Of a stretch of DNA of 64,000 bases, positions 1 to 64,000 are shown piece after piece. The translations under genes and the position numbers were made by a program. This DNA comes from an uncultured Alphaproteobacteria bacterium. Its GTDB lineage: Bacteria; Pseudomonadota; Alphaproteobacteria; CAAHEQ01; UBA3637. Within the stretch, counting starts at the first letter, position 1; each line of letters begins with the position of its first letter. The notes under the pieces were generated by a model that worked only from the letters and a program-made list of their open reading frames with translations, was not told where the DNA came from and did no database searches. The stretch spans positions 182,201 to 246,200 of the forward strand of contig CALXXW010000013.1 of NCBI GenBank assembly GCA_944392785.1, given 5' to 3'.

Positions 1-304
1 TTACGAGGCAGATGTCGGCGGCGCTTTGGCCCGCAATATCGGGAAAGAATGGATTGAACTGCTGGGTTGTGGTATGGTCCATCCGAATGTCTTAAAAAAT
101 TGTGGCTTGAATCCTGATGAATATCAAGGCTACGCTTTCGGTTGCGGTATTGACCGTTTTGCAATGTTAAAATACGGCATCCCGGATTTACGTGGTTTCT
201 TTGAGGCGGATATGCGTTGGATTAAGCACTTTGGCTTTTTACCCACAGATGTCCCGACAATTACGAATGGCTTATCAATGAACGGAGGAAATAAGAAATG
301 CTAG
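1..304 (+). CDS. pheS: phenylalanine--tRNA ligase alpha subunit, 3' partial (upstream part lies outside the window)
   Basis: C-terminal PheS motifs ([30 protein letters not shown]). The reading frame stays open to base 2. The stop overlaps the pheT start by 7 nt. Confidence 0.85.
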
Positions 305-2658
305 TTTCTTTGAAATGGTTGGAAAAGCATTTAGATACAACCGCATCTGTCTCGGAAATCGTCGAACGCTTGACGATGATCGGTTTAGAGGTCGAAGAAG
401 TCAAAGATCCATCGGCAGACTTAGCTCCCTTCATTATCGGTGAAATCAAAACCGTTATCCAACACCCAAATGCTGATCGATTAAAAGTTCTGACTGTTTG
501 GACCGGAACGGAAACACTGCAAATTGTTTGTGGCGCTCCAAATGTTCGTGTCGGGTTAAAGTCTATTTTGGCTCGTCCCGGAGATATCATTCCCAAGCTG
601 GGAACCAAGCTGGAAAAAGGGGTTATTCGCGGGGTTGAAAGTCAGGGCATGATGTGTGCGGAAGATGAATTGAATCTGGGAGAAGATCACACGGGCATTA
701 TTGAGCTTGAAACAGAGCTGCCTGCCGGCACACCAATAACGGATGTTATAAAAACCGATGTTATCTTGGATGTTAATGTCACACCTAATCGTCCGGACTG
801 TCTGGGCATTCGTGGAATCGCCCGAGATTTGGCCGCCACAGGGATTGGAACATTCATTCCCGAAAAACGGGAAAAATTAACAGATGCTTTCCCCTCCCCC
901 ATTCATGTTTCCATCACGGATAAGGCTTGTCATCACTTTGTCGGACGTTATATCCGCGGTGTTAAAAACGGCGAAAGCCCCACTTGGTTGAAAGAATTGT
1001 TATTATCCGTCGGCTTGCGCCCCATTTCGGCACTGGTCGATATTACAAATTACTTAAGCATAGGAGCTTGTCGTCCTCTCCATGTTTTTGATGCCGATAA
1101 AATTGTCGGAAATTTGGTTATTCGTTCGGCTCAAAATGGTGAAAAAATGATGGCTTTGGACGACAAAGAATACACTCTTTCCGAGGGTATGACTGTTATT
1201 GCCGACGATAACGGCGTTCAAAGTATCGCTGGTGTAATGGGCGGCACAGCAACCGCCGTGACGGCCGAAACGACTTGTATCTTTTTGGAATCGGCGTTTT
1301 TCACGCCGGAAAGCATCGCTCGAACGGGGCGCTTGCTCAACCTTGTATCCGATGCTCGCACACGCTTTGAGCACGGTGTGGATCCGGCCAGTTGCCGTTC
1401 GGGAAACGATCTGGCAACACAGTTGATTTTGGAACTGTGCGGCGGAGAGGCCTCGGCTCCTGTAGAAGCGGGTTCAGCACCCACAACACAACCGGAAATA
1501 ACTTTTGATTTTGGTTTGGTGGAAAAAATATGCGCTCTGTCCATTCCTCGGGAAGAAATGGTATCCATCCTGCAGGCGTTGGGTTTTGAGGTAGATCATC
1601 AACGTATTCGTGTCCCATCTTGGCGGGTCCATGATATAAAGCAACCTATTGATTTAGTGGAGGAAATTGTTCGAATTCATGGTCTTAACAATTTACCGGA
1701 AATGAAAATGAGATCGGAAACACTACCAACCGGCATGTTATTGCCTCATCAAAAACGGGAATCCATCGTCAGACGGACCTTGGCGGCTCGCGGTTTGAAC
1801 CAGGCCATTACATGGTCCTTTATGGATTCACGTTTAGCCCAGTATTTCGGTTCAAAAAATGTACGTATTGCCAATCCTATTTCCTCCGACTTGGATGAAA
1901 TGCGGCCCAGTTTAATCCCTAATTTATTGAGCGCCGTTAAGCGTAATCAAGATTATGGTATTAAGGATGTGCAATTATTTGAAGTCGGTCCCGAGTTCTA
2001 CTCGGCTATTCCCGGAGAACAGCGCATGGTCGCAGCCGGAGTTCGGGCCGGTTCTTGGACTCTGCGTCATTTCGCAGAGGCAACACGCCCAGTTGATGTG
2101 TTTGATGCCAAAGCTGATGCTTGGGATGCCTTATGCAGTATGAATGCCCCTCAAAATTTACAAGTCTTCCGAAATGCTCCGTCATGGTATCATCCGGGGC
2201 GTTCGGGCTCGTTCCAATTAGGGAAAAACATTGTCGCTGTTTTCGGTGAAATTCATCCCTCAATTTTAAAGGTTTATGACATAAAAACACCTGTTGTCGC
2301 TTTTGAGGTGTACATGGATGCTCTGCCCTTGCCTAAGCCCAAGGGAAAGACGATTAAGCCCTTAAAGCTTTCCAATTTGACACCTTTGACACGTGATTTT
2401 GCCTTTGTAATGGATAAATCTGTCGATGCGGCCAAAGTCATAGCGAGCATTCAAAATGTCAATCGAGACTTAATTAGCCATGTATCCGTTTTTGATGTGT
2501 ATGAAGGAGAACACCTACCGGAAGGCAAAAAACAGCTGGCTTTTCAAGTTGTCATCCAACCCGTTGATAAAACATTAACGGATAAGGAGATTGAGATTCT
2601 TTCAACACAAATCATCAATTTGGTGTCTCGCAACACAGGAGCAACTCTTAGAAGCTAA
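298..2658 (+). CDS. pheT: phenylalanine--tRNA ligase beta subunit
   Basis: 786-aa ORF directly after pheS. It has a tRNA-binding N-domain, B3/B4 and B5 regions and a C-terminal FDX-ACB-like domain. Confidence 0.9.
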
Positions 2659-2667
2659 CACTCTGAT

Positions 2668-2702
2668 AAAACGCAGTGATTCCCTAAATTGCTGCGTTTT
2701 TG
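2668..2702 (+). terminator. rho-independent terminator after pheT
   Basis: Hairpin ACGCAG...CTGCGT followed by TTTTT. Confidence 0.6.
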
Positions 2703-2773
2703 CTGCTCTGTCAGAACCCCATTGATTTTGGCGACCGAGGTCATGGGACAGCCTATTCGTTTAATATAAAAAA

Positions 2774-2797
2774 CAGCCTTTGGAAAAAGGCTGCTTT
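2774..2797. terminator. bidirectional hairpin terminator between pheT and tRNA-Val
   Basis: Stem CAGCCTT/AAGGCTG, loop TGGAAA. A-run on one side and T-run on the other. Confidence 0.55.
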
Positions 2798-2803
2798 ATC
2801 ATT

Positions 2804-2877
2804 GGTGGGTGCGACAGGGATTGAACCTGTGACCCCTACCGTGTGAAGGTAATGCTCTCCCGCTGAGCTACGCACCC
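2804..2877 (-). tRNA. tRNA-Val (anticodon CAC)
   Basis: Cloverleaf on the minus strand with acceptor GGGTGCG/CGCACCC, D-loop TAGCTCAGCGGGAGAGC and T-loop GGTTCAATCC. Anticodon loop is TTCACAC and the 3' CCA is encoded. Confidence 0.85.
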
Positions 2878-2952
2878 CAAGTTCAATGGAAGAGTTTATA
2901 CACCGAACTCAAAAAGATGTCAAGAAAAAAAGCAATATTTTTTGACTTTTTC

Positions 2953-3897
2953 TTATGACTCTCTTTGTCTGTTTATCTGATACGCCGTAAAAAACAGGGA
3001 AAGACTACCATGCCCATAACTGGGAATAATCCGAAAATCGGCTTTTGGAAGAACCTTGGCCAATTCATACGCTTGTGATACAGGACAACACATATCCAAT
3101 CTGTTATGTAAAATAACCGTTGGAATATGCCGTATTTTATCAGCGTTTTGCAACAACTGATTGTCTTTTAAGAAATACTGATTTCGATCATAATGCAGGA
3201 AAATACGATGAGATAATACCGCTTGAGGCGTCACCTCCACCGGCGAGAAAGTCACCTCTTTGGAACCAATCGCATATTCCAAGCCACGATAATAACGCAA
3301 AGCTTTTTCTTGATCTTTTACATCCTTTGAAAAAATCAAATTATAGAAATAAGCCGCCGGCGTTTGTGGCGCCGCCATTTTTTCCAATTGCTCCCAATAG
3401 TCGGCATAAAATAAAGGAACAACCGGCGATAAACAGGCACTGTCTTGAGAACGCCCCAAAAAGATACTATTAACGAAAATTCGCTCTACCCTATCCGGAT
3501 ACGTCTCGGCAAACAATAAGGCCAATGTCGCTCCGAAAGAGCCGCCCGACACAGTGATTTTTTCCTGAATACCTAAATAATCTAACAGATGTAAAGCATC
3601 CTGTAAGGTATCTTGAGATGTGTTTTTATAAAATGGATCTTCTGCTGTTGATTGACCACATCCTCTTTGATCGAACAGTAGGACGCGATGCGTCTTTAAA
3701 TTAAAAATAGAGGCATTTTTCGCTTTGGCACCCCCTCCGGGACCACCGTGAAAAAAAAGAACGGGACGACCATCCGGATTGCCTATATCCATATAGTGAA
3801 TCTGATGACCATCGACACATGGTAAAAACCCTTCGGCCCGTGGTTTAAGATATGTTTGACGCAACTTAAATAAAAAAATCTGAAAACGTCTTATCAT
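2953..3897 (-). CDS. pip: proline iminopeptidase (alpha/beta hydrolase, S33)
   Basis: HGGPGGG oxyanion motif, GGSFGATLAL nucleophile elbow and a length typical of Pip. The start is chosen at the ATG preceded by AAAGGA; the track ORF extends to 3960. Confidence 0.8.
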   Translation of the reverse strand: MIRRFQIFLFKLRQTYLKPRAEGFLPCVDGHQIHYMDIGNPDGRPVLFFHGGPGGGAKAKNASIFNLKTHRVLLFDQRGCGQSTAEDPFYKNTSQDTLQDALHLLDYLGIQEKITVSGGSFGATLALLFAETYPDRVERIFVNSIFLGRSQDSACLSPVVPLFYADYWEQLEKMAAPQTPAAYFYNLIFSKDVKDQEKALRYYRGLEYAIGSKEVTFSPVEVTPQAVLSHRIFLHYDRNQYFLKDNQLLQNADKIRHIPTVILHNRLDMCCPVSQAYELAKVLPKADFRIIPSYGHGSLSLFFTAYQINRQRES

Positions 3898-4043
3898 GAT
3901 TCCTTTCCCCTTTTCTGGTCTTGGAAGGGCGATAACAATAACAGAGGAAAAACGCAACATACGCTCCCACCAAGCTTATACACCCATGTCCAACAACCCT
4001 ATGATATATTTTTTTAAGTCGAATGTCAAGCCCCAAAACATTT

Positions 4044-5231
4044 TTACCCTTTGCTTCGTTTATTTTGAACAGACGCCACCCATACCGGAGACAATGTCTT
4101 GCGGTCTGAATTGTTAGCCTCACTTAGACCACGCTTAGATTTTACCATCTTATCATGTTGAATGATTGTCGCTAATAATGGTTTTTTTTTAGACTCTTTC
4201 ACTAACGTTGCCATCAATTCTTTATTTTGAGAAAAAGCAATCAGAAGCTGATTTTTCAAGGATTCTTTTCCCTCGGCGACGACTTTATCCCCTTCGCTTG
4301 TCCATGTGTAAACGGCACGGCTATCATTTTGCTGGTGTCTGAGCATATCAATCATGGCAAATATCTCCGCTATCGTTTCTATTGACCCATATGGAGAAAA
4401 AGGATCTTGGATAAGATATTGTTCCAAAACAGGCTCAACTATGGCATGCGTATCATGCTCCATATAACCAACCTTTTTGTAGTTCTTCTGCTGTGCTTTT
4501 TGGGAAAAACCAATGCCGGAAAATGTAAAAATATCCTTTAGCCCATCCATAACAAAATGACTGGTTTCACCCACGAAATTATTTTTATTTCGAAAGGCGT
4601 GCGAAACTTCGGGGACAAAATCAGAAACATCATTAATGTATATATGTCCTCGACCGCCGGGAGAATAATTAGAGCGCCGGTGATTTAACAAGCTGGCTGT
4701 CCAAGAGTTGTCATCTTTCGTGTATGAGATTCTCGGGTTGCCCGAAGCATCCAATATGTCGTAAATCCGTCCCTGTATATCTTCTTTTTCTCCACTCGCC
4801 AACGGATTAGTGGATAAATACTCTGCGGCATCTGCTATGATTTTTTGCTCATACTCTGTATAGGGATTATCTTTGGGTAATTGCGTATCCTTGGATTTGG
4901 CGGAAATTTTTTCTTGAGCCGCCATAACATCGCCATAGTTAAAATTCCTTTTACCGTCTTGCGTGATTAAACCTAATGTTTTCATAACGTACAACATATC
5001 GGGATGAACTCGAGTTTTTTGTTTTTGAAGCACCGTATAGGCTTGGAAAAAGCTTGGCTCCTCATGGGTATCCCTTTCAACCTGTGTCGCAACCGAGGCG
5101 TCCGATTCTGTTTCTGTAGCCGTTTCCGCACGAGCCTCTGTTCCAGCCAATCCCGCTGTCAGACCGGCTGTCAAAGCTGCCGCCTGAACCGTCTTTTGAA
5201 CCGATTTTTTTAATTTATCTTGTAATCCCAT
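4044..5231 (-). CDS. hypothetical secreted protein (cysteine-free, about 395 aa)
   Basis: The ATG at 5231 is preceded by GGAG. An N-terminal Sec-type signal (AALTAGLTAGLAGTEARA|E) is present. No recognisable domain and no Cys residues. Confidence 0.55.
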   Translation of the reverse strand: MGLQDKLKKSVQKTVQAAALTAGLTAGLAGTEARAETATETESDASVATQVERDTHEEPSFFQAYTVLQKQKTRVHPDMLYVMKTLGLITQDGKRNFNYGDVMAAQEKISAKSKDTQLPKDNPYTEYEQKIIADAAEYLSTNPLASGEKEDIQGRIYDILDASGNPRISYTKDDNSWTASLLNHRRSNYSPGGRGHIYINDVSDFVPEVSHAFRNKNNFVGETSHFVMDGLKDIFTFSGIGFSQKAQQKNYKKVGYMEHDTHAIVEPVLEQYLIQDPFSPYGSIETIAEIFAMIDMLRHQQNDSRAVYTWTSEGDKVVAEGKESLKNQLLIAFSQNKELMATLVKESKKKPLLATIIQHDKMVKSKRGLSEANNSDRKTLSPVWVASVQNKRSKG

Positions 5232-5435
5232 AACATTCTCCAATATCTTTCAAAGAAGGGTAAAATCTACTTTGCATAGTATAGCTATCTTTTTCTAATT
5301 CGTCAAATGGCAATACCAACCATCAAACACAAGACGGAAATCCTACACGAGATGGTGTTATAGGATATTGACCCGAGCACCAAAATGATATATCATGCTG
5401 AAGTGTAGGCATCACACGTCATTAAGGAGTAAAAA

Positions 5436-6287
5436 ATGCAACAACAGAATTGGCATGATATTATTTCGCAATTTGCCTCGGGACAGCAAAGAGTTTTAAG
5501 CGTTTTTAGGGAACTGGTCAAGACCTATCCTACAAGTAAAAGGCAGGAAGCTCTGCAATTAATGGAAGAAACAGCGGATGAAATGGAGCATCATGGATAT
5601 CACTCTTACCCTTATCACAATGATTTGAAGGAGGGATTAAGGAAACTGTTTGGACTATCTTCGCATACAGCGGAGGCTTTGATGATGAGCTATCAACTGG
5701 CAACACCAGCCACTCGCACAAAATTGAAAAAAGAGATGGAAAAAGGGTCTGATACACGGGCCTTTTCACCCTCTTTTTTGCGTCATACACCATCCATTAT
5801 ACATCGTGCCATTCTGAGAAACAAATTAAATCAATATGCAAATAAAATTCCTTCTTTGGGCAAACAAATTTTACGGATACAAACGCCTCCCGGAAGAGAA
5901 CTGACTTATCAGGATATAAATAGTCATCATCCTTTATGTGCGACATTTTTTCGTCTGGCACAGCTATCCTCGGACAAAAGACAACAAGTCATTCAACTTA
6001 TTCTTAACAGTCAACAGCTTACTCACCTATCGGATATTGACCGAGGTGTCTCCTATTTAGCGTTAAAATTATTACCATTCTTAACATCTGCTCAGCAGCC
6101 GACAAAACATTTACCGCAACAAAATGAACAAGCAGAAAACATAAAACAAACCTATAATACCGTGAAGGTTTTCGGATGGTGTTTGTTGACTCAAAATCCC
6201 TATGATCAAGATAGATGGATTAAATTAATGGAAATGAAGCCTCAAAACCAATTTATCGCGCGAGATTATGACTTTCAACATTGCTAG
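5436..6287 (+). CDS. hypothetical cytoplasmic protein
   Basis: 283-aa ORF divergent from the previous gene, followed by a terminator. No recognisable domain. Confidence 0.5.
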   Translation: MQQQNWHDIISQFASGQQRVLSVFRELVKTYPTSKRQEALQLMEETADEMEHHGYHSYPYHNDLKEGLRKLFGLSSHTAEALMMSYQLATPATRTKLKKEMEKGSDTRAFSPSFLRHTPSIIHRAILRNKLNQYANKIPSLGKQILRIQTPPGRELTYQDINSHHPLCATFFRLAQLSSDKRQQVIQLILNSQQLTHLSDIDRGVSYLALKLLPFLTSAQQPTKHLPQQNEQAENIKQTYNTVKVFGWCLLTQNPYDQDRWIKLMEMKPQNQFIARDYDFQHC

Positions 6288-6313
6288 AGCGATTAGCACC
6301 ATCCATGAAACGA

Positions 6314-6345
6314 AAAAGACAGGGGCGTTTCCTGTCTTTTTTTGA
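6314..6345 (+). terminator. rho-independent terminator
   Basis: Hairpin AGACAGG...CCTGTCT followed by a T7 run. Confidence 0.65.
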
Positions 6346-6412
6346 TTTTTTCCTTGATTTTCAAAAAAGGATACGATAGAATACTTCCATTCATTTGAGA
6401 AAAGGAAAAATC

Positions 6413-9016
6413 ATGTCAAAATATAAAGAAACAAAAGCGCTAGATGATAAATTTGACGCGGCTGCCATAGAAAAACGCAGCATGCAATTTTGGGAAGAAA
6501 CCGGCATTTATCAGTATGATAAAACAGCTCCTCGTGACAAAACATTTATTGTTGATACCCCTCCTCCGACCGTTTCTGGTTCATTGCATATCGGACATAT
6601 TTTTTCCTATACACAAGCCGATGTTATGGTTCGTTATCATCGCATGATGGGAAAATCTATTTTCTATCCCATCGGTTGGGATGATAACGGTTTACCGACC
6701 GAACGACGCGTTCAAAATTATTTCAATATTGCTTGCAATCCGGAAATTCCCTATGATCCGGCCTTTCGCCCCAAACATGACCCCAAATCCGATGCTCGGC
6801 GTCAAGATGTCTCGCGCCGAAATTTTATCGAAGCCTGTAATGAATTGGTGAAAATGGATGAGGCGGCTTTTGAAGATATTTTCCATCGGATCGGACATTC
6901 CTATGATTGGTCCTTGAAATATGCGACCATTGACGACATTTCCATTAAAGAGGCTCAGAAGTCTTTCCTGGATTTAGTAAAAAAAGGCATGGCTCGTTCC
7001 GTTGAGGCTCCTACCATGTGGGATATCACGTTTCAATCGGCTATTGCGCAAGCGGAAATAGAAGATCGTGAAACGGCTGGTTTCTTCCACGATATTCAAT
7101 TCACCGTCGAAGGAGACACTACCACTTTCACCATTGCCACAACTCGTCCCGAATTTCTGCCGGCATGTATCGCCGTCGTGGCACATCCGGATGATGAGCG
7201 CTATAAACCCTTCTTTGGTAAAAAAGCCATTGTTCCTATTTTTGATATTCCTGTTCCCATCGTCCCCTCCGAACATGCTGAGCCCGACAAAGGAACGGGA
7301 ATCATGATGGTTTGCACCTTCGGAGATGCGGCAGACGTTGCCTGGTGGAAACAATCCGGATTACCCATCAAACAAATTATTGGCTTAGACGGTCGCATTA
7401 TCAATCAGGAATATGGTCAAGGTAATTTCGTTTCCTTGAATCCGGAAAAAGCAAAAAACTATTATAATCAACTGATCGGTTTAAAGGTCAAAGATGCCCG
7501 TTCAAAAGTCGTTGAATTTTTACGTACTGAGAACAAGTTATTGGGAGAACCTAAACCATTAATGCATCCGGTAAAATTCTATGAAAAAGGATCTATTCCG
7601 CTTGAGTTTGTTTCATCACGTCAATGGTTCGTCTCCTTACTGGCTTATAAACAACAGCTATTGGAGATGGGACGAAAAATCAAGTGGACACCGGCTCATA
7701 TGCAAGCTCGCTATGAAGCATGGGTAGAGGGATTAAATCAAGATTGGTGCATTTCTCGCCAACGCTTTTTTGGTGTTCCCTTCCCGGTCTGGTATCCCAT
7801 TAACGACAAAGGTGTTATTAACTATGATGCTCCTATTTATGCCACACCAGATCAATTACCGGTCGACCCCATGACAGCTGTGCCGACCGGTTATACAGAA
7901 GCACAACGTGGTCAACCTAACGGTTTTATCGGGGATAAAGATATCATGGATACGTGGGCGACCAGTTCGTTAACTCCGCAGATTGCCATGGCTCATGCGC
8001 CGCAGGGACATCATTTGTCATTACCTTTTGATATGCGTCCACAGGCTCATGACATTATTCGCACATGGGCATTTTACACCATCATGAAGGCTTTTGCTCA
8101 TGAAGGAACTCTTCCTTGGAAAGAAGCTTTAATCAGCGGATTCATCCTGGATCCGGATCGCAAAAAAATGTCAAAATCTAAAGGCAATGTCATCACACCG
8201 ATAGATTTATTGGATAAACATTCCGCCGATGCTGTCCGTTATTGGGCTGCCCGCGCAAAAATGGGCATCGATACGGCCTTTGAAGAACAAATCATGGAAC
8301 AGGGTCGAAAGCTCTGTATGAAAATTTTCAATGCCAGTAAATTTGTCTTTATGATGGTTAAAAACGCGGGCTTATCCATGAATCAGAACTATCGTTTTGG
8401 CATCACGGATGACTTTGACAGAGCATGGGTCGCCCGTCTGGCTAATGTGGTCGAAGTGGCCAATAAAGCCTTTATGTTAAATGATTATGCTTTTGCCCTT
8501 GAGATGACGGAAAAATGTTTCTGGGACTTTTGTGATAACTATTTGGAAATTGTCAAAGGACGTGCCTATAGCCAAACACCGGCTTCAGCTGTCTCAACTT
8601 TAATGTTGACGATTGATACACTGATACGTTTGTTCGCACCTTTCTTAGCCTTTACGACCGAAGAGGTTTGGCAATCTCGCCCCTGGAGTCAGACAGAAAC
8701 TTCTGTCCATATTACCTCCTTCCCACAGGTTTCAGAGTTTGAAGGCTTGACCGGAGATATCCGTATTTATGAAAAAACACAGGAAGTAATCAACCTTATT
8801 CGAAAAGAGAAAGCCGAGCAAAAACGCTCCCTTAAAACACCTATCTTAGCCTTAACAATTCAGGCTGATGCTCCAACGATCTCTTTGTTGCACCCGGCCG
8901 TTCAGGATATTATCAATGCTTCAAATATCAAAGAAAATGCCTTTCGTTTTATCGAAGGGAACTCATTAAAACTGGATACTTGTATGCTTGGGGAAGATGA
9001 AAAAAAAGTCAAATAA
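6413..9016 (+). CDS. valS: valine--tRNA ligase (short type, no C-terminal coiled coil)
   Basis: PPPTVSGSLHIGH (HIGH region), ATTRPE...RYK...GK...IPIV..EHA..KGTG (a ValRS-specific block) and KMSKSKGN. The ATG at 6413 has an AAAAGGA RBS; the track ORF begins at TTG 6395. Confidence 0.85.
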   Translation: MSKYKETKALDDKFDAAAIEKRSMQFWEETGIYQYDKTAPRDKTFIVDTPPPTVSGSLHIGHIFSYTQADVMVRYHRMMGKSIFYPIGWDDNGLPTERRVQNYFNIACNPEIPYDPAFRPKHDPKSDARRQDVSRRNFIEACNELVKMDEAAFEDIFHRIGHSYDWSLKYATIDDISIKEAQKSFLDLVKKGMARSVEAPTMWDITFQSAIAQAEIEDRETAGFFHDIQFTVEGDTTTFTIATTRPEFLPACIAVVAHPDDERYKPFFGKKAIVPIFDIPVPIVPSEHAEPDKGTGIMMVCTFGDAADVAWWKQSGLPIKQIIGLDGRIINQEYGQGNFVSLNPEKAKNYYNQLIGLKVKDARSKVVEFLRTENKLLGEPKPLMHPVKFYEKGSIPLEFVSSRQWFVSLLAYKQQLLEMGRKIKWTPAHMQARYEAWVEGLNQDWCISRQRFFGVPFPVWYPINDKGVINYDAPIYATPDQLPVDPMTAVPTGYTEAQRGQPNGFIGDKDIMDTWATSSLTPQIAMAHAPQGHHLSLPFDMRPQAHDIIRTWAFYTIMKAFAHEGTLPWKEALISGFILDPDRKKMSKSKGNVITPIDLLDKHSADAVRYWAARAKMGIDTAFEEQIMEQGRKLCMKIFNASKFVFMMVKNAGLSMNQNYRFGITDDFDRAWVARLANVVEVANKAFMLNDYAFALEMTEKCFWDFCDNYLEIVKGRAYSQTPASAVSTLMLTIDTLIRLFAPFLAFTTEEVWQSRPWSQTETSVHITSFPQVSEFEGLTGDIRIYEKTQEVINLIRKEKAEQKRSLKTPILALTIQADAPTISLLHPAVQDIINASNIKENAFRFIEGNSLKLDTCMLGEDEKKVK

Positions 9017-9034
9017 ACTATGTCTTTGATAGGA

Positions 9035-9065
9035 AAACGCTCCGATATATTTCGGAGCGTTTTTA
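9035..9065. terminator. terminator after valS (possibly bidirectional with accC)
   Basis: Hairpin AAACGCTCCGA-tatatt-TCGGAGCGTTT followed by TTTT. Confidence 0.65.
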
Positions 9066-9154
9066 GTTGGCCTCAATTTTAAAAAATGATGAATGAACAC
9101 CATTTTCTGCTCTCTGAGGATTTTCCCTTTCAAGCAGTGTTTTGCTTTTCTACT

Positions 9155-10510
9155 CTAACTTTCTTCTTTGTGCATCCGTTCCAAGAAATGCTCTAGCCAG
9201 TGGATGTTATACTGACCATCAATAAATTCAGGATCCGAAATAATGCGCTGATGAAGCGGGATTGTCGTTTGAATCCCTTCAATGACAAACTCCTCCAAAG
9301 CGCGACGCAAGCGCATCAAAGCACCATTACGCGTGCGGCCATGCACAATTAACTTAGCCACCATGCTATCATAGTTAGGCGGTACCTGATATCCCGCATA
9401 CATGCCCGAATCCACACGCACATCCAATCCACCCGGAACATGCCATTGACCGATTCTACCGGGACACGGAATGAATGTTTCCGAATTTTCAGCATTGATA
9501 CGACATTCAATAGCACAACCGTTAAACTTAATATCGTCCTGTGTATATCCTAGAACAGCGCCACCGGAAACACGAATTTGATCACGCACAATATCAACTC
9601 CTGTCACCGCCTCTGTAATCGGGTGTTCCACTTGAACACGTGTATTCATTTCCAGAAAATAAAAACGGCCGTTTTCATACAAAAACTCAATTGTTCCCAC
9701 ATTGGAATAGCCCAGTTTTTTCATGGCATTTGCCGCAATCATGCCGATTTCTTTTCGTTGTTCGGGGTTTAAAGCGGGAGATGGAGATTCCTCCAACACT
9801 TTTTGATGATTCCGTTGCAGCGAGCAATCACGCTCTCCCAAATGCACGACATTACCGTAATTGTCTCCTAAAATTTGAATTTCAATATGACGTGGTGTTT
9901 GCAGGTACTTTTCGATATAAACCATATCATTGGCAAAAGAACTTTTGGCCTCATTTTTAGCCAAAGAAAAAGCCTCAGCCATCTCCGCGGCATTATGAGC
10001 AACCTTCATGCCCTTTCCGCCGCCTCCGGCAGCGGCCTTAACAATGACAGGATACCCGATTTTTTCACCCCACATAAGGGCGTCTTCAACGGTTTTGACC
10101 TCGCCATCAGAGCCGGGAATCACCGGCAATCCGGACTCAATCGCCGCCTTTTTCGCCGTCACTTTATCACCCATCATTCGAATCATTTTAGGACTGGGAC
10201 CGATAAAAGTGATTCCATGCGCTTCAACCATCTCAGCAAAATCAGCATTCTCGGATAAAAACCCATACCCCGGATGAATAGCGTCTGCTCCGGTTATCAA
10301 AGCCGCAGAAATAATAGCCGCTTTATTCAAATACGAATCTTTAGCCGGCGCAGGACCGATACACACCGCTTCGTCGGCCAGTTTAACATGCATGGCATTC
10401 GCATCAACCGTCGAATGCACCGCAACCGTTTTAATGCCCATCTCTCGACAGGCGCGATGGACACGTAAAGCAATCTCACCTCGATTGGCGATTAACACTT
10501 TTTCAAACAT
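9155..10510 (-). CDS. accC: acetyl-CoA carboxylase biotin carboxylase subunit
   Basis: 451 aa with an ATP-grasp fold. N-terminus MFEKVLIANRGEIALRV and the GGGGKGM glycine loop. Confidence 0.92.
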   Translation of the reverse strand: MFEKVLIANRGEIALRVHRACREMGIKTVAVHSTVDANAMHVKLADEAVCIGPAPAKDSYLNKAAIISAALITGADAIHPGYGFLSENADFAEMVEAHGITFIGPSPKMIRMMGDKVTAKKAAIESGLPVIPGSDGEVKTVEDALMWGEKIGYPVIVKAAAGGGGKGMKVAHNAAEMAEAFSLAKNEAKSSFANDMVYIEKYLQTPRHIEIQILGDNYGNVVHLGERDCSLQRNHQKVLEESPSPALNPEQRKEIGMIAANAMKKLGYSNVGTIEFLYENGRFYFLEMNTRVQVEHPITEAVTGVDIVRDQIRVSGGAVLGYTQDDIKFNGCAIECRINAENSETFIPCPGRIGQWHVPGGLDVRVDSGMYAGYQVPPNYDSMVAKLIVHGRTRNGALMRLRRALEEFVIEGIQTTIPLHQRIISDPEFIDGQYNIHWLEHFLERMHKEES

Positions 10511-10513
10511 CTT

Positions 10514-10972
10514 TTATTCCACATTGAATAAGGGTTGATTATATTCTACGGGACTTCCGGATTCAACCAAGACTGCTGAGATTGTCCCGGCTTTATCGGA
10601 CTTAATCGGATTAAATGTCTTCATAGCCTCGACCAAACAGACCGTCTGACCGACCGAGACTTTATCACCGACCTTCACAAAAGCCGGCGAATGAGGGTCT
10701 TTTGAAAGATAAACCACGCCCACCATCGGTGAAACAATATGATTTTCCGGTTTTTTATCCGGCAAAGGAGCATTTCCCGTCACGGCAGGAACAGCCGGCG
10801 TAGATGGCACCATCGGGACAGCCGGGGCCGGAGCTGCGACAATTTCTGTAGCCGCTTTTGGACCCACGACCCGCAGATAGACGCCGTTTGCCTCATACTC
10901 GATTTCAGATAATTTGTTATCGTGCAGTAATTTTGCTAATTCTTCAATAGATTGCTTTTGTTCATTTTCCAT
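10514..10972 (-). CDS. accB: acetyl-CoA carboxylase biotin carboxyl carrier protein
   Basis: 152 aa with a Pro/Ala-rich linker and the biotinylation motif EAMKTFN. Lies 3 nt upstream of accC. Confidence 0.9.
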   Translation of the reverse strand: MENEQKQSIEELAKLLHDNKLSEIEYEANGVYLRVVGPKAATEIVAAPAPAVPMVPSTPAVPAVTGNAPLPDKKPENHIVSPMVGVVYLSKDPHSPAFVKVGDKVSVGQTVCLVEAMKTFNPIKSDKAGTISAVLVESGSPVEYNQPLFNVE

Positions 10973-11075
10973 AATAACACCTCTGATATAAATAAACGTT
11001 ATTCTAACTTTCTACCTTATTTTTCACAAAAATGCAAGGCTTAAAAAAAGAATCTTTTATGACAGAGAATTTTCC

Positions 11076-11441
11076 TTAAACCGTACGGCCATAAATATCT
11101 TCATAACGAATGATATCGCTTTCATCCAGAGTTTGCCCTGTTTGCACTTCGATAAATGTCATGGGGACATCTGTGCGATTGGCGATACGATGTTTTTGCG
11201 CGATATCAATAAAAATATGTGTATTAGCCGGTGCTGACCAGATACGCTCTTCTAAGGTAATTTCTGCCGTTCCCGAAGCAATAATCCAATGTTCCGAGCG
11301 AAAACGATGCGACTGCAGTGACAAGACTCCCTTGGGATGAACAACGATTTTTTTGACAATGTAGGTTTCCCCAACGGCAATAACCTCCCATGTTCCCCAA
11401 GGACGTGTATCTTTATCTCCCACCTGATATGAAATAGCCAT
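11076..11441 (-). CDS. cupin domain protein (mannose-6-phosphate isomerase type II C-terminal-like)
   Basis: 121 aa with the double-stranded beta-helix motifs G..H.H....E and H...N. Confidence 0.6.
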   Translation of the reverse strand: MAISYQVGDKDTRPWGTWEVIAVGETYIVKKIVVHPKGVLSLQSHRFRSEHWIIASGTAEITLEERIWSAPANTHIFIDIAQKHRIANRTDVPMTFIEVQTGQTLDESDIIRYEDIYGRTV

Positions 11442-11474
11442 TTTGTATTTTCTCCTTTCAAATATAATAATCGA

Positions 11475-12014
11475 CTAAAGTCCCAACAAAGCACCGACAA
11501 CGCCGGCACCCAAAATATAAACCATCGGATTGAGTTTGAACATTAAGGAAATACCCAGACATCCCAAAAAAACAAGCACCGCACGCACATCGAAAGAAAC
11601 AACGTTATTTTTTGTAAAAACCAACAGGATAAAAGAGCAAAACACACCTATCATCAATCCGGCAACAGCGGCTTTAACTCCCGCAAAAACAGATATCGTC
11701 ACGGGATGCTCCTTTAATTTCGGCAGGACTTGCGACAGTAAAATAATCATCAAGATAGAAGGGGTAATAATTCCTAACGTTGCCGTTATAGCGGCCGGGA
11801 TTCCGGCTAACACGAACCCCGTATATGTGGCCATATTGACACCAAGAGCACCCGGCGTCATCTCAGCCAAGGCAACGATATTAGCCACATCAGCCGCCTG
11901 AATAACGGGATAAATCGTTGTCAATTCTTGCAAAAAAGGAATGATGGCCATACCACCGCCCATGACAAAAGCTCCCATATAGAAAAAACGCAAAAATAAA
12001 GCCAGATAAATCAT
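11475..12014 (-). CDS. chrA: chromate transporter ChrA-family half protein (SCHR)
   Basis: About 180-aa polytopic membrane protein with CHR-domain motifs (GGGMAIIP, GPGALG-like). The start ATG overlaps the upstream partner's stop as ATGA. Confidence 0.75.
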   Translation of the reverse strand: MIYLALFLRFFYMGAFVMGGGMAIIPFLQELTTIYPVIQAADVANIVALAEMTPGALGVNMATYTGFVLAGIPAAITATLGIITPSILMIILLSQVLPKLKEHPVTISVFAGVKAAVAGLMIGVFCSFILLVFTKNNVVSFDVRAVLVFLGCLGISLMFKLNPMVYILGAGVVGALLGL

Positions 12015-12550
12015 CTTAATTCTCTTTTCAATACAATCAGGTGCAAAGCCCCCAACATACCGGCTCCCACAATCGCCCAAATAGGAGATATCCCCAAAAC
12101 GTATAGCATAAATGTCGCACAAGCAATCAACCCCGTCAATAAGGAGGAAGCCGACGCTTTAATCAGTCGAGCGGCCATGGTCAAAATCAAAACAGCCGCG
12201 CCTATTCGAATACCGATCAAGGCGCTCATCATGAAGGGATGGTCGACCATTTGCTGCACAAAATGAGCCAATAGAATAATAACAACAACTGCCGGCAGTA
12301 TCAATCCCAGGGTTGCGATAACCGCCCCCCACGCTCCGGCACGTTTATACCCGATGAACGCCGTCAAATTAACGGATATAATACCGGGCAAACTTTGGCT
12401 TAAGGCATAATACTCGGACAATTCCTCCGCTTTCAGCCATTTTTTGCGAACGACACACCAGTCATACAAAAAAGCCATAATGGTATATCCGCCCCCAAAA
12501 GCAAACAAACCGATTTTGACACACGTATAAAACAAATCCCAATAAATCAT
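12011..12550 (-). CDS. chrA: chromate transporter ChrA-family half protein (SCHR)
   Basis: 179-aa membrane protein with the CHR motif FGGGYTIMAF. Forms a translationally coupled two-gene short-chain CHR pair. Confidence 0.75.
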   Translation of the reverse strand: MIYWDLFYTCVKIGLFAFGGGYTIMAFLYDWCVVRKKWLKAEELSEYYALSQSLPGIISVNLTAFIGYKRAGAWGAVIATLGLILPAVVVIILLAHFVQQMVDHPFMMSALIGIRIGAAVLILTMAARLIKASASSLLTGLIACATFMLYVLGISPIWAIVGAGMLGALHLIVLKRELR

Positions 12551-12695
12551 GTTTTCAATATAAAGGTTATTTTTAAATTTTTTATTAATGTTTTAAGAAA
12601 GATACCAAAAAAAAGCCTATAAAACCACTTTATACTTGAATTCCGGCAGAATGCGTTTTAAAGTAAGTATGCTGGAATGAAAAAATGAGGCTGAC

Positions 12696-14090
12696 ATGCT
12701 CTATTGGGGATTATTTTTATCTTTTGCCATATCTGTTCTGATTTATGCGTTTTATCCGTTCGGAGATAAGTTAAATGTCGAACGCCATCAAGCCGAAGCT
12801 TTAATCACAGCTTTTATCAATCAACACCAGGCCGCCAAAAATTATCTGGTACATGCGTTGCGGCTGCCGCCTCTCAACAACACCGGCATTGATGAAGGCT
12901 CCGAAGGTGTTGCCCTCTTTCCTCAAGAGCTGGATGATTTTATTCCGCCTTACATGGAAAGTGATCTATATCAGATTCAGGATAATAACGGAGAATTAAG
13001 AACGGCGTTGAATCCCGATCCGCAGAACAGCAACTATGTCGGAGGGGCTTTTTCCTCGGCTTTGATTTGTGTGAAACGCGATGACAGTAGCTTATCGCTC
13101 ATTCCGGATTACCACCTGACAAGTTGCCTAGACGGCTTGGCAGATCACCAATATATCATTACATACGGAGCTCGCCCCGAATGGTGGGACAATCAGACAT
13201 CCATCGAAATGAAAGGAACTTGGCGACATGCTGTTGCACGTATGACACATAATGCACCTAATTGCGGCACATTATTACATGATCCTAAAAACGGACAAAA
13301 AAACGGAGAACCCGTTTATTCTTTGGATAACGGGTATCGTATTTCGGTTGATATTGTCAACCCTCTGGTCACCCAAACACTTAAAAAAGCCGGTGTAAGC
13401 GGTGATTACATACATGACGATCTGATTGATTTATTCTTTTGCATTTCAGCCTATGGCGATCTTTATGTCCCGGGCGCTCTGTATCACTATGATGCAAACA
13501 GTAATACCCGAGAAGGATACAGTGAAACAGCCTCCCGTTGGACAAACTTGGGAACTGTTGGCGGAACATTATCGGCCCGTGTCGATAAACAGGGTTTACA
13601 ACCGACCTCCCGCCTAGATACGGGAATAACACTTAACCCCTATACAAACTATACCTTGACTCTGGTCATGCGCACAACGGATACACAAAACAACAAAACA
13701 TTAACCAGTGGTTTTCCAATCTTAACGACCGACAATCAGACGGATTTATACATTGCCGGACAGACAATTAACATGACCACGGCATCCTCTCGCCGAAACG
13801 ATATGGTGTCCATAACCTATGTCAATGACATAACAACGGGAGAAGGACGTCTCTATGTCAACGGGGAACCGGTTAAAACATTGACGGGAACAGAGCGAAC
13901 GGCTATCAGCGGGACTCTGTTCTTAGAGGCAACGAACACGCGCTTCTTCAACATCAAGTATTATGACACCGTTTTAGAAGAAGACTTTGTCTGGCAGAAT
14001 TATAAATGGGACAAACGCCGCTACAACATTCGCTTTAAAAATAAACGTAAAGTGGAGTATATTCACCGCAATCCCAATGACAAAGCTTAA
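12696..14090 (+). CDS. hypothetical membrane-anchored protein with C-terminal concanavalin-A/LamG-like lectin domain
   Basis: 464 aa. A 22-aa N-terminal hydrophobic segment is followed by an amphipathic, pilin-like helix. The C-terminal beta-rich region carries RLYVNGEPV and GTLFLEA motifs typical of LamG jelly-rolls. Confidence 0.6.
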   Translation: MLYWGLFLSFAISVLIYAFYPFGDKLNVERHQAEALITAFINQHQAAKNYLVHALRLPPLNNTGIDEGSEGVALFPQELDDFIPPYMESDLYQIQDNNGELRTALNPDPQNSNYVGGAFSSALICVKRDDSSLSLIPDYHLTSCLDGLADHQYIITYGARPEWWDNQTSIEMKGTWRHAVARMTHNAPNCGTLLHDPKNGQKNGEPVYSLDNGYRISVDIVNPLVTQTLKKAGVSGDYIHDDLIDLFFCISAYGDLYVPGALYHYDANSNTREGYSETASRWTNLGTVGGTLSARVDKQGLQPTSRLDTGITLNPYTNYTLTLVMRTTDTQNNKTLTSGFPILTTDNQTDLYIAGQTINMTTASSRRNDMVSITYVNDITTGEGRLYVNGEPVKTLTGTERTAISGTLFLEATNTRFFNIKYYDTVLEEDFVWQNYKWDKRRYNIRFKNKRKVEYIHRNPNDKA

Positions 14091-14149
14091 GTTGGGTTGA
14101 AAAAAATAATGACCTATCGTATAATCAAGAAATAAGGAGACGATACAAA

Positions 14150-16111
14150 ATGATAAGAGATACAAATGAGCGCGGAGCAATCATGCTAGAGGTTATTGCC
14201 GTCTTGGCTTTAATTGGCGCAATGGGAACCCTGCTTTTTCGTCAAGTGTTGATGCGCAATCAAGAAGTCGACAATGTTAATATGGCAACCGAAGCACGTA
14301 TCATGAAGGAAAGTACTTTGGCCTATATTCAGGCTGATCGCGCTCTTTTACTTCAAAATACGACCTTAAATCCTCCTGACGGAAACGGGGGTTGTATCGT
14401 TCCCAACCAAGATGACGTTGCCGCCTTTATCCCGGACGGATATGTTGAGCTCAATTCGAGCGATCAATTCGAAGGCATTATAGATTACTACAACATCACG
14501 CTCTGTTCGTATAAGCCAACAGATGAAACGGAACCCGTTATGTATGGAATCATCGTTCCCAAAGCAGAACTCTTACCCTCGGAAATGAACCTAAAACGCG
14601 CTTCACGCGTGGCTGCTCTGATCGGATCGGGTGGTGGTGTTTGGCCCAGTCAAAACGAAGAACTCAGCGGAACGATGGGAGGCTGGCATTTACCGCCGGA
14701 TGGTCTGACTTATCCCGGCACTCCGACGTTTGTCGCTATTACGGGAATGGATATTTTTGTACCGGAACCGGAAAATTTACAGCAGTTAACAACGCTTAAA
14801 TTACAGCTGGATGATGATGCCAAGTTCACAAATTTACATGCCTCTGATTTCTTGTCCGTGGGCGCGGCAACCAATAATTGTTTTCGCAATGTGGGGACCG
14901 TCGATAAGCCCGAGTATGAAATCTTGCGCCCGGGGCAACGCAACAGCGATACAGGAGATATTTGTGATCCTCTCTTTTGGGTGGGAACGGTCGGAGCAAA
15001 CACAACCGAAGACCACTCAATACACGGACATGTCTATGCGAAACAAAACATGTATATCGGGCGAAAAAATCAAGCCAATATCCACGCTATTGCCTTAGAA
15101 AATGAAACGGCTAAAGGCGGACGCATTACCGTTTTTGATGATACAGGACGACAACGTTTGGTTATTGATGGCTCCGGCCGTCTGTTGGGCGGTATAGCCG
15201 CTAACACATCCGATATAGAAGATGACAGAAATGCCACTTTGATTCTAAAGCCCGGTAATTTACAGGATAACCTCAGTAAAGAATCCGCCAGTTTGACATT
15301 GCGCAGTTCAGATGAACAGGATGATTTGGAAATCAAAGACGGTCGCATTGTTGTGGCTCGTCAAACGCCCGATAAACTGGCCGAAAGTGCCACAACATCC
15401 TATCAACTGGATCCGGCCCATACATCGGTTGTCAACGAAATTCGGTTGGCTGCTCGAGGCGGTGCTCGTCTGAGCGATTTATTACCCAATTACATTTCTA
15501 AAACTATGGAAGCCATCACATCCAGCGGAACGGGTGCGTATTCCGAGCACACTCAAGCCGTCCCGACCTGTCCGAAAGGATATACGGCAGCCCTTATGGT
15601 CACACCGACACGTTGGGACACATCTCGTTTATCCGAGATTGATATTTCACATCAACGACGTTTAAATATCGATAATTTCTTTGTCAATGCTCCCGCAGAC
15701 GGAGGAACGGCTTATTTAAAGCGGCAGTCTGATGATAATAATGACCTGATAGATGAAGAAATCATCATCAAAAAAGAAGATAAGCGAGCCGATGACACAA
15801 CGCCCAAAATCAAAATGGAAAAAGCGCGCCTGGCTATTATGATTGATGAGGAAGATCCTCAAAACACGGCCGCTTTGGATACACAAAAGACCGGCTCTTC
15901 TTGGACCATTCGAATGGGTTATGTTGATGATAACAACCAATGGAGCGGCTCGGTGCAAGACACCATATCCGCCGTTGTTCAAACTTTCTGTGTCTATGAT
16001 CCGACCGCACATGAAGGAAATGCCAATCGCATTCCTTGTCCGGAACGTAAGACCGGTAGCCTTTGTCCCGCCGGCTGTCATGAAGATAACGGCATTTGCT
16101 ATAAGGATTAA
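14150..16111 (+). CDS. large type IV pilin-like protein (prepilin-type N-terminal cleavage/methylation motif)
   Basis: 653 aa with an AAGGAGA RBS. The leader MIRDTNERG is followed by AIMLEVIAVLALIGAMGTLLF (G at -1, E at +5). The C-terminus has a Cys-rich disulfide region. Confidence 0.6.
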   Translation: MIRDTNERGAIMLEVIAVLALIGAMGTLLFRQVLMRNQEVDNVNMATEARIMKESTLAYIQADRALLLQNTTLNPPDGNGGCIVPNQDDVAAFIPDGYVELNSSDQFEGIIDYYNITLCSYKPTDETEPVMYGIIVPKAELLPSEMNLKRASRVAALIGSGGGVWPSQNEELSGTMGGWHLPPDGLTYPGTPTFVAITGMDIFVPEPENLQQLTTLKLQLDDDAKFTNLHASDFLSVGAATNNCFRNVGTVDKPEYEILRPGQRNSDTGDICDPLFWVGTVGANTTEDHSIHGHVYAKQNMYIGRKNQANIHAIALENETAKGGRITVFDDTGRQRLVIDGSGRLLGGIAANTSDIEDDRNATLILKPGNLQDNLSKESASLTLRSSDEQDDLEIKDGRIVVARQTPDKLAESATTSYQLDPAHTSVVNEIRLAARGGARLSDLLPNYISKTMEAITSSGTGAYSEHTQAVPTCPKGYTAALMVTPTRWDTSRLSEIDISHQRRLNIDNFFVNAPADGGTAYLKRQSDDNNDLIDEEIIIKKEDKRADDTTPKIKMEKARLAIMIDEEDPQNTAALDTQKTGSSWTIRMGYVDDNNQWSGSVQDTISAVVQTFCVYDPTAHEGNANRIPCPERKTGSLCPAGCHEDNGICYKD

Positions 16112-16129
16112 ATAAGAGGATATGTCTTT

Positions 16130-16160
16130 TAAAAAGCCACATAATGTGTGGCTTTTTTAT
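16130..16160. terminator. bidirectional terminator between the pilin-like operon and prfC
   Basis: Hairpin AAAGCCACA-taat-GTGTGGCTTT flanked by A- and T-runs. Confidence 0.65.
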
Positions 16161-16228
16161 CAGAAAGATAACTCCCCCTCTTTATCAGAGAGATGGTTTT
16201 CCCACTTGATCGTTTTTCCGAAATCGTT

Positions 16229-17812
16229 TTATTCCTTAATTTTTAGGAATGAGATTTTGGGAAAATCTTCAATTGCTTTATTCAAATGCCAGGCATTACG
16301 AGTCAAAAAGACCGGTGCACCATCATGATCCACGGCCATCGTTGCATGATTAAGGGCGATAAATTTATCTATATCAGCCTTTTCCCCCGCTATCCAACGC
16401 GCCGTAAAGTAAGTTGTTGGTTCAAAAATAACCGGCACATCAAACTCCGTTCGAATCCGATCGGCCAATACTTCAAACTGTAAAGCCCCCACAACACCGA
16501 CAATCCAATCCGAACCGACGGTCGGTTTAAAAACACTGGCGCCCCCTTCTTCAGCTATTTGCTCCAGAGCTTTACTCAGATGCTTGGCCTTTAATGGGTC
16601 AACCGCCCTGACTTTTTGCAACAGCTCCGGCGCAAAAGAAGGTATCCCCTTAAACATCAAAGACTCCCCTTCGGTAAAGGTATCTCCAATGCGAATACCG
16701 CCATGGCTGGGCAATCCAATAATATCACCGGCATAGGCCTCTTCGGCCAATTCGCGATCTTGAGCCAAAAACATGACCGGGTTATGAATAATCATCTGTT
16801 TTTGCGTGCGTTGATGCCACAATTTCATGCCACGTTTGAAGTGCCCTGAACAAACACGCATAAACGCAATTCTATCCCTATGCTTCGGATCCATATTCGC
16901 TTGAATTTTAAAAACAAACCCCGTGACTTTTTCTTCATCCGGTTTCACAGAACGTGTCACCGTCGTTTGCGGTCGCGGGGAAGGAGCAAAGGAGACAAGA
17001 GCATCCAAAAGCTCTCTCACCCCAAAATTATGAATGGCCGAACCAAAGAAGACAGGTGTTTGATATCCCTCTAAATAAGCCGTCTCATCAAAAGGCTTAC
17101 ACAGCGCCCGTACCATTTCCACGCCTTCACGCAAATTTTTCACCAAATCGCTCGGCAATAGCGCATCCAAACGCGCATCATCAATTCCTTCAATGATTTC
17201 TCCGATAGCGGGCAAAGCTCCTTTGTCTGTTTTTTCGAATAAATTCAATCGATCTTGACGCAAATCAAAACATCCCTTAAAGTCTCGCCCCATACCAATC
17301 GGCCACGCACAAGGAGACACCTCTAAAGCCAAAGTTTGCTCAATTTCCTCCAGCAGCGCAAAAGGATCTTGACCATCTCGATCTAACTTATTGATAAATG
17401 TCACAATCGGAATATCACGTAGTCGGCATACCTCAAAGAGCTTTTTCGTTTGAGCCTCAATCCCTTTGGCGCAATCAATAACCATCACCACTGAATCAAC
17501 GGCTGTCAAAACACGATAAGTGTCCTCAGAGAAATCCTCATGTCCCGGTGTATCCAAAAGATTAAACGAACACCCGCCATATTCAAAACTCATCACGGAC
17601 GAAGCCACCGATATACCACGCTCTTGCTCGACCTTCATCCAATCGGATCGAGCCCGTCGATTTTCCCCGCGTGCCTTAACCGCGCCAGCTTGATTAATGG
17701 CTCCGCCAAAGAGCAACAACTTTTCCGTTAACGTCGTTTTACCGGCATCCGGATGCGAAATAATGGCAAATGTTCGGCGCTTTTGGGCTATTTTTTTTAA
17801 CATCTCAGACAT
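16229..17812 (-). CDS. prfC: peptide chain release factor 3
   Basis: 527 aa. N-terminus RRTFAIISHPDAGKTTLTEKLLLFGGAI, which is the RF3-specific G-domain. Confidence 0.92.
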   Translation of the reverse strand: MSEMLKKIAQKRRTFAIISHPDAGKTTLTEKLLLFGGAINQAGAVKARGENRRARSDWMKVEQERGISVASSVMSFEYGGCSFNLLDTPGHEDFSEDTYRVLTAVDSVVMVIDCAKGIEAQTKKLFEVCRLRDIPIVTFINKLDRDGQDPFALLEEIEQTLALEVSPCAWPIGMGRDFKGCFDLRQDRLNLFEKTDKGALPAIGEIIEGIDDARLDALLPSDLVKNLREGVEMVRALCKPFDETAYLEGYQTPVFFGSAIHNFGVRELLDALVSFAPSPRPQTTVTRSVKPDEEKVTGFVFKIQANMDPKHRDRIAFMRVCSGHFKRGMKLWHQRTQKQMIIHNPVMFLAQDRELAEEAYAGDIIGLPSHGGIRIGDTFTEGESLMFKGIPSFAPELLQKVRAVDPLKAKHLSKALEQIAEEGGASVFKPTVGSDWIVGVVGALQFEVLADRIRTEFDVPVIFEPTTYFTARWIAGEKADIDKFIALNHATMAVDHDGAPVFLTRNAWHLNKAIEDFPKISFLKIKE

Positions 17813-17941
17813 GAATGATACCTTATTCTTTCCATAAAAAGTGGCATGAGTATATCAAAGCTTGTAAAAAAAATCAATGTTTTTTCATAAAATGCTTTCT
17901 TTTTGGAGCAAAATATGTTATACAATCTTGTCTATCAGGAT

Positions 17942-18025
17942 GCGGGCGTGGTGGAATGGTAGACACGACGGTCTTAGAAGCCGTTGCCGAAAGGCGTGGG
18001 AGTTCAAGTCTCTTCGCCCGCACCA
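17942..18025 (+). tRNA. tRNA-Leu (anticodon TAG)
   Basis: Class II tRNA with a long variable arm. Anticodon loop is CTTAGAA, acceptor is GCGGGCG/CGCCCGC, and CCA is encoded. Confidence 0.85.
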
Positions 18026-18061
18026 ATTCGAAAGGTCTCTGACCGCTATATAATATAAGGA

Positions 18062-19381
18062 ATGGAAATGACAAAATCTAAATTAGCTCATGAATTACAT
18101 GTTAAAATTCCGGCAGTTGAGTTTGCTGCCAAGATGGATGCTAAACTGGCCGAAATACAAAAAGAAGCCAAAATTCAAGGCTTCCGACCGGGTCAAGCCC
18201 CGATGAATCTGATTAAATCTAAGTATGAGAGCGCCGTTAAGGGCGAAGTGTTGGACGCTATCGTCAACGAGTATATAACTAAGACGTTTCATGAAAACAA
18301 AATCCGTCCTGCTTTGCGTCCTCAAGTCGAATTGACCGTTTTTGAAGACGGTAAAGATATTGAGTTCAAAGTTAATGTTGAGGCTCTTCCGACAATCAAA
18401 CCGGCCGAATTAAAAGATTTAGAAATTCAAAAATTGGTTGCAGATGTCACGGATGATGATGTCGGCAAAGCGTTGGATAAATTAGCGGCTTCCAGAAAAA
18501 CAACCGAAGTCATCAACGAAAAACGTCCAACGAAAGAAGGAGATGTTGTTGTCATTGATTTTGTCGGTTCCATTGACGGGAAAGAATTTCGGGGCGGCAA
18601 AGGAAATGATTATTACCTAGCTTTGGGTTCAAACACTTTTATCCCCGGATTTGAAGCTCAGTTGGTTGGAAAAAACATCGGGGATCATGTAGATGTTTCC
18701 GTGACCTTCCCGGATAACTATCATGCCAAAGAACTTGCCGGCAAACAGGCTTTGTTCAAAGTTGTTTTAAAAGAATTACGTCAGTTTAAAACTCCGGAAA
18801 TCAATGACGATTTTGCCAAACAATTCGGCGCGGATGGCTTAGAAAAATTAAAAGGAATGATCCGTGACGAGCTGGACAAAGAATATAAAACCATTGCTCG
18901 TCAACATGCAAAACGTGCCCTACTGGACGTCTTAGCCGAGAAACATTCGTTTGAAGTCCCTGAAGGAATGGTGAATTTAGAATTTGATGCCATCTGGAAA
19001 CAGTTCGAAGATGCCAAAAAAGCAAATCAGTTGGACGAAGACGAAAAGAAAAAATCAGATGATGAATTGAAAAAAGAATACCGTGCCATTGCTGAACGTC
19101 GTGTACGTCTGGGACTTTTGTTGGCTGAAATAGCCAATGAACACAAAATTGTCTTGACTCAGGACGATTTAACCAACGCTATTATGGCCGAAGCACGTCG
19201 CCTGCCCGGACAAGAGAAAATGGTATTCGAATACTATCAAAAAAATCCTAAGGCCTTAGATGCCTTGCGAGCCCCCTTGTTCGAAGAAAAAGTCGTTGAC
19301 TTCATCTTGGGCGTTGTCAAGTCCACCGAAAAGAAGCTGTCCGCAGAAGAGCTTTACGCTTATAACCCGGACAAAAAATAA
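18062..19381 (+). CDS. tig: trigger factor
   Basis: 439 aa with an FKBP-type PPIase middle domain (VVVIDFVGSIDGKEFRGG). Confidence 0.9.
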   Translation: MEMTKSKLAHELHVKIPAVEFAAKMDAKLAEIQKEAKIQGFRPGQAPMNLIKSKYESAVKGEVLDAIVNEYITKTFHENKIRPALRPQVELTVFEDGKDIEFKVNVEALPTIKPAELKDLEIQKLVADVTDDDVGKALDKLAASRKTTEVINEKRPTKEGDVVVIDFVGSIDGKEFRGGKGNDYYLALGSNTFIPGFEAQLVGKNIGDHVDVSVTFPDNYHAKELAGKQALFKVVLKELRQFKTPEINDDFAKQFGADGLEKLKGMIRDELDKEYKTIARQHAKRALLDVLAEKHSFEVPEGMVNLEFDAIWKQFEDAKKANQLDEDEKKKSDDELKKEYRAIAERRVRLGLLLAEIANEHKIVLTQDDLTNAIMAEARRLPGQEKMVFEYYQKNPKALDALRAPLFEEKVVDFILGVVKSTEKKLSAEELYAYNPDKK

Positions 19382-19468
19382 GGAATCGGGTGAATGTCGA
19401 AACAGCTGTCTTTTAACACATACATGCCTAGGTACTTTTCGGCATTGACGGGGACAAAAGAAGTCTTG

Positions 19469-19497
19469 TTTGACGTTCATCCTATCCATTCCTACTA
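19469..19497 (+). promoter_or_regulatory. putative sigma70 promoter in the tig-clpP spacer
   Basis: TTGACG-N17-TACTAT about 260 nt upstream of clpP. CTTG and CCATTCCT elements nearby could alternatively form a sigma32-type promoter. Confidence 0.35.
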
Positions 19498-19755
19498 TAA
19501 AAGGCTTATATCCTTACTTCGGGGTTATTTGAGAGAGAAGGATGTCTTTCTGTTGAAAAAGACTCGGTCAGATAATGATCGAGTGCTTTTTCTTTTTTCG
19601 AAAATCTATGGAATCCTCTTTTACTTTAACTTCCATATGAATTCGCTTCTCTTTTTGAATAAAAAGGTTATACCATCGCAATGCCCTATCCCGCACAGGG
19701 GTGTGTATTATTTATAAGACAAGCCTCTTGAGGCACAACAACAAGGAGAGATAAA

Positions 19756-20364
19756 ATGCAGATTTTTGATAATACCTTAGTTCCAACCGTCATCGAACAA
19801 AGCGGCCGTGGAGAACGCGCTTTCGATATTTATTCGCGTTTGTTGAAGGAACGTATTGTCTTTTTAACCGGGGCCGTCAATGATGAGGTCGCCAGTCTGA
19901 TTTGTGCTCAACTGTTGTTTTTAGAGGCAGAAAATCCGACAAAAGAAATCTCTTTTTATATCAACTCCCCAGGCGGTGTTGTCACGTCCGGATTAGCCAT
20001 TTTGGACACAATGAATTATATTCGTTGCCCTGTTTCAACCGTTGTTATGGGGCAAGCGGCCAGCATGGGCAGCTTATTGCTGACATGTGGGGAAAAAGGA
20101 CGACGCTTTGCTCTGCCTAATGCACGCGTTATGATCCATCAACCCTCCGGTGGTTTCAGCGGACAAGCAACCGATATGGAAATTCACGTACGTGAAATTC
20201 TATCTATCAAACGACGTCTCAATCAAATTTACGTCGAACGGACAGGACAAACGCTCGAAACCATTGAAGCCGCTATGGAACGCGACAACTTTATGACAGC
20301 AGAAGAAGCAAAATCTTTTGGCCTAATCGATGAAGTTATTACGCAAAAACAAACTGAAAAATAG
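19756..20364 (+). CDS. clpP: ATP-dependent Clp protease proteolytic subunit
   Basis: 202 aa with catalytic Ser in GQAASMGS and His in VMIHQP. Confidence 0.95.
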
Positions 20365-20373
20365 GAGATTTCC

Positions 20374-21657
20374 ATGTCAACAGATAATAAAAACAACGGC
20401 CTTATTTGCTCATTTTGCGGAAAAACACAAAACGAAGTGCGTAAGCTCATTTCCGGACGCTCTTTAACGTCATCTGGCGGTAAGATGGAAATGGTCTTTA
20501 TTTGCGATGAATGTATCGAGCTCTGCAACAGCGTCATTCAAGATGAATTTCAAAAAAAGGATATCCCAGCGTCTGCCGAACAACTCACATTAAAAACACC
20601 GCAGGAAATCAATGCAGTTCTAGATCAATACGTTATCGGACAGGAACGGGCTAAAAAAGTCCTTTCCGTAGCTGTCTACAACCATTATAAACGTTTAAAT
20701 GCCAAGGTTAATTCTGCCGATGTAGAGATTGAAAAATCCAATATCCTGCTTTTAGGCCCGACAGGTTGTGGCAAAACACTGCTGGCTAAAACACTGGCCA
20801 GAATTCTGGATGTCCCTTTTGCCATTGCTGACGCTACGACTTTGACAGAGGCCGGATATGTCGGTGAAGACGTGGAAAATGTGGTGTTAAAGCTCTTACA
20901 AAATGCCAATTATGATGTCAAAAAGGCCGAACGCGGCATTATTTATATTGATGAAATTGATAAAATTTCGCGTAAATCCGATGGCCCCTCCGTGACACGA
21001 GATGTTTCGGGTGAAGGTGTTCAACAGGCCCTATTAAAATTGATGGAGGGAACGGTAGCCTCCCTTCCTCCCCAAGGCGGGCGTAAGCACCCCAACCAGG
21101 AATATATTCAGGTAAATACTCAAAATATCTTATTTATCTGTGGCGGTGCTTTTGCCGGTCTGGACAAAGTTATCGCACAACGCGATACAGCTTATTCGGT
21201 TGGCTTTGGGGCAACCGTAAAAGATAAGTCAACACTAAAGACCGGAGAGTTATTGGCAAAGGTGGAACCCGAGGATTTATTACATTACGGTCTCATCCCG
21301 GAATTTATCGGACGTTTGCCCATGATTGTATCCCTGGAAGATTTGGATGAAAAAGCTTTGATTCAAATTTTAACAGCTCCCAAAAATGCCCTTGTCAAAC
21401 AATATCAGGCTCTCTTTCAAATGGAGGGGGTTCAACTGACTTTGACCGATGAAGCGCTTGTTGCCATTGCAAAGCAGGCTCTTGAACGTAAAACAGGGGC
21501 GCGAGGCTTACGCTCTATCATGGAAAATGTCTTGATGGATGTGATGTATGACTTACCGACCATGGCTCACTTAAAGGAAGTTCTTATCGGTGCTGACGTT
21601 ATCACGGACGGAGCAAAACCTACTTTTGTCTTTGAAGAGTCTTTAAAGTCAGCTTAA
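20374..21657 (+). CDS. clpX: ATP-dependent Clp protease ATP-binding subunit ClpX
   Basis: 427 aa with an N-terminal C4 zinc finger (CSFCGK...CDEC), Walker A GPTGCGKT and the GYVG pore loop. Confidence 0.95.
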
Positions 21658-21736
21658 GGCACTAAATTATCCTTGTCAAAAAAGGCTTTTCGGAATATAA
21701 TAGAAGATAGGAAAATCTTGTCTGGGGAGAAGTTAT

Positions 21737-22534
21737 ATGACGATAAAGTCTTTTTTAAAAACCATTGTACCCGTCGGTGTTATGACAGGCTCTGTTTTTC
21801 TGAGTGGTTGTCATCGGGGAGATAAGTCTTACTCGGATGTTGTCAAACCCTCTCAGAAAGCACCATCGACTTTACTTGCCGTTAATACCCAGGCAGAAAT
21901 AGAGGTGGCACGTACCGAGGCTATCTATAAAGCCATCCAAAAGATTGAGGGCGCATTCATTTCTTATTTACCCTTTCCATCGGCAGACGGAAAAATTCGT
22001 GTCGGTTTTGGTGTCCCTATTTCAGAGGAAGCTTTTTTAAAAACACAATTCTATCAACAAACAAAGAAGGGCGCGCTCCCCTATCCTCTGGCAGACAATC
22101 CCATTTTGCTCAATCAATTAAAAACAAAGGGGCAAACGGGAAAAATCCGTTTGCGTGATAAGGAAATTCGCCAACTGACAAAAGCATGGATATCTGAAAC
22201 TTACCCTCAAATCAAACAGACGCTCCCTTGCCTTGATCAACTGCCGATTTCAACGCTTGCCGCAATTATGTTGCTGGAGATGAACAGTGATTCTATACAC
22301 ATACCTGCCTCACCTTTGAGGGACTTGGCGCAAGGGGGGGTGGATTTAGAGAAAAAACTAGAAGTTTTTTTACCGGCTCAACTCTCTCCCAACGACGATG
22401 TGATTCCTCTTCCCTCTTCAAGTCGCTCTCCGAAAGTCTTCGAAAAAGCGCTTGTCACTATTTTGCGGCACAATAAAATACCGCATGTACCCCCTCAATA
22501 CATTCCCAGGCAAGTCCCGGACAATCAACGTTAA
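21737..22534 (+). CDS. lipoprotein with phage-lysozyme (GH24)-like N-terminal motif, paralog 1
   Basis: Signal peptide with lipobox LSGC. EG-x4-Y-x5-DGKIRVGFG and AAIMLLEM resemble T4 lysozyme EG...Y.D.EG..TIGIG and ALINMVFQMG. Confidence 0.5.
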   Translation: MTIKSFLKTIVPVGVMTGSVFLSGCHRGDKSYSDVVKPSQKAPSTLLAVNTQAEIEVARTEAIYKAIQKIEGAFISYLPFPSADGKIRVGFGVPISEEAFLKTQFYQQTKKGALPYPLADNPILLNQLKTKGQTGKIRLRDKEIRQLTKAWISETYPQIKQTLPCLDQLPISTLAAIMLLEMNSDSIHIPASPLRDLAQGGVDLEKKLEVFLPAQLSPNDDVIPLPSSSRSPKVFEKALVTILRHNKIPHVPPQYIPRQVPDNQR

Positions 22535-22546
22535 GGAGGCGAATTT

Positions 22547-23314
22547 ATGTCATTAAAATCTAAAATCAAAACATTTTTACCTATCGGTTTATTGGCTGCA
22601 ACAACGGCCTGGACGGCACAAAACTATCTTCAGACAGACTCTGCTTCACAGAACGAGTCCATAACGGCCCATCAATACCCTCCTGTCATTGAAACGCTTT
22701 ACCAAGAAATCTGTCAAATGCCCGAGGCCTTTATATCAACACATCCTTATGTAGACAGAAACAATGTGTTGCGTGTTGGATTTGGAACTCCCCTGGAAGA
22801 AGAGGAAATCAACGTGACTCATTTTTACCACGAGACTCCCCAAGGCGTACGCCCCTACCCTCAAAAAGAAAATTGGCAACTTGTCGACCATTTATATAAA
22901 AATGGGCAATCGGCCGATATTTTCATTCCCCGAGAGGAAATTGAACTTCTGACCAAACGTTGGCTGCATAAAAACTATGAAAAGCTTCAAAAGATATTAC
23001 CTGAAATAGGACAATTTTCACCGTCTAAACAAGCGGCACTGATGTTGTTGGAGATGACAGAACAATCCATCACGCGCGATGGCACTTTTATCGGCCTTTT
23101 TAAAAAAGCTCTTAAAACGGATCATTACATGGGGTTAGTAGCTTACATACATTTGTCACCTCGCATACATATGGTGCAGGGAAAGGAACAACTGTTGGTC
23201 TCGTCAAAAACCGACTCGTTGGAAACGGCTTTAATTATGCGTCTGACACAGCCGAATCAAGCGCATGCAGCTTTGACAAATCAACTGGCAATCAAGCAAC
23301 AAAACTCTCGATAG
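22547..23314 (+). CDS. secreted protein with phage-lysozyme (GH24)-like motif, paralog 2
   Basis: Tandem paralog sharing the EAFIS...RVGFG.P.EE...FY..T..G..PYP and AALMLLEM blocks with the upstream gene. Confidence 0.5.
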   Translation: MSLKSKIKTFLPIGLLAATTAWTAQNYLQTDSASQNESITAHQYPPVIETLYQEICQMPEAFISTHPYVDRNNVLRVGFGTPLEEEEINVTHFYHETPQGVRPYPQKENWQLVDHLYKNGQSADIFIPREEIELLTKRWLHKNYEKLQKILPEIGQFSPSKQAALMLLEMTEQSITRDGTFIGLFKKALKTDHYMGLVAYIHLSPRIHMVQGKEQLLVSSKTDSLETALIMRLTQPNQAHAALTNQLAIKQQNSR

Positions 23315-23550
23315 CCCGGGTGGAGACGATACATCTCTTGTAGGCATTCAATAAGACTCTAAATCCGGCCTTATATGTTAAGGCGTTCGACTCGCCTATA
23401 TCGAATATAGGGATGACTCAAAAATGAGAGCTTCTTTTAAAAGAGAGTATAAACAAGGCACTTCCTCTTAAGAAGAGCAGACGCATGATAAGATTTTATA
23501 TAAAAATAGCATATAAAAAGACGAAGCACAAAAAGGCTTCGCCTCTATCT

Positions 23551-23627
23551 TGGTGGGTGTGGCAAGACTCGAACTTGCGACCTTTACGATGTCAACGTAA
23601 CGCTCTAACCACCTGAGCTACACACCC
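23551..23627 (-). tRNA. tRNA-Val (anticodon GAC)
   Basis: Minus-strand cloverleaf with acceptor GGGTGTG/CACACCC, anticodon loop TTGACAT and encoded CCA. A hairpin terminator lies downstream at 23523..23545. Confidence 0.85.
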
Positions 23628-23753
23628 TTATCATGGATAAGTGTTTTTCTTGTACACGATTTTTAAAAAAAATGCAAGTCTTTTTTCAAAAAAAAATAAA
23701 AAAACAGCTTTTAGAGGAAAATACCCAACTGATAGCTTAGCTCTTGCCCTCCC

Positions 23754-24971
23754 TTATTGATAACGCAAAGCTTCAATAGGATCCAACTTCATGGCCTTGA
23801 CCGCCGGCATAAGCCCCGACGCAACACCGACAATAACAGCTACTGAAATTGAAATGACAACGGACCAAATAGAAATCGGAACCTCCTTTTCGAAAAAGAC
23901 ACCCGCGATTTGAGACAACACAACACCCAGAATCATTCCGACAAAACTTCCCATAAAAGAAATAATAACCGACTCGGTCAAAAATTGCGCCATAATCCAA
24001 CGATTCGGAGCCCCCAAGGCTTTACGTGTACCAATTTCACGCGTTCTCTCTGTCACGGAAACAAGCATCATATTCATAATTCCAATACTGCCCACGATTA
24101 GAGAAATCGATGCAATCGCCGCCAACAGCAAGGATAAAATCAACCCAATACTGCGCACTTTTTCCACCATATCCGTCATCAACCTTACCGTAAAATCATT
24201 ATCCGTTCCTTCTTTTAAACGGTGTCTGGCTCTTAATTGATACTCAATCCGGCGTGCAACAGACTCCATCCGATCCTCAGATGACACCTTGACAAATGCA
24301 ACATCTGTATAGTTGGGACGCGGAGAACCACGTAATCGTTGACGTAATGTTGTGACGGGCATCATAATAATGTTATCTTGATCATCTCCCATCATCCCAT
24401 CGCCTTTTTCTTTCAACACACCAATCACTCGAAAAGGTTGCCCTTTCAAGCGTAATGTTTTACCAATCGGATCTTGCAGTCCGAATAATTCGTTCACAAT
24501 GGTTTGACCAATTAAAACATAAGGACGTCCGGAACGCTGATCTTTATCTGTCCATACGCTTCCGGATTCAAGCTCCCAGTTCCCGACCTCTAAGTAATCC
24601 GGATTTGTTCCCAACACGCTGACGCCATAATTATTTGAACCATAAACAGCCTGAACCGCTGCATTCACAATATAAGAAGCCGTATCAACATCTTTTAACT
24701 TTTTCAACGAGGTCACATCATCAAACGTGACACTGGGACGTCCACGCCCTCCACGAACACCACCGCTCACCGTTTCAGCCGGTCCGATGATAATTAAATT
24801 CGTTCCCATGGAATCAAAAGTTCGTGTAATTTCATTTTGAACCGTTTGACCGGCCGCCACCATCATCACAACAGCAGCTACACCGATCATAATCCCAAGC
24901 ATTGTCAAAAATGTTCGAAGCTTATAAGCTGAAATAGAAATCCATGCTTCTCGCAAAATTTGATAAATCAT
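23754..24971 (-). CDS. ABC transporter permease, FtsX/MacB family
   Basis: 405 aa with an N-terminal TM helix, a large periplasmic MacB-PCD-like domain and a C-terminal FtsX 3-TM bundle. Confidence 0.85.
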   Translation of the reverse strand: MIYQILREAWISISAYKLRTFLTMLGIMIGVAAVVMMVAAGQTVQNEITRTFDSMGTNLIIIGPAETVSGGVRGGRGRPSVTFDDVTSLKKLKDVDTASYIVNAAVQAVYGSNNYGVSVLGTNPDYLEVGNWELESGSVWTDKDQRSGRPYVLIGQTIVNELFGLQDPIGKTLRLKGQPFRVIGVLKEKGDGMMGDDQDNIIMMPVTTLRQRLRGSPRPNYTDVAFVKVSSEDRMESVARRIEYQLRARHRLKEGTDNDFTVRLMTDMVEKVRSIGLILSLLLAAIASISLIVGSIGIMNMMLVSVTERTREIGTRKALGAPNRWIMAQFLTESVIISFMGSFVGMILGVVLSQIAGVFFEKEVPISIWSVVISISVAVIVGVASGLMPAVKAMKLDPIEALRYQ

Positions 24972-25717
24972 GCCAGAATCTCCTTATTATAATCAGCGCG
25001 TAAACCATCGTACTCTTTACATCCGTCATTAATTTTAATCATCCGTTTGGCATAGTCCGCCACATCATCCTCATGCGTCACTAACACGATTGTAATGCCT
25101 TGAGCATTTAAACGCGTAAAAAGCTCCATGATTTCATCTGATGTTTTAGAATCCAAATTCCCTGTCGGTTCATCTGCAAAAATAATGGCCGGATTGTTAA
25201 TCAAAGCCCGCGCAATGGCAACACGTTGTTGCATTCCGCCGGAGATTTGAGTCGGTAGACGATTTTCATACCCCTTCAATCCTACCACCTGCAGCATTTG
25301 AACAGCACGCTCATAGCGTTCCGTTTCTCCCACACCCTGATAAATTAAAGGCAATGAAACATTATCTGCTATGGTTCTTTTCATCAATAAATTGAAGTTT
25401 TGAAAGACAAATCCTATTTCCTGTCCTCGAATTTGTGCCAATTCTTCATCTGTTTTATCCGCAATGGACTTCCCCGATAAAATATACATACCCGAGGTCG
25501 GACGGTCCAAGCACCCCAAGATATTCATTAACGTCGATTTTCCGGAGCCGGAATGCCCCATAATGGACACGAACTCGCCCGAAAAAATTTGAAACGAAAT
25601 GTGTTTCAAAACAGATTGACTGGCCCCCCCCATCATGTAATAAGTCTTTGAAAGGTCCTTCACTTCAATAACAGGAGTACGATCAGATTTTTTTTGTGTC
25701 GTTAACTTCGCCATCAT
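24968..25717 (-). CDS. ABC transporter ATP-binding protein (MacB/LolD-type)
   Basis: Walker [10 protein letters not shown], signature SGGMQQR and Walker B IIFADEP. Confidence 0.9.
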
Positions 25718-26841
25718 TTGGAACGTTTACGCCCCCCAATCGCCTCTAAAATGACTTCATCATTTTCGTTCAAGCCCTCTTGAATTTCAACCGAGGTCAA
25801 ATCAGCCAAGCCTTTCTTAACAACACGCGGAACAATACGACCGTTTTCAAACAGATATACAACATCTTCATTCTTTTCGGGATCAGCCGAGACACGCTCA
25901 TGAATAGTCGCCCGAACAACAGCCGAAGGCTTATATTGAAACGCCATCGTCGGCAATGTCAACACATCTTTAGCCTCTGCCACTCGCACCGTCACGGAGG
26001 CCGTCATACCGGGAAGTAATTTACGACTGGAATTATCCACTTCAATAACAACCGTATACATAACAACATTCGACTCCTCTGTCGGCGATAACCGCACCTG
26101 GCGAACGATTCCCGGAAAACGATCGTTGGGATACGCATCTACAGTAAATGTGACTGGCATTTGTGTTGTAATGGCTCCGATATCCGCCTCGGCTACACTG
26201 GCTTCTATTTGCATCTTAGACAAATCTTCGGCTAAAGTAAAAAGTGTCGGCGTAGATAAACTGGCGGCTACGGTTTGCCCTTCTTCTACCTCTTTCGAAA
26301 TAATGGTACCGGAAACCGGTGAAGTAATGCTGGCATATCCGAAATTACGCTCGGCTTTATTATATTCGGCCTGAGATGTCAACACATCGGCCTTGGCTTC
26401 TTCCAAAGCAATTTCAGCTTCTTCCAAAGAGGCTTTTGCCACCAGCTTGTCCTTAAATAACTTTTCGATCCGTGAATAATTCAAACGCGCGATTCGTTCT
26501 TTGGCCTTAGCAAGCTCTAACCGAGCTGCCGCATCATTCTTATTTTCGACCAACACAGCCGTATCCAGCATAGCCAACAACTGTCCTTCTTTGACTTCAT
26601 CATTATAGTCGACCAAAACTTGCTCAATAATACCGGAAACTTGCGTTCCTACCGTGATCGTATTAATCGGTTGTATCTTACCCGAAGCCGTAATTTCGTA
26701 AACAACATCTCCTCTTTCAACGGCAACCATTTCAAAGTCTTCGGGTGTCAACCCCTGTTTCTTGCGCTGCATGGACACAACACCGGCTCCAATCACAACA
26801 ATCAATACAGCCATTAAAAACAACTTCATCTTTTTTTTCAT
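25714..26841 (-). CDS. efflux periplasmic adaptor (HlyD/MacA family membrane fusion protein)
   Basis: 375 aa with an N-terminal anchor, a coiled-coil hairpin and lipoyl/beta-barrel segments typical of membrane fusion proteins. Confidence 0.85.
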   Translation of the reverse strand: MKKKMKLFLMAVLIVVIGAGVVSMQRKKQGLTPEDFEMVAVERGDVVYEITASGKIQPINTITVGTQVSGIIEQVLVDYNDEVKEGQLLAMLDTAVLVENKNDAAARLELAKAKERIARLNYSRIEKLFKDKLVAKASLEEAEIALEEAKADVLTSQAEYNKAERNFGYASITSPVSGTIISKEVEEGQTVAASLSTPTLFTLAEDLSKMQIEASVAEADIGAITTQMPVTFTVDAYPNDRFPGIVRQVRLSPTEESNVVMYTVVIEVDNSSRKLLPGMTASVTVRVAEAKDVLTLPTMAFQYKPSAVVRATIHERVSADPEKNEDVVYLFENGRIVPRVVKKGLADLTSVEIQEGLNENDEVILEAIGGRKRSK

Positions 26842-26842
26842 A

Positions 26843-28201
26843 TTAAAATCTCCCTATAGCACGATATAATGTCGATTTACTGGTCAACACGCCATAAAAT
26901 GCCACAATCACATCCGTACGCGCCGTCGCCAGCTGAGACCCTGCCGTTAATAAATTTAAAATACTTTCCTGTCCAATCTGATATGAAGCAAAGGCTACAC
27001 GCTCATTTTCAACGGCACTTTCTAAGGCCTTTTGTGTAATGGCATACGAAGAAATAGCCGTCTGATAGTTTTGATAAGCCGACCAAACTTGATTGCGAAT
27101 ATCATCCGCCGTCGCAGCTAAATCTAACGCCGCTTGATTATACCGAAAGCGAGCGGCAGAAACATTATATGTATTCGAAAAACCCATAAAAATAGGTATG
27201 GATAAAGACACCCCTATGGATGAGCTGAGCTGATAATTTGTCCGATGTTTCCACGCATCATCATATCCGGCACGTGCCGTGGCAGAGACAGAGGGCAACC
27301 CCTCGGAACGTGCAATGTCAATAGCTTTTTCAGCCGCCAACAACGTACTCCGTTTACTTTGCATTTCAGGGCGCGCGGTCAAAGCTACCTCCATCATTTC
27401 AGACACCGTCATATCCGTCTCCAACTGCGTAATATCGCGATCTTTCGGCGGAGGAGCCAATGTAAACGGCGTATCCGGCGGTAAATTCAATAACACAGCC
27501 AAAACACCCGCATTTTGCTTCACGGCATTTTCAGCTTGAACGACTGTCAAACGAGACTGTTCATAGGTTGTTTTAGCCAACAACTGATCGCTGGCCGAAA
27601 CAAGCCCTAATTCGAAACGTCGAACAGACTCTTCATAAGACTTTTTAAATGAAGCCTCACTGGTACGCGCGCTTTTTAAAACTTCCTCAGCACTCAACAA
27701 ATCAAAATAGGCCGTCGTAATTGACAACACCGTATCTCGCAAGGTCGCATTGTAGGTGAACTGAGCCGCATCCAGATAAGCTTTCATCTGATCAACTTGA
27801 GCGGAACGCCCACCGAAGTCATACATCAACCAAGACAAAGCCACATTTGCCTCATAAGGCTCCTCCTGGCGTCCATGTTCACCCTGCTCCCGTTGATGAG
27901 AGGCATTTAATCCGGCCGATGCCGTGATGTCCGGAAGATATGATGACCGAGAAGCGCCATAAGAAGCCTCAGACTCCTTCACGGACATGTAGCTACGGCT
28001 CAAAGTGGGATTATTGCAAATACCGATTTGTATCAGTTGGATCAAATCGATCGCTTCTTCTCCGATTTTTGCATCCAAACAATCGGTCGGGGCCTTTGCT
28101 CGATAAACAGAAAAAGGATCCAATGCCAAAGCCGGCACAGCCACAAGTGCCAGCATACACCCCACAAACATTGCCCTATACTTAACAAGTTGTTGTTTCA
28201 T
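26843..28201 (-). CDS. TolC-family outer membrane efflux protein
   Basis: 452 aa with a signal peptide and two repeated OEP halves. First gene of the OMP-MFP-ATPase-permease operon. Confidence 0.8.
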   Translation of the reverse strand: MKQQLVKYRAMFVGCMLALVAVPALALDPFSVYRAKAPTDCLDAKIGEEAIDLIQLIQIGICNNPTLSRSYMSVKESEASYGASRSSYLPDITASAGLNASHQREQGEHGRQEEPYEANVALSWLMYDFGGRSAQVDQMKAYLDAAQFTYNATLRDTVLSITTAYFDLLSAEEVLKSARTSEASFKKSYEESVRRFELGLVSASDQLLAKTTYEQSRLTVVQAENAVKQNAGVLAVLLNLPPDTPFTLAPPPKDRDITQLETDMTVSEMMEVALTARPEMQSKRSTLLAAEKAIDIARSEGLPSVSATARAGYDDAWKHRTNYQLSSSIGVSLSIPIFMGFSNTYNVSAARFRYNQAALDLAATADDIRNQVWSAYQNYQTAISSYAITQKALESAVENERVAFASYQIGQESILNLLTAGSQLATARTDVIVAFYGVLTSKSTLYRAIGRF

Positions 28202-28359
28202 CTGTCATCTCCTTACCCTGGAATACACTTAGCTTTAACACACTTATGGTCGGCTCGTCAAGAGAAGTTTTTAAAAACATCCCAAAAAGAAAAAAAATCT
28301 TGTCTTTCCCGTGAAACTCGGCTATAGTTTCAAACAGGACCTAAGGTAAGGAGAAACAG

Positions 28360-28746
28360 ATGGAAAAAATGATACATCAGTTAGAGCATCTTTTACAAGA
28401 GGCTCAAAATCCAAAGCTTTTGTGGGAAGAAATGCAGATCGTTTCCAAAAAAGCCTTTGATTTACAAGACAAAATAATGGCAGAATTAGAAAAGATTGAA
28501 AAAAATGAGCAAGATATTGAACGTGTCCAGGCTCTTTTTGATTTGCGTGAGAACGTTTGGGATATCATGACACAGATAGCGACGCGTGAATTGGCCGTTA
28601 AAGAAAAAACGCATCATCCCAAATCACCCTCTCGACACGAAGCAGGCTGTATGTGTCACGACCCAGAAAACTCAAAAAAAACAGAACACTCCGCTTGCTG
28701 TCACCATTGCCATGAAAAGGAAAAACCATCATGCCAAAAGAAATAA
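28360..28746 (+). CDS. small hypothetical protein with C-terminal Cys/His cluster
   Basis: 128 aa with a helical N-terminus. The C-terminus reads HEAGCMCHDPENSKKTEHSACCHHCHEKEKPSC. Overlaps the xseB start. Confidence 0.45.
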   Translation: MEKMIHQLEHLLQEAQNPKLLWEEMQIVSKKAFDLQDKIMAELEKIEKNEQDIERVQALFDLRENVWDIMTQIATRELAVKEKTHHPKSPSRHEAGCMCHDPENSKKTEHSACCHHCHEKEKPSCQKK

Positions 28747-28979
28747 ACCACATGTCCTTTGAGGAGGCCATGGCCGAATTGGAAACCATCGTACGCCAAT
28801 TAGAAAACGGTAAAGTGCGTTTGGATGATGCCGTTGCCGCCTATGAACGAGGCATACAACTGAAAAATTTTTGTGCTGAAAAATTAAATGATGCCAAATC
28901 GAAAATCGACAAGCTGATTATAGGAACAGATGGGACTCCCATTGGGATGGAGGCTTTTGATGACGAACTCAACAAATAG
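28731..28979 (+). CDS. xseB: exodeoxyribonuclease VII small subunit
   Basis: SFEEAMAELETIVRQLENGKVRLDDAVAAYERGIQL. The true start may be the Met 7 codons downstream. Confidence 0.85.
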   Translation: MPKEINHMSFEEAMAELETIVRQLENGKVRLDDAVAAYERGIQLKNFCAEKLNDAKSKIDKLIIGTDGTPIGMEAFDDELNK

Positions 28980-29865
28980 CCCCTCTTTCCAACAAGCTTT
29001 ACATCAGGCTCGTCTTGAAACAAACACACTGTTAGAGACTCTGCTTCCCCTACCGACAGGGTATGAGAAACGTGTGGTAGAAGCCATGCGCTATGCGGCT
29101 ATCGGAACGGGAAAAGCCCTCCGACCTTTTCTTGTCCTGACCATTGCACGGTTATGTCATCTATCCTCAATCACGGCCAGTCGTATCGCCGCCGCATTAG
29201 AGATGGTTCATACCTATTCTTTAATTCACGACGATTTACCAGCCATGGATAATGATACTATGCGACGAGGGAAACCGACGGTCCATATCGCCTTTGATGA
29301 AGCAACGGCCATTTTGGCGGGAGATGCTTTATTGACACAAGCTTTTGATATTCTGGCGGCACCCGAAACACATCCTCATGCCGAGATTCGTTGTCTACTG
29401 GTTCAAAATTTGGCTCAAACAGCCGGAAAAAATGGCATGATCGGTGGACAGATGTTGGATTTAATCGGTGAAAAAACAACATATTCGTTGACGGAAATAG
29501 AACGCATGCAAGCCTTAAAGACCGGGGCTTTACTATGGTATGCTTGTTTGGCTCCGGCAATGGCGGCAAAAGCTTCCAAAAGCACTCAAGCGGCTCTTGA
29601 ACAATACGCTCGTGCCATCGGACTGTTATTCCAGATTACCGATGATATTTTAGACATTGAAGGCTCGTCGAAAACAATGGGTAAAACTTTGGGTAAGGAT
29701 ATAACCGCCCATAAGTCGACTTTTGTCTCTCTGTTAGGCATGCCAGATGCAAAAAAATTGGCTTTAGAGCTAGAGCAACAAGCCTTAGACGCCCTTGAAC
29801 CTTTTGGCGAAGAGGCTAATCTTTTGCGTGAAACCGTCAGATATATCATGGAAAGGGATAAGTAG
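28960..29865 (+). CDS. ispA: farnesyl diphosphate synthase / geranyltranstransferase
   Basis: First and second Asp-rich motifs (LIHDDLPAMDNDTMRRG, FQITDDILD). The ATG overlaps the end of xseB; the track ORF begins earlier at 28930. Confidence 0.85.
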   Translation: MTNSTNSPSFQQALHQARLETNTLLETLLPLPTGYEKRVVEAMRYAAIGTGKALRPFLVLTIARLCHLSSITASRIAAALEMVHTYSLIHDDLPAMDNDTMRRGKPTVHIAFDEATAILAGDALLTQAFDILAAPETHPHAEIRCLLVQNLAQTAGKNGMIGGQMLDLIGEKTTYSLTEIERMQALKTGALLWYACLAPAMAAKASKSTQAALEQYARAIGLLFQITDDILDIEGSSKTMGKTLGKDITAHKSTFVSLLGMPDAKKLALELEQQALDALEPFGEEANLLRETVRYIMERDK

Positions 29866-30536
29866 TGTCAAAAAAGTTGATGTCCGTTTCGGAAAGAGAG
29901 GCCTTTTGGAAAGCTCTGGCCAAGGCTTACCCCGACCCACAGTGTGAGTTAATTTGGAAAACGCCTTTTGATTTGGTTATGGCTATCATCTTATCGGCAC
30001 AAAGTACGGATAAAAACGTTAACCGTGTCATGCAAAAATTAAGACCTGTCGCCTCAACGCCCGCTGAAATCGTCGCTTTGGGGGAAGAAGGCATCAAGGT
30101 TTTCACCAAACACATCAACTATTACAACAACAAAACCAAAGCTATTGTGGCTCTGGCTAAAACGCTGCTGGAAAACTATCACGGTGAAATGCCCCGAGAT
30201 TTTGACACACTAATCACCTTACCGGGAATTGGGCGAAAAACAGCAAATGTTTTTTTGAATGTTCTGGAAGGGGCTCCGACAATAGGCGTAGACACCCATG
30301 TGTTTCGGCTTTGTCATCGCTTAAAAATCTGCACAGGGAAAACGCCGGCACAAATTGAGGCCAAATTAAATCGTTTGGTTCCCGACGAAATAAAATCTTC
30401 GGTCTGTCTTGCTCTTGTTTTACACGGGCGCTATATTTGCACGGCACGCAAACCCTTGTGTGACAGGTGTCCGCTGTGGCATGTGTGTCAAGCCGATGAA
30501 AGGAAAGAAAAATGCGGCGTTGGTTCGGATTTATAG
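29865..30536 (+). CDS. nth: endonuclease III
   Basis: HhH-GPD motif (LPGIGRKTANV) and a C-terminal [4Fe-4S] cluster loop C-x6-C-x2-C-x5-C. GTG start with an AAGGGA RBS. Confidence 0.88.
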   Translation: MSKKLMSVSEREAFWKALAKAYPDPQCELIWKTPFDLVMAIILSAQSTDKNVNRVMQKLRPVASTPAEIVALGEEGIKVFTKHINYYNNKTKAIVALAKTLLENYHGEMPRDFDTLITLPGIGRKTANVFLNVLEGAPTIGVDTHVFRLCHRLKICTGKTPAQIEAKLNRLVPDEIKSSVCLALVLHGRYICTARKPLCDRCPLWHVCQADERKEKCGVGSDL

Positions 30537-32032
30537 TCCTTCTTTTTTTCTGTTGTTCACTACGAGCGCAAGATTTCAGCGAAGCCTCTTTACTCAATCC
30601 GGCTAATCGAGATACCCAAAAAAATCTGAATATCTTTACCGGAAAACCCATTGTTTATATCAACGCGGGGACCAAAGCACAGCCTGACTCGTCGCTGATA
30701 GATACGGCAGCCCTTTTACCGCCGCCCAGACTGTCATCACCCCCGCAGGAAATCACGCTGACAACACCATTTAAAAATACCATTACAACGGCGTTTACAC
30801 CTCAAACAACCGATTTTGTTTTTATTATTCAAATTTTGGATAATCACGATATGGTTGTCGAAGAGCGCTTTCAATTTATCTCAACGAATGATGCTTTTCC
30901 TTTTACACGCGTCTTATTGAGTGGTGATAAAACGGTTGAATTAATGGCTGCCACACAGAACGGGCACTCTTTCCCTCTTTATCAGGAAAAAACACGTGAT
31001 GGTATTCTATTTGGCAGTCAACAACCTTTCCCTAAAGGAGTTCATACGCTAATGCTGCGCTATCGTGTTAAAGATGCGTTAACGCAAGGACATGCCACAA
31101 CCGCTTTGGATTGGAACTTAACGGGGACGGCATGGCCTTTTCCCATCAATAATACCGCTGTGTTGGTCTTATTTCCCAAGCAAACAAACGTCTTTCAAAA
31201 GGAAATCCGCTTTGGAACAAATGACATGCGTTTTGACGATGCCTTCACCGTTCAAACGGATATAGAAGGGAATCAACTCTATCTGTTGAATCAGCTTTTA
31301 CCGGCTTATGCCAATATACGACTTTTAACCACGTTTGACAGAATGGAACTGCCACCTAAAACGTGGGATGATTTTTGGAGAGAGCACCTTGAGCTATTAG
31401 CCGGCGGAATTATCGTTTCATGTCTGTTGGGATACTTCATATTAACGGCACTCAGTTTGGTATATGAACGTCTGCCCAAGCTTTCTCACTTTAAAACGGC
31501 ACGCTTCAATCCCTTTGTCTGGACGCGAGCCATGGGTTATCGTATTACATTAAAAGATGTTTACAATACCTTAAAAATAAACCATAAAAAGATTTTATCC
31601 ATGATTGAGAAAAATCATATTCTTCGTCTTATCGCTTGGGGAAGTATCCGGCTGTATGTTTTTATACGGTTAACAGCCGAATATACTATCGGAACACTGC
31701 TGATCTTGTTATTAAGCGCCCAGATGACCCACGATCAAGATGTTTTTTTGAGTTCCTTTTTCTGGAGTACTCTCAGCTGTTTTTCGATGGTTGCTATTTA
31801 CGGATTGTATCTTATTCGTTGCCAAACAACGTTAAAACGACAGGCTATTCAAATGAAAGAAATTTTGATGTCCGAACAAACGATATTGCAGCTAACGCCT
31901 TCAGAGATGAAAAAAATACTGCCGATTATTGCCGCCATGCGTTTAGAGACTCAGTGGATGGCTCGGTATAATACGTATCATACCACGGAAAAAGATTTTT
32001 TTAACATTGACGAAACAGCCAAAAACGTATAA
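30512..32032 (+). CDS. hypothetical membrane protein (signal peptide, extracytoplasmic domain, C-terminal TM helices; DUF2207-like architecture)
   Basis: 506 aa. N-terminus MRRWFGFIVLLFFCCSLRA, with three hydrophobic helices in the last 200 aa. Confidence 0.5.
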   Translation: MRRWFGFIVLLFFCCSLRAQDFSEASLLNPANRDTQKNLNIFTGKPIVYINAGTKAQPDSSLIDTAALLPPPRLSSPPQEITLTTPFKNTITTAFTPQTTDFVFIIQILDNHDMVVEERFQFISTNDAFPFTRVLLSGDKTVELMAATQNGHSFPLYQEKTRDGILFGSQQPFPKGVHTLMLRYRVKDALTQGHATTALDWNLTGTAWPFPINNTAVLVLFPKQTNVFQKEIRFGTNDMRFDDAFTVQTDIEGNQLYLLNQLLPAYANIRLLTTFDRMELPPKTWDDFWREHLELLAGGIIVSCLLGYFILTALSLVYERLPKLSHFKTARFNPFVWTRAMGYRITLKDVYNTLKINHKKILSMIEKNHILRLIAWGSIRLYVFIRLTAEYTIGTLLILLLSAQMTHDQDVFLSSFFWSTLSCFSMVAIYGLYLIRCQTTLKRQAIQMKEILMSEQTILQLTPSEMKKILPIIAAMRLETQWMARYNTYHTTEKDFFNIDETAKNV

Positions 32033-32054
32033 AATACACACAAAGGAGTAAAAA

Positions 32055-32501
32055 ATGGCTTGGACAGATGATAAAATTAAGCAACTCAAAAAACTATGGA
32101 GTAAGGGGAAAAGCACGGTTGAAATCGCTAAAGAGCTAGGTATTTCCAAAAATGCCGTTGTTGGAAAAGTACATCGTCTTGAATTAAAAAACAGACCTTC
32201 TCCGATTAAGAAAAAAGAAGGAATAGCACGGACACCAACGGCCAAAAAAAAACAAAACATGACGCTGATGGATTTACGCATCAACTCGTGCCGCTGGCCG
32301 ATCGGAGACCCCAAGGAGCCCCATTTCCATTTTTGTGGTGCAGATACGGCTCTTGGAAAACCATACTGTCCGGCACATTGCAAAATTGCTTACACCTCTC
32401 TGAAAGAGCTGGCCACTCAAAATGCGAAGGCAGCTGAATCCGCTCAAGATTCCTCGGCTGCAGAGCCTCAACTGACGGAAAAGACGGACTCGACCCCATG
32501 A
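32055..32501 (+). CDS. gcrA: cell cycle regulator GcrA
   Basis: MAWTDDKIKQLKKLWSKGKSTVEIAKELGISKNAVVGKVHRL and the C-terminal CRWPIGDP...FCG...C motif. Confidence 0.9.
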   Translation: MAWTDDKIKQLKKLWSKGKSTVEIAKELGISKNAVVGKVHRLELKNRPSPIKKKEGIARTPTAKKKQNMTLMDLRINSCRWPIGDPKEPHFHFCGADTALGKPYCPAHCKIAYTSLKELATQNAKAAESAQDSSAAEPQLTEKTDSTP

Positions 32502-35260
32502 CAGAAGACCTTTCATCCAAAACATTATGTCTTGTTGATGGATCCGGCTATATTTTTCGAGCATTCTATGCGTTGCCGACAATGACACGTCAGGATGGGA
32601 CCCCTGTCAATGCCGTCTATGGTTTCATGACCATGCTGATGAATTTGACTGAGGAAAATGCCTATTCTCATATCGTTGTCGTATTTGACGCCAAACGACG
32701 GAATTTCAGAAATGATTTTTATCCGGCATATAAGGCAACTCGACGCGAAACACCGCCCGAGCTTATCCCTCAGTTCCCTCTTATTCGTCAGGCAACTGAA
32801 GCACTCAACATCCCCTGGATTGAACAAGAAGGATTTGAAGCTGATGATTTAATTGCAACTTATGCACGCTTGGCAACCGAAGCCGGTTGGCAGGTACATA
32901 TCATTTCGGCCGATAAAGATTTGATGCAGCTCATGCGGCCCATGGTTTCTTTATACGACCCTATGAAGAAAAAGGAATTAAGCGAAGCCGATGTGGCGGC
33001 AAAATTTGGCGTGACACCGGATAAAGTCGTAGATGTCCAAGCGCTGATGGGAGATTCAACCGATAATGTACCGGGCGCAACAGGTATTGGCCCCAAAACG
33101 GCGGCAGAATTAATCAATCACTATGGTTCCGTAGAAAATTTACTGGACAATCTTGATACGATTTCCCTTCCTAAACGACGCGAAGGAATTTTACGAGACC
33201 GAGACCAAATCCTGATTTCAAAACGCTTGGTCAAACTGGAGGATCATGCCCCGGTTCAAGAATCTCTTGACACTTTTCAAGCACGCCAACCAAACAAAGA
33301 AAAACTTCTGGCTTTTCTGGATGAAAATCAATTCAAACGCCTTATATCCAAGGTGCAACCGTGGTCAGAACGACGCTCACGGGTGTTAGAGGCACAAGCT
33401 CCCTCTGCCAATGTCCAAGAAACATATGAGTTAATACAGGATGAAGCACAGCTACAGCATTGGATTGATATCATAAAAACAAAAAAACAAGTTGCGCTTG
33501 ACACCGAAACAACCGGGTTAAATCCTTTAAAAGCACGTTTGGTTGGTTTTTCACTTTGCTATGAGGCCGGGAAAGCCTGCTATGTGCCATTGCGTCACGG
33601 GGCACTGGATGAAGGCGAACAACAAGCCAATCTTTTTGATACCCCCTTGCCTTCACGCCCGAAACAGATCCCCGTTCAACGTGCGCTGCAACTGTTGCGT
33701 CCCATACTGGAAAATACGGAGATTTTAAAAATCGGTCACAACATCAAATACGACATGCAAATTTTTGCGAATGAATATGGATGTCTGAACATCACACCGA
33801 TTGCTGATACCATGGTCATGAGCTCTGTTTTGGATGGTTCACAACACCGCCACAATTTAGATGATTTGGCTTTGCTGTATTTTAACCATCAAAACATTCT
33901 TTATAAAGACGTGTGCGGATCGGGACGAACAAAGTGTCGCTTTGATGAGCTTCCTCTGGAAAAAGCCTGTCCTTATGCGGCCGAAGATGCAGATATGACT
34001 TGGCGCTTGTATACGCTTTTAGCCCCACGCCTTCAAGGAAACGACGCTCGTGTTTATACAGAATTAGACCTGCCGTTGATACCTATTTTAGCCCGCATGG
34101 AAAGGTGCGGCATTTTGGTCGACCGAACACATTTGATACAGGTAGACCAATTATTTTCTCATAAATTAAACATGTTAACAAAAGAAATTCACCTTTTGGC
34201 CGGCGAGGAATTTAACATTAACTCTCCGGCGCAGCTGGGGGTCATTCTGTTCGAAAAGCAAGGACTGAGTGGTGGGAAAAAGAGTGCCAACGGGGCTTGG
34301 ACAACAGATGTAAAAGTGCTGGAAACTTTGGCAGCCGAAGGGTCTAAGTTAGCAGAAAAAGTTTTGGAATACCGTTCTTTTTCTAAATTAAAAAGCACTT
34401 ATGTTGATGCCTTGTTGGCTTTATCTCATGATGATCCGCGAATACATACATCTTTTTCTTTAACGGCAACCAACACGGGACGTCTGGCCTCTTCCGATCC
34501 CAACTTACAAAACATTCCCATACGGACAGAGGACGGGAAAGAAATCCGACGTGCCTTCATTGCCAAAAGGGGCTATAAACTGTTGGCCGCAGATTATTCT
34601 CAAGTAGAGTTGCGATTGATGGCCGAGGTGGCAAATGTCACAGCATTAAAGGAATCCTTTTTAAAAAACGAAGATATTCACGCTCGAACAGCGTCTCAAA
34701 TTTTCAACATTCCTCTGGATAAAGTTGACAGTGATATGCGGCGTCAGGCAAAAGCTATCAACTTTGGGATTATTTACGGCATGTCGCCTTTTGGTTTGGC
34801 ATCTCAACTCAACATTCCGAAAGCAGATGCAAAACGCTATATTGATGCCTATTTTACCGAGTACCCCGAAATAAAAACCTACATGGATGAAACAACGCGA
34901 TTTGCCGAAGAAAATGGTTTCGTTATGACTCCTTTCGGGCGACGTATCTACCTACCGGATATACATAACAAGGCGACAAAAGCTTTTGCTCTACGGTCGG
35001 CCATCAACGCTCCGATCCAAGGGGGAGCCGCCGATATTATCAAGAAAGCCATGATAGATGTATCAGCCGCTTTAAAGAAGGCCGGATTAGACGCCTCTTT
35101 ACTACTGCAAGTCCACGATGAGTTGGTGTTTGAAGTGGCGACCTCGGACGTAGAAGCGGCCACCGCTCTTATCAAAGACAAGATGGAACATGCCTCGCGA
35201 CAAAGTATTCCCCTTATCGTCGAGGTCGGGGTTGGAGATAATTGGAAAGAGGCACATTAA
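32498..35260 (+). CDS. polA: DNA polymerase I
   Basis: 920 aa comprising a 5'-3' exonuclease, a 3'-5' exonuclease and the polymerase motifs (DYSQVELR, QVHDELVFE). Confidence 0.95.
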   Translation: MTEDLSSKTLCLVDGSGYIFRAFYALPTMTRQDGTPVNAVYGFMTMLMNLTEENAYSHIVVVFDAKRRNFRNDFYPAYKATRRETPPELIPQFPLIRQATEALNIPWIEQEGFEADDLIATYARLATEAGWQVHIISADKDLMQLMRPMVSLYDPMKKKELSEADVAAKFGVTPDKVVDVQALMGDSTDNVPGATGIGPKTAAELINHYGSVENLLDNLDTISLPKRREGILRDRDQILISKRLVKLEDHAPVQESLDTFQARQPNKEKLLAFLDENQFKRLISKVQPWSERRSRVLEAQAPSANVQETYELIQDEAQLQHWIDIIKTKKQVALDTETTGLNPLKARLVGFSLCYEAGKACYVPLRHGALDEGEQQANLFDTPLPSRPKQIPVQRALQLLRPILENTEILKIGHNIKYDMQIFANEYGCLNITPIADTMVMSSVLDGSQHRHNLDDLALLYFNHQNILYKDVCGSGRTKCRFDELPLEKACPYAAEDADMTWRLYTLLAPRLQGNDARVYTELDLPLIPILARMERCGILVDRTHLIQVDQLFSHKLNMLTKEIHLLAGEEFNINSPAQLGVILFEKQGLSGGKKSANGAWTTDVKVLETLAAEGSKLAEKVLEYRSFSKLKSTYVDALLALSHDDPRIHTSFSLTATNTGRLASSDPNLQNIPIRTEDGKEIRRAFIAKRGYKLLAADYSQVELRLMAEVANVTALKESFLKNEDIHARTASQIFNIPLDKVDSDMRRQAKAINFGIIYGMSPFGLASQLNIPKADAKRYIDAYFTEYPEIKTYMDETTRFAEENGFVMTPFGRRIYLPDIHNKATKAFALRSAINAPIQGGAADIIKKAMIDVSAALKKAGLDASLLLQVHDELVFEVATSDVEAATALIKDKMEHASRQSIPLIVEVGVGDNWKEAH

Positions 35261-35278
35261 CCCGTGCCTCATCCTTTT

Positions 35279-35980
35279 TTAGTAATCATCATTTGGAATA
35301 ATCGGTGTCACAACTCGTTTGGTCGTTTTTTTCGGTGGCCTTGATTTAATATCCGGAACCATTTGCGTAATGGTGTCATACATTTCTTTCAGGCCCGTTG
35401 CATAAAGATGATCGGCCGATGGAACCATACGATATTCGACATGTACAAAACGATGACTTCCTAACTGTTCGGCCAACATGGCAACCGAAGATTCATCAAC
35501 AATGGTATCTTGTCCGCCTTGTACAATCAAACCCGAAGCCGGACAGGGTGTTAAAAAGGTAAAATCATACAAGTTGGTCGGCGGCGTCACAAAAACAAAA
35601 CCTTTGATTTCCGGACGGCGCATCAACACTTGGGCTGCAATCCATGCTCCAAAAGAATAGCCGGCAATCCAACATTGATTTGATTCCACATCCATATTTT
35701 GAAGCCAATCCAAAGCAACAATAGCATCTGCCAATTCGCCGGCACCGGAACCATCCATCTCTCCTTGAGAAGCCCCAACACCACGGTAATTAAAGCGCAA
35801 TGCCGAAAATCCCATATTGACAAAAGCCTGAAACAAAGCGTAGGTCACACGATTATTCATCGTTCCGCCCTGTGTCGGGTTCGGATGCAAAATCAACACC
35901 ATCGGTGCTTTGGGGTTTTCCGAGCGGTGAAAACGCCCCTCTAGCCGTCCGACAACCCCGTTAAAAAAAACTTCTGCCAT
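35279..35980 (-). CDS. alpha/beta hydrolase family protein
   Basis: 233 aa with nucleophile elbow GYSFGAW. Lies convergent to polA. Confidence 0.7.
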   Translation of the reverse strand: MAEVFFNGVVGRLEGRFHRSENPKAPMVLILHPNPTQGGTMNNRVTYALFQAFVNMGFSALRFNYRGVGASQGEMDGSGAGELADAIVALDWLQNMDVESNQCWIAGYSFGAWIAAQVLMRRPEIKGFVFVTPPTNLYDFTFLTPCPASGLIVQGGQDTIVDESSVAMLAEQLGSHRFVHVEYRMVPSADHLYATGLKEMYDTITQMVPDIKSRPPKKTTKRVVTPIIPNDDY

Positions 35981-36063
35981 CTACAAACTCCTTTCCTTGC
36001 CGATTGAAATATCACGTTTAATAAAGAGGTTATAATATTTTTAACAAAAATGCAAGATTTTTG

Positions 36064-36092
36064 TTGACATTTAGAAAAAGAAAGGATATAAA
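36064..36092 (+). promoter_or_regulatory. sigma70 promoter for tRNA-Met
   Basis: TTGACA-N17-TATAAA ending about 14 nt upstream of the tRNA 5' end. Confidence 0.55.
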
Positions 36093-36105
36093 GAATTCAA
36101 CCGAT

Positions 36106-36181
36106 GGCGGAATAGCTCAGATGGTAGAGCAGAGGAATCATAATCCTTGTGTCGGGGGTTCGATCCCCTCTTCCGCTACCA
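36106..36181 (+). tRNA. tRNA-Met (anticodon CAT; elongator, or possibly lysidine-modified Ile2)
   Basis: Cloverleaf with acceptor GGCGGAA/TTCCGCT, anticodon loop TCATAAT, T-loop TTCGATC and encoded CCA. A terminator hairpin follows at 36186..36218. Confidence 0.8.
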
Positions 36182-36540
36182 GTTGCCGGCGGTCCTTACT
36201 TGAAAGGGCCGCTTTTTTATAACACAAAATTCCCCTTCTTTCCTCGCCTATCCCCCAGAAAAGATGCGCACACCTTAACTCACAGCGGCCTTACCCCAGT
36301 AATAGTATCCCTCTTCTCTGATACTATCCTCCTTTTCCGCCAGAGCGTTTTTGCCTGTATAACACCCGTGAAAAGCTCTTTTTGCTTCGAACGATTGCGG
36401 TCAATCGCCCCTCCCATGCTTGGAAACCCCCTTTCCGAACTTCCCCATGCCCTATGCATATAAAAGTCCTCGGCGGATTTTGAAAAGAAATTGAGAGGGA
36501 TTGCTTGACTTTCCTTTTTTAATTATTTATAGTTTTTCTT

Positions 36541-37680
36541 ATGAAACAAACACAAAGCGGAAATCATTTAACCGTCGACTTGGAACAAAAAGGAAATGTT
36601 CTCGTGTTAAATTTAGCGGGAGATTTTCATCAGTTTGAAGCGGCCCCCAAAGCTCATGAAATCATTCATAAGATCCGTCAAGTTCATCCCCAAAAGCTGA
36701 TCGTGCAGGATAATGGTATCGGCAGTTGGGATTCATCTTTATTGGCCTTACTCTATCAACTGCTTCAAGCCCTTCAACCGACAAACATTACCGTTGAAAC
36801 AGACGCTTTACCCCAGGAATTATCACATCTGTTGACATTGGCCTTTTCGGTGGATCGCCACCCCAAACGCCCATCTGTAAAAGATTTCGGTTTTTTGGGT
36901 AATATCGGAAATGCGTGTTTGAATCTCTATCAACCTATCCGTCAGGGTGTCAGCTTTTTGAAGCAAGTTGGCTTTTCATTAGGACGTTGGGCCCAAGGAA
37001 AAGCGATTATGCGTCCCGTTGACTTTTGGTTTGCCTTACAAGATTGCGGCCCGAATGCTCTGGGAATAGTGGCTTTAATCAGCTTTATGGTTGGCTTGAT
37101 TTTGGCTTTTGTCGGCGCTATTCAGCTCAAATCTTTCGGGGCACAGATTTATGTGGCCAGTTTGGTCGCCATTGGCATGACGCGCATTATGGGAGCTATT
37201 ATGGTCGGAATCATCATGGCCGGCCGAACAGGCGCTTCTTATGCGGCAACCATCGGAACGATGCAAGTCAATGAAGAGTTGGATGCCTTGCAGACCATGG
37301 GGATTCCGCGCTCTGATTTTTTGGTGTTGCCGCGAGTCCTAGCGTTAAGTTTAACAATGCCGCTGTTAACATTACTGGCCGATGTCATGGGCATGATCGG
37401 GGGCGGTGTCGTTGGCATTTTTATGTTGGATATTTCTCCTTCGGAATACTGGAAGTATTCAATGGATGCCTTTGATATTACCAACTTTTTAGTTGGTGTC
37501 TTTCATGGCCTTGTTTTCGGTATTATTATTGCGCTGTGCGGGTGCTATTACGGCGTCTTTTGCGGACGAAGTGCTGATAGTGTCGGACGCGCCACAACAC
37601 AAGCCGTCGTCAGTGCTATCGTCTGGATGATTGTCATGACAGGCCTGATTACTTGGGGATGTGAGGCCTTAGACATATGA
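36541..37680 (+). CDS. mlaE: MlaE-family ABC permease with N-terminal STAS (MlaB-like) domain fusion
   Basis: The C-terminal 260 aa align with the MlaE permease. The N-terminal ~115 aa resemble an anti-sigma-antagonist/STAS fold. Confidence 0.75.
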   Translation: MKQTQSGNHLTVDLEQKGNVLVLNLAGDFHQFEAAPKAHEIIHKIRQVHPQKLIVQDNGIGSWDSSLLALLYQLLQALQPTNITVETDALPQELSHLLTLAFSVDRHPKRPSVKDFGFLGNIGNACLNLYQPIRQGVSFLKQVGFSLGRWAQGKAIMRPVDFWFALQDCGPNALGIVALISFMVGLILAFVGAIQLKSFGAQIYVASLVAIGMTRIMGAIMVGIIMAGRTGASYAATIGTMQVNEELDALQTMGIPRSDFLVLPRVLALSLTMPLLTLLADVMGMIGGGVVGIFMLDISPSEYWKYSMDAFDITNFLVGVFHGLVFGIIIALCGCYYGVFCGRSADSVGRATTQAVVSAIVWMIVMTGLITWGCEALDI

Positions 37681-38444
37681 AACAATATCCGCAAATTCAA
37701 GTTAAAAACCTGACCGTCGCCTATGATGATTTTGTGTTGTTAAAGGATGTTCACTTTACCGTTAATAAAGGCGATATCTTTATCATTATGGGAGGATCCG
37801 GATGCGGAAAAAGCAGCCTGCTGCGTGTCATGACAGGCTTGACTCCGGCGAGGGGACATGTTTTCATCGGCGGTATTGATATGCTTTCTGCCGACACCAA
37901 AACAAAAACCGTTTTAATGCAAAAAGCGGGTATCCTTTATCAAAGCGGGGCTTTATTCAGCTCTATGACACTTGCCGAAAACATCGCCCTACCGCTTCAA
38001 CAATACACCGATTACTCACCGGAGACAATTCAAGAGCTGGTGTCCATGAAATTAGCTTTAGTCGGTCTGAAGGGTTTTGAGGACTTCTACCCCTCTGAAA
38101 TCAGCGGAGGAATGAAAAAACGAGCCGGCCTTGCTCGTGCTTTAGCTCTTGATCCGGATATTGTTTATTTTGATGAACCTTCTGCAGGGTTAGATCCCAT
38201 CAGCTCTCGCCTTTTAGATGATCTCATTTTAGATATCAATCAAAGCTTGGGAACGACAATTGTCATCGTCACGCATGAATTGGCTTCTATTTTAGCAATT
38301 GGGACAAATTCTATCTTTCTGGACGCAGCGTTAAAGGGGGTCAGCGCACAAGGCAATCCCAAAGAGCTCTTGAAAAATCCTCCCAATGAAACCGTTGCCG
38401 AATTTTTAACACGAGGAGAAATACATGCCAAAAGAACCAAATAG
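37677..38444 (+). CDS. mlaF: MlaF-type ABC transporter ATP-binding protein
   Basis: Walker A GGSGCGKSS, signature SGGMKKR and Walker B VYFDEP. Confidence 0.85.
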   Translation: MKQYPQIQVKNLTVAYDDFVLLKDVHFTVNKGDIFIIMGGSGCGKSSLLRVMTGLTPARGHVFIGGIDMLSADTKTKTVLMQKAGILYQSGALFSSMTLAENIALPLQQYTDYSPETIQELVSMKLALVGLKGFEDFYPSEISGGMKKRAGLARALALDPDIVYFDEPSAGLDPISSRLLDDLILDINQSLGTTIVIVTHELASILAIGTNSIFLDAALKGVSAQGNPKELLKNPPNETVAEFLTRGEIHAKRTK

Positions 38445-39228
38445 AAAACTAATCGGTCTGTTTGTTATCATCGGTCTTATCTTATTTTTAGGTATCGTCG
38501 GTCAGTCCATTATTTCCAGGATTTTAACAGACAAAAAACATGTTGTTGTGATGTATTTTAACGAATCTATTAAAGGCCTAAACGTGGGGTCTCCGGTTGT
38601 TTTTAACGGCGTTGAAATCGGTAAGGTTATTCGAATAGAGCTTTTGGGAGACCCAACCACCATGACATTTAAGGTGCCGGTCTATGCACAATTAACGCCT
38701 ATGAAAAGCATGAATCAACGCCCTTTCGATGCCGATAGGTTATGGCAAAAAAAATCAACCTTGAACCTGTTGATTGAAAAGGGTTTACGAGCGCGTTTAT
38801 TAACACAAAGCTATTTAACGGGACAGTTGATGATTGAATTAAGTATGATGCCTAATACGCCCGAAGATATGTATCGGAACCCCTATGATATTGCTCATGA
38901 AATTCCCGAAATTCCAACGGTCTTGTCTCCTGTCGGAGAGCTGTCAAAAGGACTTCAGGATATCCCCTTAAAACGTTCCATTGAAAAACTGGAAAAAGTC
39001 CTGGATAACATCGCTCAGTATCTACCCATTATGATGCCGGCTTTAACCAAAACAACCCAAAACCTGGAACAAATTACCGTGGCAATCGTCCCGGCCATGG
39101 ATCCCACCTTGAATACTTTGAATCAAACGCTATATGATATCTCAGACGCAGCCAACTCTTTACGAAATCTCACGGATTATTTAGAGCGTCATCCGGAATC
39201 TTTGTTGCGAGGAAAAGGAGATAATTAA
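38425..39228 (+). CDS. mlaD: MlaD/MCE domain periplasmic substrate-binding protein
   Basis: N-terminal TM anchor followed by an MCE domain (VMYFNESIKGLNVGSPVVFNGVEIGKV). Confidence 0.8.
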   Translation: MPKEPNRKLIGLFVIIGLILFLGIVGQSIISRILTDKKHVVVMYFNESIKGLNVGSPVVFNGVEIGKVIRIELLGDPTTMTFKVPVYAQLTPMKSMNQRPFDADRLWQKKSTLNLLIEKGLRARLLTQSYLTGQLMIELSMMPNTPEDMYRNPYDIAHEIPEIPTVLSPVGELSKGLQDIPLKRSIEKLEKVLDNIAQYLPIMMPALTKTTQNLEQITVAIVPAMDPTLNTLNQTLYDISDAANSLRNLTDYLERHPESLLRGKGDN

Positions 39229-39229
39229 C

Positions 39230-39811
39230 ATGAAAAAATATCTATCGATTATGGGGCTGACCTTACTGTTAAGCGCTTGCTTCGGCGGTCAGACACCTCC
39301 AGCCCAATTTTATACCCTTATGAACGATGTATCGAACATTACTTCTCATCAAGCTCATTTTCTTCTGGGGGTTGAACGCGTTCGGATTCCTCAAAGCCTT
39401 GAACGTCCTCAAATGATTACCTCCAAACCGGACTCTCCCGATATTCATGTGTCGGAGATGAATCGTTGGGTAGAACCGTTAAATGCTCTGATTCAACGCA
39501 CGTTGATTTTGGATCTGGGAACAGCTCTGCCCAATGCCGAAGTAAGACAACGGAACTTTAGCCGTAATACGTTCACCTATATTTTATCCGTTGACGTTGT
39601 GCAATTAGAGGCCTTTTTAGGTGACAAAGTCTCCTTGTTAGCTTGGGCTACGATACAAGATGCCAGCGGCCATGTGATTTCTCGCATAAAAATTCAGGAG
39701 AGTGTTGCCATTGGCCCCTCCTATACCGACATGGCTCGCGGACAAAGCATACTCATCGGACGTATGGCAGAAAAAATAGCCGGCTCTTTGATAAAAGAGA
39801 CAAATAAATAG
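39230..39811 (+). CDS. ABC-type transport auxiliary lipoprotein
   Basis: 193 aa with lipobox LLLSAC. Last gene of the Mla-like operon. Confidence 0.65.
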   Translation: MKKYLSIMGLTLLLSACFGGQTPPAQFYTLMNDVSNITSHQAHFLLGVERVRIPQSLERPQMITSKPDSPDIHVSEMNRWVEPLNALIQRTLILDLGTALPNAEVRQRNFSRNTFTYILSVDVVQLEAFLGDKVSLLAWATIQDASGHVISRIKIQESVAIGPSYTDMARGQSILIGRMAEKIAGSLIKETNK

Positions 39812-39848
39812 TTGAGGACTTTTTTTTGAGAGAAATCTCCCATTTGCA

Positions 39849-39877
39849 TTGACAAAAGGAGGTTTTTTTCCTATACT
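39849..39877 (+). promoter_or_regulatory. sigma70 promoter for rnpB
   Basis: TTGACA-N17-TATACT ending about 6 nt before the RNase P RNA 5' end. Confidence 0.6.
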
Positions 39878-39882
39878 GTTGA

Positions 39883-40251
39883 GGTCAGACGGTTGGGTAA
39901 TCGCTGGTACATTATAATGGTGTATCGGAGGAAAGTCCGGGCTTCACGGGAACACGATACTGGATAACGTCCAGGCAGGGTGACCTGACGGAAAGCGTCA
40001 CAGAGAACATACCACTCAAGCATGCTTGAGAAAGGGTGAAAAGGCAGGGTAAGAGCCTACCGCGTCTCTGGCGACAGAGACGGCACGACAAACCCTATCG
40101 GAAGCAAGACCAAAAAAAGAGGGACAACAGATTGGTTGTAAAAGGAGTGTTCCTGCTCTGCCCTCAAGAGGTGGGTTGCTAGAGGTAGTCAGTAATGGCT
40201 ATCCCAGACGAATGATTACCAAGACAAAACCCGGCTTATAGACCGTCTGAC
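39883..40251 (+). ncRNA. rnpB: RNase P RNA, bacterial type A
   Basis: GGAGGAAAGTCCGGGCT (P4 5' strand), ACAGAACCCGGCTTA (P4 3' strand) and a terminal P1 helix GTCAGACGGT/ACCGTCTGAC. Confidence 0.9.
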
Positions 40252-40302
40252 ATTAATACAAAAACGCACATGCCCATAGTTTTTCAAACGGTTCTTAAAA
40301 GC

Positions 40303-41052
40303 CTACTTTACTTTATGAGCCGTTGAACGAGAAGCGACTGTTTGATGTGACGGACGCTTTTGAGAAGAAGACGCGGTTTTTGTTGAAGAAGACGAATGGT
40401 TGGCGGGTTTTCTGCTTTTTTCCGGATTAACGATACCGGTTGACAACACGATTTTTAATGCTTCATCCACACTAAGATTCAAAGCGATAACATCTTTTTG
40501 AGGGACATAAATCAAAAAGCCAGATGTCGGGTTAGGTGTTGTCGGGACATAGACACTTACCAATTCATCTTCGACCTTATCTTGAATGCCGTCATAGACA
40601 GGCCCCGTCAAAAAGGCAATCGTCCAAAGCCCCTTACGTGGATACTCAATCAGGACCGGATGACGAAAAGCGGCATTTTGTCCGGCTCCGAATAACGTTT
40701 CAAAAATCTTGCGAAATGTCGAATACACCCCAGATATAATCGGCATTTTAGCAATCAGATAGTCCCCTATGGCCATCATCGTACGACCGACCCAATGAGC
40801 GGTCAGCCATCCAATAAAAATTAAGCCTAACAATAACAGCAGAACACCAAGCCCCGGTAATCCATACGGCAAATAAGTTGCCGGATGATATGTCTCCGGA
40901 ATCAAAGAGAGAATGTTTTTATCAACCACCAAAAACAACTGAATAGCCAAATAAAAGGTGATGGCTACCGGTGCGGTCACCAAAATCCCTGTCAGCAAGT
41001 ATCTCTTGAGGGTTTGCAAAGTGCTGGATGAGGTGTTTTGATGCTTGTTCAT
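40303..41052 (-). CDS. DUF502 family membrane protein with Ser-rich C-terminal tail
   Basis: Two N-terminal TM helices and a conserved DUF502 core. The C-terminal 50 aa are low-complexity Ser/Thr/Lys. Confidence 0.7.
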   Translation of the reverse strand: MNKHQNTSSSTLQTLKRYLLTGILVTAPVAITFYLAIQLFLVVDKNILSLIPETYHPATYLPYGLPGLGVLLLLLGLIFIGWLTAHWVGRTMMAIGDYLIAKMPIISGVYSTFRKIFETLFGAGQNAAFRHPVLIEYPRKGLWTIAFLTGPVYDGIQDKVEDELVSVYVPTTPNPTSGFLIYVPQKDVIALNLSVDEALKIVLSTGIVNPEKSRKPANHSSSSTKTASSSQKRPSHQTVASRSTAHKVK

Positions 41053-41139
41053 GATACTTTCTCTCTGTTTTCTCCCTCAAGATAACGAAGAAGCTATCAA
41101 ATGTCAAAGAAAAAAATATGATAAAGATATATTTTCTTC

Positions 41140-41168
41140 TTGACAAGAAAAAGAAAATAGATTATAAA
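41140..41168 (+). promoter_or_regulatory. sigma70 promoter for rplU-rpmA
   Basis: TTGACA-N17-TATAAA. Confidence 0.55.
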
Positions 41169-41204
41169 CATAGCTCTATTTCATAAGTTTAAAGGGATAA
41201 AAAA

Positions 41205-41504
41205 ATGTTTGCAGTAATTAAAACAGGCGGAAAACAATATAAAGTTCAGAAAGATTCTGTCATTGTGGTTGAAAAATTAGCAGGCGACGCCGGTTCGAAA
41301 ATTACTTTCGATACCGTGTTAATGGTCGGTGATAAAGTTGGAACACCTACCGTTGACGGCGCGACCGTTTCTGGGGAAATCGTCAAACAAACACGTGGAG
41401 AAAAAGTGATTATCTTTAAGAAAATTCGTCGTCATGGATATCGTCGGAAAAAAGGACACAAACAGGATTTAACTGTCGTTCGTATCACAGAGATAAAGGC
41501 TTAG
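41205..41504 (+). CDS. rplU: 50S ribosomal protein L21
   Basis: [15 protein letters not shown]-terminus. Confidence 0.95.
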
Positions 41505-41549
41505 GATATCTTTTTCCGTTTCGTTCAATTAGATTAAGGAGAATTAAAA

Positions 41550-41807
41550 ATGGCACATAAAAAAGCAGGCGGTAGCACAAAAAACGGGCGTGACTCTGAA
41601 GGACGGCGCTTGGGACTTAAAAAATCCGGCGGTCAATCCGTTATTGCCGGCAATATCATCATTCGCCAACGGGGAACTGTGTACCGTGCCGGTGAAAATG
41701 TGGGCATGGGTAAAGATCATACCTTGTTTGCAACCGCTGACGGTATTGTCCAGTTCAAACATGGCGCTATGGATCGCGTCTATGTTTCTGTTGTCTCGGC
41801 CGAGTAA
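41550..41807 (+). CDS. rpmA: 50S ribosomal protein L27
   Basis: [17 protein letters not shown]-terminus. A terminator lies at 41825..41858. Confidence 0.95.
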
Positions 41808-42086
41808 ACAGACTATTCTGATAAAAAGCCCTCTTGATTTTTTCAAGGGGCTTTTTTATTCGTATGTTCCTATACCACTGGGGGCATGTGTCCGTTATCA
41901 TATCCCTTTCCAGAGGACAAATGATGTGGTTTTCTTTTCTCTCTGATACATAAGAGATCGCTTGCCTACTCAAAGCAGATGCAAGACTCTCTCTTATGTA
42001 TCATTGATATGAGTTCGTAGATTTTTGACACAAAGCTTGCTTGTCGAGGAAAAAGAGATTGACTTTTCTCTTTTTTTAAAGGATAA

Positions 42087-43455
<1,369 letters not shown>

Positions 43456-43467
<12 letters not shown>

Positions 43468-44562
43468 ACTTTCCCGGCTAAAAATATCCCGGATAATGAT
43501 ATTAACCCACGCATCAACGTTAAATGCAACATGGTGATTGGGGGCGTTTTGAATGAAATCGGATAAACAGGTCTGGTACTGGTGATATACCTCGTCCGGC
43601 ATCTGCTTGAGATAAACATATAAAGCCTCTTCGCTTTCAAAATCCGCTCGATTGATAAAACAGCCCTGAGGTATGTAGTTAGAGACATCCGGAGCCCCTA
43701 AATAAACCGGCACAGCGCCTGTTTCTATACCATCGATGATTTTTTCAGAAACATATCCCGAATGAATGGCATTTTCATATGCCAGAAAAAACTTCGTATG
43801 ACGCATGACATCTGATTTAGAGGCGATATATCCTTTATAAACGGTTTGAAAATTTTTCACCCCTTGGGGAGACAGTTCATTCTTTAATCGCTCCCAACCA
43901 CGACCATAAAGAGCAAAATCCTCCGGATGATTTTCAATCAAATACTTGGCTGTTTGACGACGTGCCTGATAGTTAGATTTATTATTATAGTGATTCGATA
44001 ATACCATTGAAATCAGGGTTTTGTTTGCGTGAGCTGCAGAGTCTGTTTCTGATATTATTTTATCTTGTTTTCGAAGGGGATGAGGTATCGGCAACCAAGC
44101 ATAAATACCCTCCCCTGCAATATTATTTTTTTTAATTAAATCAGTATCATATGTCCAGATACGTTTAAATGTCTTAACCGCCTGCTCTTGCGTAAAAGAG
44201 GGCCAGGAAAAGGGCGTCTCAAGTAAATACAAATATACGGGTTTTCCCGGAGGAAGATTTTTGGGGCATTTAGAAACACAGAAAACCAGATCACTTTGTT
44301 CAGAAGAGTATACTTGCTGTGTTTGCAACAGATAACCATGCCTTAAAAAAGCTTTTTGAAGAGCCGACCAAAAGGGGCTACTAAAAATATCTTGAGCTCC
44401 ATCTCGCCAAGAAAACAATAAAGCTTTTTTGAGCGGCCCCCGAGGCGGTATATCCGACAACAACCGAGCCGTTTCAAGCTCCATGACAAAACAAAAGCCT
44501 AACCATACCCAAAGCAATAGAAGAATACCGCACATAACATGCCATAACGATTTATTTTTCAT
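43456..44562 (-). CDS. glycosyltransferase family 10 (alpha-1,3-fucosyltransferase-like), N-terminal membrane anchor
   Basis: HTKFFLAYENAIHSGYVSEKIIDGIETGAVPVYLG matches the FxLxFENSxxxxYVTEKxxD...P(V/I)YxG signature of GT10 fucosyltransferases. One N-terminal TM helix. Confidence 0.65.
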
Positions 44563-44566
44563 ATAG

Positions 44567-45055
44567 TCATCTTTTTCCGTTGTTATAGTGAGCTAACACT
44601 CTTTGTTTATCCCGGTTCCAATCGCGTTTTTTAATATCTTCACGCTTATCAACCGTATGTTTACCGGTTGCAATGGCTATCCGAACTTTAACAAGTCCTC
44701 TTTGATTAAAGTACATATCTAAAGGAACGACGGTCTTTCCTTTTTTTAGTAAGGCATCGTGAATTTCTTTCAATTCTCTATGCTTTAATAACAGTTGACG
44801 CGGACGTGTGGCGCTTTGCTCAATAAAACCACCTCTGGCATAGGCATATTCCATAATATGAGCGTTTACCAGGTAGAGCCCCCCATCCTTTTCAAAGGAA
44901 GCATAGCTTTCCGCAATAGTTGCATGACCCGCGCGCAATGATTTTACCTCACCACCTGTCAGAACGATTCCCGCTTCATATGTTTCGTTAATAACGTAAT
45001 TAAAACGTGCTTTACGATTGGTGGCAATTGTCCCTGTTGAAATCAATGTCTTCAT
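44567..45055 (-). CDS. smpB: SsrA-binding protein
   Basis: 162 aa. NRKARFNYVI, GGEVKSLRAGHATIAESYA. Confidence 0.92.
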   Translation of the reverse strand: MKTLISTGTIATNRKARFNYVINETYEAGIVLTGGEVKSLRAGHATIAESYASFEKDGGLYLVNAHIMEYAYARGGFIEQSATRPRQLLLKHRELKEIHDALLKKGKTVVPLDMYFNQRGLVKVRIAIATGKHTVDKREDIKKRDWNRDKQRVLAHYNNGKR

Positions 45056-45064
45056 TTTTCTACC

Positions 45065-46714
45065 TTATAGCAAACTTAAAAAAAAGTCAAGATGAACCTT
45101 TAAACATCTTTGCTCCCAAGCAGAAAGTGACGGCCAAATGTCTTGCATAATCCGCTGATGATAAGAACACAGCCATCTCTTTTCATCCCGTGTCAATAAA
45201 GTCGAATCAACCAGTCGCGCATCAAAGGGAATCAATAATAAATTTTGAAATTTTAACCATCCTTTCGACGCCGGAACGGTCAATAACATATTTTCCAAAC
45301 GAATGCCAAAACCGTTTATCTCATCATATACGGCCGGTTCATTTGAAAAAACCATGCCTGCCAACAAAGGCGTTTGACTTTTTTCATGAATAATCGGCGG
45401 CATTTCATGAACGGCCAGGCACATCCCTATTCCATGCCCTGTCGCATGTAAATAATCGACACCATCGGCACGTAAAAAAGCATGAGCACGTGTATCAAGT
45501 CGAGCGGGCTTTTCTCCGACACGCACACAAGCAGAAGCCAAGGCAATATGTCCCTTTAACACTTGCGTATAACGCCGACGCATCAAACACGTCGGCTCTC
45601 CAACGGCAATGGTCCGTGTCATATCGGTCGTACCATTCAAATACTGGCCCCCTGTATCGACCAAAAACAACGGAGCTTGTGACAAATAAGTATTGGCCGC
45701 AACATCTGTATGATAATGCGCCAGCGCTGCATGTTTACCTACGGCCGCTATGGTTTCAAAGCTATCCCCCAAATAAAGGGGATTTTCCGAACGTAAACGA
45801 ATTAAATAAGCGGCAGCCTCTTGTTCGGTTGCGGTTGATTTATGTGTTTCAACCCATGCCAGAAAACGACATACAACCAGACTTTCAAAGAGGCAGGCTT
45901 CTTGAATAGCGGCAATTTCCGTTTTATTTTTAATACTTTTTAAGGCAGAAATAATATCCGGTATATTTTTAAGAGTGGCTCGGTGACGTAAATCCTCTAT
46001 CAGAGCAATCGGTGTCATAGAAAAATCAATCCCCAGTGTCAATCCCGATAAATCCGATGCAGACTCCAAAGACTGATATCGTCCGTCGGAAAATAAAACG
46101 CCGCGTTCATATACAACCGGATAGGCAGGCACACGACGGCTACGACGATTTAACAACCAAGATGTATTTTCGGGATTTGTCATGACAAAGGCATCTATGC
46201 CTTTTTGCCGAATATAAGCCGCAACAGTCATACATTTATCCGAAGCAGAGGCCCCGGCATATTTTTCCGGATAAAGAAAAACATCTTTTTCTTGATTAAA
46301 AGAGGATTTTCCAAAAAGCTCTATTGTCTCTGAATCGCTGATGGGTATCAAAATTGCTCCCGTCTCTTGCAGGCGATCGATTTCAGCCGGCGTATGTGTC
46401 CAGGGTTGATACAAGACTTTTTTCCCGACAGCATGTTCCGAAAGCCACAAAAAAGGTGTCGTCTCGGTCGGCACCTCAAAAACCTCTGCCGTCGTTTCTG
46501 TCTTAGCCTCAATCGTATATCGCGCATCAACGAATAAAATCAGTCGATCCGGCAAAATGATGGCTAATCCTGCCGAACCTTTAAACCCGGATAGAGTTGC
46601 CAATCGACCGGCCTCCGGCGGATAATACTCCCCCAGAAAAGAATCCGTTCGCGTCAACAACATCATATCCGCTTTTTTTGTCTTCAAAAAAGCCTGTAAA
46701 CACTGCCGCATCAT
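45065..46714 (-). CDS. pepP: Xaa-Pro aminopeptidase (M24B, creatinase N-domain)
   Basis: M24 metal ligands HGIGMCLAVHE and NEPAVY. The start is chosen at the ATGATG that overlaps the prmA stop; the track ORF extends to 46810. Confidence 0.75.
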   Translation of the reverse strand: MMRQCLQAFLKTKKADMMLLTRTDSFLGEYYPPEAGRLATLSGFKGSAGLAIILPDRLILFVDARYTIEAKTETTAEVFEVPTETTPFLWLSEHAVGKKVLYQPWTHTPAEIDRLQETGAILIPISDSETIELFGKSSFNQEKDVFLYPEKYAGASASDKCMTVAAYIRQKGIDAFVMTNPENTSWLLNRRSRRVPAYPVVYERGVLFSDGRYQSLESASDLSGLTLGIDFSMTPIALIEDLRHRATLKNIPDIISALKSIKNKTEIAAIQEACLFESLVVCRFLAWVETHKSTATEQEAAAYLIRLRSENPLYLGDSFETIAAVGKHAALAHYHTDVAANTYLSQAPLFLVDTGGQYLNGTTDMTRTIAVGEPTCLMRRRYTQVLKGHIALASACVRVGEKPARLDTRAHAFLRADGVDYLHATGHGIGMCLAVHEMPPIIHEKSQTPLLAGMVFSNEPAVYDEINGFGIRLENMLLTVPASKGWLKFQNLLLIPFDARLVDSTLLTRDEKRWLCSYHQRIMQDIWPSLSAWEQRCLKVHLDFFLSLL

Positions 46715-47580
46715 CAGCTCTCCCGCGCCACCACCAACGTGCTCCATCCTCTGATGCGATATCGACGCACGAATCGAAGCCCTATATCGGTATGAGCCTT
46801 TAATACCCAACGCTCTTGCCGGACCAAAAAGCCGGATAGAATCGCCTCTCCCCCCACCGTTAAATGAGCCTTGAGATCCGATGCCATATTCATCAGAGGT
46901 CGAGCCAAAATATTACAAAAAATCAAATCATATTGTTTTGATACCTCTTGATAACCATCACTTCGCCACACATGCACCAAATTTTCCACACCGTTATCTC
47001 GGGCATTACACAAGGCGACTCGGACAGATTCCTCATCAATATCAACGGCATCTACCGGACGCCGAAACGTTTTGGCATAAGCCATGGCTAAAATACCCGA
47101 ACCACATCCGACATCTAAAACACAAGCCGGTTTTATGTCCAGTTCATTTAACGCCAATAGACATCCATGCGTGGTCTGATGCTCCCCCGTTCCAAAAGCC
47201 GTTGCGGCATCAATTCTGAGAGGAATTTTATCCGCAGGTATTTTGTCATGGATATGAGAGCCATAAATAAAATATCGACCAATTGTCATTGGTTGAAAAC
47301 TTTGATAACTTTCCTGTAGCCAATTTTTATCCGGCATAGCCTGAAGCATATAGTCCGGAACGGGAATATGCGCTAACTGCGCCGCTTTCTGCATAAGAAT
47401 TTTTATCATATCCGCCGCCGGCTGACCTTCAAAAATCATCTGCATTTCCCAGCGACCTTTGTCGGGTCCTGTTTCCAAAAGAACCGTTAAAATAGCACCG
47501 GCAACCTCAGAAAACACGTCTTCAAAAACACTGACAGCTGAGGCCGGTAAAATTATTTTTAAATCGTAATTCAGAGCCAT
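46714..47580 (-). CDS. prmA: ribosomal protein L11 methyltransferase
   Basis: FGTGEHQTTHGCL and the SAM motif VLDVGCGSGILAMAYA. The ATG at 47580 is preceded by GGAGG. Confidence 0.85.
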   Translation of the reverse strand: MALNYDLKIILPASAVSVFEDVFSEVAGAILTVLLETGPDKGRWEMQMIFEGQPAADMIKILMQKAAQLAHIPVPDYMLQAMPDKNWLQESYQSFQPMTIGRYFIYGSHIHDKIPADKIPLRIDAATAFGTGEHQTTHGCLLALNELDIKPACVLDVGCGSGILAMAYAKTFRRPVDAVDIDEESVRVALCNARDNGVENLVHVWRSDGYQEVSKQYDLIFCNILARPLMNMASDLKAHLTVGGEAILSGFLVRQERWVLKAHTDIGLRFVRRYRIRGWSTLVVARES

Positions 47581-47599
47581 TTGTCCTCCTTGTTGTGGA

Positions 47600-47628
47600 A
47601 TTTTAAGGCCGTTTATCCGAAAATGCAA
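47600..47628 (-). promoter_or_regulatory. sigma70 promoter for prmA-pepP
   Basis: On the minus strand, TTGCAT-N17-TAAAAT, then about 10 nt to a GGAGG RBS. Confidence 0.55.
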
Positions 47629-47681
47629 GTAAAAACAACCGACGGGGAAACCGTCGGTTGCATTGAGAAAATATATTCTCG

Positions 47682-48599
47682 TTAAATTTTATTTTCCTCC
47701 GTGCTTGGTTGCGCCAATAAACGAATGTTAAAATAACGCAACAACGGCACCGCAATATAAATAGATGAGTAAGTACCAAAAACGGTCCCTAACAACATAG
47801 CCAACGAGAAGCCCTCCAAAGCTTCACCTCCTACAAACAACAGAACAACAATAACAGACAGGGTCGTCAAACTGGTTAAAATTGTTCGTGAAAACGTCTC
47901 ATTGATACTTTTATTTAATATCTCATCCACAGACATGCGGCGATATTTGCGTAAGTTTTCCCGTATCCGATCGTAGGTCACAATCGTATCATTACAGTCA
48001 TATCCCGCCAACGATAGCAGACCCGCGACAACAACCATATCAAAATCCCATCCGAAAAAAGCAAAAAAACCAACGACAATAATCAAGTCATGCACAAGCG
48101 ATAACATGCAGCCGATGGCAAAAGGCCACTCAAAGCGAAACCAAATATACACCGAAATTGCTAACAAAGCCAACACGGTGGCCAACAAGCTTTTTTCTTT
48201 CAATTCTTGTCCGACACTGGGCCCCACAACCTCTGCCTGAGTGATTTGAAAATCAGCGCCCAAGGTCTCACGCACACGGTTAATCAAAACAGCACTGGTT
48301 TGTGTTTCATCCGGTTTAGCCTGAATCATGATTGTTGTTCCCTCTAAACCCGCCGATTGGATGGTCAAACCGTTTAAAAAACCAAGACTTTGACGCACCT
48401 TCTCCATATCAATGGGTTGCTCTGATGTAGCTTCAATCGATACACCGCCTTCAAAATCAATTCCGTAGTCCAACCCTTTGATAAAGAAAGAAGCTATTGC
48501 TACAATCAACAACAACGCAGAAAAAGCAAATGCCAGTTTATATGTTTTTAAAAAATCAATTTTCAGTTCTTTTTTAGCGAATAATTTAAACATGTTCAT
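47682..48599 (-). CDS. secF: protein translocase subunit SecF
   Basis: 305 aa with six TM helices in SecDF topology. Confidence 0.9.
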   Translation of the reverse strand: MNMFKLFAKKELKIDFLKTYKLAFAFSALLLIVAIASFFIKGLDYGIDFEGGVSIEATSEQPIDMEKVRQSLGFLNGLTIQSAGLEGTTIMIQAKPDETQTSAVLINRVRETLGADFQITQAEVVGPSVGQELKEKSLLATVLALLAISVYIWFRFEWPFAIGCMLSLVHDLIIVVGFFAFFGWDFDMVVVAGLLSLAGYDCNDTIVTYDRIRENLRKYRRMSVDEILNKSINETFSRTILTSLTTLSVIVVLLFVGGEALEGFSLAMLLGTVFGTYSSIYIAVPLLRYFNIRLLAQPSTEENKI

Positions 48600-48609
48600 T
48601 TCTTCCTTT

Positions 48610-50178
48610 TTATAAATTGACTTTTGTCGGTTTAACGACTTTCAACCAGGCCGCTAATAAAACTTTAGCCACAAAAATCGCCGCAAACAGTGTCGTCACC
48701 AGACCAAATGCCAGAGTGACACCGAATCCACGCACCGGCCCTGACCCCAACAGGAACAAAAATGCCGCCGCAAATAAAGTCGTCAACTGACCATCAAAAA
48801 TAGCCGAGAAAGAGCCGGCAAAACCTTTTTTTACAACTTCTGCCGGATGTGTTGTCCCATGCAGCATCTCTTCTTTCATCCGTTCATAGACCAAAATATT
48901 CGCATCCACGGCCATTCCTAACGTTAAAGCAATTCCCGCCAATCCCGGCAACGTCAGCGTTGCACCGGTCAAGCTTAACAAAGCCAATAACAAGATACCA
49001 TTAACAAACAAAGTAATGTCCGCGATAATCCCAAAGAAACCATATATCAGAATCATCACGGCAAAGACAACCACTAAACCTATTAAGCAAGCGGTTGTCC
49101 CCGCCTGAATAGAGTCTTCTCCGAGACTGGGACCGACTACACGCTCCTCAACCACCAACAACGGAGCCGGCAAAGCACCCGAGCGCAATAACAATGCCAG
49201 ATCATTGGCCGATTGAACGGTGTAATTACCCGTGATAACTCCCTTACCCCCCGTGATGGGTGAATTAATGGTCGGGGCACTGATAACTTTTCCATCCAAA
49301 ACGATGGCTAAACGCCGTCCGACATTATCACGCGTCGCGGCAGCAAAACGCTTGGCTCCCAGCGATTTAAAACTGAAGGACACACAGGGATTCCCTTGTT
49401 CATCATAGGTTCCTCGTGCATCTTCCAAACTCTCGCCACCGACAACGACGGAGCGTTTCAAAACGATGTATCCTGTTTCATCTCCCGTCATCAACATGGA
49501 ATCCGGAGAAATACGCCCCATTTGAGCCATTTGCGGCGTCGTTTCTTCATCTACCAAGTGAAAAGCCAGCTTAGCTGTTTTTCCCATCAAGGCTTTAATT
49601 TCGGAAGGATCCTGCACTCCGGGTAATTGAACGACGATGCGATCAATTCCCTGCGGATGGACTTGAGGCTCTTTGGTTCCCAACTCATCGATACGACGAC
49701 GCACAATCTCTACGGACTGCGCTACCGCTTGTTGTTTCATTTTATCCAATGCTTCTTGAGTATACTTGACCCTCAACAAGCCATTTTCATTCTGGATATC
49801 CAAGGCAACGTTTTCTTGCTTGCGAATAATCTCTCGCGCATCATTGACCTGTCCGGCATCCGTGATTTTTAATTGCATAACACCATCCGCGACCGTCAAA
49901 CCGGAGTATCTGATTTTTCCTTCACGCAAAGCCGAACGAGAGACATCTGCCAAAGCCTGTAATTTTTCTTCGACCAAGGCACGCGAATCTACCTCCATCA
50001 ACAAGTATGACCCACCTTGTAAATCAAGTCCCAATGTAATGGGTTTTAACCATTCCTTGACGGCGGGGGACCAGCGCTTATATGTTTCAGCCGGCACAAA
50101 ATTCGGCAGGGCAAACACAAACCCCAGGGCAACAATAACGCCGATCAGAATCGTCTTTATTCTTGAGTATCCAAACAT
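48610..50178 (-). CDS. secD: protein translocase subunit SecD
   Basis: 522 aa with a large periplasmic P1 domain and a conserved C-terminal TM bundle. Confidence 0.9.
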   Translation of the reverse strand: MFGYSRIKTILIGVIVALGFVFALPNFVPAETYKRWSPAVKEWLKPITLGLDLQGGSYLLMEVDSRALVEEKLQALADVSRSALREGKIRYSGLTVADGVMQLKITDAGQVNDAREIIRKQENVALDIQNENGLLRVKYTQEALDKMKQQAVAQSVEIVRRRIDELGTKEPQVHPQGIDRIVVQLPGVQDPSEIKALMGKTAKLAFHLVDEETTPQMAQMGRISPDSMLMTGDETGYIVLKRSVVVGGESLEDARGTYDEQGNPCVSFSFKSLGAKRFAAATRDNVGRRLAIVLDGKVISAPTINSPITGGKGVITGNYTVQSANDLALLLRSGALPAPLLVVEERVVGPSLGEDSIQAGTTACLIGLVVVFAVMILIYGFFGIIADITLFVNGILLLALLSLTGATLTLPGLAGIALTLGMAVDANILVYERMKEEMLHGTTHPAEVVKKGFAGSFSAIFDGQLTTLFAAAFLFLLGSGPVRGFGVTLAFGLVTTLFAAIFVAKVLLAAWLKVVKPTKVNL

Positions 50179-50196
50179 ATTTTTTCCTTTCCTCGA

Positions 50197-50553
50197 TTAC
50201 TTTTTAGATGCAGCCTTATCAATCAGCACCTGAGACACATAGCCGCGCAAGACGGTTAAATGAACGTTATGACCGACATCAACAATCAATTTATCCGCCG
50301 ATGGCACATCTATGACGGTGCCGACAATCCCGGCGATAACCACCCGAGTTCCTTTGATAATCGCATTTAACTCTGCCTCGTGCTGTTTTAAACGTTTTTG
50401 TTGTGGTCGAATCAGTAAGAAATATACGATGGCAATAACCAGAGCAAACTGAAGAATCAAGGCCCCTAAACCACCGGAAGCGGAAGCCGTTGCTGCCGTC
50501 GTATCCAGTGTTTGAGCAAATGCCGATGAAATAAACATATTAAACCTCCTCAA
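50197..50553 (-). CDS. yajC: preprotein translocase subunit YajC
   Basis: 118 aa. IVYFLLIRPQQKRLKQHEAELNAI. Confidence 0.85.
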   Translation of the reverse strand: MRRFNMFISSAFAQTLDTTAATASASGGLGALILQFALVIAIVYFLLIRPQQKRLKQHEAELNAIIKGTRVVIAGIVGTVIDVPSADKLIVDVGHNVHLTVLRGYVSQVLIDKAASKK

Positions 50554-50627
50554 AATAATTTATAGAATATCTATGCACATTTTAAAGCAAAAAGCAACTC
50601 TTTTTTAAAAAAGAATCATGTTTTTAT

Positions 50628-50656
50628 TTGACAATAACCGTGGCTGTCGCTATACT
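50628..50656 (+). promoter_or_regulatory. sigma70 promoter for ettA
   Basis: TTGACA-N17-TATACT. Confidence 0.6.
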
Positions 50657-50739
50657 GATACCCAAAATTTATGTAGTGGCTTCAACGAATTTTGGCGGAT
50701 ACACCGCGTAAAATGAATGATGATGTTTAAGGAGTAAAA

Positions 50740-52416
50740 ATGCCAGCCTATCAATATATCTATGTCATGAAAGATTTATGTAAAACTTTTCCGGGCGGAA
50801 AAGAGGTCTTGAAACATATTTGGCTCAGTTTTTTCCCCGGCGCCAAAATCGGCGTTTTGGGTCCTAATGGCGCCGGCAAATCGACTTTGCTGAAAATTAT
50901 GGCCGGTTTAGATGAAGATTTTTCAGGCGAAGCCTGGGCCGCTGAGGGCGTAAAAGTCGGATATCTACCTCAAGAACCACAACTTGACCCAAATAAAAAT
51001 GTTATGGAAAATATCATGGATGGTGTGGGTCCTGTGCGAGACTTGATGCGTCGTTTTGAAGAAGTTAATATGGCTTTTTCCGATCCCGAGGCAGATATGG
51101 ATGCGCTTCTTGCCGAACAAGCAGAGCTGCAGGAAAAAATTGATGCTTGCAACGGCTGGGAGCTAGAACGCACCATAGAAATTGCCATGGATGCCTTGCG
51201 CTGTCCTCCGGCAGATGCCGATGTTTCCAAATTATCCGGCGGTGAAAAACGTCGTGTCGCCTTGTGCCGACTGTTGCTATCCAAACCGGATATGCTGTTA
51301 TTAGATGAACCGACAAATCATTTAGATGCCGAATCTGTCGCTTGGTTGCAAATCTATTTGAAGAACTACCCCGGAACAGTCGTTATGATTACGCATGACC
51401 GTTATTTCTTGGACAATGTGACAGGTTGGATTTTAGAAATGGATCGTGGCGAAGGCATCCCCTTTGAGGGTAATTATACCAGTTGGCTGGAGCAAAAAAA
51501 TAAACGATTGGAACAAGAACAAAACGCCGAAAACAATCGGCAAAAAATTCTTGCTCAAGAATTAGAATGGGTTCGGCAATCTCCCAAAGCTCGGCAAGCT
51601 AAGTCCAAAGCACGTATCACAGCCTATGAAGAGTTGCTGAAAAAATCTGTGGAAAAGGCTCCTGATGCCGGTCAAATCATCATTCCTCCCGGTCCCAGAC
51701 TGGGCAATCTGGTGCTGGAGGCAGAACATCTTTCCAAAGCGTTTGGCAACAAACTGTTGTTTGATGATTTATCTTTTCGTCTGCCGGCCGGAGGCATTGT
51801 CGGGGTCATAGGTCCTAACGGAGCCGGAAAAACGACCCTAATGCGTATTATTACGGGGCAAGAAAAACCGGATGGCGGAACGTTTAGAATAGGAGAAACA
51901 GTCAAATTGGGGTATGTGGATCAATCCCGAGACGCTTTGGACGATTCAAAAACGGTATGGCAAGAGATCTCGGGGGGAATGGATATTCTCACGCTGGGAA
52001 AACGAGAAGTCAATTCACGCAGCTACGTCTCTCAATTTAACTTCAAAGGAGCCGACCAACAAAAGAAAGTCGGCGTGCTATCAGGTGGCGAGCGCAACCG
52101 TGTCCATATGGCTAAAATGCTAAAATCCGGCGCAAATGTCTTATTGTTAGATGAGCCGACAAATGATTTGGATGTGGATACCTTACGAGCGCTGGAAGAG
52201 GCTTTAATGGACTTTCCGGGATGTGCCGTGATTACATCTCATGACCGATGGTTTTTGGATCGTTTGGCGACACATATTTTAGCTTTTGAAGGAGATAGTC
52301 GCGTTGTCTTTTTTGAGGGTAATTATGCCGAATACGAAGCCGACAGACATCGGCGTTTAGGAACAGATGCCGATCAGCCTCATCGCATTAAATATAAACC
52401 GATTGAACGACAATAA
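50740..52416 (+). CDS. ettA: energy-dependent translational throttle protein EttA (ABC-F)
   Basis: 558 aa with two ABC cassettes and N-terminus [49 protein letters not shown]. Confidence 0.9.
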
Positions 52417-52511
52417 CGGTAGAGTCAACATAGCCTTTAGGATGGAGAAAATACAGCAACTCTTGACAGATACGCGTTTCATGTTATCCTAAAACAAAAG
52501 GGGGAAGTAGC

Positions 52512-52763
52512 ATGACGATAAAGAGATCTTTAATGCCTTTTTTGGCTTTAGCGGCGGTAATGCCGTTGTATACGGGTTGTCAGACGACCCGTGAGACAGG
52601 TTCTAAGATTGGGTGCTCTCTTAAAACGGCCGGTTCAGAAATTGTTGATTTTTTCGATTTTTCAGCCACCTACGTCCCTAAAAGCAAAGAGGAATATGAA
52701 ACAATTATATTCCATCAAAAGCGGGCGATGGCGACGTGGGGCCCTTTGGATCACTCACGCTAA
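52512..52763 (+). CDS. small putative lipoprotein
   Basis: 83 aa with a signal peptide and lipobox LYTGC. Promoter-like TTGACA-N16-TATCCT upstream. Confidence 0.4.
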   Translation: MTIKRSLMPFLALAAVMPLYTGCQTTRETGSKIGCSLKTAGSEIVDFFDFSATYVPKSKEEYETIIFHQKRAMATWGPLDHSR

Positions 52764-52883
52764 AAAGTCCCGTATCGGCCGCACCGGGAATAGGCTTTTT
52801 CAGAACGGGACGACAGCAAATAAACCCTAAAGATACCACTAAAGAGATACTTAAAGAACAGATTAAAACCCTTTCTAATAAAA

Positions 52884-53786
52884 TCATTTTTTCTTCCTTT
52901 CAAATGCGTTATTCATACGTCCGTGATTGGCTAAATAAATACCCATTAAGATAATACTGCCTCCAACCAGTTGCAGGCGATGAATCGGTTCATGCAGAAA
53001 CAAAAAAGCTTCCAATGTGCTGAAAATCGGCATCAGGTAATAGACAAGGCTTAGTCGAACACTATCAACTTTTTGAAGAGCAATATTCCACAACAGATAT
53101 GCCAAAACCGAATTGACAATTCCCATATAGAGAATGATTAAAATAACATCCCAATCTATATAGGTCATTTTTAACGGATGTATAAGAGTCTCGTGCACAA
53201 ACATAGGCAGACATGAGAGAGCTCCTATCAGTATCGATAAAGAAAGCATCGTCACTTGACGATATCCCGAATGATGACAAGAAACCAAATAGCTATAAAA
53301 CCCAAAGGAAACCGCCATTAAAATCATCCAAAGATGTCCGCTTTGAAAAGAAAATGATGTTATTTTGCCTTTTAACACTATCATTAAAACACCTAAAATG
53401 GCTAAAGTGATTCCCCTGATTTGTACTTTAGAGACAGGTATATGACCTAAAAAATGAGCAAATAAAATTAAAAAGACAGGGCCTGTCACCGAAATTAAAG
53501 CCATATCAATAGCCGGCAATGTATAAGCAGCATAATACACACAGGTGTTGCTGAATGTGATACCAATCAGAGCCAATGCTAACACCAGACGCCACTGTCG
53601 ACAAAACAACCGACGATGTTTCCAAATTTTTCGGAACGTGAACGGAAGCAGACATATAGCCGCAATCATCCAACGAAAAAAAGAAATCTGCCACGGCATT
53701 AAAACACCAACTAAATGACTGCCAAAAATCACATTAAAGCTCCAAAAAAAGACCGCTAAAATGCCCAAACCATAATATTTCAACAT
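52884..53786 (-). CDS. DMT superfamily transporter (EamA family)
   Basis: Ten predicted TM helices with duplicated EamA halves. The start is chosen at the internal Met with an AGGAAG RBS; the track ORF extends to 54032. Confidence 0.7.
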   Translation of the reverse strand: MLKYYGLGILAVFFWSFNVIFGSHLVGVLMPWQISFFRWMIAAICLLPFTFRKIWKHRRLFCRQWRLVLALALIGITFSNTCVYYAAYTLPAIDMALISVTGPVFLILFAHFLGHIPVSKVQIRGITLAILGVLMIVLKGKITSFSFQSGHLWMILMAVSFGFYSYLVSCHHSGYRQVTMLSLSILIGALSCLPMFVHETLIHPLKMTYIDWDVILIILYMGIVNSVLAYLLWNIALQKVDSVRLSLVYYLMPIFSTLEAFLFLHEPIHRLQLVGGSIILMGIYLANHGRMNNAFERKKK

Positions 53787-53946
53787 TTCTACCACTTCCT
53801 GACGGTAATGATATAGGGCAAAAAAAACGTATTGCATCCCTCTGTAAAAAAAACATGTCAAAAGTCGATGACCCTCTTTACTTCCAGAAGAGATTATCCT
53901 TATACTGTATCTTGTTGATGAACTTTTGATCATAAGAGGAAAGAAA

Positions 53947-55110
53947 ATGAAAAAAATTCTTTTATGTTGTGCCACAGCCCTTCTGTTTTGCTCTTCCGCC
54001 AAGGCAGCCACACAGCCTTCAGAACAACCCATAGCGTCGTTCGCTCAACGTTATCAAAACGTTAAGAATGAACTGGACACGGCGCATGGCCTGAGTTATT
54101 CTTTAGATATATCCGGCATGATGCAACGGGGCGCACCTAATGGTAAGGGGACCTCTTGGCAAACGATAGCTTATGGGACAACGAATTGGGATATGTTTCG
54201 ATCTTCTCGCTGGGGAAGCGGTTCATTTCAAGCGGCCTATACGGCCGTGCGTTATGGCGGTATCAACGGAAATATATTGGGGAATCGTCTGAACATCATC
54301 ACGGGTCTTAATGACTATACCACAGCGTTGAATAATTTTAATCAACTGACATACACACATACGTTTGCCGGACGGGCCGATATATTATCCGTCATGTTAG
54401 GACAATATCCCATTTCAAACTTTGATGGCGGTGATTATAACAGCAATCAACAAATTAATTTTATCAATGAAGCCCTCAGCCAAAATGCCTCCAGCGCTTA
54501 CTCTATAGCCAGCCTGGGTGGGGCATTGACTTTGGCTCCCTCTAACACGGTTAATATCAGCATCGGCGCACAAAACGCTAATAACGTGAGCGGAGAAACA
54601 ATCAGCCTCAATAAGTTTGGAAAAGGACGCTTTACCAGCTTTGTCAACCTACTGTGGACCCCCTCCTTCCATGGACTGCCTGGGCAATATGGCTTTGTTT
54701 TATATGATCAACCCTATGTGCCGGAACAGCCTATGCATACAAAAGGGTGGAGTGTCAATCTGCAACAGGCCATCTCATCAAAAATAACGCTCTTCGCGCG
54801 GGCTAACGGGACCAATCAATCGCTGGAAAGCATTCGCCAATCCTATGTACTGGGAGGTGTTTTAAATAATCCTCTTAACCGTAACGAATTGGATCAAATC
54901 GGATTGGCCGCTGCTTTTAATAAACTCAATCGAAAGGTTAACGGTAATCAGACACGCTCTTGGGAAAATGTGATAGAGGCCTATTGGGCCTGGGGATTCT
55001 CTGACTTTTTAACACTGACACCGGATATACAAGTCTATCTTAATCCCGGAGAGGACCCTCATCAAAAAACCGCCGTTGTGACATCCTTACGAGCAACATT
55101 GATGTTCTAA
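53947..55110 (+). CDS. outer membrane beta-barrel porin, OprB-like (carbohydrate-selective porin family)
   Basis: Signal peptide MKKILLCCATALLFCSSAKA, alternating amphipathic beta-strands, a PDIQVYLNPG motif and a C-terminal Phe. Confidence 0.6.
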   Translation: MKKILLCCATALLFCSSAKAATQPSEQPIASFAQRYQNVKNELDTAHGLSYSLDISGMMQRGAPNGKGTSWQTIAYGTTNWDMFRSSRWGSGSFQAAYTAVRYGGINGNILGNRLNIITGLNDYTTALNNFNQLTYTHTFAGRADILSVMLGQYPISNFDGGDYNSNQQINFINEALSQNASSAYSIASLGGALTLAPSNTVNISIGAQNANNVSGETISLNKFGKGRFTSFVNLLWTPSFHGLPGQYGFVLYDQPYVPEQPMHTKGWSVNLQQAISSKITLFARANGTNQSLESIRQSYVLGGVLNNPLNRNELDQIGLAAAFNKLNRKVNGNQTRSWENVIEAYWAWGFSDFLTLTPDIQVYLNPGEDPHQKTAVVTSLRATLMF

Positions 55111-55243
55111 CATGTCCAACAACAAAATCCCTCTCGATTCGTAGAGTGTTATATCGTTTGTTAATAAGCTAAAAAAAGCTCATGTGCCTTGAAAGCATCT
55201 GAGCTCATTTTTACAACGCCCTATTTCCAAACGATTTGTCCCT

Positions 55244-55993
55244 TTAAAGAGGCGTTAAAATAGACGGCGTTATCTGAAAAGCATCAATCAAAGATTGTAT
55301 CTCATTTGTCTGTTTCTTTCCTGTCCAAATAGCACGTATCATAACATTTTTGGGAGAATTTTCAAAATTAACAAACTCTATAACATCTGCGCGGTATCCG
55401 TTATTTTCCAAGACATTGGCACGCAAGGCATCTGTCAACAAGGCTGCAAAACGCTCCTTCAACAAACCATACTTTAAAATAGGATCCAGCATCTTATTTT
55501 GTATTTGTTTTGCCAACTCCTTATGACAACAAGGAACAGATAAAATCAACTTAACTTGATTTTTCATAGCGTATTTCAAAACGATATCAGTTGCCGTATC
55601 ACAGGCATGTAAGCTCACCACAACATCCACACCTTGACCGTAGTTGTAGGCAGCAATATCACCTTCGATAAAATCCATTTCTTGAAATCCCAAACGCTGT
55701 TTAATTTGTGTGCACTTTTGAATAACATCTTTTTTCAGATCGACACCAATCACATGACACTCTTGCTGCCGAATTTCTTTCATAAAATAGTACAACACAA
55801 AAGTCAAATAAGATTTACCGCAACATAAATCCAAAATCGTCCAATGTTTTTTGGGAGGTAATCGATTCATGGCATCATTCAAAATAGCCAGAAAATTATT
55901 AATTTGAATATATTTATCTCTTTGATTTTTAAAAACATTACCATTCCTATCCATAACACCTAGTTCTATTATAGCTTTCCCCTTTTCTGACAA
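55244..55993 (-). CDS. class I SAM-dependent methyltransferase
   Basis: Motif I ILDLCCGKSY and an acidic residue at the end of beta-2 (GVDL). Confidence 0.6.
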   Translation of the reverse strand: MSEKGKAIIELGVMDRNGNVFKNQRDKYIQINNFLAILNDAMNRLPPKKHWTILDLCCGKSYLTFVLYYFMKEIRQQECHVIGVDLKKDVIQKCTQIKQRLGFQEMDFIEGDIAAYNYGQGVDVVVSLHACDTATDIVLKYAMKNQVKLILSVPCCHKELAKQIQNKMLDPILKYGLLKERFAALLTDALRANVLENNGYRADVIEFVNFENSPKNVMIRAIWTGKKQTNEIQSLIDAFQITPSILTPL

Positions 55994-56040
55994 GATGGGT
56001 GTTATTATGTCATAAAAAGGGGATGAAAGCCAGTCTTTTT

Positions 56041-57507
56041 TTAAATATGTATCAAACCACGGAAAAAGGCATACAGAGCCACAACGGCAATCAACAAAAT
56101 AACAGCCGCCAGCACTTTTTCCGAGCGAGACAACAATGGTCCCTCCATACCGTGTTTATGATTTTCCCATTGTGTCCACAGATAAATTGGTAGACCCAAA
56201 GCGATAAATACCACGGCCATCATCAAATAGGTAAGACCGGCGGCATACATTAACCACACCGCATATACACTGCCCAAAATGCCGGTTAAAACCGCCGAAA
56301 ATCGACTCAACCCCAACGTCATGGGAAATTCGTGATCTTCACAAATCTTCCACAGGTATAAGCAAGAGGTCAAATACGCCGGTAGCACCATAACTCCCGT
56401 AATTGATAGCATCGTATTCCAAGCATTATTCGAAAAATAAACCAATAACATGGCAAGTTGCATTAAAAGACTTGTCATCCAAAGAGAAACTTGAGGTGAT
56501 CCGGCTTTATTTTCACGCTCAAAAATTTCCGGGAACGAGCTCTTTTGAGCCATGGCATATGGCATTTCCGCCGTAATAATTGTCCATGATAACCAACTGG
56601 CTAAAATCGCAATAATCAACCCGGCATTCATCAACCACGCTCCCCATGGACCAACGATTTGCTCTAAAACACCGGCCGTGGAGGGATTCGGAATGGCTGC
56701 CAATTGAGGTTGAGTCATGTACCCAAAAGGCAAAACAGATAGTAAAATATAGATCCCCAAACAACCTAAAAACCCTAATATGGTTGCTTGACCGACCGCG
56801 GCTTGTGACTGAGCACGACCCGATAAAACGACCGCACCTTCAATGCCGATAAAGGACCAGAGCGTCACAAGCATCGTGCTTTTAATTTGTGTACCGACAT
56901 CACCTAAGTGTCTCAAGTGTTCACCCCAAAAATTCATATCGAATTTTGAGGCTTTAAAAACAAACGCAACAATAATAATGAAGATAATAAGGGGAACAAT
57001 TTTGGTGATAGTTGCGACCAAATTAATACGTATAGCTTCTTTGACACCACGTAGGACCAAAAAGTTAAAGAACCAGATTAACAAAGAGCCTCCCACAATA
57101 GAGGCTAAATTATTTCCTCCCGTAAAAGTGCCCGGAAAAAAATAATTGAGAGCGTCCATCGTAATAACGGCATATCCGACATTTCCAAAAATTTGACATA
57201 ACCAATAGCTCCAACCGATATTAAATCCTAGGTAATTGCCAAATCCGGCACGAGCATACAGATAAATACCCGATGTTAAATCTGGCTTAGCCAACGCCAA
57301 AATACGAAATGTATTAGCAATAAAATAAATACCCAACCCTGTGATAAGCCATGCTAAAATAACGGCTCCAGCTGATGCTGAAGCCGCCATATTTTGCGGT
57401 AACGAGAAGATTCCTCCGCCAATCATAGAGCTGATAACAACCCCGGCAAGACCTAAAACACCCAGCTTACCGGCTTTTGATATTTCTTTGTGTTGTTTTT
57501 TAAGCAT
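56041..57507 (-). CDS. ArcD/AaxC-family basic amino acid antiporter (arginine:agmatine or arginine:ornithine)
   Basis: 488 aa with 12-13 TM helices and the ArcD signature GGGIFSLPQNMAASA. Confidence 0.8.
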   Translation of the reverse strand: MLKKQHKEISKAGKLGVLGLAGVVISSMIGGGIFSLPQNMAASASAGAVILAWLITGLGIYFIANTFRILALAKPDLTSGIYLYARAGFGNYLGFNIGWSYWLCQIFGNVGYAVITMDALNYFFPGTFTGGNNLASIVGGSLLIWFFNFLVLRGVKEAIRINLVATITKIVPLIIFIIIVAFVFKASKFDMNFWGEHLRHLGDVGTQIKSTMLVTLWSFIGIEGAVVLSGRAQSQAAVGQATILGFLGCLGIYILLSVLPFGYMTQPQLAAIPNPSTAGVLEQIVGPWGAWLMNAGLIIAILASWLSWTIITAEMPYAMAQKSSFPEIFERENKAGSPQVSLWMTSLLMQLAMLLVYFSNNAWNTMLSITGVMVLPAYLTSCLYLWKICEDHEFPMTLGLSRFSAVLTGILGSVYAVWLMYAAGLTYLMMAVVFIALGLPIYLWTQWENHKHGMEGPLLSRSEKVLAAVILLIAVVALYAFFRGLIHI

Positions 57508-57574
57508 TTTTTTCCTTTCAATAATAGAGACAACAGCTTAAAAGCTCACATATTTTCCAAAAGCTCTTTGAACG

Positions 57575-58162
57575 TTATTTTTTGACATTGACTGCCGGTG
57601 CATAATCAAAATTTAAAAATCCGAGCGCTGTCAATGAATACCCAAAAGCCTGTGTGATATTGACAAAATTATGATAAAATTGAAAATCGCTATGTTTCTC
57701 AACATGGCGAATATCCAGCTCATGATTCAATGATTTTGTCAACCACATTTCAGCATGTGCTTTTGCAATATCGTCATCGATAAAAGTATCAAAAAATTCA
57801 ACATACTCAGCAGCCCAACCGCCAATAAATTTACCTTTTTTATCCTTGCCCCACACAATGCCGACACCTGTGGCAATAGCTTTATGATCCGTGTTTTTAG
57901 CACCGTGACCGGCCATGATAACTTCCAAAACAGCACCATGTTTAAAATTCTTTTCAACCTGTTCTACCGGCACGATATTTCCAAACAACTCCGGTGGCAA
58001 GACCGATGTATACGGCACGATATTAAAATCTTGGATTTTGGCTTGCAATAACGCCGAATCATAGCAGAATGTTTCAAATGGTTGCGGTGGGATACCATCA
58101 TCTGATTGACCGGCTCCACCGGTATGAAAAGCAAGTGTGGGATATCTTGTTCCGACTGTCAT
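57575..58162 (-). CDS. pyruvoyl-dependent arginine decarboxylase (PdaD/AaxB family)
   Basis: 195 aa, the same length as Chlamydia AaxB. The predicted self-cleavage site is Thr52|Ser53 (PYT|SVLPP), matching the AaxB proenzyme. Confidence 0.7.
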
Positions 58163-58351
58163 ATTTTCCTCCTTATAAAAAATTGATTGATAATTTCAGG
58201 CTATAAAAGCCCATGCCTGGCATATAAGATGTTTTTTTCTAAAGGACAATCTAACCAAAAGACCTAACAAAAAGGCGATATTGATAAAAAAAATCTACCG
58301 CTTATGTGTAGAGATGTGTTTCATTTTTATTGAGAAAAAAGGAGAAAAGCC

Positions 58352-58696
58352 ATGAAAAAAACACTATTATGCAGTCTGATCGTCACAGCTTTTTTGACAA
58401 CGACTGCCCATGCAGAAACATTGGTCGGTCAAGTTGAAGACATTCAAGGAAACACCCTTATTCTAACGACTGAGGACGGACAAACAAAAACATTTAAAAC
58501 CTCTGATGATACACATTATCGCAAAAAGAAAATGAAAAAAGAGCACAAGCTAAAACGTGGAAAAATGTCACCGGCCAAGGCTGTCGGCTATGAGCCCATG
58601 GTGGAGGAAGATGACTGGATCGAGTTAATCTATACTCCCTCTACCCAACAACTCGATGCCGAAGAGGTCCAAAGTATTACGGTCTATGATGATTAA
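58352..58696 (+). CDS. small secreted hypothetical protein
   Basis: Signal peptide MKKTLLCSLIVTAFLTTTAHA, a Lys-rich central patch and a terminator at 58719..58750. Confidence 0.5.
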   Translation: MKKTLLCSLIVTAFLTTTAHAETLVGQVEDIQGNTLILTTEDGQTKTFKTSDDTHYRKKKMKKEHKLKRGKMSPAKAVGYEPMVEEDDWIELIYTPSTQQLDAEEVQSITVYDD

Positions 58697-58894
58697 ATTA
58701 AATCACAAAAAATCTCGAATCCCTCTCTTGGAAAAGAGAGGGATTTATTTCATGCGGTTTTCCTCAAAAAATCAGAAAAAAAACAGTTCATCTTTCAAGA
58801 CACGGGATATCATATATACGTGTGAGTGATTACGCAACTTTTACGCTGTTTGACGTGTCATAAAAAAATCCCTCTTGAAAAAGAGGGATAAAGA

Positions 58895-58970
58895 TGGTGC
58901 CTGGGGACGGGATCGAACCGCCGACACAGGGATTTTCAGTCCCTTGCTCTACCAACTGAGCTACCCAGGC
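58895..58970 (-). tRNA. tRNA-Phe (anticodon GAA)
   Basis: Minus-strand cloverleaf with acceptor GCCTGGG/CCCAGGC, anticodon loop CTGAAAA and encoded CCA. A hairpin terminator lies at 58862..58893. Confidence 0.88.
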
Positions 58971-59225
58971 TATTGCCTTGGGGAATCTTATACACGAAAA
59001 AAAAATAAATGTCCAGCTTTTTTTTCATAAAAACACATTTTTTATCAAAATAATTTTTTATACGCCCACAGATATCACTCAGCATCCCCCGTTCCCCTTT
59101 GTCCCAAGCACAACATTTTTGATTCTCTTGAACCAGATAACCCCTTTACACCAGAGGTATATTTGTCTTCACAGAAAATATCCACAAAATCGCTTATATC
59201 AAGACATCACCCCAAAGCCGTGTTT

Positions 59226-60398
59226 TTAAGGGGAGGAAAACACCGGTTTTTCCTTGGGGACATCCGGTATTTTAGATGAGGAATCACCCGTTTTTTTGGA
59301 GCTCTTATCTTGTTTTGAAGTTGTAGATGATATCGTCGAAACAAGAGGTTCTGATTGCTTTTGCGACGCTGATTTGACCGCCACCGGTTGCTTTTGTTGT
59401 GCAACACTTCGGCTGAGGGGTTTTAAGCCTTTTCGAATCCGACGCCAGTTTTTAACATTCCATTGATGTTCTTTATAGGTTTCCGCAAAAACATGTCCTC
59501 CGGTTCCGTCTGCAACGAAATAAATGTCTTTTGTTTCCATCGGGTGCAAAACAGCTTGTAGCGATTTATATCCCGGGTTTGAAATCGGACCATCGGGTAA
59601 TCCGTAAATGACATAGGTATTATAGGGGTGTTGATACCGCAAATCCGCATATGTCAAACTTCTATTCAAATCTAAACGCCCGTTTGTCACGGCATAAATC
59701 ACCGTTGGATCAGACTGCAAGCGAATATTCTGTTCTAAGCGATTGATAAATACCGAAGCAATATGAGCACGTTCACGATCTAAAGACGTTTCCTTTTCAA
59801 CGATTGAAGCCATAACGACAGCCTCTTTCACATCACGAAAAGGCAGACCTTCGGCGCGGGTCGGCCACAGCTCTTCCAATGCTCGTCTCATAGCATTTTG
59901 CATACGCCGAATCATGGACTCTTTTGTGTCACCATAGGTGTAGTGATACGTATCCGGAAGCAATGTCCCATTTCGTGGAATGTGCTTCACTTCACCCTCC
60001 AGTCCCCTCATTCCATCCATTAAGGCCACTATCTGAGCAGATGTCAGCCCTTCAGGAACAACCAAACGTCGAACGACCGTATTTCCGCCGATCAAAATGT
60101 TCATAACCATTTTGGCGCTGGCGCCCCGTGGAAAAGAATACTCCCCAGCCTTCAATTTTTCAGCATTTCCGCTGGCACGCGTGCCTAAAACAAAAATGGA
60201 CGGACTGGCAATCACGCCTTCCTCATGCAACAGCGCAGCGACTTGTTTTAATCCTTTTCCCTTAGGAATGACCACTTCCTTACGCTCTGTCAAGGGGCCT
60301 TCGGCAACGAACTGATTATAGGTTGTAAAAACACTGCCGCCAATCAAAGACAGAACAAAAAATAGGATAAAGAAATAAATAAAGACACCGCGCCGCAT
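59226..60398 (-). CDS. mltG: endolytic murein transglycosylase MltG (YceG family) with disordered C-terminal tail
   Basis: N-terminal TM helix and a YceG domain. The last 70 aa are Ser/Lys/Gln-rich low complexity. Confidence 0.85.
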   Translation of the reverse strand: MRRGVFIYFFILFFVLSLIGGSVFTTYNQFVAEGPLTERKEVVIPKGKGLKQVAALLHEEGVIASPSIFVLGTRASGNAEKLKAGEYSFPRGASAKMVMNILIGGNTVVRRLVVPEGLTSAQIVALMDGMRGLEGEVKHIPRNGTLLPDTYHYTYGDTKESMIRRMQNAMRRALEELWPTRAEGLPFRDVKEAVVMASIVEKETSLDRERAHIASVFINRLEQNIRLQSDPTVIYAVTNGRLDLNRSLTYADLRYQHPYNTYVIYGLPDGPISNPGYKSLQAVLHPMETKDIYFVADGTGGHVFAETYKEHQWNVKNWRRIRKGLKPLSRSVAQQKQPVAVKSASQKQSEPLVSTISSTTSKQDKSSKKTGDSSSKIPDVPKEKPVFSSP

Positions 60399-60408
60399 GC
60401 TGAAACGC

Positions 60409-61659
60409 TTAGACTTTCTTGAAAATCAAGGTACCGTTAGTCCCGCCAAATCCGAAAGAGTTAGAGAGTGCCACACGAACTGTTTTTTCTTTTGCTACAT
60501 TTGGAACCAAGTCAAAGCCCTCTGTTCCCTCTTCTGGATTTTCCAGGTTAATGGTCGGAGGTAAAACGCCGGTATTGATTGCCATCAGAGAATAGATTGC
60601 CTCAACCGCCCCGGCAGCTCCCAATAAATGCCCGATAGCCGATTTTGTGGAAGACATTGATACCTTGGTATCACCGAACAAAGCCTTAACGGCATTAAAT
60701 TCAACCATATCGCCCAAAGGTGTAGAGGTTCCATGCGCGTTGATATAGTCCACATCTTCCGGATTTAAACCGGCAGCTTTTAAGGCACCTTTCATTGCGC
60801 GAAAGCCGCCATTACCACCCGGTGCCGTAATATGATGCGCATCACCCGTCATAGCATAGCCGACAACTTCACCATAGATTTTAGCACCGCGAGCTTTGGC
60901 ATGTTCATATTCTTCCAACACGACCACACCGGCTCCTTCCCCCATAACGAAACCGTCACGTCCTTTATCCCAAGGGCGAGAAGCATGCGTCGGATCATCA
61001 TTATAGGAGTGAGAAAGAGCCTTGGCTTGAGAAAATCCGGCAATACCCAAAGGACAGATAGCCGCTTCTGCTCCGCCGGCCACCATCACATCAGCCTCAT
61101 TATTTCGAATAATCCGTGCGGCATCTCCGATAGAGTGTGTGCCGGTTGCACAAGCTGTCACGATCGAGTGGTTAGGCCCCTTTAACCCATATTTAATAGA
61201 CACGTGCCCTGAGATTAAATTAACCAGAGAAGACGGGATAAAAAAAGGTGACAACCGACGCGGTCCTTGTTCATGGACCAAGATAGCACCTTGTTCGATT
61301 GTTTGTAATCCGCCGATTCCCGAGCTGATTAAGACACCGGTCCGCTCTTGTTCTTCTTCTGTCTGAGGGACAAAGCCAGAGTCTTCAATAGCATCTGTCG
61401 CAGCCGTTAATCCATAGAGGATGAACGGATCGACATGGCGTTGCTCTTTTGGAGACATAATTGAATCGGGCTGAAAAGCATCGGCTTCATCTCCCACAGG
61501 AATCTGACCGGCAATTTGGCACACAAAATTTGTCGTATCGAAAGTCTTAATTTTTGAAATTCCGGATTTCCCGGCCGTAATTTTTTCCCAGTTTTTTTGG
61601 ACACCTCGTCCCAGAGGCGTTAACATTCCCATACCGGTAATTACAACACGTCTAGTCAT
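60409..61659 (-). CDS. fabF: 3-oxoacyl-ACP synthase II
   Basis: 416 aa with the Cys-His-His triad context (ACATGTHSIGDA, HGTSTPLGD, GHLLGAAGA). Confidence 0.92.
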   Translation of the reverse strand: MTRRVVITGMGMLTPLGRGVQKNWEKITAGKSGISKIKTFDTTNFVCQIAGQIPVGDEADAFQPDSIMSPKEQRHVDPFILYGLTAATDAIEDSGFVPQTEEEQERTGVLISSGIGGLQTIEQGAILVHEQGPRRLSPFFIPSSLVNLISGHVSIKYGLKGPNHSIVTACATGTHSIGDAARIIRNNEADVMVAGGAEAAICPLGIAGFSQAKALSHSYNDDPTHASRPWDKGRDGFVMGEGAGVVVLEEYEHAKARGAKIYGEVVGYAMTGDAHHITAPGGNGGFRAMKGALKAAGLNPEDVDYINAHGTSTPLGDMVEFNAVKALFGDTKVSMSSTKSAIGHLLGAAGAVEAIYSLMAINTGVLPPTINLENPEEGTEGFDLVPNVAKEKTVRVALSNSFGFGGTNGTLIFKKV

Positions 61660-61759
61660 TTATTTTTTCCTTTTCCTCAATTATCTCTTCAAAAAAAGAG
61701 ACGCCACCTAAAGCTCAACAGCTGAAGAAGCGGCGTCTTTCATGAATTACAGCTGCAAA

Positions 61760-61993
61760 TTAAACTTGCTTTTCAATAAAGTCAATTGCATCTTTTACCG
61801 TACGAATTTTTTCGGCGGCGTCGTCTGGGATAGAGCAGCCGAATTCTTCTTCGAAAGCCATAACCAACTCGACTGTATCCAAACTGTCGGCACCCAGATC
61901 ATCGATAAAGCTAGATGTTTCTGTCACTTTAGCTTCATCCACTCCCAAATGTTCAACAACAATTTTCTTTACGCGTTCTGCAATATTACTCAT
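61760..61993 (-). CDS. acpP: acyl carrier protein
   Basis: 77 aa with the phosphopantetheine site [14 protein letters not shown]. Confidence 0.95.
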
Positions 61994-62121
61994 GATAAAA
62001 TTTCCTTTTCTATTAAAATGATGTTTGTCATACTTGACGAAAACAAAGTGGTTTTAGCATATTTTTTTTGTTTCGGCAAGCCTTTTTTTCTTTTTTTCGA
62101 TAATGAGTTTCATTTTTTCAA

Positions 62122-62859
62122 TTAAATCATTACCATACCACCGTTCACATGGATAGTTTGACCGGTGATATAAGCGGCCTCATCGCTGGCCAAAAAGACG
62201 ACGGCATTCGCGATATCCTCGGCTGAGCCCAAGCGCGCCATAGGAATTTTTTTCAGCAATGCTGCCTTAGCATCTTCCGGCAAAACATCCGTCATTGGTG
62301 TTTTGATAAATCCCGGAGCCACGCAGTTAACCGTAATTCCTCGGCTGGCTAATTCTTGTCCCATGCATTTAGACATGGCAATTAAAGCGCCTTTTGAAGC
62401 GGAATAGTTTGCTTGACCGGCATTTCCCATGACACCGACAACGGAAGCCATTCCGATGATGCGACCAAAGCGACGTTTCATCATTCCCGGCATAACGGCT
62501 CGAGCCAAACGGAAACCGGCCGTCAAGTTGATATCCAAGACTTGTTGCCATTGTTCATCTGTCATGCGCATGGACAAGCCATCTTTTGTGATACCGGCAT
62601 TATTGACCAAGATATCAATTTTACCCATATCCGCCTCAGCCTGTTTCACCAAGTTTTTTAAACTTTCTGCATCAGTCAAGTTTGCCGAATAGACGAAGAC
62701 CCGTTCTCCCAACTCGGCCTTAAATGCATTCAATGTATCCATATTCATATCTGTCAAAGCCAGCGTTGCTCCCTGTGCGTGCAACTTTTTAGCGATCTGA
62801 CGACCGATTCCACCGGTTGCACCCGTCACTAACGCTGTTTTTCCTGTAAAATCTAACAT
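62122..62859 (-). CDS. fabG: 3-oxoacyl-ACP reductase
   Basis: SDR with TGATGGIG and the YSASK active site. Confidence 0.92.
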   Translation of the reverse strand: MLDFTGKTALVTGATGGIGRQIAKKLHAQGATLALTDMNMDTLNAFKAELGERVFVYSANLTDAESLKNLVKQAEADMGKIDILVNNAGITKDGLSMRMTDEQWQQVLDINLTAGFRLARAVMPGMMKRRFGRIIGMASVVGVMGNAGQANYSASKGALIAMSKCMGQELASRGITVNCVAPGFIKTPMTDVLPEDAKAALLKKIPMARLGSAEDIANAVVFLASDEAAYITGQTIHVNGGMVMI

Positions 62860-63407
62860 CTTTTCTCCTTTTATTATAGATAAGAGGTTTTTTTTATAAC
62901 ACCCCTTTAGGTAAAAATCAACCTCTTTTTGAATTTGTCATAAAAATGTCGTGTTTATGATGACAGAGATTGATGACACAGATACATATCCAACCTTAAC
63001 AAGCCTTTTCAAAGGGTGAGAACGCCTGGCCAGCTTAACGCAGAGTATCCGGGCCAAGTCTGGGGGTGGGAAGACTTAGGAACTAATATCCTCTGGCGAC
63101 TGACAGATTCCTTTCTCTTCTGCTTTTATCTCCCCATAGAGCTTATCTGACTGGCGCATAGGTTTTGTGGGTTATTTTGAGGAATAGAGAGCAAGACAAG
63201 ATACAAGCGTTATGGTTTCTTGTTTCCCAAATAGCCTTCACGGGACCCAGGTTGCCTCCCGTCTTCTGTGACTAACGCGCAGCAGATCCTATAGGTTATA
63301 CTCTGTGCGGTGTGCGCAACCGCCGGCCTGCTGCAGCTGTTTTATTTGACAGATCGGGCGTTAAAGGGGGATAAAGCCCCCCTTTAAGCCCGACCAGAGC
63401 CCCGGGG

Positions 63408-64000
63408 TTAGGAGCATTTCTTTGTCCTGGCATCCCATCTCCCATGACACGATTTGCACTTCTCTTGGGTATTTAAACTGCTGGAACTTAAACTTGTCGG
63501 ACATCTATAACAATAGCTTCCATTCATATACCGTGGTGTGCCACTCTTATCACACTTGGCACATTCGGCCTCCGTCGCTTCATAGCCATATGAAGTGCTG
63601 CAGCTGCGGCAAGAGCCATCAGAACTCAAAAGTCCATCAGGACAATATCCTGGTAGAATACAATAACCGTTTCTCATCTCGCGTGGGGTGCTGCTCTTAT
63701 CACACTTGGAACATTCGGCTTCTGTCGCTGAAACGCCAGAATAATAGCTGCAGCTGTAGCACCCGCCAGAATCACTCAAAAATCCATCAGGACAATAGCC
63801 TGGTATAATACAAAACCCGTTTCTCATCTCGCGATTCAAACACTTGGCACATTCGGCCGCGGTCGCTGAAGGGCTAGATGAATCGCTGCAGCCCCAGCAA
63901 GCGCCAGAGGTATCCTGGAACTGATTCGCTCCACAGTTAATTAACCCACAATAGTCACCAAACATTTTGCGGGGAGTGCTACTGGCATCACACTGGGCAC
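63408..64000 (-). CDS. secreted-type cysteine-rich tandem-repeat protein, 5' partial (continues beyond the window end)
   Basis: At least three ~45-aa repeats (ATEAEC-KCDKS-TPREMRNGYC-PGYCPDG-C-SCS). The frame remains open and repeat-like (QCDASSTPRK) up to base 64000. Confidence 0.55.
   Translation of the reverse strand, partial: AQCDASSTPRKMFGDYCGLINCGANQFQDTSGACWGCSDSSSPSATAAECAKCLNREMRNGFCIIPGYCPDGFLSDSGGCYSCSYYSGVSATEAECSKCDKSSTPREMRNGYCILPGYCPDGLLSSDGSCRSCSTSYGYEATEAECAKCDKSGTPRYMNGSYCYRCPTSLSSSSLNTQEKCKSCHGRWDARTKKCS

Follow-up and report, generated by a model that had tools for sequence, protein, structure and literature searches.

A probable chlamydial Aax-type arginine decarboxylation and antiport module encoded in a gut alphaproteobacterial genome

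The window analysed in this work is a 64,000-nt stretch of an alphaproteobacterial genome, and all statements on the gene context of this host refer to it. An ORF check of the window recovered all the open reading frames of a previous sequence-only reading at their coordinates. The genes and features considered here are the following.

53947..55110, plus strand: aaxA-like outer-membrane porin (NF051888, Pfam OprB, AF2 model)
55244..55993, minus strand: SAM-methyltransferase gene, between the porin gene and aaxC
56041..57507, minus strand: aaxC-like, APC-superfamily basic amino acid/amine antiporter, 488 aa (TIGR00905)
57575..58162, minus strand: aaxB-like, pyruvoyl-dependent arginine decarboxylase proenzyme, 195 aa (PF01862)
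58004..58009, minus strand: predicted self-cleavage and pyruvoyl-forming site, Thr52-Ser53 codons (translation and alignment with PdaD, 1n2m)
58352..58696, plus strand: small secreted protein, 114 aa, in a conserved position upstream of aaxB
58895..58970, minus strand: tRNA-Phe, directly adjoining the module

The three aax-like genes are present and intact, and aaxC starts 67 nt downstream of aaxB. The porin gene converges on aaxBC, with 930 bp and the methyltransferase gene between it and the end of aaxC, whereas in chlamydial aaxABC it is the first gene of the operon; the contiguous, co-transcribed aaxA-aaxB-aaxC order is absent from the window. The methyltransferase gene and an EamA gene are the only ones with a foreign look.

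The sequence-only reading had described the 195-aa protein as AaxB-like, with Thr52-Ser53 at the pyruvoyl-forming position, and this description is borne out. Specifically, positions 57998..58024 (minus strand) translate to NIVPYTSVL, which places the Thr52-Ser53 codons as listed above. Pfam PF01862 (PvlArgDC) is the sole family matched (91.2 bits against a threshold of 22.7, E 8.7e-26), and the same Pfam search gave no match to the histidine and aspartate decarboxylases HdcA and PanD. Full-length identity to C. felis AaxB amounts to 73-74% and, as in Chlamydia, the protein comprises 195 aa, carries the Thr52-Ser53 site and is encoded directly before aaxC. When AaxB and PdaD sequences were aligned, residues D35, N47, S53 and E119 turned out to be invariant across the family, corresponding to D35, N47, S53 and E109 of M. 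jannaschii PdaD; Ser53 pairs with PdaD residue 53, replaced by Ala in the S53A entry 1n2m. Gly114 is also present, being the equivalent of chlamydial Gly115. In chlamydial AaxB, cleavage takes place at Ser53 and a G115R change stops it (PMC2720952). The catalytic and cleavage residues of the window protein are intact, and self-cleavage is predicted to yield a 52-residue beta chain (residues 1-52) and a 143-residue alpha chain (residues 53-195) with an N-terminal pyruvoyl group.

Despite sharing the Pfam family, Ser53 and the Asp35/Asn47/Glu109 equivalents, archaeal PdaD (M. jannaschii; 1n2m, 2qqd) is distant from the window protein (phmmer E 0.67 with a single sequence, 1e-8 with a profile), and it is a biosynthetic enzyme with neither an antiporter nor a porin partner. 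The NCBIfam PdaD equivalogs stay below their cut-offs (NF009064, 35.3 against 207 bits; TIGR00286, 31.2 against 107 bits). On these sequence grounds, the protein falls into the bacterial AaxB branch and outside the one that the PdaD equivalog models capture.

The antiporter, whose sequence includes GGGIFSLPQNMAASA, scores 564 bits with TIGR00905, over the cut-off of that model. Its identity to C. felis AaxC is 61% over 478 aa, whereas ArcD and other antiporters reach 43-49%, and its TM1 motif SSMIGGGIFSLPQNMAASA is identical in chlamydial AaxC; the AaxC-like antiporter postulated next to aaxB is thus found there. Chlamydial AaxC agrees at 177 of the 193 columns that alphaproteobacterial AaxC conserves, but ArcD at only 112, and at 41 positions that are constant within the AaxC clade both ArcD sequences deviate; these clade-specific residues are common to chlamydial AaxC and to decarboxylase-linked antiporters, but not to ArcD. 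A neighbour-joining tree (200 bootstraps) separates the alphaproteobacterial and chlamydial AaxC proteins from ArcD and the others with only 56% support, the alphaproteobacterial and chlamydial clades themselves being recovered at 95.5% and 97.5%, respectively. In the NCBIfam comparison, the antiporter misses the equivalog cut-offs of ArcD, AdiC, PotE and CadB, which argues against a lysine:cadaverine or ornithine-specific exchanger.

AdiC is the top solved-structure match (E 4e-36), and the AdiC residues for arginine binding and gating are conserved: Y82, Y101, N109, W217, I220, E223 and W308 of the antiporter correspond to Y74, Y93, N101, W202, I205, E208 and W293 of AdiC. The protein may therefore work in an AdiC-like manner, but judging from the AdiC model NF007929 (156.1 bits against a cut-off of 574) it is not an AdiC orthologue. 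Altogether, these comparisons point to chlamydial AaxC as its closest named relative, with orthology-level similarity, and arginine:agmatine exchange is its predicted activity.

As for the porin, its ORF (53926..55110, plus strand) opens with TTG, and the probable ATG start lies at 53947. The N-terminus is signal-peptide-like and the C-terminal residue is Phe. Pfam OprB (PF04966) matches at 82 bits against a threshold of 22.9, and the NCBIfam model NF051888, 'porin AaxA', at 269 bits (E 5.5e-80), under its 600-bit equivalog cut-off. The latter match covers model positions 119-438 only, so the N-terminal region of chlamydial AaxA is without counterpart in the window porin, which is about 60-90 residues shorter. 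Identity to C. pneumoniae AaxA is 36% (E 2e-69). The AF2 model (pLDDT 87) has 16 strands and within the PDB comes closest to OprB of Pseudomonas putida (4GEY; TM 0.73, E 5e-20), with which the porin shares the Pfam family, the predicted 16-stranded barrel and only 16% identity; a sequence search of the PDB matched no solved porin. The modelled structure thus shows an OprB fold, in a context of amino-acid decarboxylation and not, as for OprB, of sugar uptake. By sequence, the porin is clearly homologous to chlamydial AaxA, and it appears to be specifically AaxA-like, not a generic OprB protein. The OprB-family porin noted about 1 kb away on the opposite strand was for this reason a better guess than could be known from the letters.

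Searching 5.8 billion proteins with C. felis AaxA gave 72 matches, consisting of chlamydial proteins and about 45 gut-metagenome porins, the latter closest to the AaxA-like porins of the metagenome-assembled genomes (MAGs) sampled here. Among the relatives of the porin found outside the Chlamydiaceae, those of these MAGs are the closest. A tblastn search with the window porin in 72,556 plasmid records gave no match at E <= 1e-5.

Upstream of aaxB, and transcribed divergently from it, the 114-aa protein combines a signal peptide with beta strands and a loop rich in Lys. No Pfam family matches it, and a weak ExtJ-like NCBIfam match lies below the cut-off. Homologues occupy the same divergent position in 39 of 80 loci (best 80 of 426 species), whereas none is present upstream of aaxB in chlamydial loci. 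The protein is therefore a candidate accessory component of the aax module.

The distribution of the module was assessed on the best 80 of 426 species-level genome matches, with flanks of up to 10 kb on each side. Nearly all of these 80 are gut or rumen alphaproteobacterial MAGs, with AaxB identities of 76-89%, and in each of the 79 loci with sequence beyond aaxB the neighbouring gene is aaxC, the remaining locus being truncated. In 26 of the 80 species, an AaxA-like porin gene is found no more than 3 kb away from aaxBC. The three-gene set is thus common in this alphaproteobacterial lineage, and the notion that it is unusual there does not hold.

We estimate a probability of about 0.8 that the region encodes a chlamydial Aax-type arginine decarboxylation and antiport module. 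Its physiological role would most likely be arginine uptake, decarboxylation and agmatine export for acid resistance and/or proton-motive force. Specifically, arginine from outside the cell would cross the outer membrane, probably with the participation of the AaxA-like porin of OprB fold; AaxC would bring arginine in and cytoplasmic agmatine out; and mature AaxB, with the predicted specificity, would convert arginine to agmatine and CO2, using one cytoplasmic proton per turnover. With the stoichiometry assumed here, exchange of Arg(+1) for agmatine(+2), combined with proton use, would raise the internal pH and generate membrane potential. The cell could gain tolerance to acid (in acidic niches of the gut, for instance, or while passing the stomach), an additional means of conserving energy, or the two together.

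The closest named relatives of all three window proteins are those of the chlamydial AaxABC system, which reportedly performs arginine:agmatine exchange in C. pneumoniae and other Chlamydiaceae, as described by Giles and Graham in 2007 and by Smith and Graham in 2008. The host of the window module is a free-living gut alphaproteobacterium, not an obligate intracellular chlamydia. In experiments, the chlamydial system was found to be an arginine:agmatine exchanger that the porin stimulates (Giles, Fisher & Graham 2009, PMC2720952). The proposed logic of arginine entry, proton-consuming decarboxylation and agmatine exit is also that of E. coli AdiA/AdiC (AR3), but AdiA, a large PLP enzyme, has no relationship to the pyruvoyl-dependent AaxB, and AR3 operates without a dedicated porin.

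The porin is the component whose assignment leaves most room for another view, namely that AaxB and AaxC form a two-part system and the nearby porin is a general-purpose one of this lineage, close by chance and not specifically devoted to the passage of arginine or agmatine. The opposite strand and the unrelated intervening methyltransferase gene would fit this view, as would the absence of such a porin within about 8-10 kb in 26 of the 52 related loci whose flanks were long enough, the close porin paralogues found elsewhere beside RimB-like, 7TM-transglutaminase and ATP-grasp genes, and the annotation of the Pfam family as carbohydrate-selective. On the other hand, in all 26 species with a porin in the examined flanks it lies within the 3 kb mentioned above, in several independent arrangements, at least four in number, including the chlamydial A-B-C order in one locus (L010) and B-C-A in 9 loci. 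In addition, aaxBC-linked porins, that of the window included, cluster apart from the clade of unlinked paralogues, and beyond the gut-metagenome set the only relatives of the porin are chlamydial AaxA proteins, encoded in an aaxABC operon. We consider the two-part system a real contender, though the less probable one. Relatives of all three components are present, as the sequence-only reading had proposed; however, since the porin is not always linked to aaxBC, a complete three-part system is what we infer from the locus.

In archaea and some Bacteroidota, pyruvoyl-dependent arginine decarboxylases work in polyamine synthesis, and AaxB might likewise be biosynthetic, supplying agmatine for polyamines, with a transporter whose sole task is the import of arginine or of some other basic amino acid. 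A precedent is found in Cetobacterium, where agmatine deiminase and N-carbamoylputrescine amidohydrolase (NCPAH), but no antiporter, accompany a 77%-identical AaxB; this putrescine-type cluster indicates that the AaxB enzyme type can serve polyamine biosynthesis. For the window module this is quite unlikely, given the invariant aaxB-aaxC adjacency wherever the contig shows it and antiporter residues of the chlamydial AaxC and decarboxylase-linked type. Moreover, no agmatine-converting gene was seen: genes for agmatine deiminase, NCPAH, arginine deiminase (ADI) and ornithine carbamoyltransferase (OTC) are missing both from the 64-kb window and from the surroundings of aaxBC in every related locus.

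The transporter could also be read as an ArcD-type arginine:ornithine or a histidine:histamine antiporter uncoupled from the decarboxylase. ArcD, of the arginine deiminase pathway, belongs to the same APC subfamily (TIGR00905) and is the next-closest functional class by score. The scores of the arginine-ornithine model (TIGR03810, ArcD; 512.7 bits) and of the histidine-histamine type 2 model (452 bits) are indeed high, but they fall under the curated cut-offs of 591 and 725, respectively, and identity to ArcD proteins from arginine deiminase loci is 43-45%, well below that to AaxC. Since arcABC genes are absent near the window antiporter, and neither arginine deiminase pathway nor histidine decarboxylase genes occur in the 64-kb window or beside aaxBC in related loci, this assignment is very improbable.

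Equally hard to credit is a recently acquired genomic island inserted at tRNA-Phe: the adjoining tRNA gene, the somewhat low GC3 of aaxB (z = -2.6) and the very high AaxB identity between phyla would agree with it, but no direct repeat of the tRNA-Phe 3' end (att repeat) was found, no integrase is present among the scanned ORFs of the module region, the GC of AaxA, AaxC and the small gene is native, the module occurs in at least 80 related species, and its fabF-mltG neighbourhood is common to loci L084 and L099.

The composition of the aax genes is thus largely native, and no sign of recent acquisition was found. We conclude that the Aax-type module has long been passed on vertically within the gut alphaproteobacterial lineage, that it shares ancestry with chlamydial aaxABC via an old inter-phylum transfer, and that any transfer linking the lineage and the Chlamydiaceae, in whichever direction, is ancient. 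For the Chlamydiaceae, horizontal acquisition of the AAX system has been inferred, with no source identified (PMC2720952). It is conceivable, albeit unlikely, that gut Alphaproteobacteria are the reservoir, and possibly the donor pool, of chlamydial aaxABC, the system including in these bacteria a fourth component, the periplasmic Lys-rich beta protein.

Until now, the AAX system has been regarded as peculiar to the Chlamydiaceae (PMC2720952). The window and the 80 sampled genomes place all three components in free-living gut and rumen Alphaproteobacteria as well. No new mechanism is revealed, as the system was already known; nevertheless, these genomes provide a comparative set for the question of the origin of the chlamydial system, in which the porin, having gut-metagenome porins as the sole non-chlamydial relatives found, is the most distinctive of the three components, and they flag a conserved neighbour gene upstream of aaxB alongside the system. 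In conclusion, our data suggest that an uncultured and widespread gut lineage turns arginine into the host-active amine agmatine, and that its acid survival or energy supply may depend on this conversion.

The core of the sequence-only reading, an AAX-type module, is borne out by our analysis: the genes are intact, their closest named relatives are chlamydial and the expected residues are conserved. Specifically, the region holds the following elements:

53926..55110, + strand: AaxA-like porin gene, 394 aa; its in-frame ATG at 53947 is the start chosen by the sequence-only reading
56041..57507, − strand: aaxC-like antiporter gene, 488 aa, 67 nt downstream of aaxB, containing GGGIFSLPQNMAASA
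57575..58162, − strand: aaxB-like decarboxylase gene, 195 aa
58004..58009, − strand: codons for Thr52-Ser53 of AaxB
58352..58696, + strand: small secreted protein gene, 114 aa, divergent from aaxB, with a signal peptide, beta strands and a Lys-rich loop

The ORF list and the translation confirmed a 195-aa AaxB with Thr52-Ser53 at the cleavage site: the minus strand of 57998..58024 reads NIVPYTSVL, which places the pair at 58004..58009. An assignment as pyruvoyl histidine or aspartate decarboxylase, the alternative raised against this reading, was rejected through Pfam and NCBIfam, because neither family was matched in Pfam and PvlArgDC (PF01862) was the sole family found (91 bits, E 8.7e-26). 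A chlamydial sequence was used as bait only; it retrieved database entries named Chlamydia felis or Chlamydia sp. AaxB, as well as the C. felis aaxABC locus (L086). Over its full 195 residues the window AaxB shares 73-74% identity with that of C. felis, and in an alignment reaching relatives with 28-35% identity, D35, N47, Y51, S53 and E119 are among the invariant residues. In a PDB profile search, D35, N47, S53 and E119 align with D35, N47, S53 and E109 of Methanocaldococcus jannaschii PdaD, the matches being the PdaD mutants S53A (1n2m) and N47A (2qqd), whose changes fall exactly on the aligned columns. Alignment with both the chlamydial and the archaeal enzymes finds the cleavage serine and the active-site residues conserved. 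In the structural work on PdaD, these four residues provide the pyruvoyl precursor, self-processing, guanidinium binding and the general acid. In addition, G115R blocks cleavage of the AaxB of C. trachomatis D (PMC2720952), and the chlamydial Gly115, Gly114 in the window protein, is conserved. Since the catalytic and cleavage residues and Gly114 are all kept, the aaxB gene looks fully functional as judged from its sequence. Homologues in related MAGs are already named 'pyruvoyl-dependent arginine decarboxylase' by the source annotation. A different setting was seen in Cetobacterium sp. (L089/L090, 8001..13938), where an AaxB homologue 77% identical to that of the window belongs to a putrescine-synthesis context beside agmatine deiminase and N-carbamoylputrescine amidohydrolase, with a pyruvoyl histidine decarboxylase close by and with antiporter and porin absent.

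The antiporter gene directly follows aaxB, as had been described. Its product belongs to TIGR00905 (basic amino acid/polyamine antiporter; 564 bits, over the cut-off) and lies under the NCBIfam equivalog cut-offs for ArcD (513 vs 591 bits), histidine-histamine antiporter type 2 (452 vs 725), AdiC (156 vs 574), PotE and CadB; a CadB, PotE or GadC identity was rejected by Pfam and NCBIfam. Over 478 residues it shares 61% identity with C. felis AaxC, and the TM1 motif is the same in both; the corresponding figures are 48-49% for Salmonella and Photobacterium plasmid antiporters and 43-45% for the ArcDs of Azospirillum and B. thuringiensis, which were defined by context, beside genes for arginine deiminase, ornithine carbamoyltransferase and carbamate kinase. 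Of the 193 columns in which alphaproteobacterial AaxC is 95% or more conserved, 177 are identical in both chlamydial AaxC proteins and 112 in both ArcDs, and 41 positions of the same comparison set the AaxC clade apart. Among solved structures E. coli AdiC comes closest (E 4e-36), in which Y74, Y93, N101, W202, I205, E208 and W293 bind or gate arginine; all seven are kept in the window antiporter, and S357 is replaced by Thr. Taking decarboxylase and antiporter together, we assign a probability of about 0.8 to their being an arginine decarboxylation and antiport pair. Two related loci, L022 and L052, have an AaxB 84-87% identical to that of the window and an AaxC just 59% identical, which falls beyond the main alphaproteobacterial clade in the tree, a possible sign of antiporter replacement.

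The porin had been reported about 1 kb away on the opposite strand, and indeed 930 bp separate it from the antiporter gene. It matches OprB in Pfam with 82 bits and the Chlamydia-specific NCBIfam model NF051888 ('porin AaxA') with 269 bits (E 5.5e-80), a score far above the generic OprB one and under the 600-bit equivalog cut-off, covering model positions 119-438 only. BLASTP gave 36% identity to C. pneumoniae AaxA over 358 residues (E 2e-69). No PDB chain was similar in sequence even at E 10. An AlphaFold model built from 38 sequences (pLDDT 87, pTM 0.82) predicts a 16-stranded barrel, which among PDB entries most resembles P. putida OprB 4GEY (E 5e-20, TM 0.73, 16% identity). When C. felis AaxA was searched against 5.8 billion proteins, 72 matches were obtained in all, namely AaxA proteins of chlamydiae and some 45 porins from gut metagenomes (33-43% identity). 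Since the latter are 46-56% (in one case 92%) identical to the AaxA-like porins of related MAG loci, we place the window porin, on sequence similarity, in the one branch of the AaxA family outside the chlamydiae that this search could detect. A tblastn search of all plasmids found no record matching the window porin, and therefore the tree has no generic OprB outgroup. In that neighbour-joining tree the aaxBC-linked porins, including that of the window, cluster apart from a second clade. The two members of this second clade that we checked adjoin RimB-like, 7TM-transglutaminase and ATP-grasp (RimK-like) genes, not aaxBC, in two different gut MAGs:

L097, 6001..11365: second-clade AaxA-like porin with this gene set
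L098, 6001..10460: second-clade AaxA-like porin with this gene set

A third porin, of the L084 clade, adjoins aaxBC divergently (locus L099). We lean towards the window porin being a dedicated third part of the system.

The module had been considered unusual for this lineage, a view refuted by its distribution. AaxB relatives at 79-88% identity number in the hundreds. With each GTDB species represented by a single genome, a scan yielded 426 contigs encoding an AaxB relative, of which the best 80 (76-89% identity) were studied. Nearly all of these 80 are MAGs titled Alphaproteobacteria, a few being in bins labelled otherwise, and come from the guts of human, yak, sheep, goat, deer, buffalo and rabbit; aaxC follows aaxB in 79, and the contig of the 80th ends early. 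The system is already known in kind and is common in this lineage. The searchable literature yielded nothing relevant on an AAX-type system in Alphaproteobacteria or RF32. In 26 of the same 80 loci an AaxA-like porin is encoded no more than 3 kb from aaxBC, and 26 loci with full flanks have none nearby. Among the 26 linked loci, the porin is located 0.6-3 kb upstream on the same strand in 13, the order is B-C-A in nine and the Chlamydia-like A-B-C in one, and the porin is inverted in three, of which two share the downstream position seen in the window. Neither the window nor the surroundings of aaxBC in any alphaproteobacterial locus contain a gene for agmatine deiminase, N-carbamoylputrescine amidohydrolase, arginine deiminase or ornithine carbamoyltransferase. 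As for the labels, the bins of loci L008, L010, L018, L084 and L077-L083 are titled Holdemanella biformis, Lactobacillales, Desulfovibrionaceae, Limosilactobacillus gorillae and Opitutales; of these, the Firmicutes names probably reflect misbinning. FabF and FabG of L084 are 66-71% identical to those of the window.

The small secreted protein is a conserved neighbour of the module: 39 of the best 80 of 426 loci encode a homologue at the corresponding place, and the chlamydial loci lack it. It has no significant Pfam or PDB match, even by profile, an ExtJ-like NCBIfam match is sub-threshold, and a single-sequence AF2 model (pLDDT 57) is too weak for a fold search. It is the sole element of the region listed above without a known counterpart.

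The remainder of the window is ordinary chromosome, with pheT, a class I aminoacyl-tRNA synthetase gene, accBC, prfC, tig, clpPX, macAB-tolC, polA, mla, secD, yajC, ettA, mltG, fabF and fabG. Against a baseline of 42 window genes (GC 0.442 ± 0.022), AaxA (z +0.6), AaxC (z −0.9) and the small upstream gene (z −1.2) appear native, and aaxB is mildly low (z −1.8; GC3 z −2.6). Two neighbouring genes stand out, and a tRNA gene abuts the module:

52884..53786, − strand: EamA gene, divergent from the porin gene, GC 0.375, z −3.0
55244..55993, − strand: SAM-methyltransferase (Methyltransf_32) gene, 249 aa, GC 0.348, z −4.3
58895..58970, − strand: tRNA-Phe gene, between mltG and the aax module

The methyltransferase gene occupies the 930 bp between antiporter and porin. 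It and the EamA gene were rejected as parts of the system, being of deviant GC and missing from all of the best 80 of 426 loci; because of this absence they are probably later insertions, and the methyltransferase parting the porin from aaxBC looks like a newcomer. The EamA ORF as called (to 54032) overlaps the porin start, and translation of EamA probably begins at the Met near 53786. Horizontal acquisition had been held possible in the sequence-only reading; signs of a recent island did not appear: no tRNA-Phe-derived or att-like direct repeat was found, the ORFs scanned around the module include no integrase, and the GC of AaxA and AaxC is native. Moreover, the fabF-mltG neighbourhood recurs, with inversions, at aaxBC in L084 and L099. 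On account of the near-native composition, the lack of att repeat and integrase in these scans and the shared neighbourhood, the module is an old resident of the lineage. Between 52400 and 59300, predicted promoters and terminators were no more numerous than in shuffled sequence and are therefore uninformative on operon structure. Two GC-rich hairpins that resemble each other lie at 58868..58889, after the tRNA, and at 58718..58745, after the small gene.

Other features of the window are:

39885..40254, + strand: RNase P RNA, bacterial class A, 303 bits
2803..2877: tRNA gene
17942..18025: tRNA gene
23551..23627: tRNA gene
36106..36181: tRNA gene
63408..63965, − strand: 185-aa Cys-rich ORF in which a unit of about 45 residues is repeated in tandem about three times (…EAECAKCDKS.TPR.M.NG.C..PGYCPDG…)

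Six ORFs of 250-650 aa, at 4044..5243, 5436..6287, 12696..14090, 14150..16111, 21737..22534 and 22547..23314, had no Pfam match.

According to Giles et al. 2009 (PMC2720952), the ancestor of the Chlamydiaceae gained aaxABC by horizontal transfer after the split from the Parachlamydiaceae. In our neighbour-joining trees the chlamydial sequences form one clade (bootstrap support 97.5% for AaxC, 72-75% for AaxB) and the main alphaproteobacterial AaxC a separate one (95.5%). For the deeper branching among the lineages (chlamydial, main alphaproteobacterial, 'Opitutales'-labelled, L084 and L022/L052), support was too low to give an order (21-42% for AaxC, 39-72% for AaxB), and Chlamydia is not nested inside the sampled alphaproteobacterial radiation; therefore, we claim neither donor nor recipient. 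An aaxABC cluster with a GC of 0.37 was also seen in L087/L088 (Logan SRR25820369/68; 'MAG: Victivallaceae bacterium'). Its neighbours, aro genes, DAO, mdh and pgi, match those of C. felis, with a MACPF protein in addition; because of this match the label is probably wrong and the organism chlamydia-like.

According to the summary in PMC2720952, the AAX system of C. pneumoniae has been characterised experimentally, and it is from homology to this system and analogy with E. coli AdiA/AdiC that we draw a mechanism. Our analysis establishes that the genes are whole, that the proteins are similar at the level of orthologues, and that catalytic and binding residues, gene linkage and the porin fold are conserved or recovered; self-cleavage, substrate specificity, a part for the porin and the physiological role are inferred. 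Arginine would pass the outer membrane, probably via the AaxA-like porin, and AaxC would swap it for agmatine; AaxB, presumably matured by cleavage between Thr52 and Ser53, would decarboxylate arginine and use up a proton. The net result would be an alkalinised cytoplasm and an inside-negative potential, which may benefit the cell through acid tolerance or supplementary energy in the gut. In conclusion, the module entails no new mechanism; its relevance is to where the chlamydial AAX system came from and to the capacity of an uncultured gut lineage to produce agmatine.

What the first reader, a model, noticed from the sequence alone, without database searches (positions are those of the whole stretch)
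62860..64000. Cys-rich tandem-repeat protein and a 550-bp ORF-free spacer where fabD is expected
Upstream of fabG one expects fabD. Instead there is a 548-bp region with no ORF of 60 aa or more and no RNA motif I can recognise, then a minus-strand gene made of ~45-aa repeats with eight or more cysteines each (ATEAECxKCDKSxTPREMRNGYCxxPGYCPDGxLSxDGxCxSCS). Its frame stays open and repeat-like to the last base of the window, so the protein is larger than what is visible. The disulfide-rich repeat architecture is eukaryote-like (EGF or granulin-style), suggesting a secreted adhesin or toxin-like product.
Basis: seen in the sequence. Interest (0 to 1): 0.55.

Follow-up and report, generated by a model that had tools for sequence, protein, structure and literature searches.

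The report
Cysteine-repeat pilin gene beside fabG
The cysteine-rich gene is the tail end of a large pilus-type surface protein carrying a repeat not yet in any curated family, from an uncultured gut alphaproteobacterium, and the empty 548 bases next to it look like ordinary junction DNA with no trace of fabD.

Summary
The minus-strand frame is open from 63408 to the last base of the window. It holds tandem 150-nt (50-aa) cysteine repeats. The 548-nt gap has no ORF of 60 aa or more and no Rfam match. One detail is wrong: each unit has 6 cysteines, not 8 or more.

Contigs from related strains and 32 homologues show the whole protein. It starts with a prepilin-type leader (GRSMVEML, Glu at +5) and a head related to type IVb pilins (profile against TcpA, E 1.6e-8). 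An EGF-like motif follows, then a variable number of 34- or 50-aa CxxC repeats and a cap. The repeat matches no Pfam, NCBIfam or PDB entry. It is best read as a modular type IV pilin with a new module, probably a strain-variable adhesin displayed on a pilus.

The gap has three parts:
- the pilin gene's own 3' hairpin and a strain-variable flank
- about 250 nt of species-specific sequence with no detectable signal
- a fabG promoter conserved across the clade

fabD left this position in the whole clade. The eight closest species lack it here, while 65 more distant ones keep fabD-fabG.

The parts
63408..64000 (-). 3' part (196 codons plus the TAA stop at 63408..63410) of a modular type IV pilin-like gene. 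It holds part of one unit, two 6-Cys units (46 and 50 aa) and a 56-aa, 7-Cys C-terminal cap. The gene runs off the end of the window.
   Evidence: Translation. Unit dissection. Identical to L003 over 2000 nt of the window's end, and L003 shows 341 aa of this protein. AlphaFold2 model of these 196 aa: pLDDT 92.7, pTM 0.73.
63532..63833 (-). Tandem 150-nt (50-aa) repeat inside the gene. The unit is ATEAEC-xx-C...C-x5-C...C-xx-C.
   Evidence: Tandem Repeats Finder: period 150, 2.0 copies, 80% matches, score 401. Unit table.
63341..63407 (-). 3' flank that travels with the pilin gene. It contains a 19-bp hairpin with one bulge at 63352..63395 and has no U-tract. It is probably a terminator or a 3'-end stabiliser.
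   Evidence: The same 67 nt (87-90% identical) follow the paralogous copies at unrelated loci L007 and L009. Hairpin free energy -32.4 kcal/mol, z -6.0. The stem is invariant in 5 copies and changes fall only in the loop and bulge. The terminator scan found no canonical site.
63215..63340 (-). Distal spacer, GC about 0.55. Between strains it diverges as fast as the pilin gene, so it belongs to the variable segment.
   Evidence: Window vs L001 shows 22 differences across 63215..63407, against 5 across 62860..63214. Region table. An MFE helix predicted here is broken by three uncompensated changes in L001.
62961..63214 (.). Middle spacer, 254 nt, GC 0.46. No function was detected. It is probably junction DNA left by the rearrangement that separated fabD from fabG.
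   Evidence: No Rfam hit. No relic of FabD or any neighbouring protein. No copy elsewhere in the window. No match in 80 related loci, plasmids, phages or a metagenome 20-mer scan. Folding z-scores +0.9 and +1.0. Strain divergence is 1-2%, about the third-codon-position rate.
62860..62960 (-). fabG promoter and leader, GC 0.27. It contains an upstream direct repeat CGACAtttttaTGACAAAT (62933..62951), a -35 TTGATT (62916..62921), a 17-nt spacer, an extended -10 TGTTATAAA (62893..62901) and a Shine-Dalgarno AAGGAG (62865..62870).
   Evidence: This block is the only part of the gap that aligns with the fabG upstream regions of the eight closest species. The promoter assignment is by consensus only. 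The tool's stricter scan reported none.
62122..62859 (-). fabG, the first gene of fabG-acpP-fabF-mltG. It serves as the context anchor.
   Evidence: Pfam adh_short_C2 E 1.3e-69. Neighbours are listed.

Best explanation
The finding joins two unrelated things.

1. The cysteine-rich ORF is the C-terminal part of a modular type IV pilin. The full protein has these parts in order:
- a class III (prepilin) leader, ...ESG|RSMVEMLGVLAIMGVLS, with Gly at -1 and Glu at +5
- an alpha-1 helix of about 50 residues and a small TcpA-like head with two conserved Cys
- a linker and a 4-Cys EGF-like motif
- an array of 34-aa (4 Cys) and 50-aa (6 Cys) units built on two strict CxxC pairs
- a 7-Cys cap

Shown: the pilin module, the architecture, the novelty of the repeat, and the differences in repeat number and sequence between strains.

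Inferred: the pilin module inserts the protein into a type IV filament, most likely at the tip as CofB/TcpB and other modular pilins do. The cysteine-stapled repeats then form a rigid stalk that acts as a variable adhesin or surface antigen. Variation probably arises by recombination within the repeats and with paralogous copies.

2. The 548-nt gap is not a gene. It consists of:
- the pilin gene's 3' hairpin and variable flank (63215..63407)
- about 250 nt of species-specific DNA with no detectable function
- the fabG promoter and ribosome-binding site (62860..62960)

fabD is absent because the fabD-fabG junction was broken in the ancestor of this clade.
For: Extension of the gene:
- L001 carries 774 aa to the contig edge, and L003 is identical to the window.
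- Full-length paralogues of 459, 556 and 581 aa all start with GRSMVEML.

Pilin module:
- A profile of 26 N-terminal modules hits TcpA at E 1.6e-8, covering alpha-1 and part of the head. It then hits FimA, PilA, CofA, geopilin and PAK pilin.
- The AlphaFold2 model of P0003 has a helix at residues 13-63 followed by a small sheet.
- The nine best Foldseek PDB hits are all type IVb pilins, with probability 0.90-1.0.
- TIGR02532 passes its cutoff in the relative P0036.
- G-1, E+5 and the two head Cys are invariant in the family alignment.

Repeat module:
- It is nevertheless modelled with confidence, pLDDT 92.7.
- It occurs in 143 clusters among 1.84 billion representatives.
- About 40 of the 136 newly found clusters have the pilin leader and about 60 have classical signal-peptide-like N-termini. 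This fits an extracellular module.

Variability:
- Over the last 104 codons, window vs L001 gives dS 0.225 and dN/dS 0.78, with every Cys kept.
- The flanking genes differ by only 0.3-0.7%.

The gap.

fabD: it lies directly upstream of fabG in 65 loci, but in none of the 8 closest. Each of those has a different upstream neighbour.

The modular-pilin concept and the definition of a class III signal peptide come from PMC8179133.
Against: - No prepilin peptidase or pilus-assembly gene lies in the 64-kb window or next to any family member examined.
- The residue after the predicted cleavage site is Arg, which is unusual for type IV pilins.
- Pfam N_methyl reaches only 11.7-13.5 bits against a cutoff of 21.2, and P0003 itself does not reach TIGR02532.
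- The Foldseek E-values for the pilin hits are modest (3e-3 at best).
- The N-terminus of the window's own copy is not seen. It is inferred from L001 and from paralogues.
- Adhesion, a tip location and the cysteine chemistry are untested.
- For the gap, strains differ too little to detect selection, so a species-specific small RNA cannot be excluded.
Confidence: 0.62

Rival explanations
1. The leader and the hydrophobic helix serve only as a membrane anchor, or make the protein a pseudopilin-like substrate of a type II secretion system. The protein would then be a periplasmic or cell-bound cysteine-rich protein that is never built into a pilus.
For: - No pilus genes lie nearby.
- Arg sits at +1.
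- Sequence-model scores for the methylation motif are below threshold.
- The same repeat also occurs behind ordinary signal peptides, so the module does not need a pilus.
Against: - The similarity to TcpA extends past the hydrophobic helix into the head.
- Gly-1, Glu+5 and the two head Cys are invariant.
- The predicted fold matches type IVb pilins.
- Pilin genes are often unlinked to their machinery (general knowledge).
Confidence: 0.22
2. The gap encodes a new small RNA or a long regulatory 5' leader of fabG.
For: - The middle and distal parts of the gap have higher GC (0.46-0.55) than most short intergenic regions here. That is similar to the region holding RNase P RNA.
- The whole gap folds somewhat better than shuffled sequence (z -1.8 and -2.5).
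Against: - The fold signal comes from the terminal hairpin. The middle part has z +0.9 and +1.0.
- There is no Rfam hit at E up to 1.
- The sequence is absent from species whose FabG is 93% identical.
- A predicted helix is broken without compensation in another strain.
- The conserved promoter-like block lies within about 60 nt of the ATG.
Confidence: 0.12
3. The gap is the decayed remnant of fabD or of another gene.
For: fabD occupies exactly this position in 65 related loci. The GC content is close to that of coding sequence.
Against: - tblastn with three FabD proteins at E up to 10 finds nothing in the gap.
- A FabD HMM run with filters off gives only negative scores.
- blastx against 8440 ORFs from related loci plus all family proteins finds only the shared hairpin.
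- All 8 closest species also lack fabD here, so any relic would be old and erased.
Confidence: 0.04
4. The gene is a eukaryote-derived EGF-like or granulin-like secreted toxin acquired by horizontal transfer.
For: - The protein has a high Cys content.
- A weak EGF_2/Teneurin-EGF motif lies upstream of the repeats (18 bits, below threshold).
- The noise-level Foldseek list is populated by eukaryotic Cys-rich receptors.
Against: - No significant match to EGF, granulin, furin-like or TNFR models or structures.
- The N-terminus is a bacterial pilin.
- The family members that carry a source name are from Alphaproteobacteria MAGs.
- No toxin domain is present.
Confidence: 0.02

Closest known systems
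Modular type IV pilins (S. sanguinis PilB and PilC; the general class described in PMC8179133)
   Same: A small N-terminal pilin module with a class III signal peptide is fused through a linker to a bulky, unrelated C-terminal module. The family reuses one pilin module with different C-terminal modules. The paper notes that many such modules have no database signature yet.
   Different: The module here is an array of CxxC repeats that has not been described. The host is a diderm alphaproteobacterium. The +1 residue is Arg. No link to pilus machinery has been shown.
Type IVb pilins: the major pilins TcpA and CofA, and the large minor pilins TcpB and CofB
   Same: The best sequence-profile hit and the best structural hits of the N-terminal module are TcpA and CofA. 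From the literature (PMC8179133 discussion), CofB is a pilin module plus extra beta-rich domains, and its trimer is predicted to be exposed on the pilus.
   Different: The C-terminal domains share no similarity with those proteins. No tcp- or cof-like operon lies around the gene.
IncI plasmid R64 PilV shufflon adhesin (from my own knowledge, not tested here)
   Same: It is a type IVb minor pilin whose C-terminal segment varies and sets binding specificity.
   Different: In R64 the variation comes from Rci-mediated DNA inversion of cassettes. Here no shufflon repeats were seen. A resolvase gene lies next to one paralogue (L007), but the inverted repeats found there are weak.
CxxC-rich variant surface proteins of protists (Giardia VSPs) and furin-like or TNFR-type cysteine repeats (from my own knowledge)
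   Same: Arrays of short units dominated by CxxC motifs sit on a variable surface protein.
   Different: No sequence or fold match was found. The resemblance is in composition only.

Membership tests
Type IV pilin superfamily (class III signal peptide proteins) | A hydrophilic leader ending in Gly or Ala, then about 21 mostly hydrophobic residues with Glu at +5 (definition from PMC8179133) | tested here: met
   The leader reads ...ESG|RSMVEMLGVLAIMGVLSIGAVAG. G-1 and E+5 are invariant in 26 diverse members and align to residues 2 onward of mature TcpA, FimA and PilA. This was seen in homologues and in the near-complete orthologue L001, not in the window itself, which is cut. The +1 residue is Arg, which is atypical.
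Type IV pilin superfamily (class III signal peptide proteins) | Curated N-terminal methylation and cleavage motif models (Pfam PF07963, NCBIfam TIGR02532) | tested here: inconclusive
   PF07963 scores 11.7-13.5 bits against a cutoff of 21.2 in P0001, P0003, P0005 and P0017. TIGR02532 scores 17.8 against a cutoff of 16.3 in the relative P0036, but gives no hit in P0003 or P0005.
Type IV pilin superfamily (class III signal peptide proteins) | An alpha-1 helix of about 50 residues protruding from a small beta-sheet head, usually with a C-terminal disulfide | tested here: met
   The AlphaFold2 model has a helix at residues 13-63 and then 4-5 strands. The top 9 Foldseek hits are type IVb pilins, with target-normalised TM-scores of 0.36-0.47. 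Two head Cys are invariant. This is a prediction, not an experiment.
Type IV pilin superfamily (class III signal peptide proteins) | Processing by a prepilin peptidase and assembly by a type IV filament machinery | not testable with these tools
   No such genes lie in the window or in the flanks of 5 family loci. The rest of the genome could not be reached.
Modular pilins | A pilin module followed by an additional module unrelated to pilus biology | tested here: met
   The pilin module (about 150 aa) is followed by 300 to more than 600 aa of Cys repeats. Paralogues carry the same pilin module with a different, non-repeat C-terminal domain.
fabD-fabG-acpP-fabF operon | fabD lies immediately upstream of fabG | tested here: not met
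   fabD is absent from the window. It is present upstream of fabG in 65 related loci and absent in the 8 closest.
Known structured RNA families (Rfam 15) | A covariance-model match in 62860..63407 | tested here: not met
   0 matches at E up to 1.

The most novel reading that the evidence does not exclude
The CxxC repeat array would be a new kind of metal-stapled or disulfide-stapled stalk displayed on type IVb-like pili. The scattered paralogues share the leader, the ribosome-binding region and the 3' hairpin. Together they would form a cassette repertoire that recombines to vary the adhesin or antigen of a gut commensal, a bacterial counterpart of protist CxxC variant surface proteins.
Probability: 0.2. 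Interest if true: 0.65.

Novelty: new variant of a known kind. Interest (0 to 1): 0.42.

Why it matters
Modular pilins are a recognised way for bacteria to put binding modules on pili, but many of the modules are uncatalogued. This case defines one such module. It is a confidently modelled repeat of 34 or 50 aa with no curated family and no solved relative. It is confined to about 143 sequence clusters; the few that carry a source name come from uncultured animal-gut Alphaproteobacteria. It also diverges between strains far faster than the rest of the genome. It is a candidate host-interaction or phage-receptor determinant in a poorly known gut lineage. It would also be a useful new Pfam-type domain. 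The empty gap and the missing fabD are explained as a clade-wide rearrangement and carry little interest.

Tried and rejected
- Rfam scan of the gap: nothing.
- fabD relic searches: tblastn with three FabD proteins and a FabD HMM with filters off. Nothing found.
- blastx of the gap against 8440 ORFs from related loci plus all family proteins: only the shared hairpin.
- A copy of the gap elsewhere in the window: none.
- The gap against related loci, plasmids and phages: no match.
- A 20-mer from the gap in JGI metagenomes gave one chance hit with no further similarity. IMG/VR gave none.
- Promoter and terminator consensus scan: no sites at the tool's stringency.
- Small ORFs in the gap: only one starts with ATG (27 aa), and it has no ribosome-binding site.
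- Pfam, NCBIfam, PHROGs and PDB sequence searches of the repeat protein: nothing significant.
- Repeat-unit profile against PDB sequences: best E 1.3.
- Invertase-type switch next to paralogue L007: only weak inverted repeats.
- The 2026 preprint on cysteine-rich repeats and gene transfer deals with a fungal protein. It gives no sequence I could link to this unit.
- Literature searches for this family: nothing.
- By eye, the non-repeat C-terminal domain of P0012-type paralogues looks C-type-lectin-like. Pfam finds nothing for P0012, so I do not claim it.

Full report
**Layout.** On the minus strand the end of the window reads as follows:
- cysteine-rich gene, open from base 64000 and stopping with TAA at 63408..63410
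- a 548-nt gap (62860..63407)
- fabG (62122..62859), acpP (61760..61993), fabF (60409..61659) and mltG/yceG (59226..60398)
- tRNA-Phe

**Checking the observation.**
- The frame is open to the window edge and gives 196 residues with 24 Cys.
- Tandem Repeats Finder reports a 150-nt period over 63532..63833.
- Cut at the ECxxC anchors, the visible part is one partial unit, units of 46 and 50 aa with 6 Cys each, and a 56-aa cap with 7 Cys. The rest of the description holds.
- The gap has no ORF above 49 aa and no Rfam match at E up to 1.
- The same Rfam tool finds RNase P RNA and five tRNAs elsewhere in the window.

**Extending the gene.** An exact look-up of FabG returned 11 contigs of the same species.
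- L003 is identical to the window and shows 341 aa of the protein.
- L001 comes from another strain (GCA_949297705.1). It shows 774 aa and begins just after the leader region.
- Every assembly breaks inside this gene.
- A search with the L001 protein found 32 homologues, the named ones from Alphaproteobacteria MAGs.
- The full-length close copies are 459, 556 and 581 aa. All begin MKKHIPT(N/T)ESGRSMVEMLGVLAIMGVLSIGAVAGYRW.

**The N-terminal module is a type IV pilin.**
- In an alignment of 26 diverse N-termini, four positions are invariant: the Gly, the Glu five residues later, and two Cys in the head.
- A profile of this alignment hits V. cholerae TcpA at E 1.6e-8. The match covers profile positions 11-122 and TcpA residues 2-137. 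It therefore spans the hydrophobic helix and part of the head (FaIsVdGLtqaqCktL against FFTLTVSDIPQGVCDKV).
- Weaker hits follow to FimA, PilA, CofA, geopilin and PAK pilin.
- The AlphaFold2 model of P0003 (pLDDT 81.5) has a helix at residues 13-63 followed by a small sheet.
- The nine best Foldseek PDB matches are TcpA, the ETEC type IVb pilin and S. typhi PilS.
- The curated motif models are borderline. Pfam N_methyl is below its cutoff. TIGR02532 passes only in the relative P0036.
- These features match the published definition of a class III signal peptide and of modular pilins (PMC8179133).
- Two caveats remain. The +1 residue is Arg, and no prepilin peptidase or assembly gene lies in the window or beside other family members.

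**The repeat module.** After the head come a linker and a 4-Cys EGF-like motif (EGF_2 at 18 bits, below its cutoff). The array follows.
- Short units are 34 aa with CxxC-x14-CxxC.
- Long units are 50-51 aa and carry an extra Cys pair. They come in two subtypes: REMRNGYCIIPGYCPEGFL, and RVLLENGYCALESCGANQFQ or KMFGDYCGLINCGANQFQ.
- A cap closes the array.
- The repeats have no Pfam, NCBIfam, PHROGs or PDB sequence match.
- A profile of 64 diverse units (consensus xxxxECAKCxxRxMxxxxCxLxxCxxxxFxxxxGxCxxC) finds nothing in PDB sequences. The best E is 1.3.
- The window's own 196 aa are modelled with pLDDT 92.7 as a stack of beta-hairpins and short helices.
- Against 1.84 billion representative proteins, the fragment matches 143 clusters at E up to 1e-3.
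- Of the 136 newly found clusters, about 40 carry the GRSMVEML-type leader and about 60 have ordinary signal-peptide-like N-termini. The repeat is therefore an extracellular module used on several carriers.
- I could not decide whether the CxxC pairs form disulfides or Cys4-Zn sites, because no model coordinates are returned.

**Variability.**
- Between the window and L001, fabG, acpP, fabF and mltG differ by 0.3-0.7%.
- The 3' end of the pilin gene and the first 190 nt or so after it differ by 8-12%.
- Over the last 104 codons dS is 0.225 and dN/dS is 0.78, with every Cys conserved.
- Repeat number and order differ between strains.
- Paralogous copies sit at unrelated loci. One lies in an island with resolvase, integrase, AbiEii and Fic genes.
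- The paralogues share about 35 nt upstream of the start codon and the 67-nt 3' flank with the fabG-linked copy.
- This pattern fits import or exchange of divergent alleles. It does not prove it.

**The gap, in four stretches.**
1. 63341..63407 belongs to the pilin gene.
   - It follows the paralogues too.
   - It holds a hairpin at 63352..63395 with free energy -32.4 kcal/mol.
   - It has no U-tract.
2. 63215..63340 is as variable between strains as the pilin gene. A predicted helix there is broken without compensation in L001.
3. 62961..63214 has no positive explanation.
   - It shows no protein relic, no repeat and no homologue in any searched collection.
   - Its folding z-scores are +0.9 and +1.0.
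   - Its strain divergence is about neutral.
4. 62860..62960 is AT-rich.
   - It is the only stretch that aligns with the fabG upstream regions of the eight closest species.
   - It holds a direct repeat (TGAC...TGACAAAT), a -35 TTG, an extended -10 TGnTATAA and the Shine-Dalgarno sequence.
   - A long fabG leader is therefore unlikely. This rests on consensus only.

**fabD.** A scan of one genome per species with FabG returned 80 loci.
- fabD lies directly upstream of fabG in 65 of them. All of those have FabG identity of 77% or less.
- fabD is absent upstream of fabG in all eight closest loci (80-93% identity). Six of them offer at least 4.4 kb of upstream sequence.
- Each of the eight has a different upstream neighbour.
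- The junction was therefore broken in the clade's ancestor and has stayed a rearrangement hotspot.
- The location of fabD in this genome could not be determined.

**Verdict.**
- The gene is a real, intact, fast-evolving modular type IV pilin with a repeat module that no curated family covers.
- The adhesin role is inferred from that architecture.
- The gap is most likely ordinary junction DNA flanked by a terminator-like hairpin and a promoter.
- The EGF/granulin, toxin and ncRNA readings are not supported.

Noticed in passing
window 14150..16108 (+) and 12696..14087 (+): A second large pilin-like ORF (653 aa) begins MIRDTNERGAIMLEVIAVLALIGAMGTLLF, with Gly at -1 and Glu at +5. It has no Pfam or PDB match and only a weak NCBIfam ComGG hit (E 0.02). 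A 464-aa ORF with an N-terminal membrane helix and no Pfam match precedes it. Together they could be a minor-pilin pair.
   Followed up: partly
window 62933..62951 and the aligned positions in L010-L016: A direct repeat, (T/C)GAC-N6-7-TGACAAAT, lies just upstream of the fabG -35 element and is conserved across the clade. It is a candidate operator for a regulator of fatty-acid synthesis.
   Followed up: no
L012 5091..5618: In a species with 84% FabG identity, the gene just upstream of fabG is a different small secreted cysteine-rich protein (175 aa, with a signal peptide). The fabG upstream slot seems to collect such genes.
   Followed up: no
L009 about 1000..1160 (upstream of the P0002 copy): Two copies of a near-perfect palindrome, TGTCACAAAAAAA(C/G)GATCCTTTTTTTGTGACA, lie about 130 nt apart just 5' of a paralogous pilin gene. 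They may be a regulatory or recombination site.
   Followed up: no
L007 9037..9636 and the surrounding locus: The paralogue P0001 sits in a mobile-looking island with a divergently oriented serine recombinase (Resolvase), AbiEii, Fic, a DNA methylase and a phage integrase. Only weak inverted repeats flank the intergenic region.
   Followed up: partly
proteins P0012-P0016, P0018, P0019, P0021, P0023, P0024 and P0027: These paralogues carry the same pilin module but have a non-repeat C-terminal domain of about 150 aa instead of the Cys repeats. By eye it looks lectin-like, but Pfam finds nothing for P0012.
   Followed up: partly
window 39885..40254 (+): RNase P RNA (class A, 302.7 bits) lies in what a plain ORF map shows as an empty 491-nt gap. 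This served as the positive control for the Rfam scan.
   Followed up: yes
window 57575..58162 (-) and 56041..57507 (-): A pyruvoyl-dependent arginine decarboxylase lies next to an amino-acid permease. This is a possible acid-resistance pair, consistent with a gut habitat (Pfam labels).
   Followed up: no
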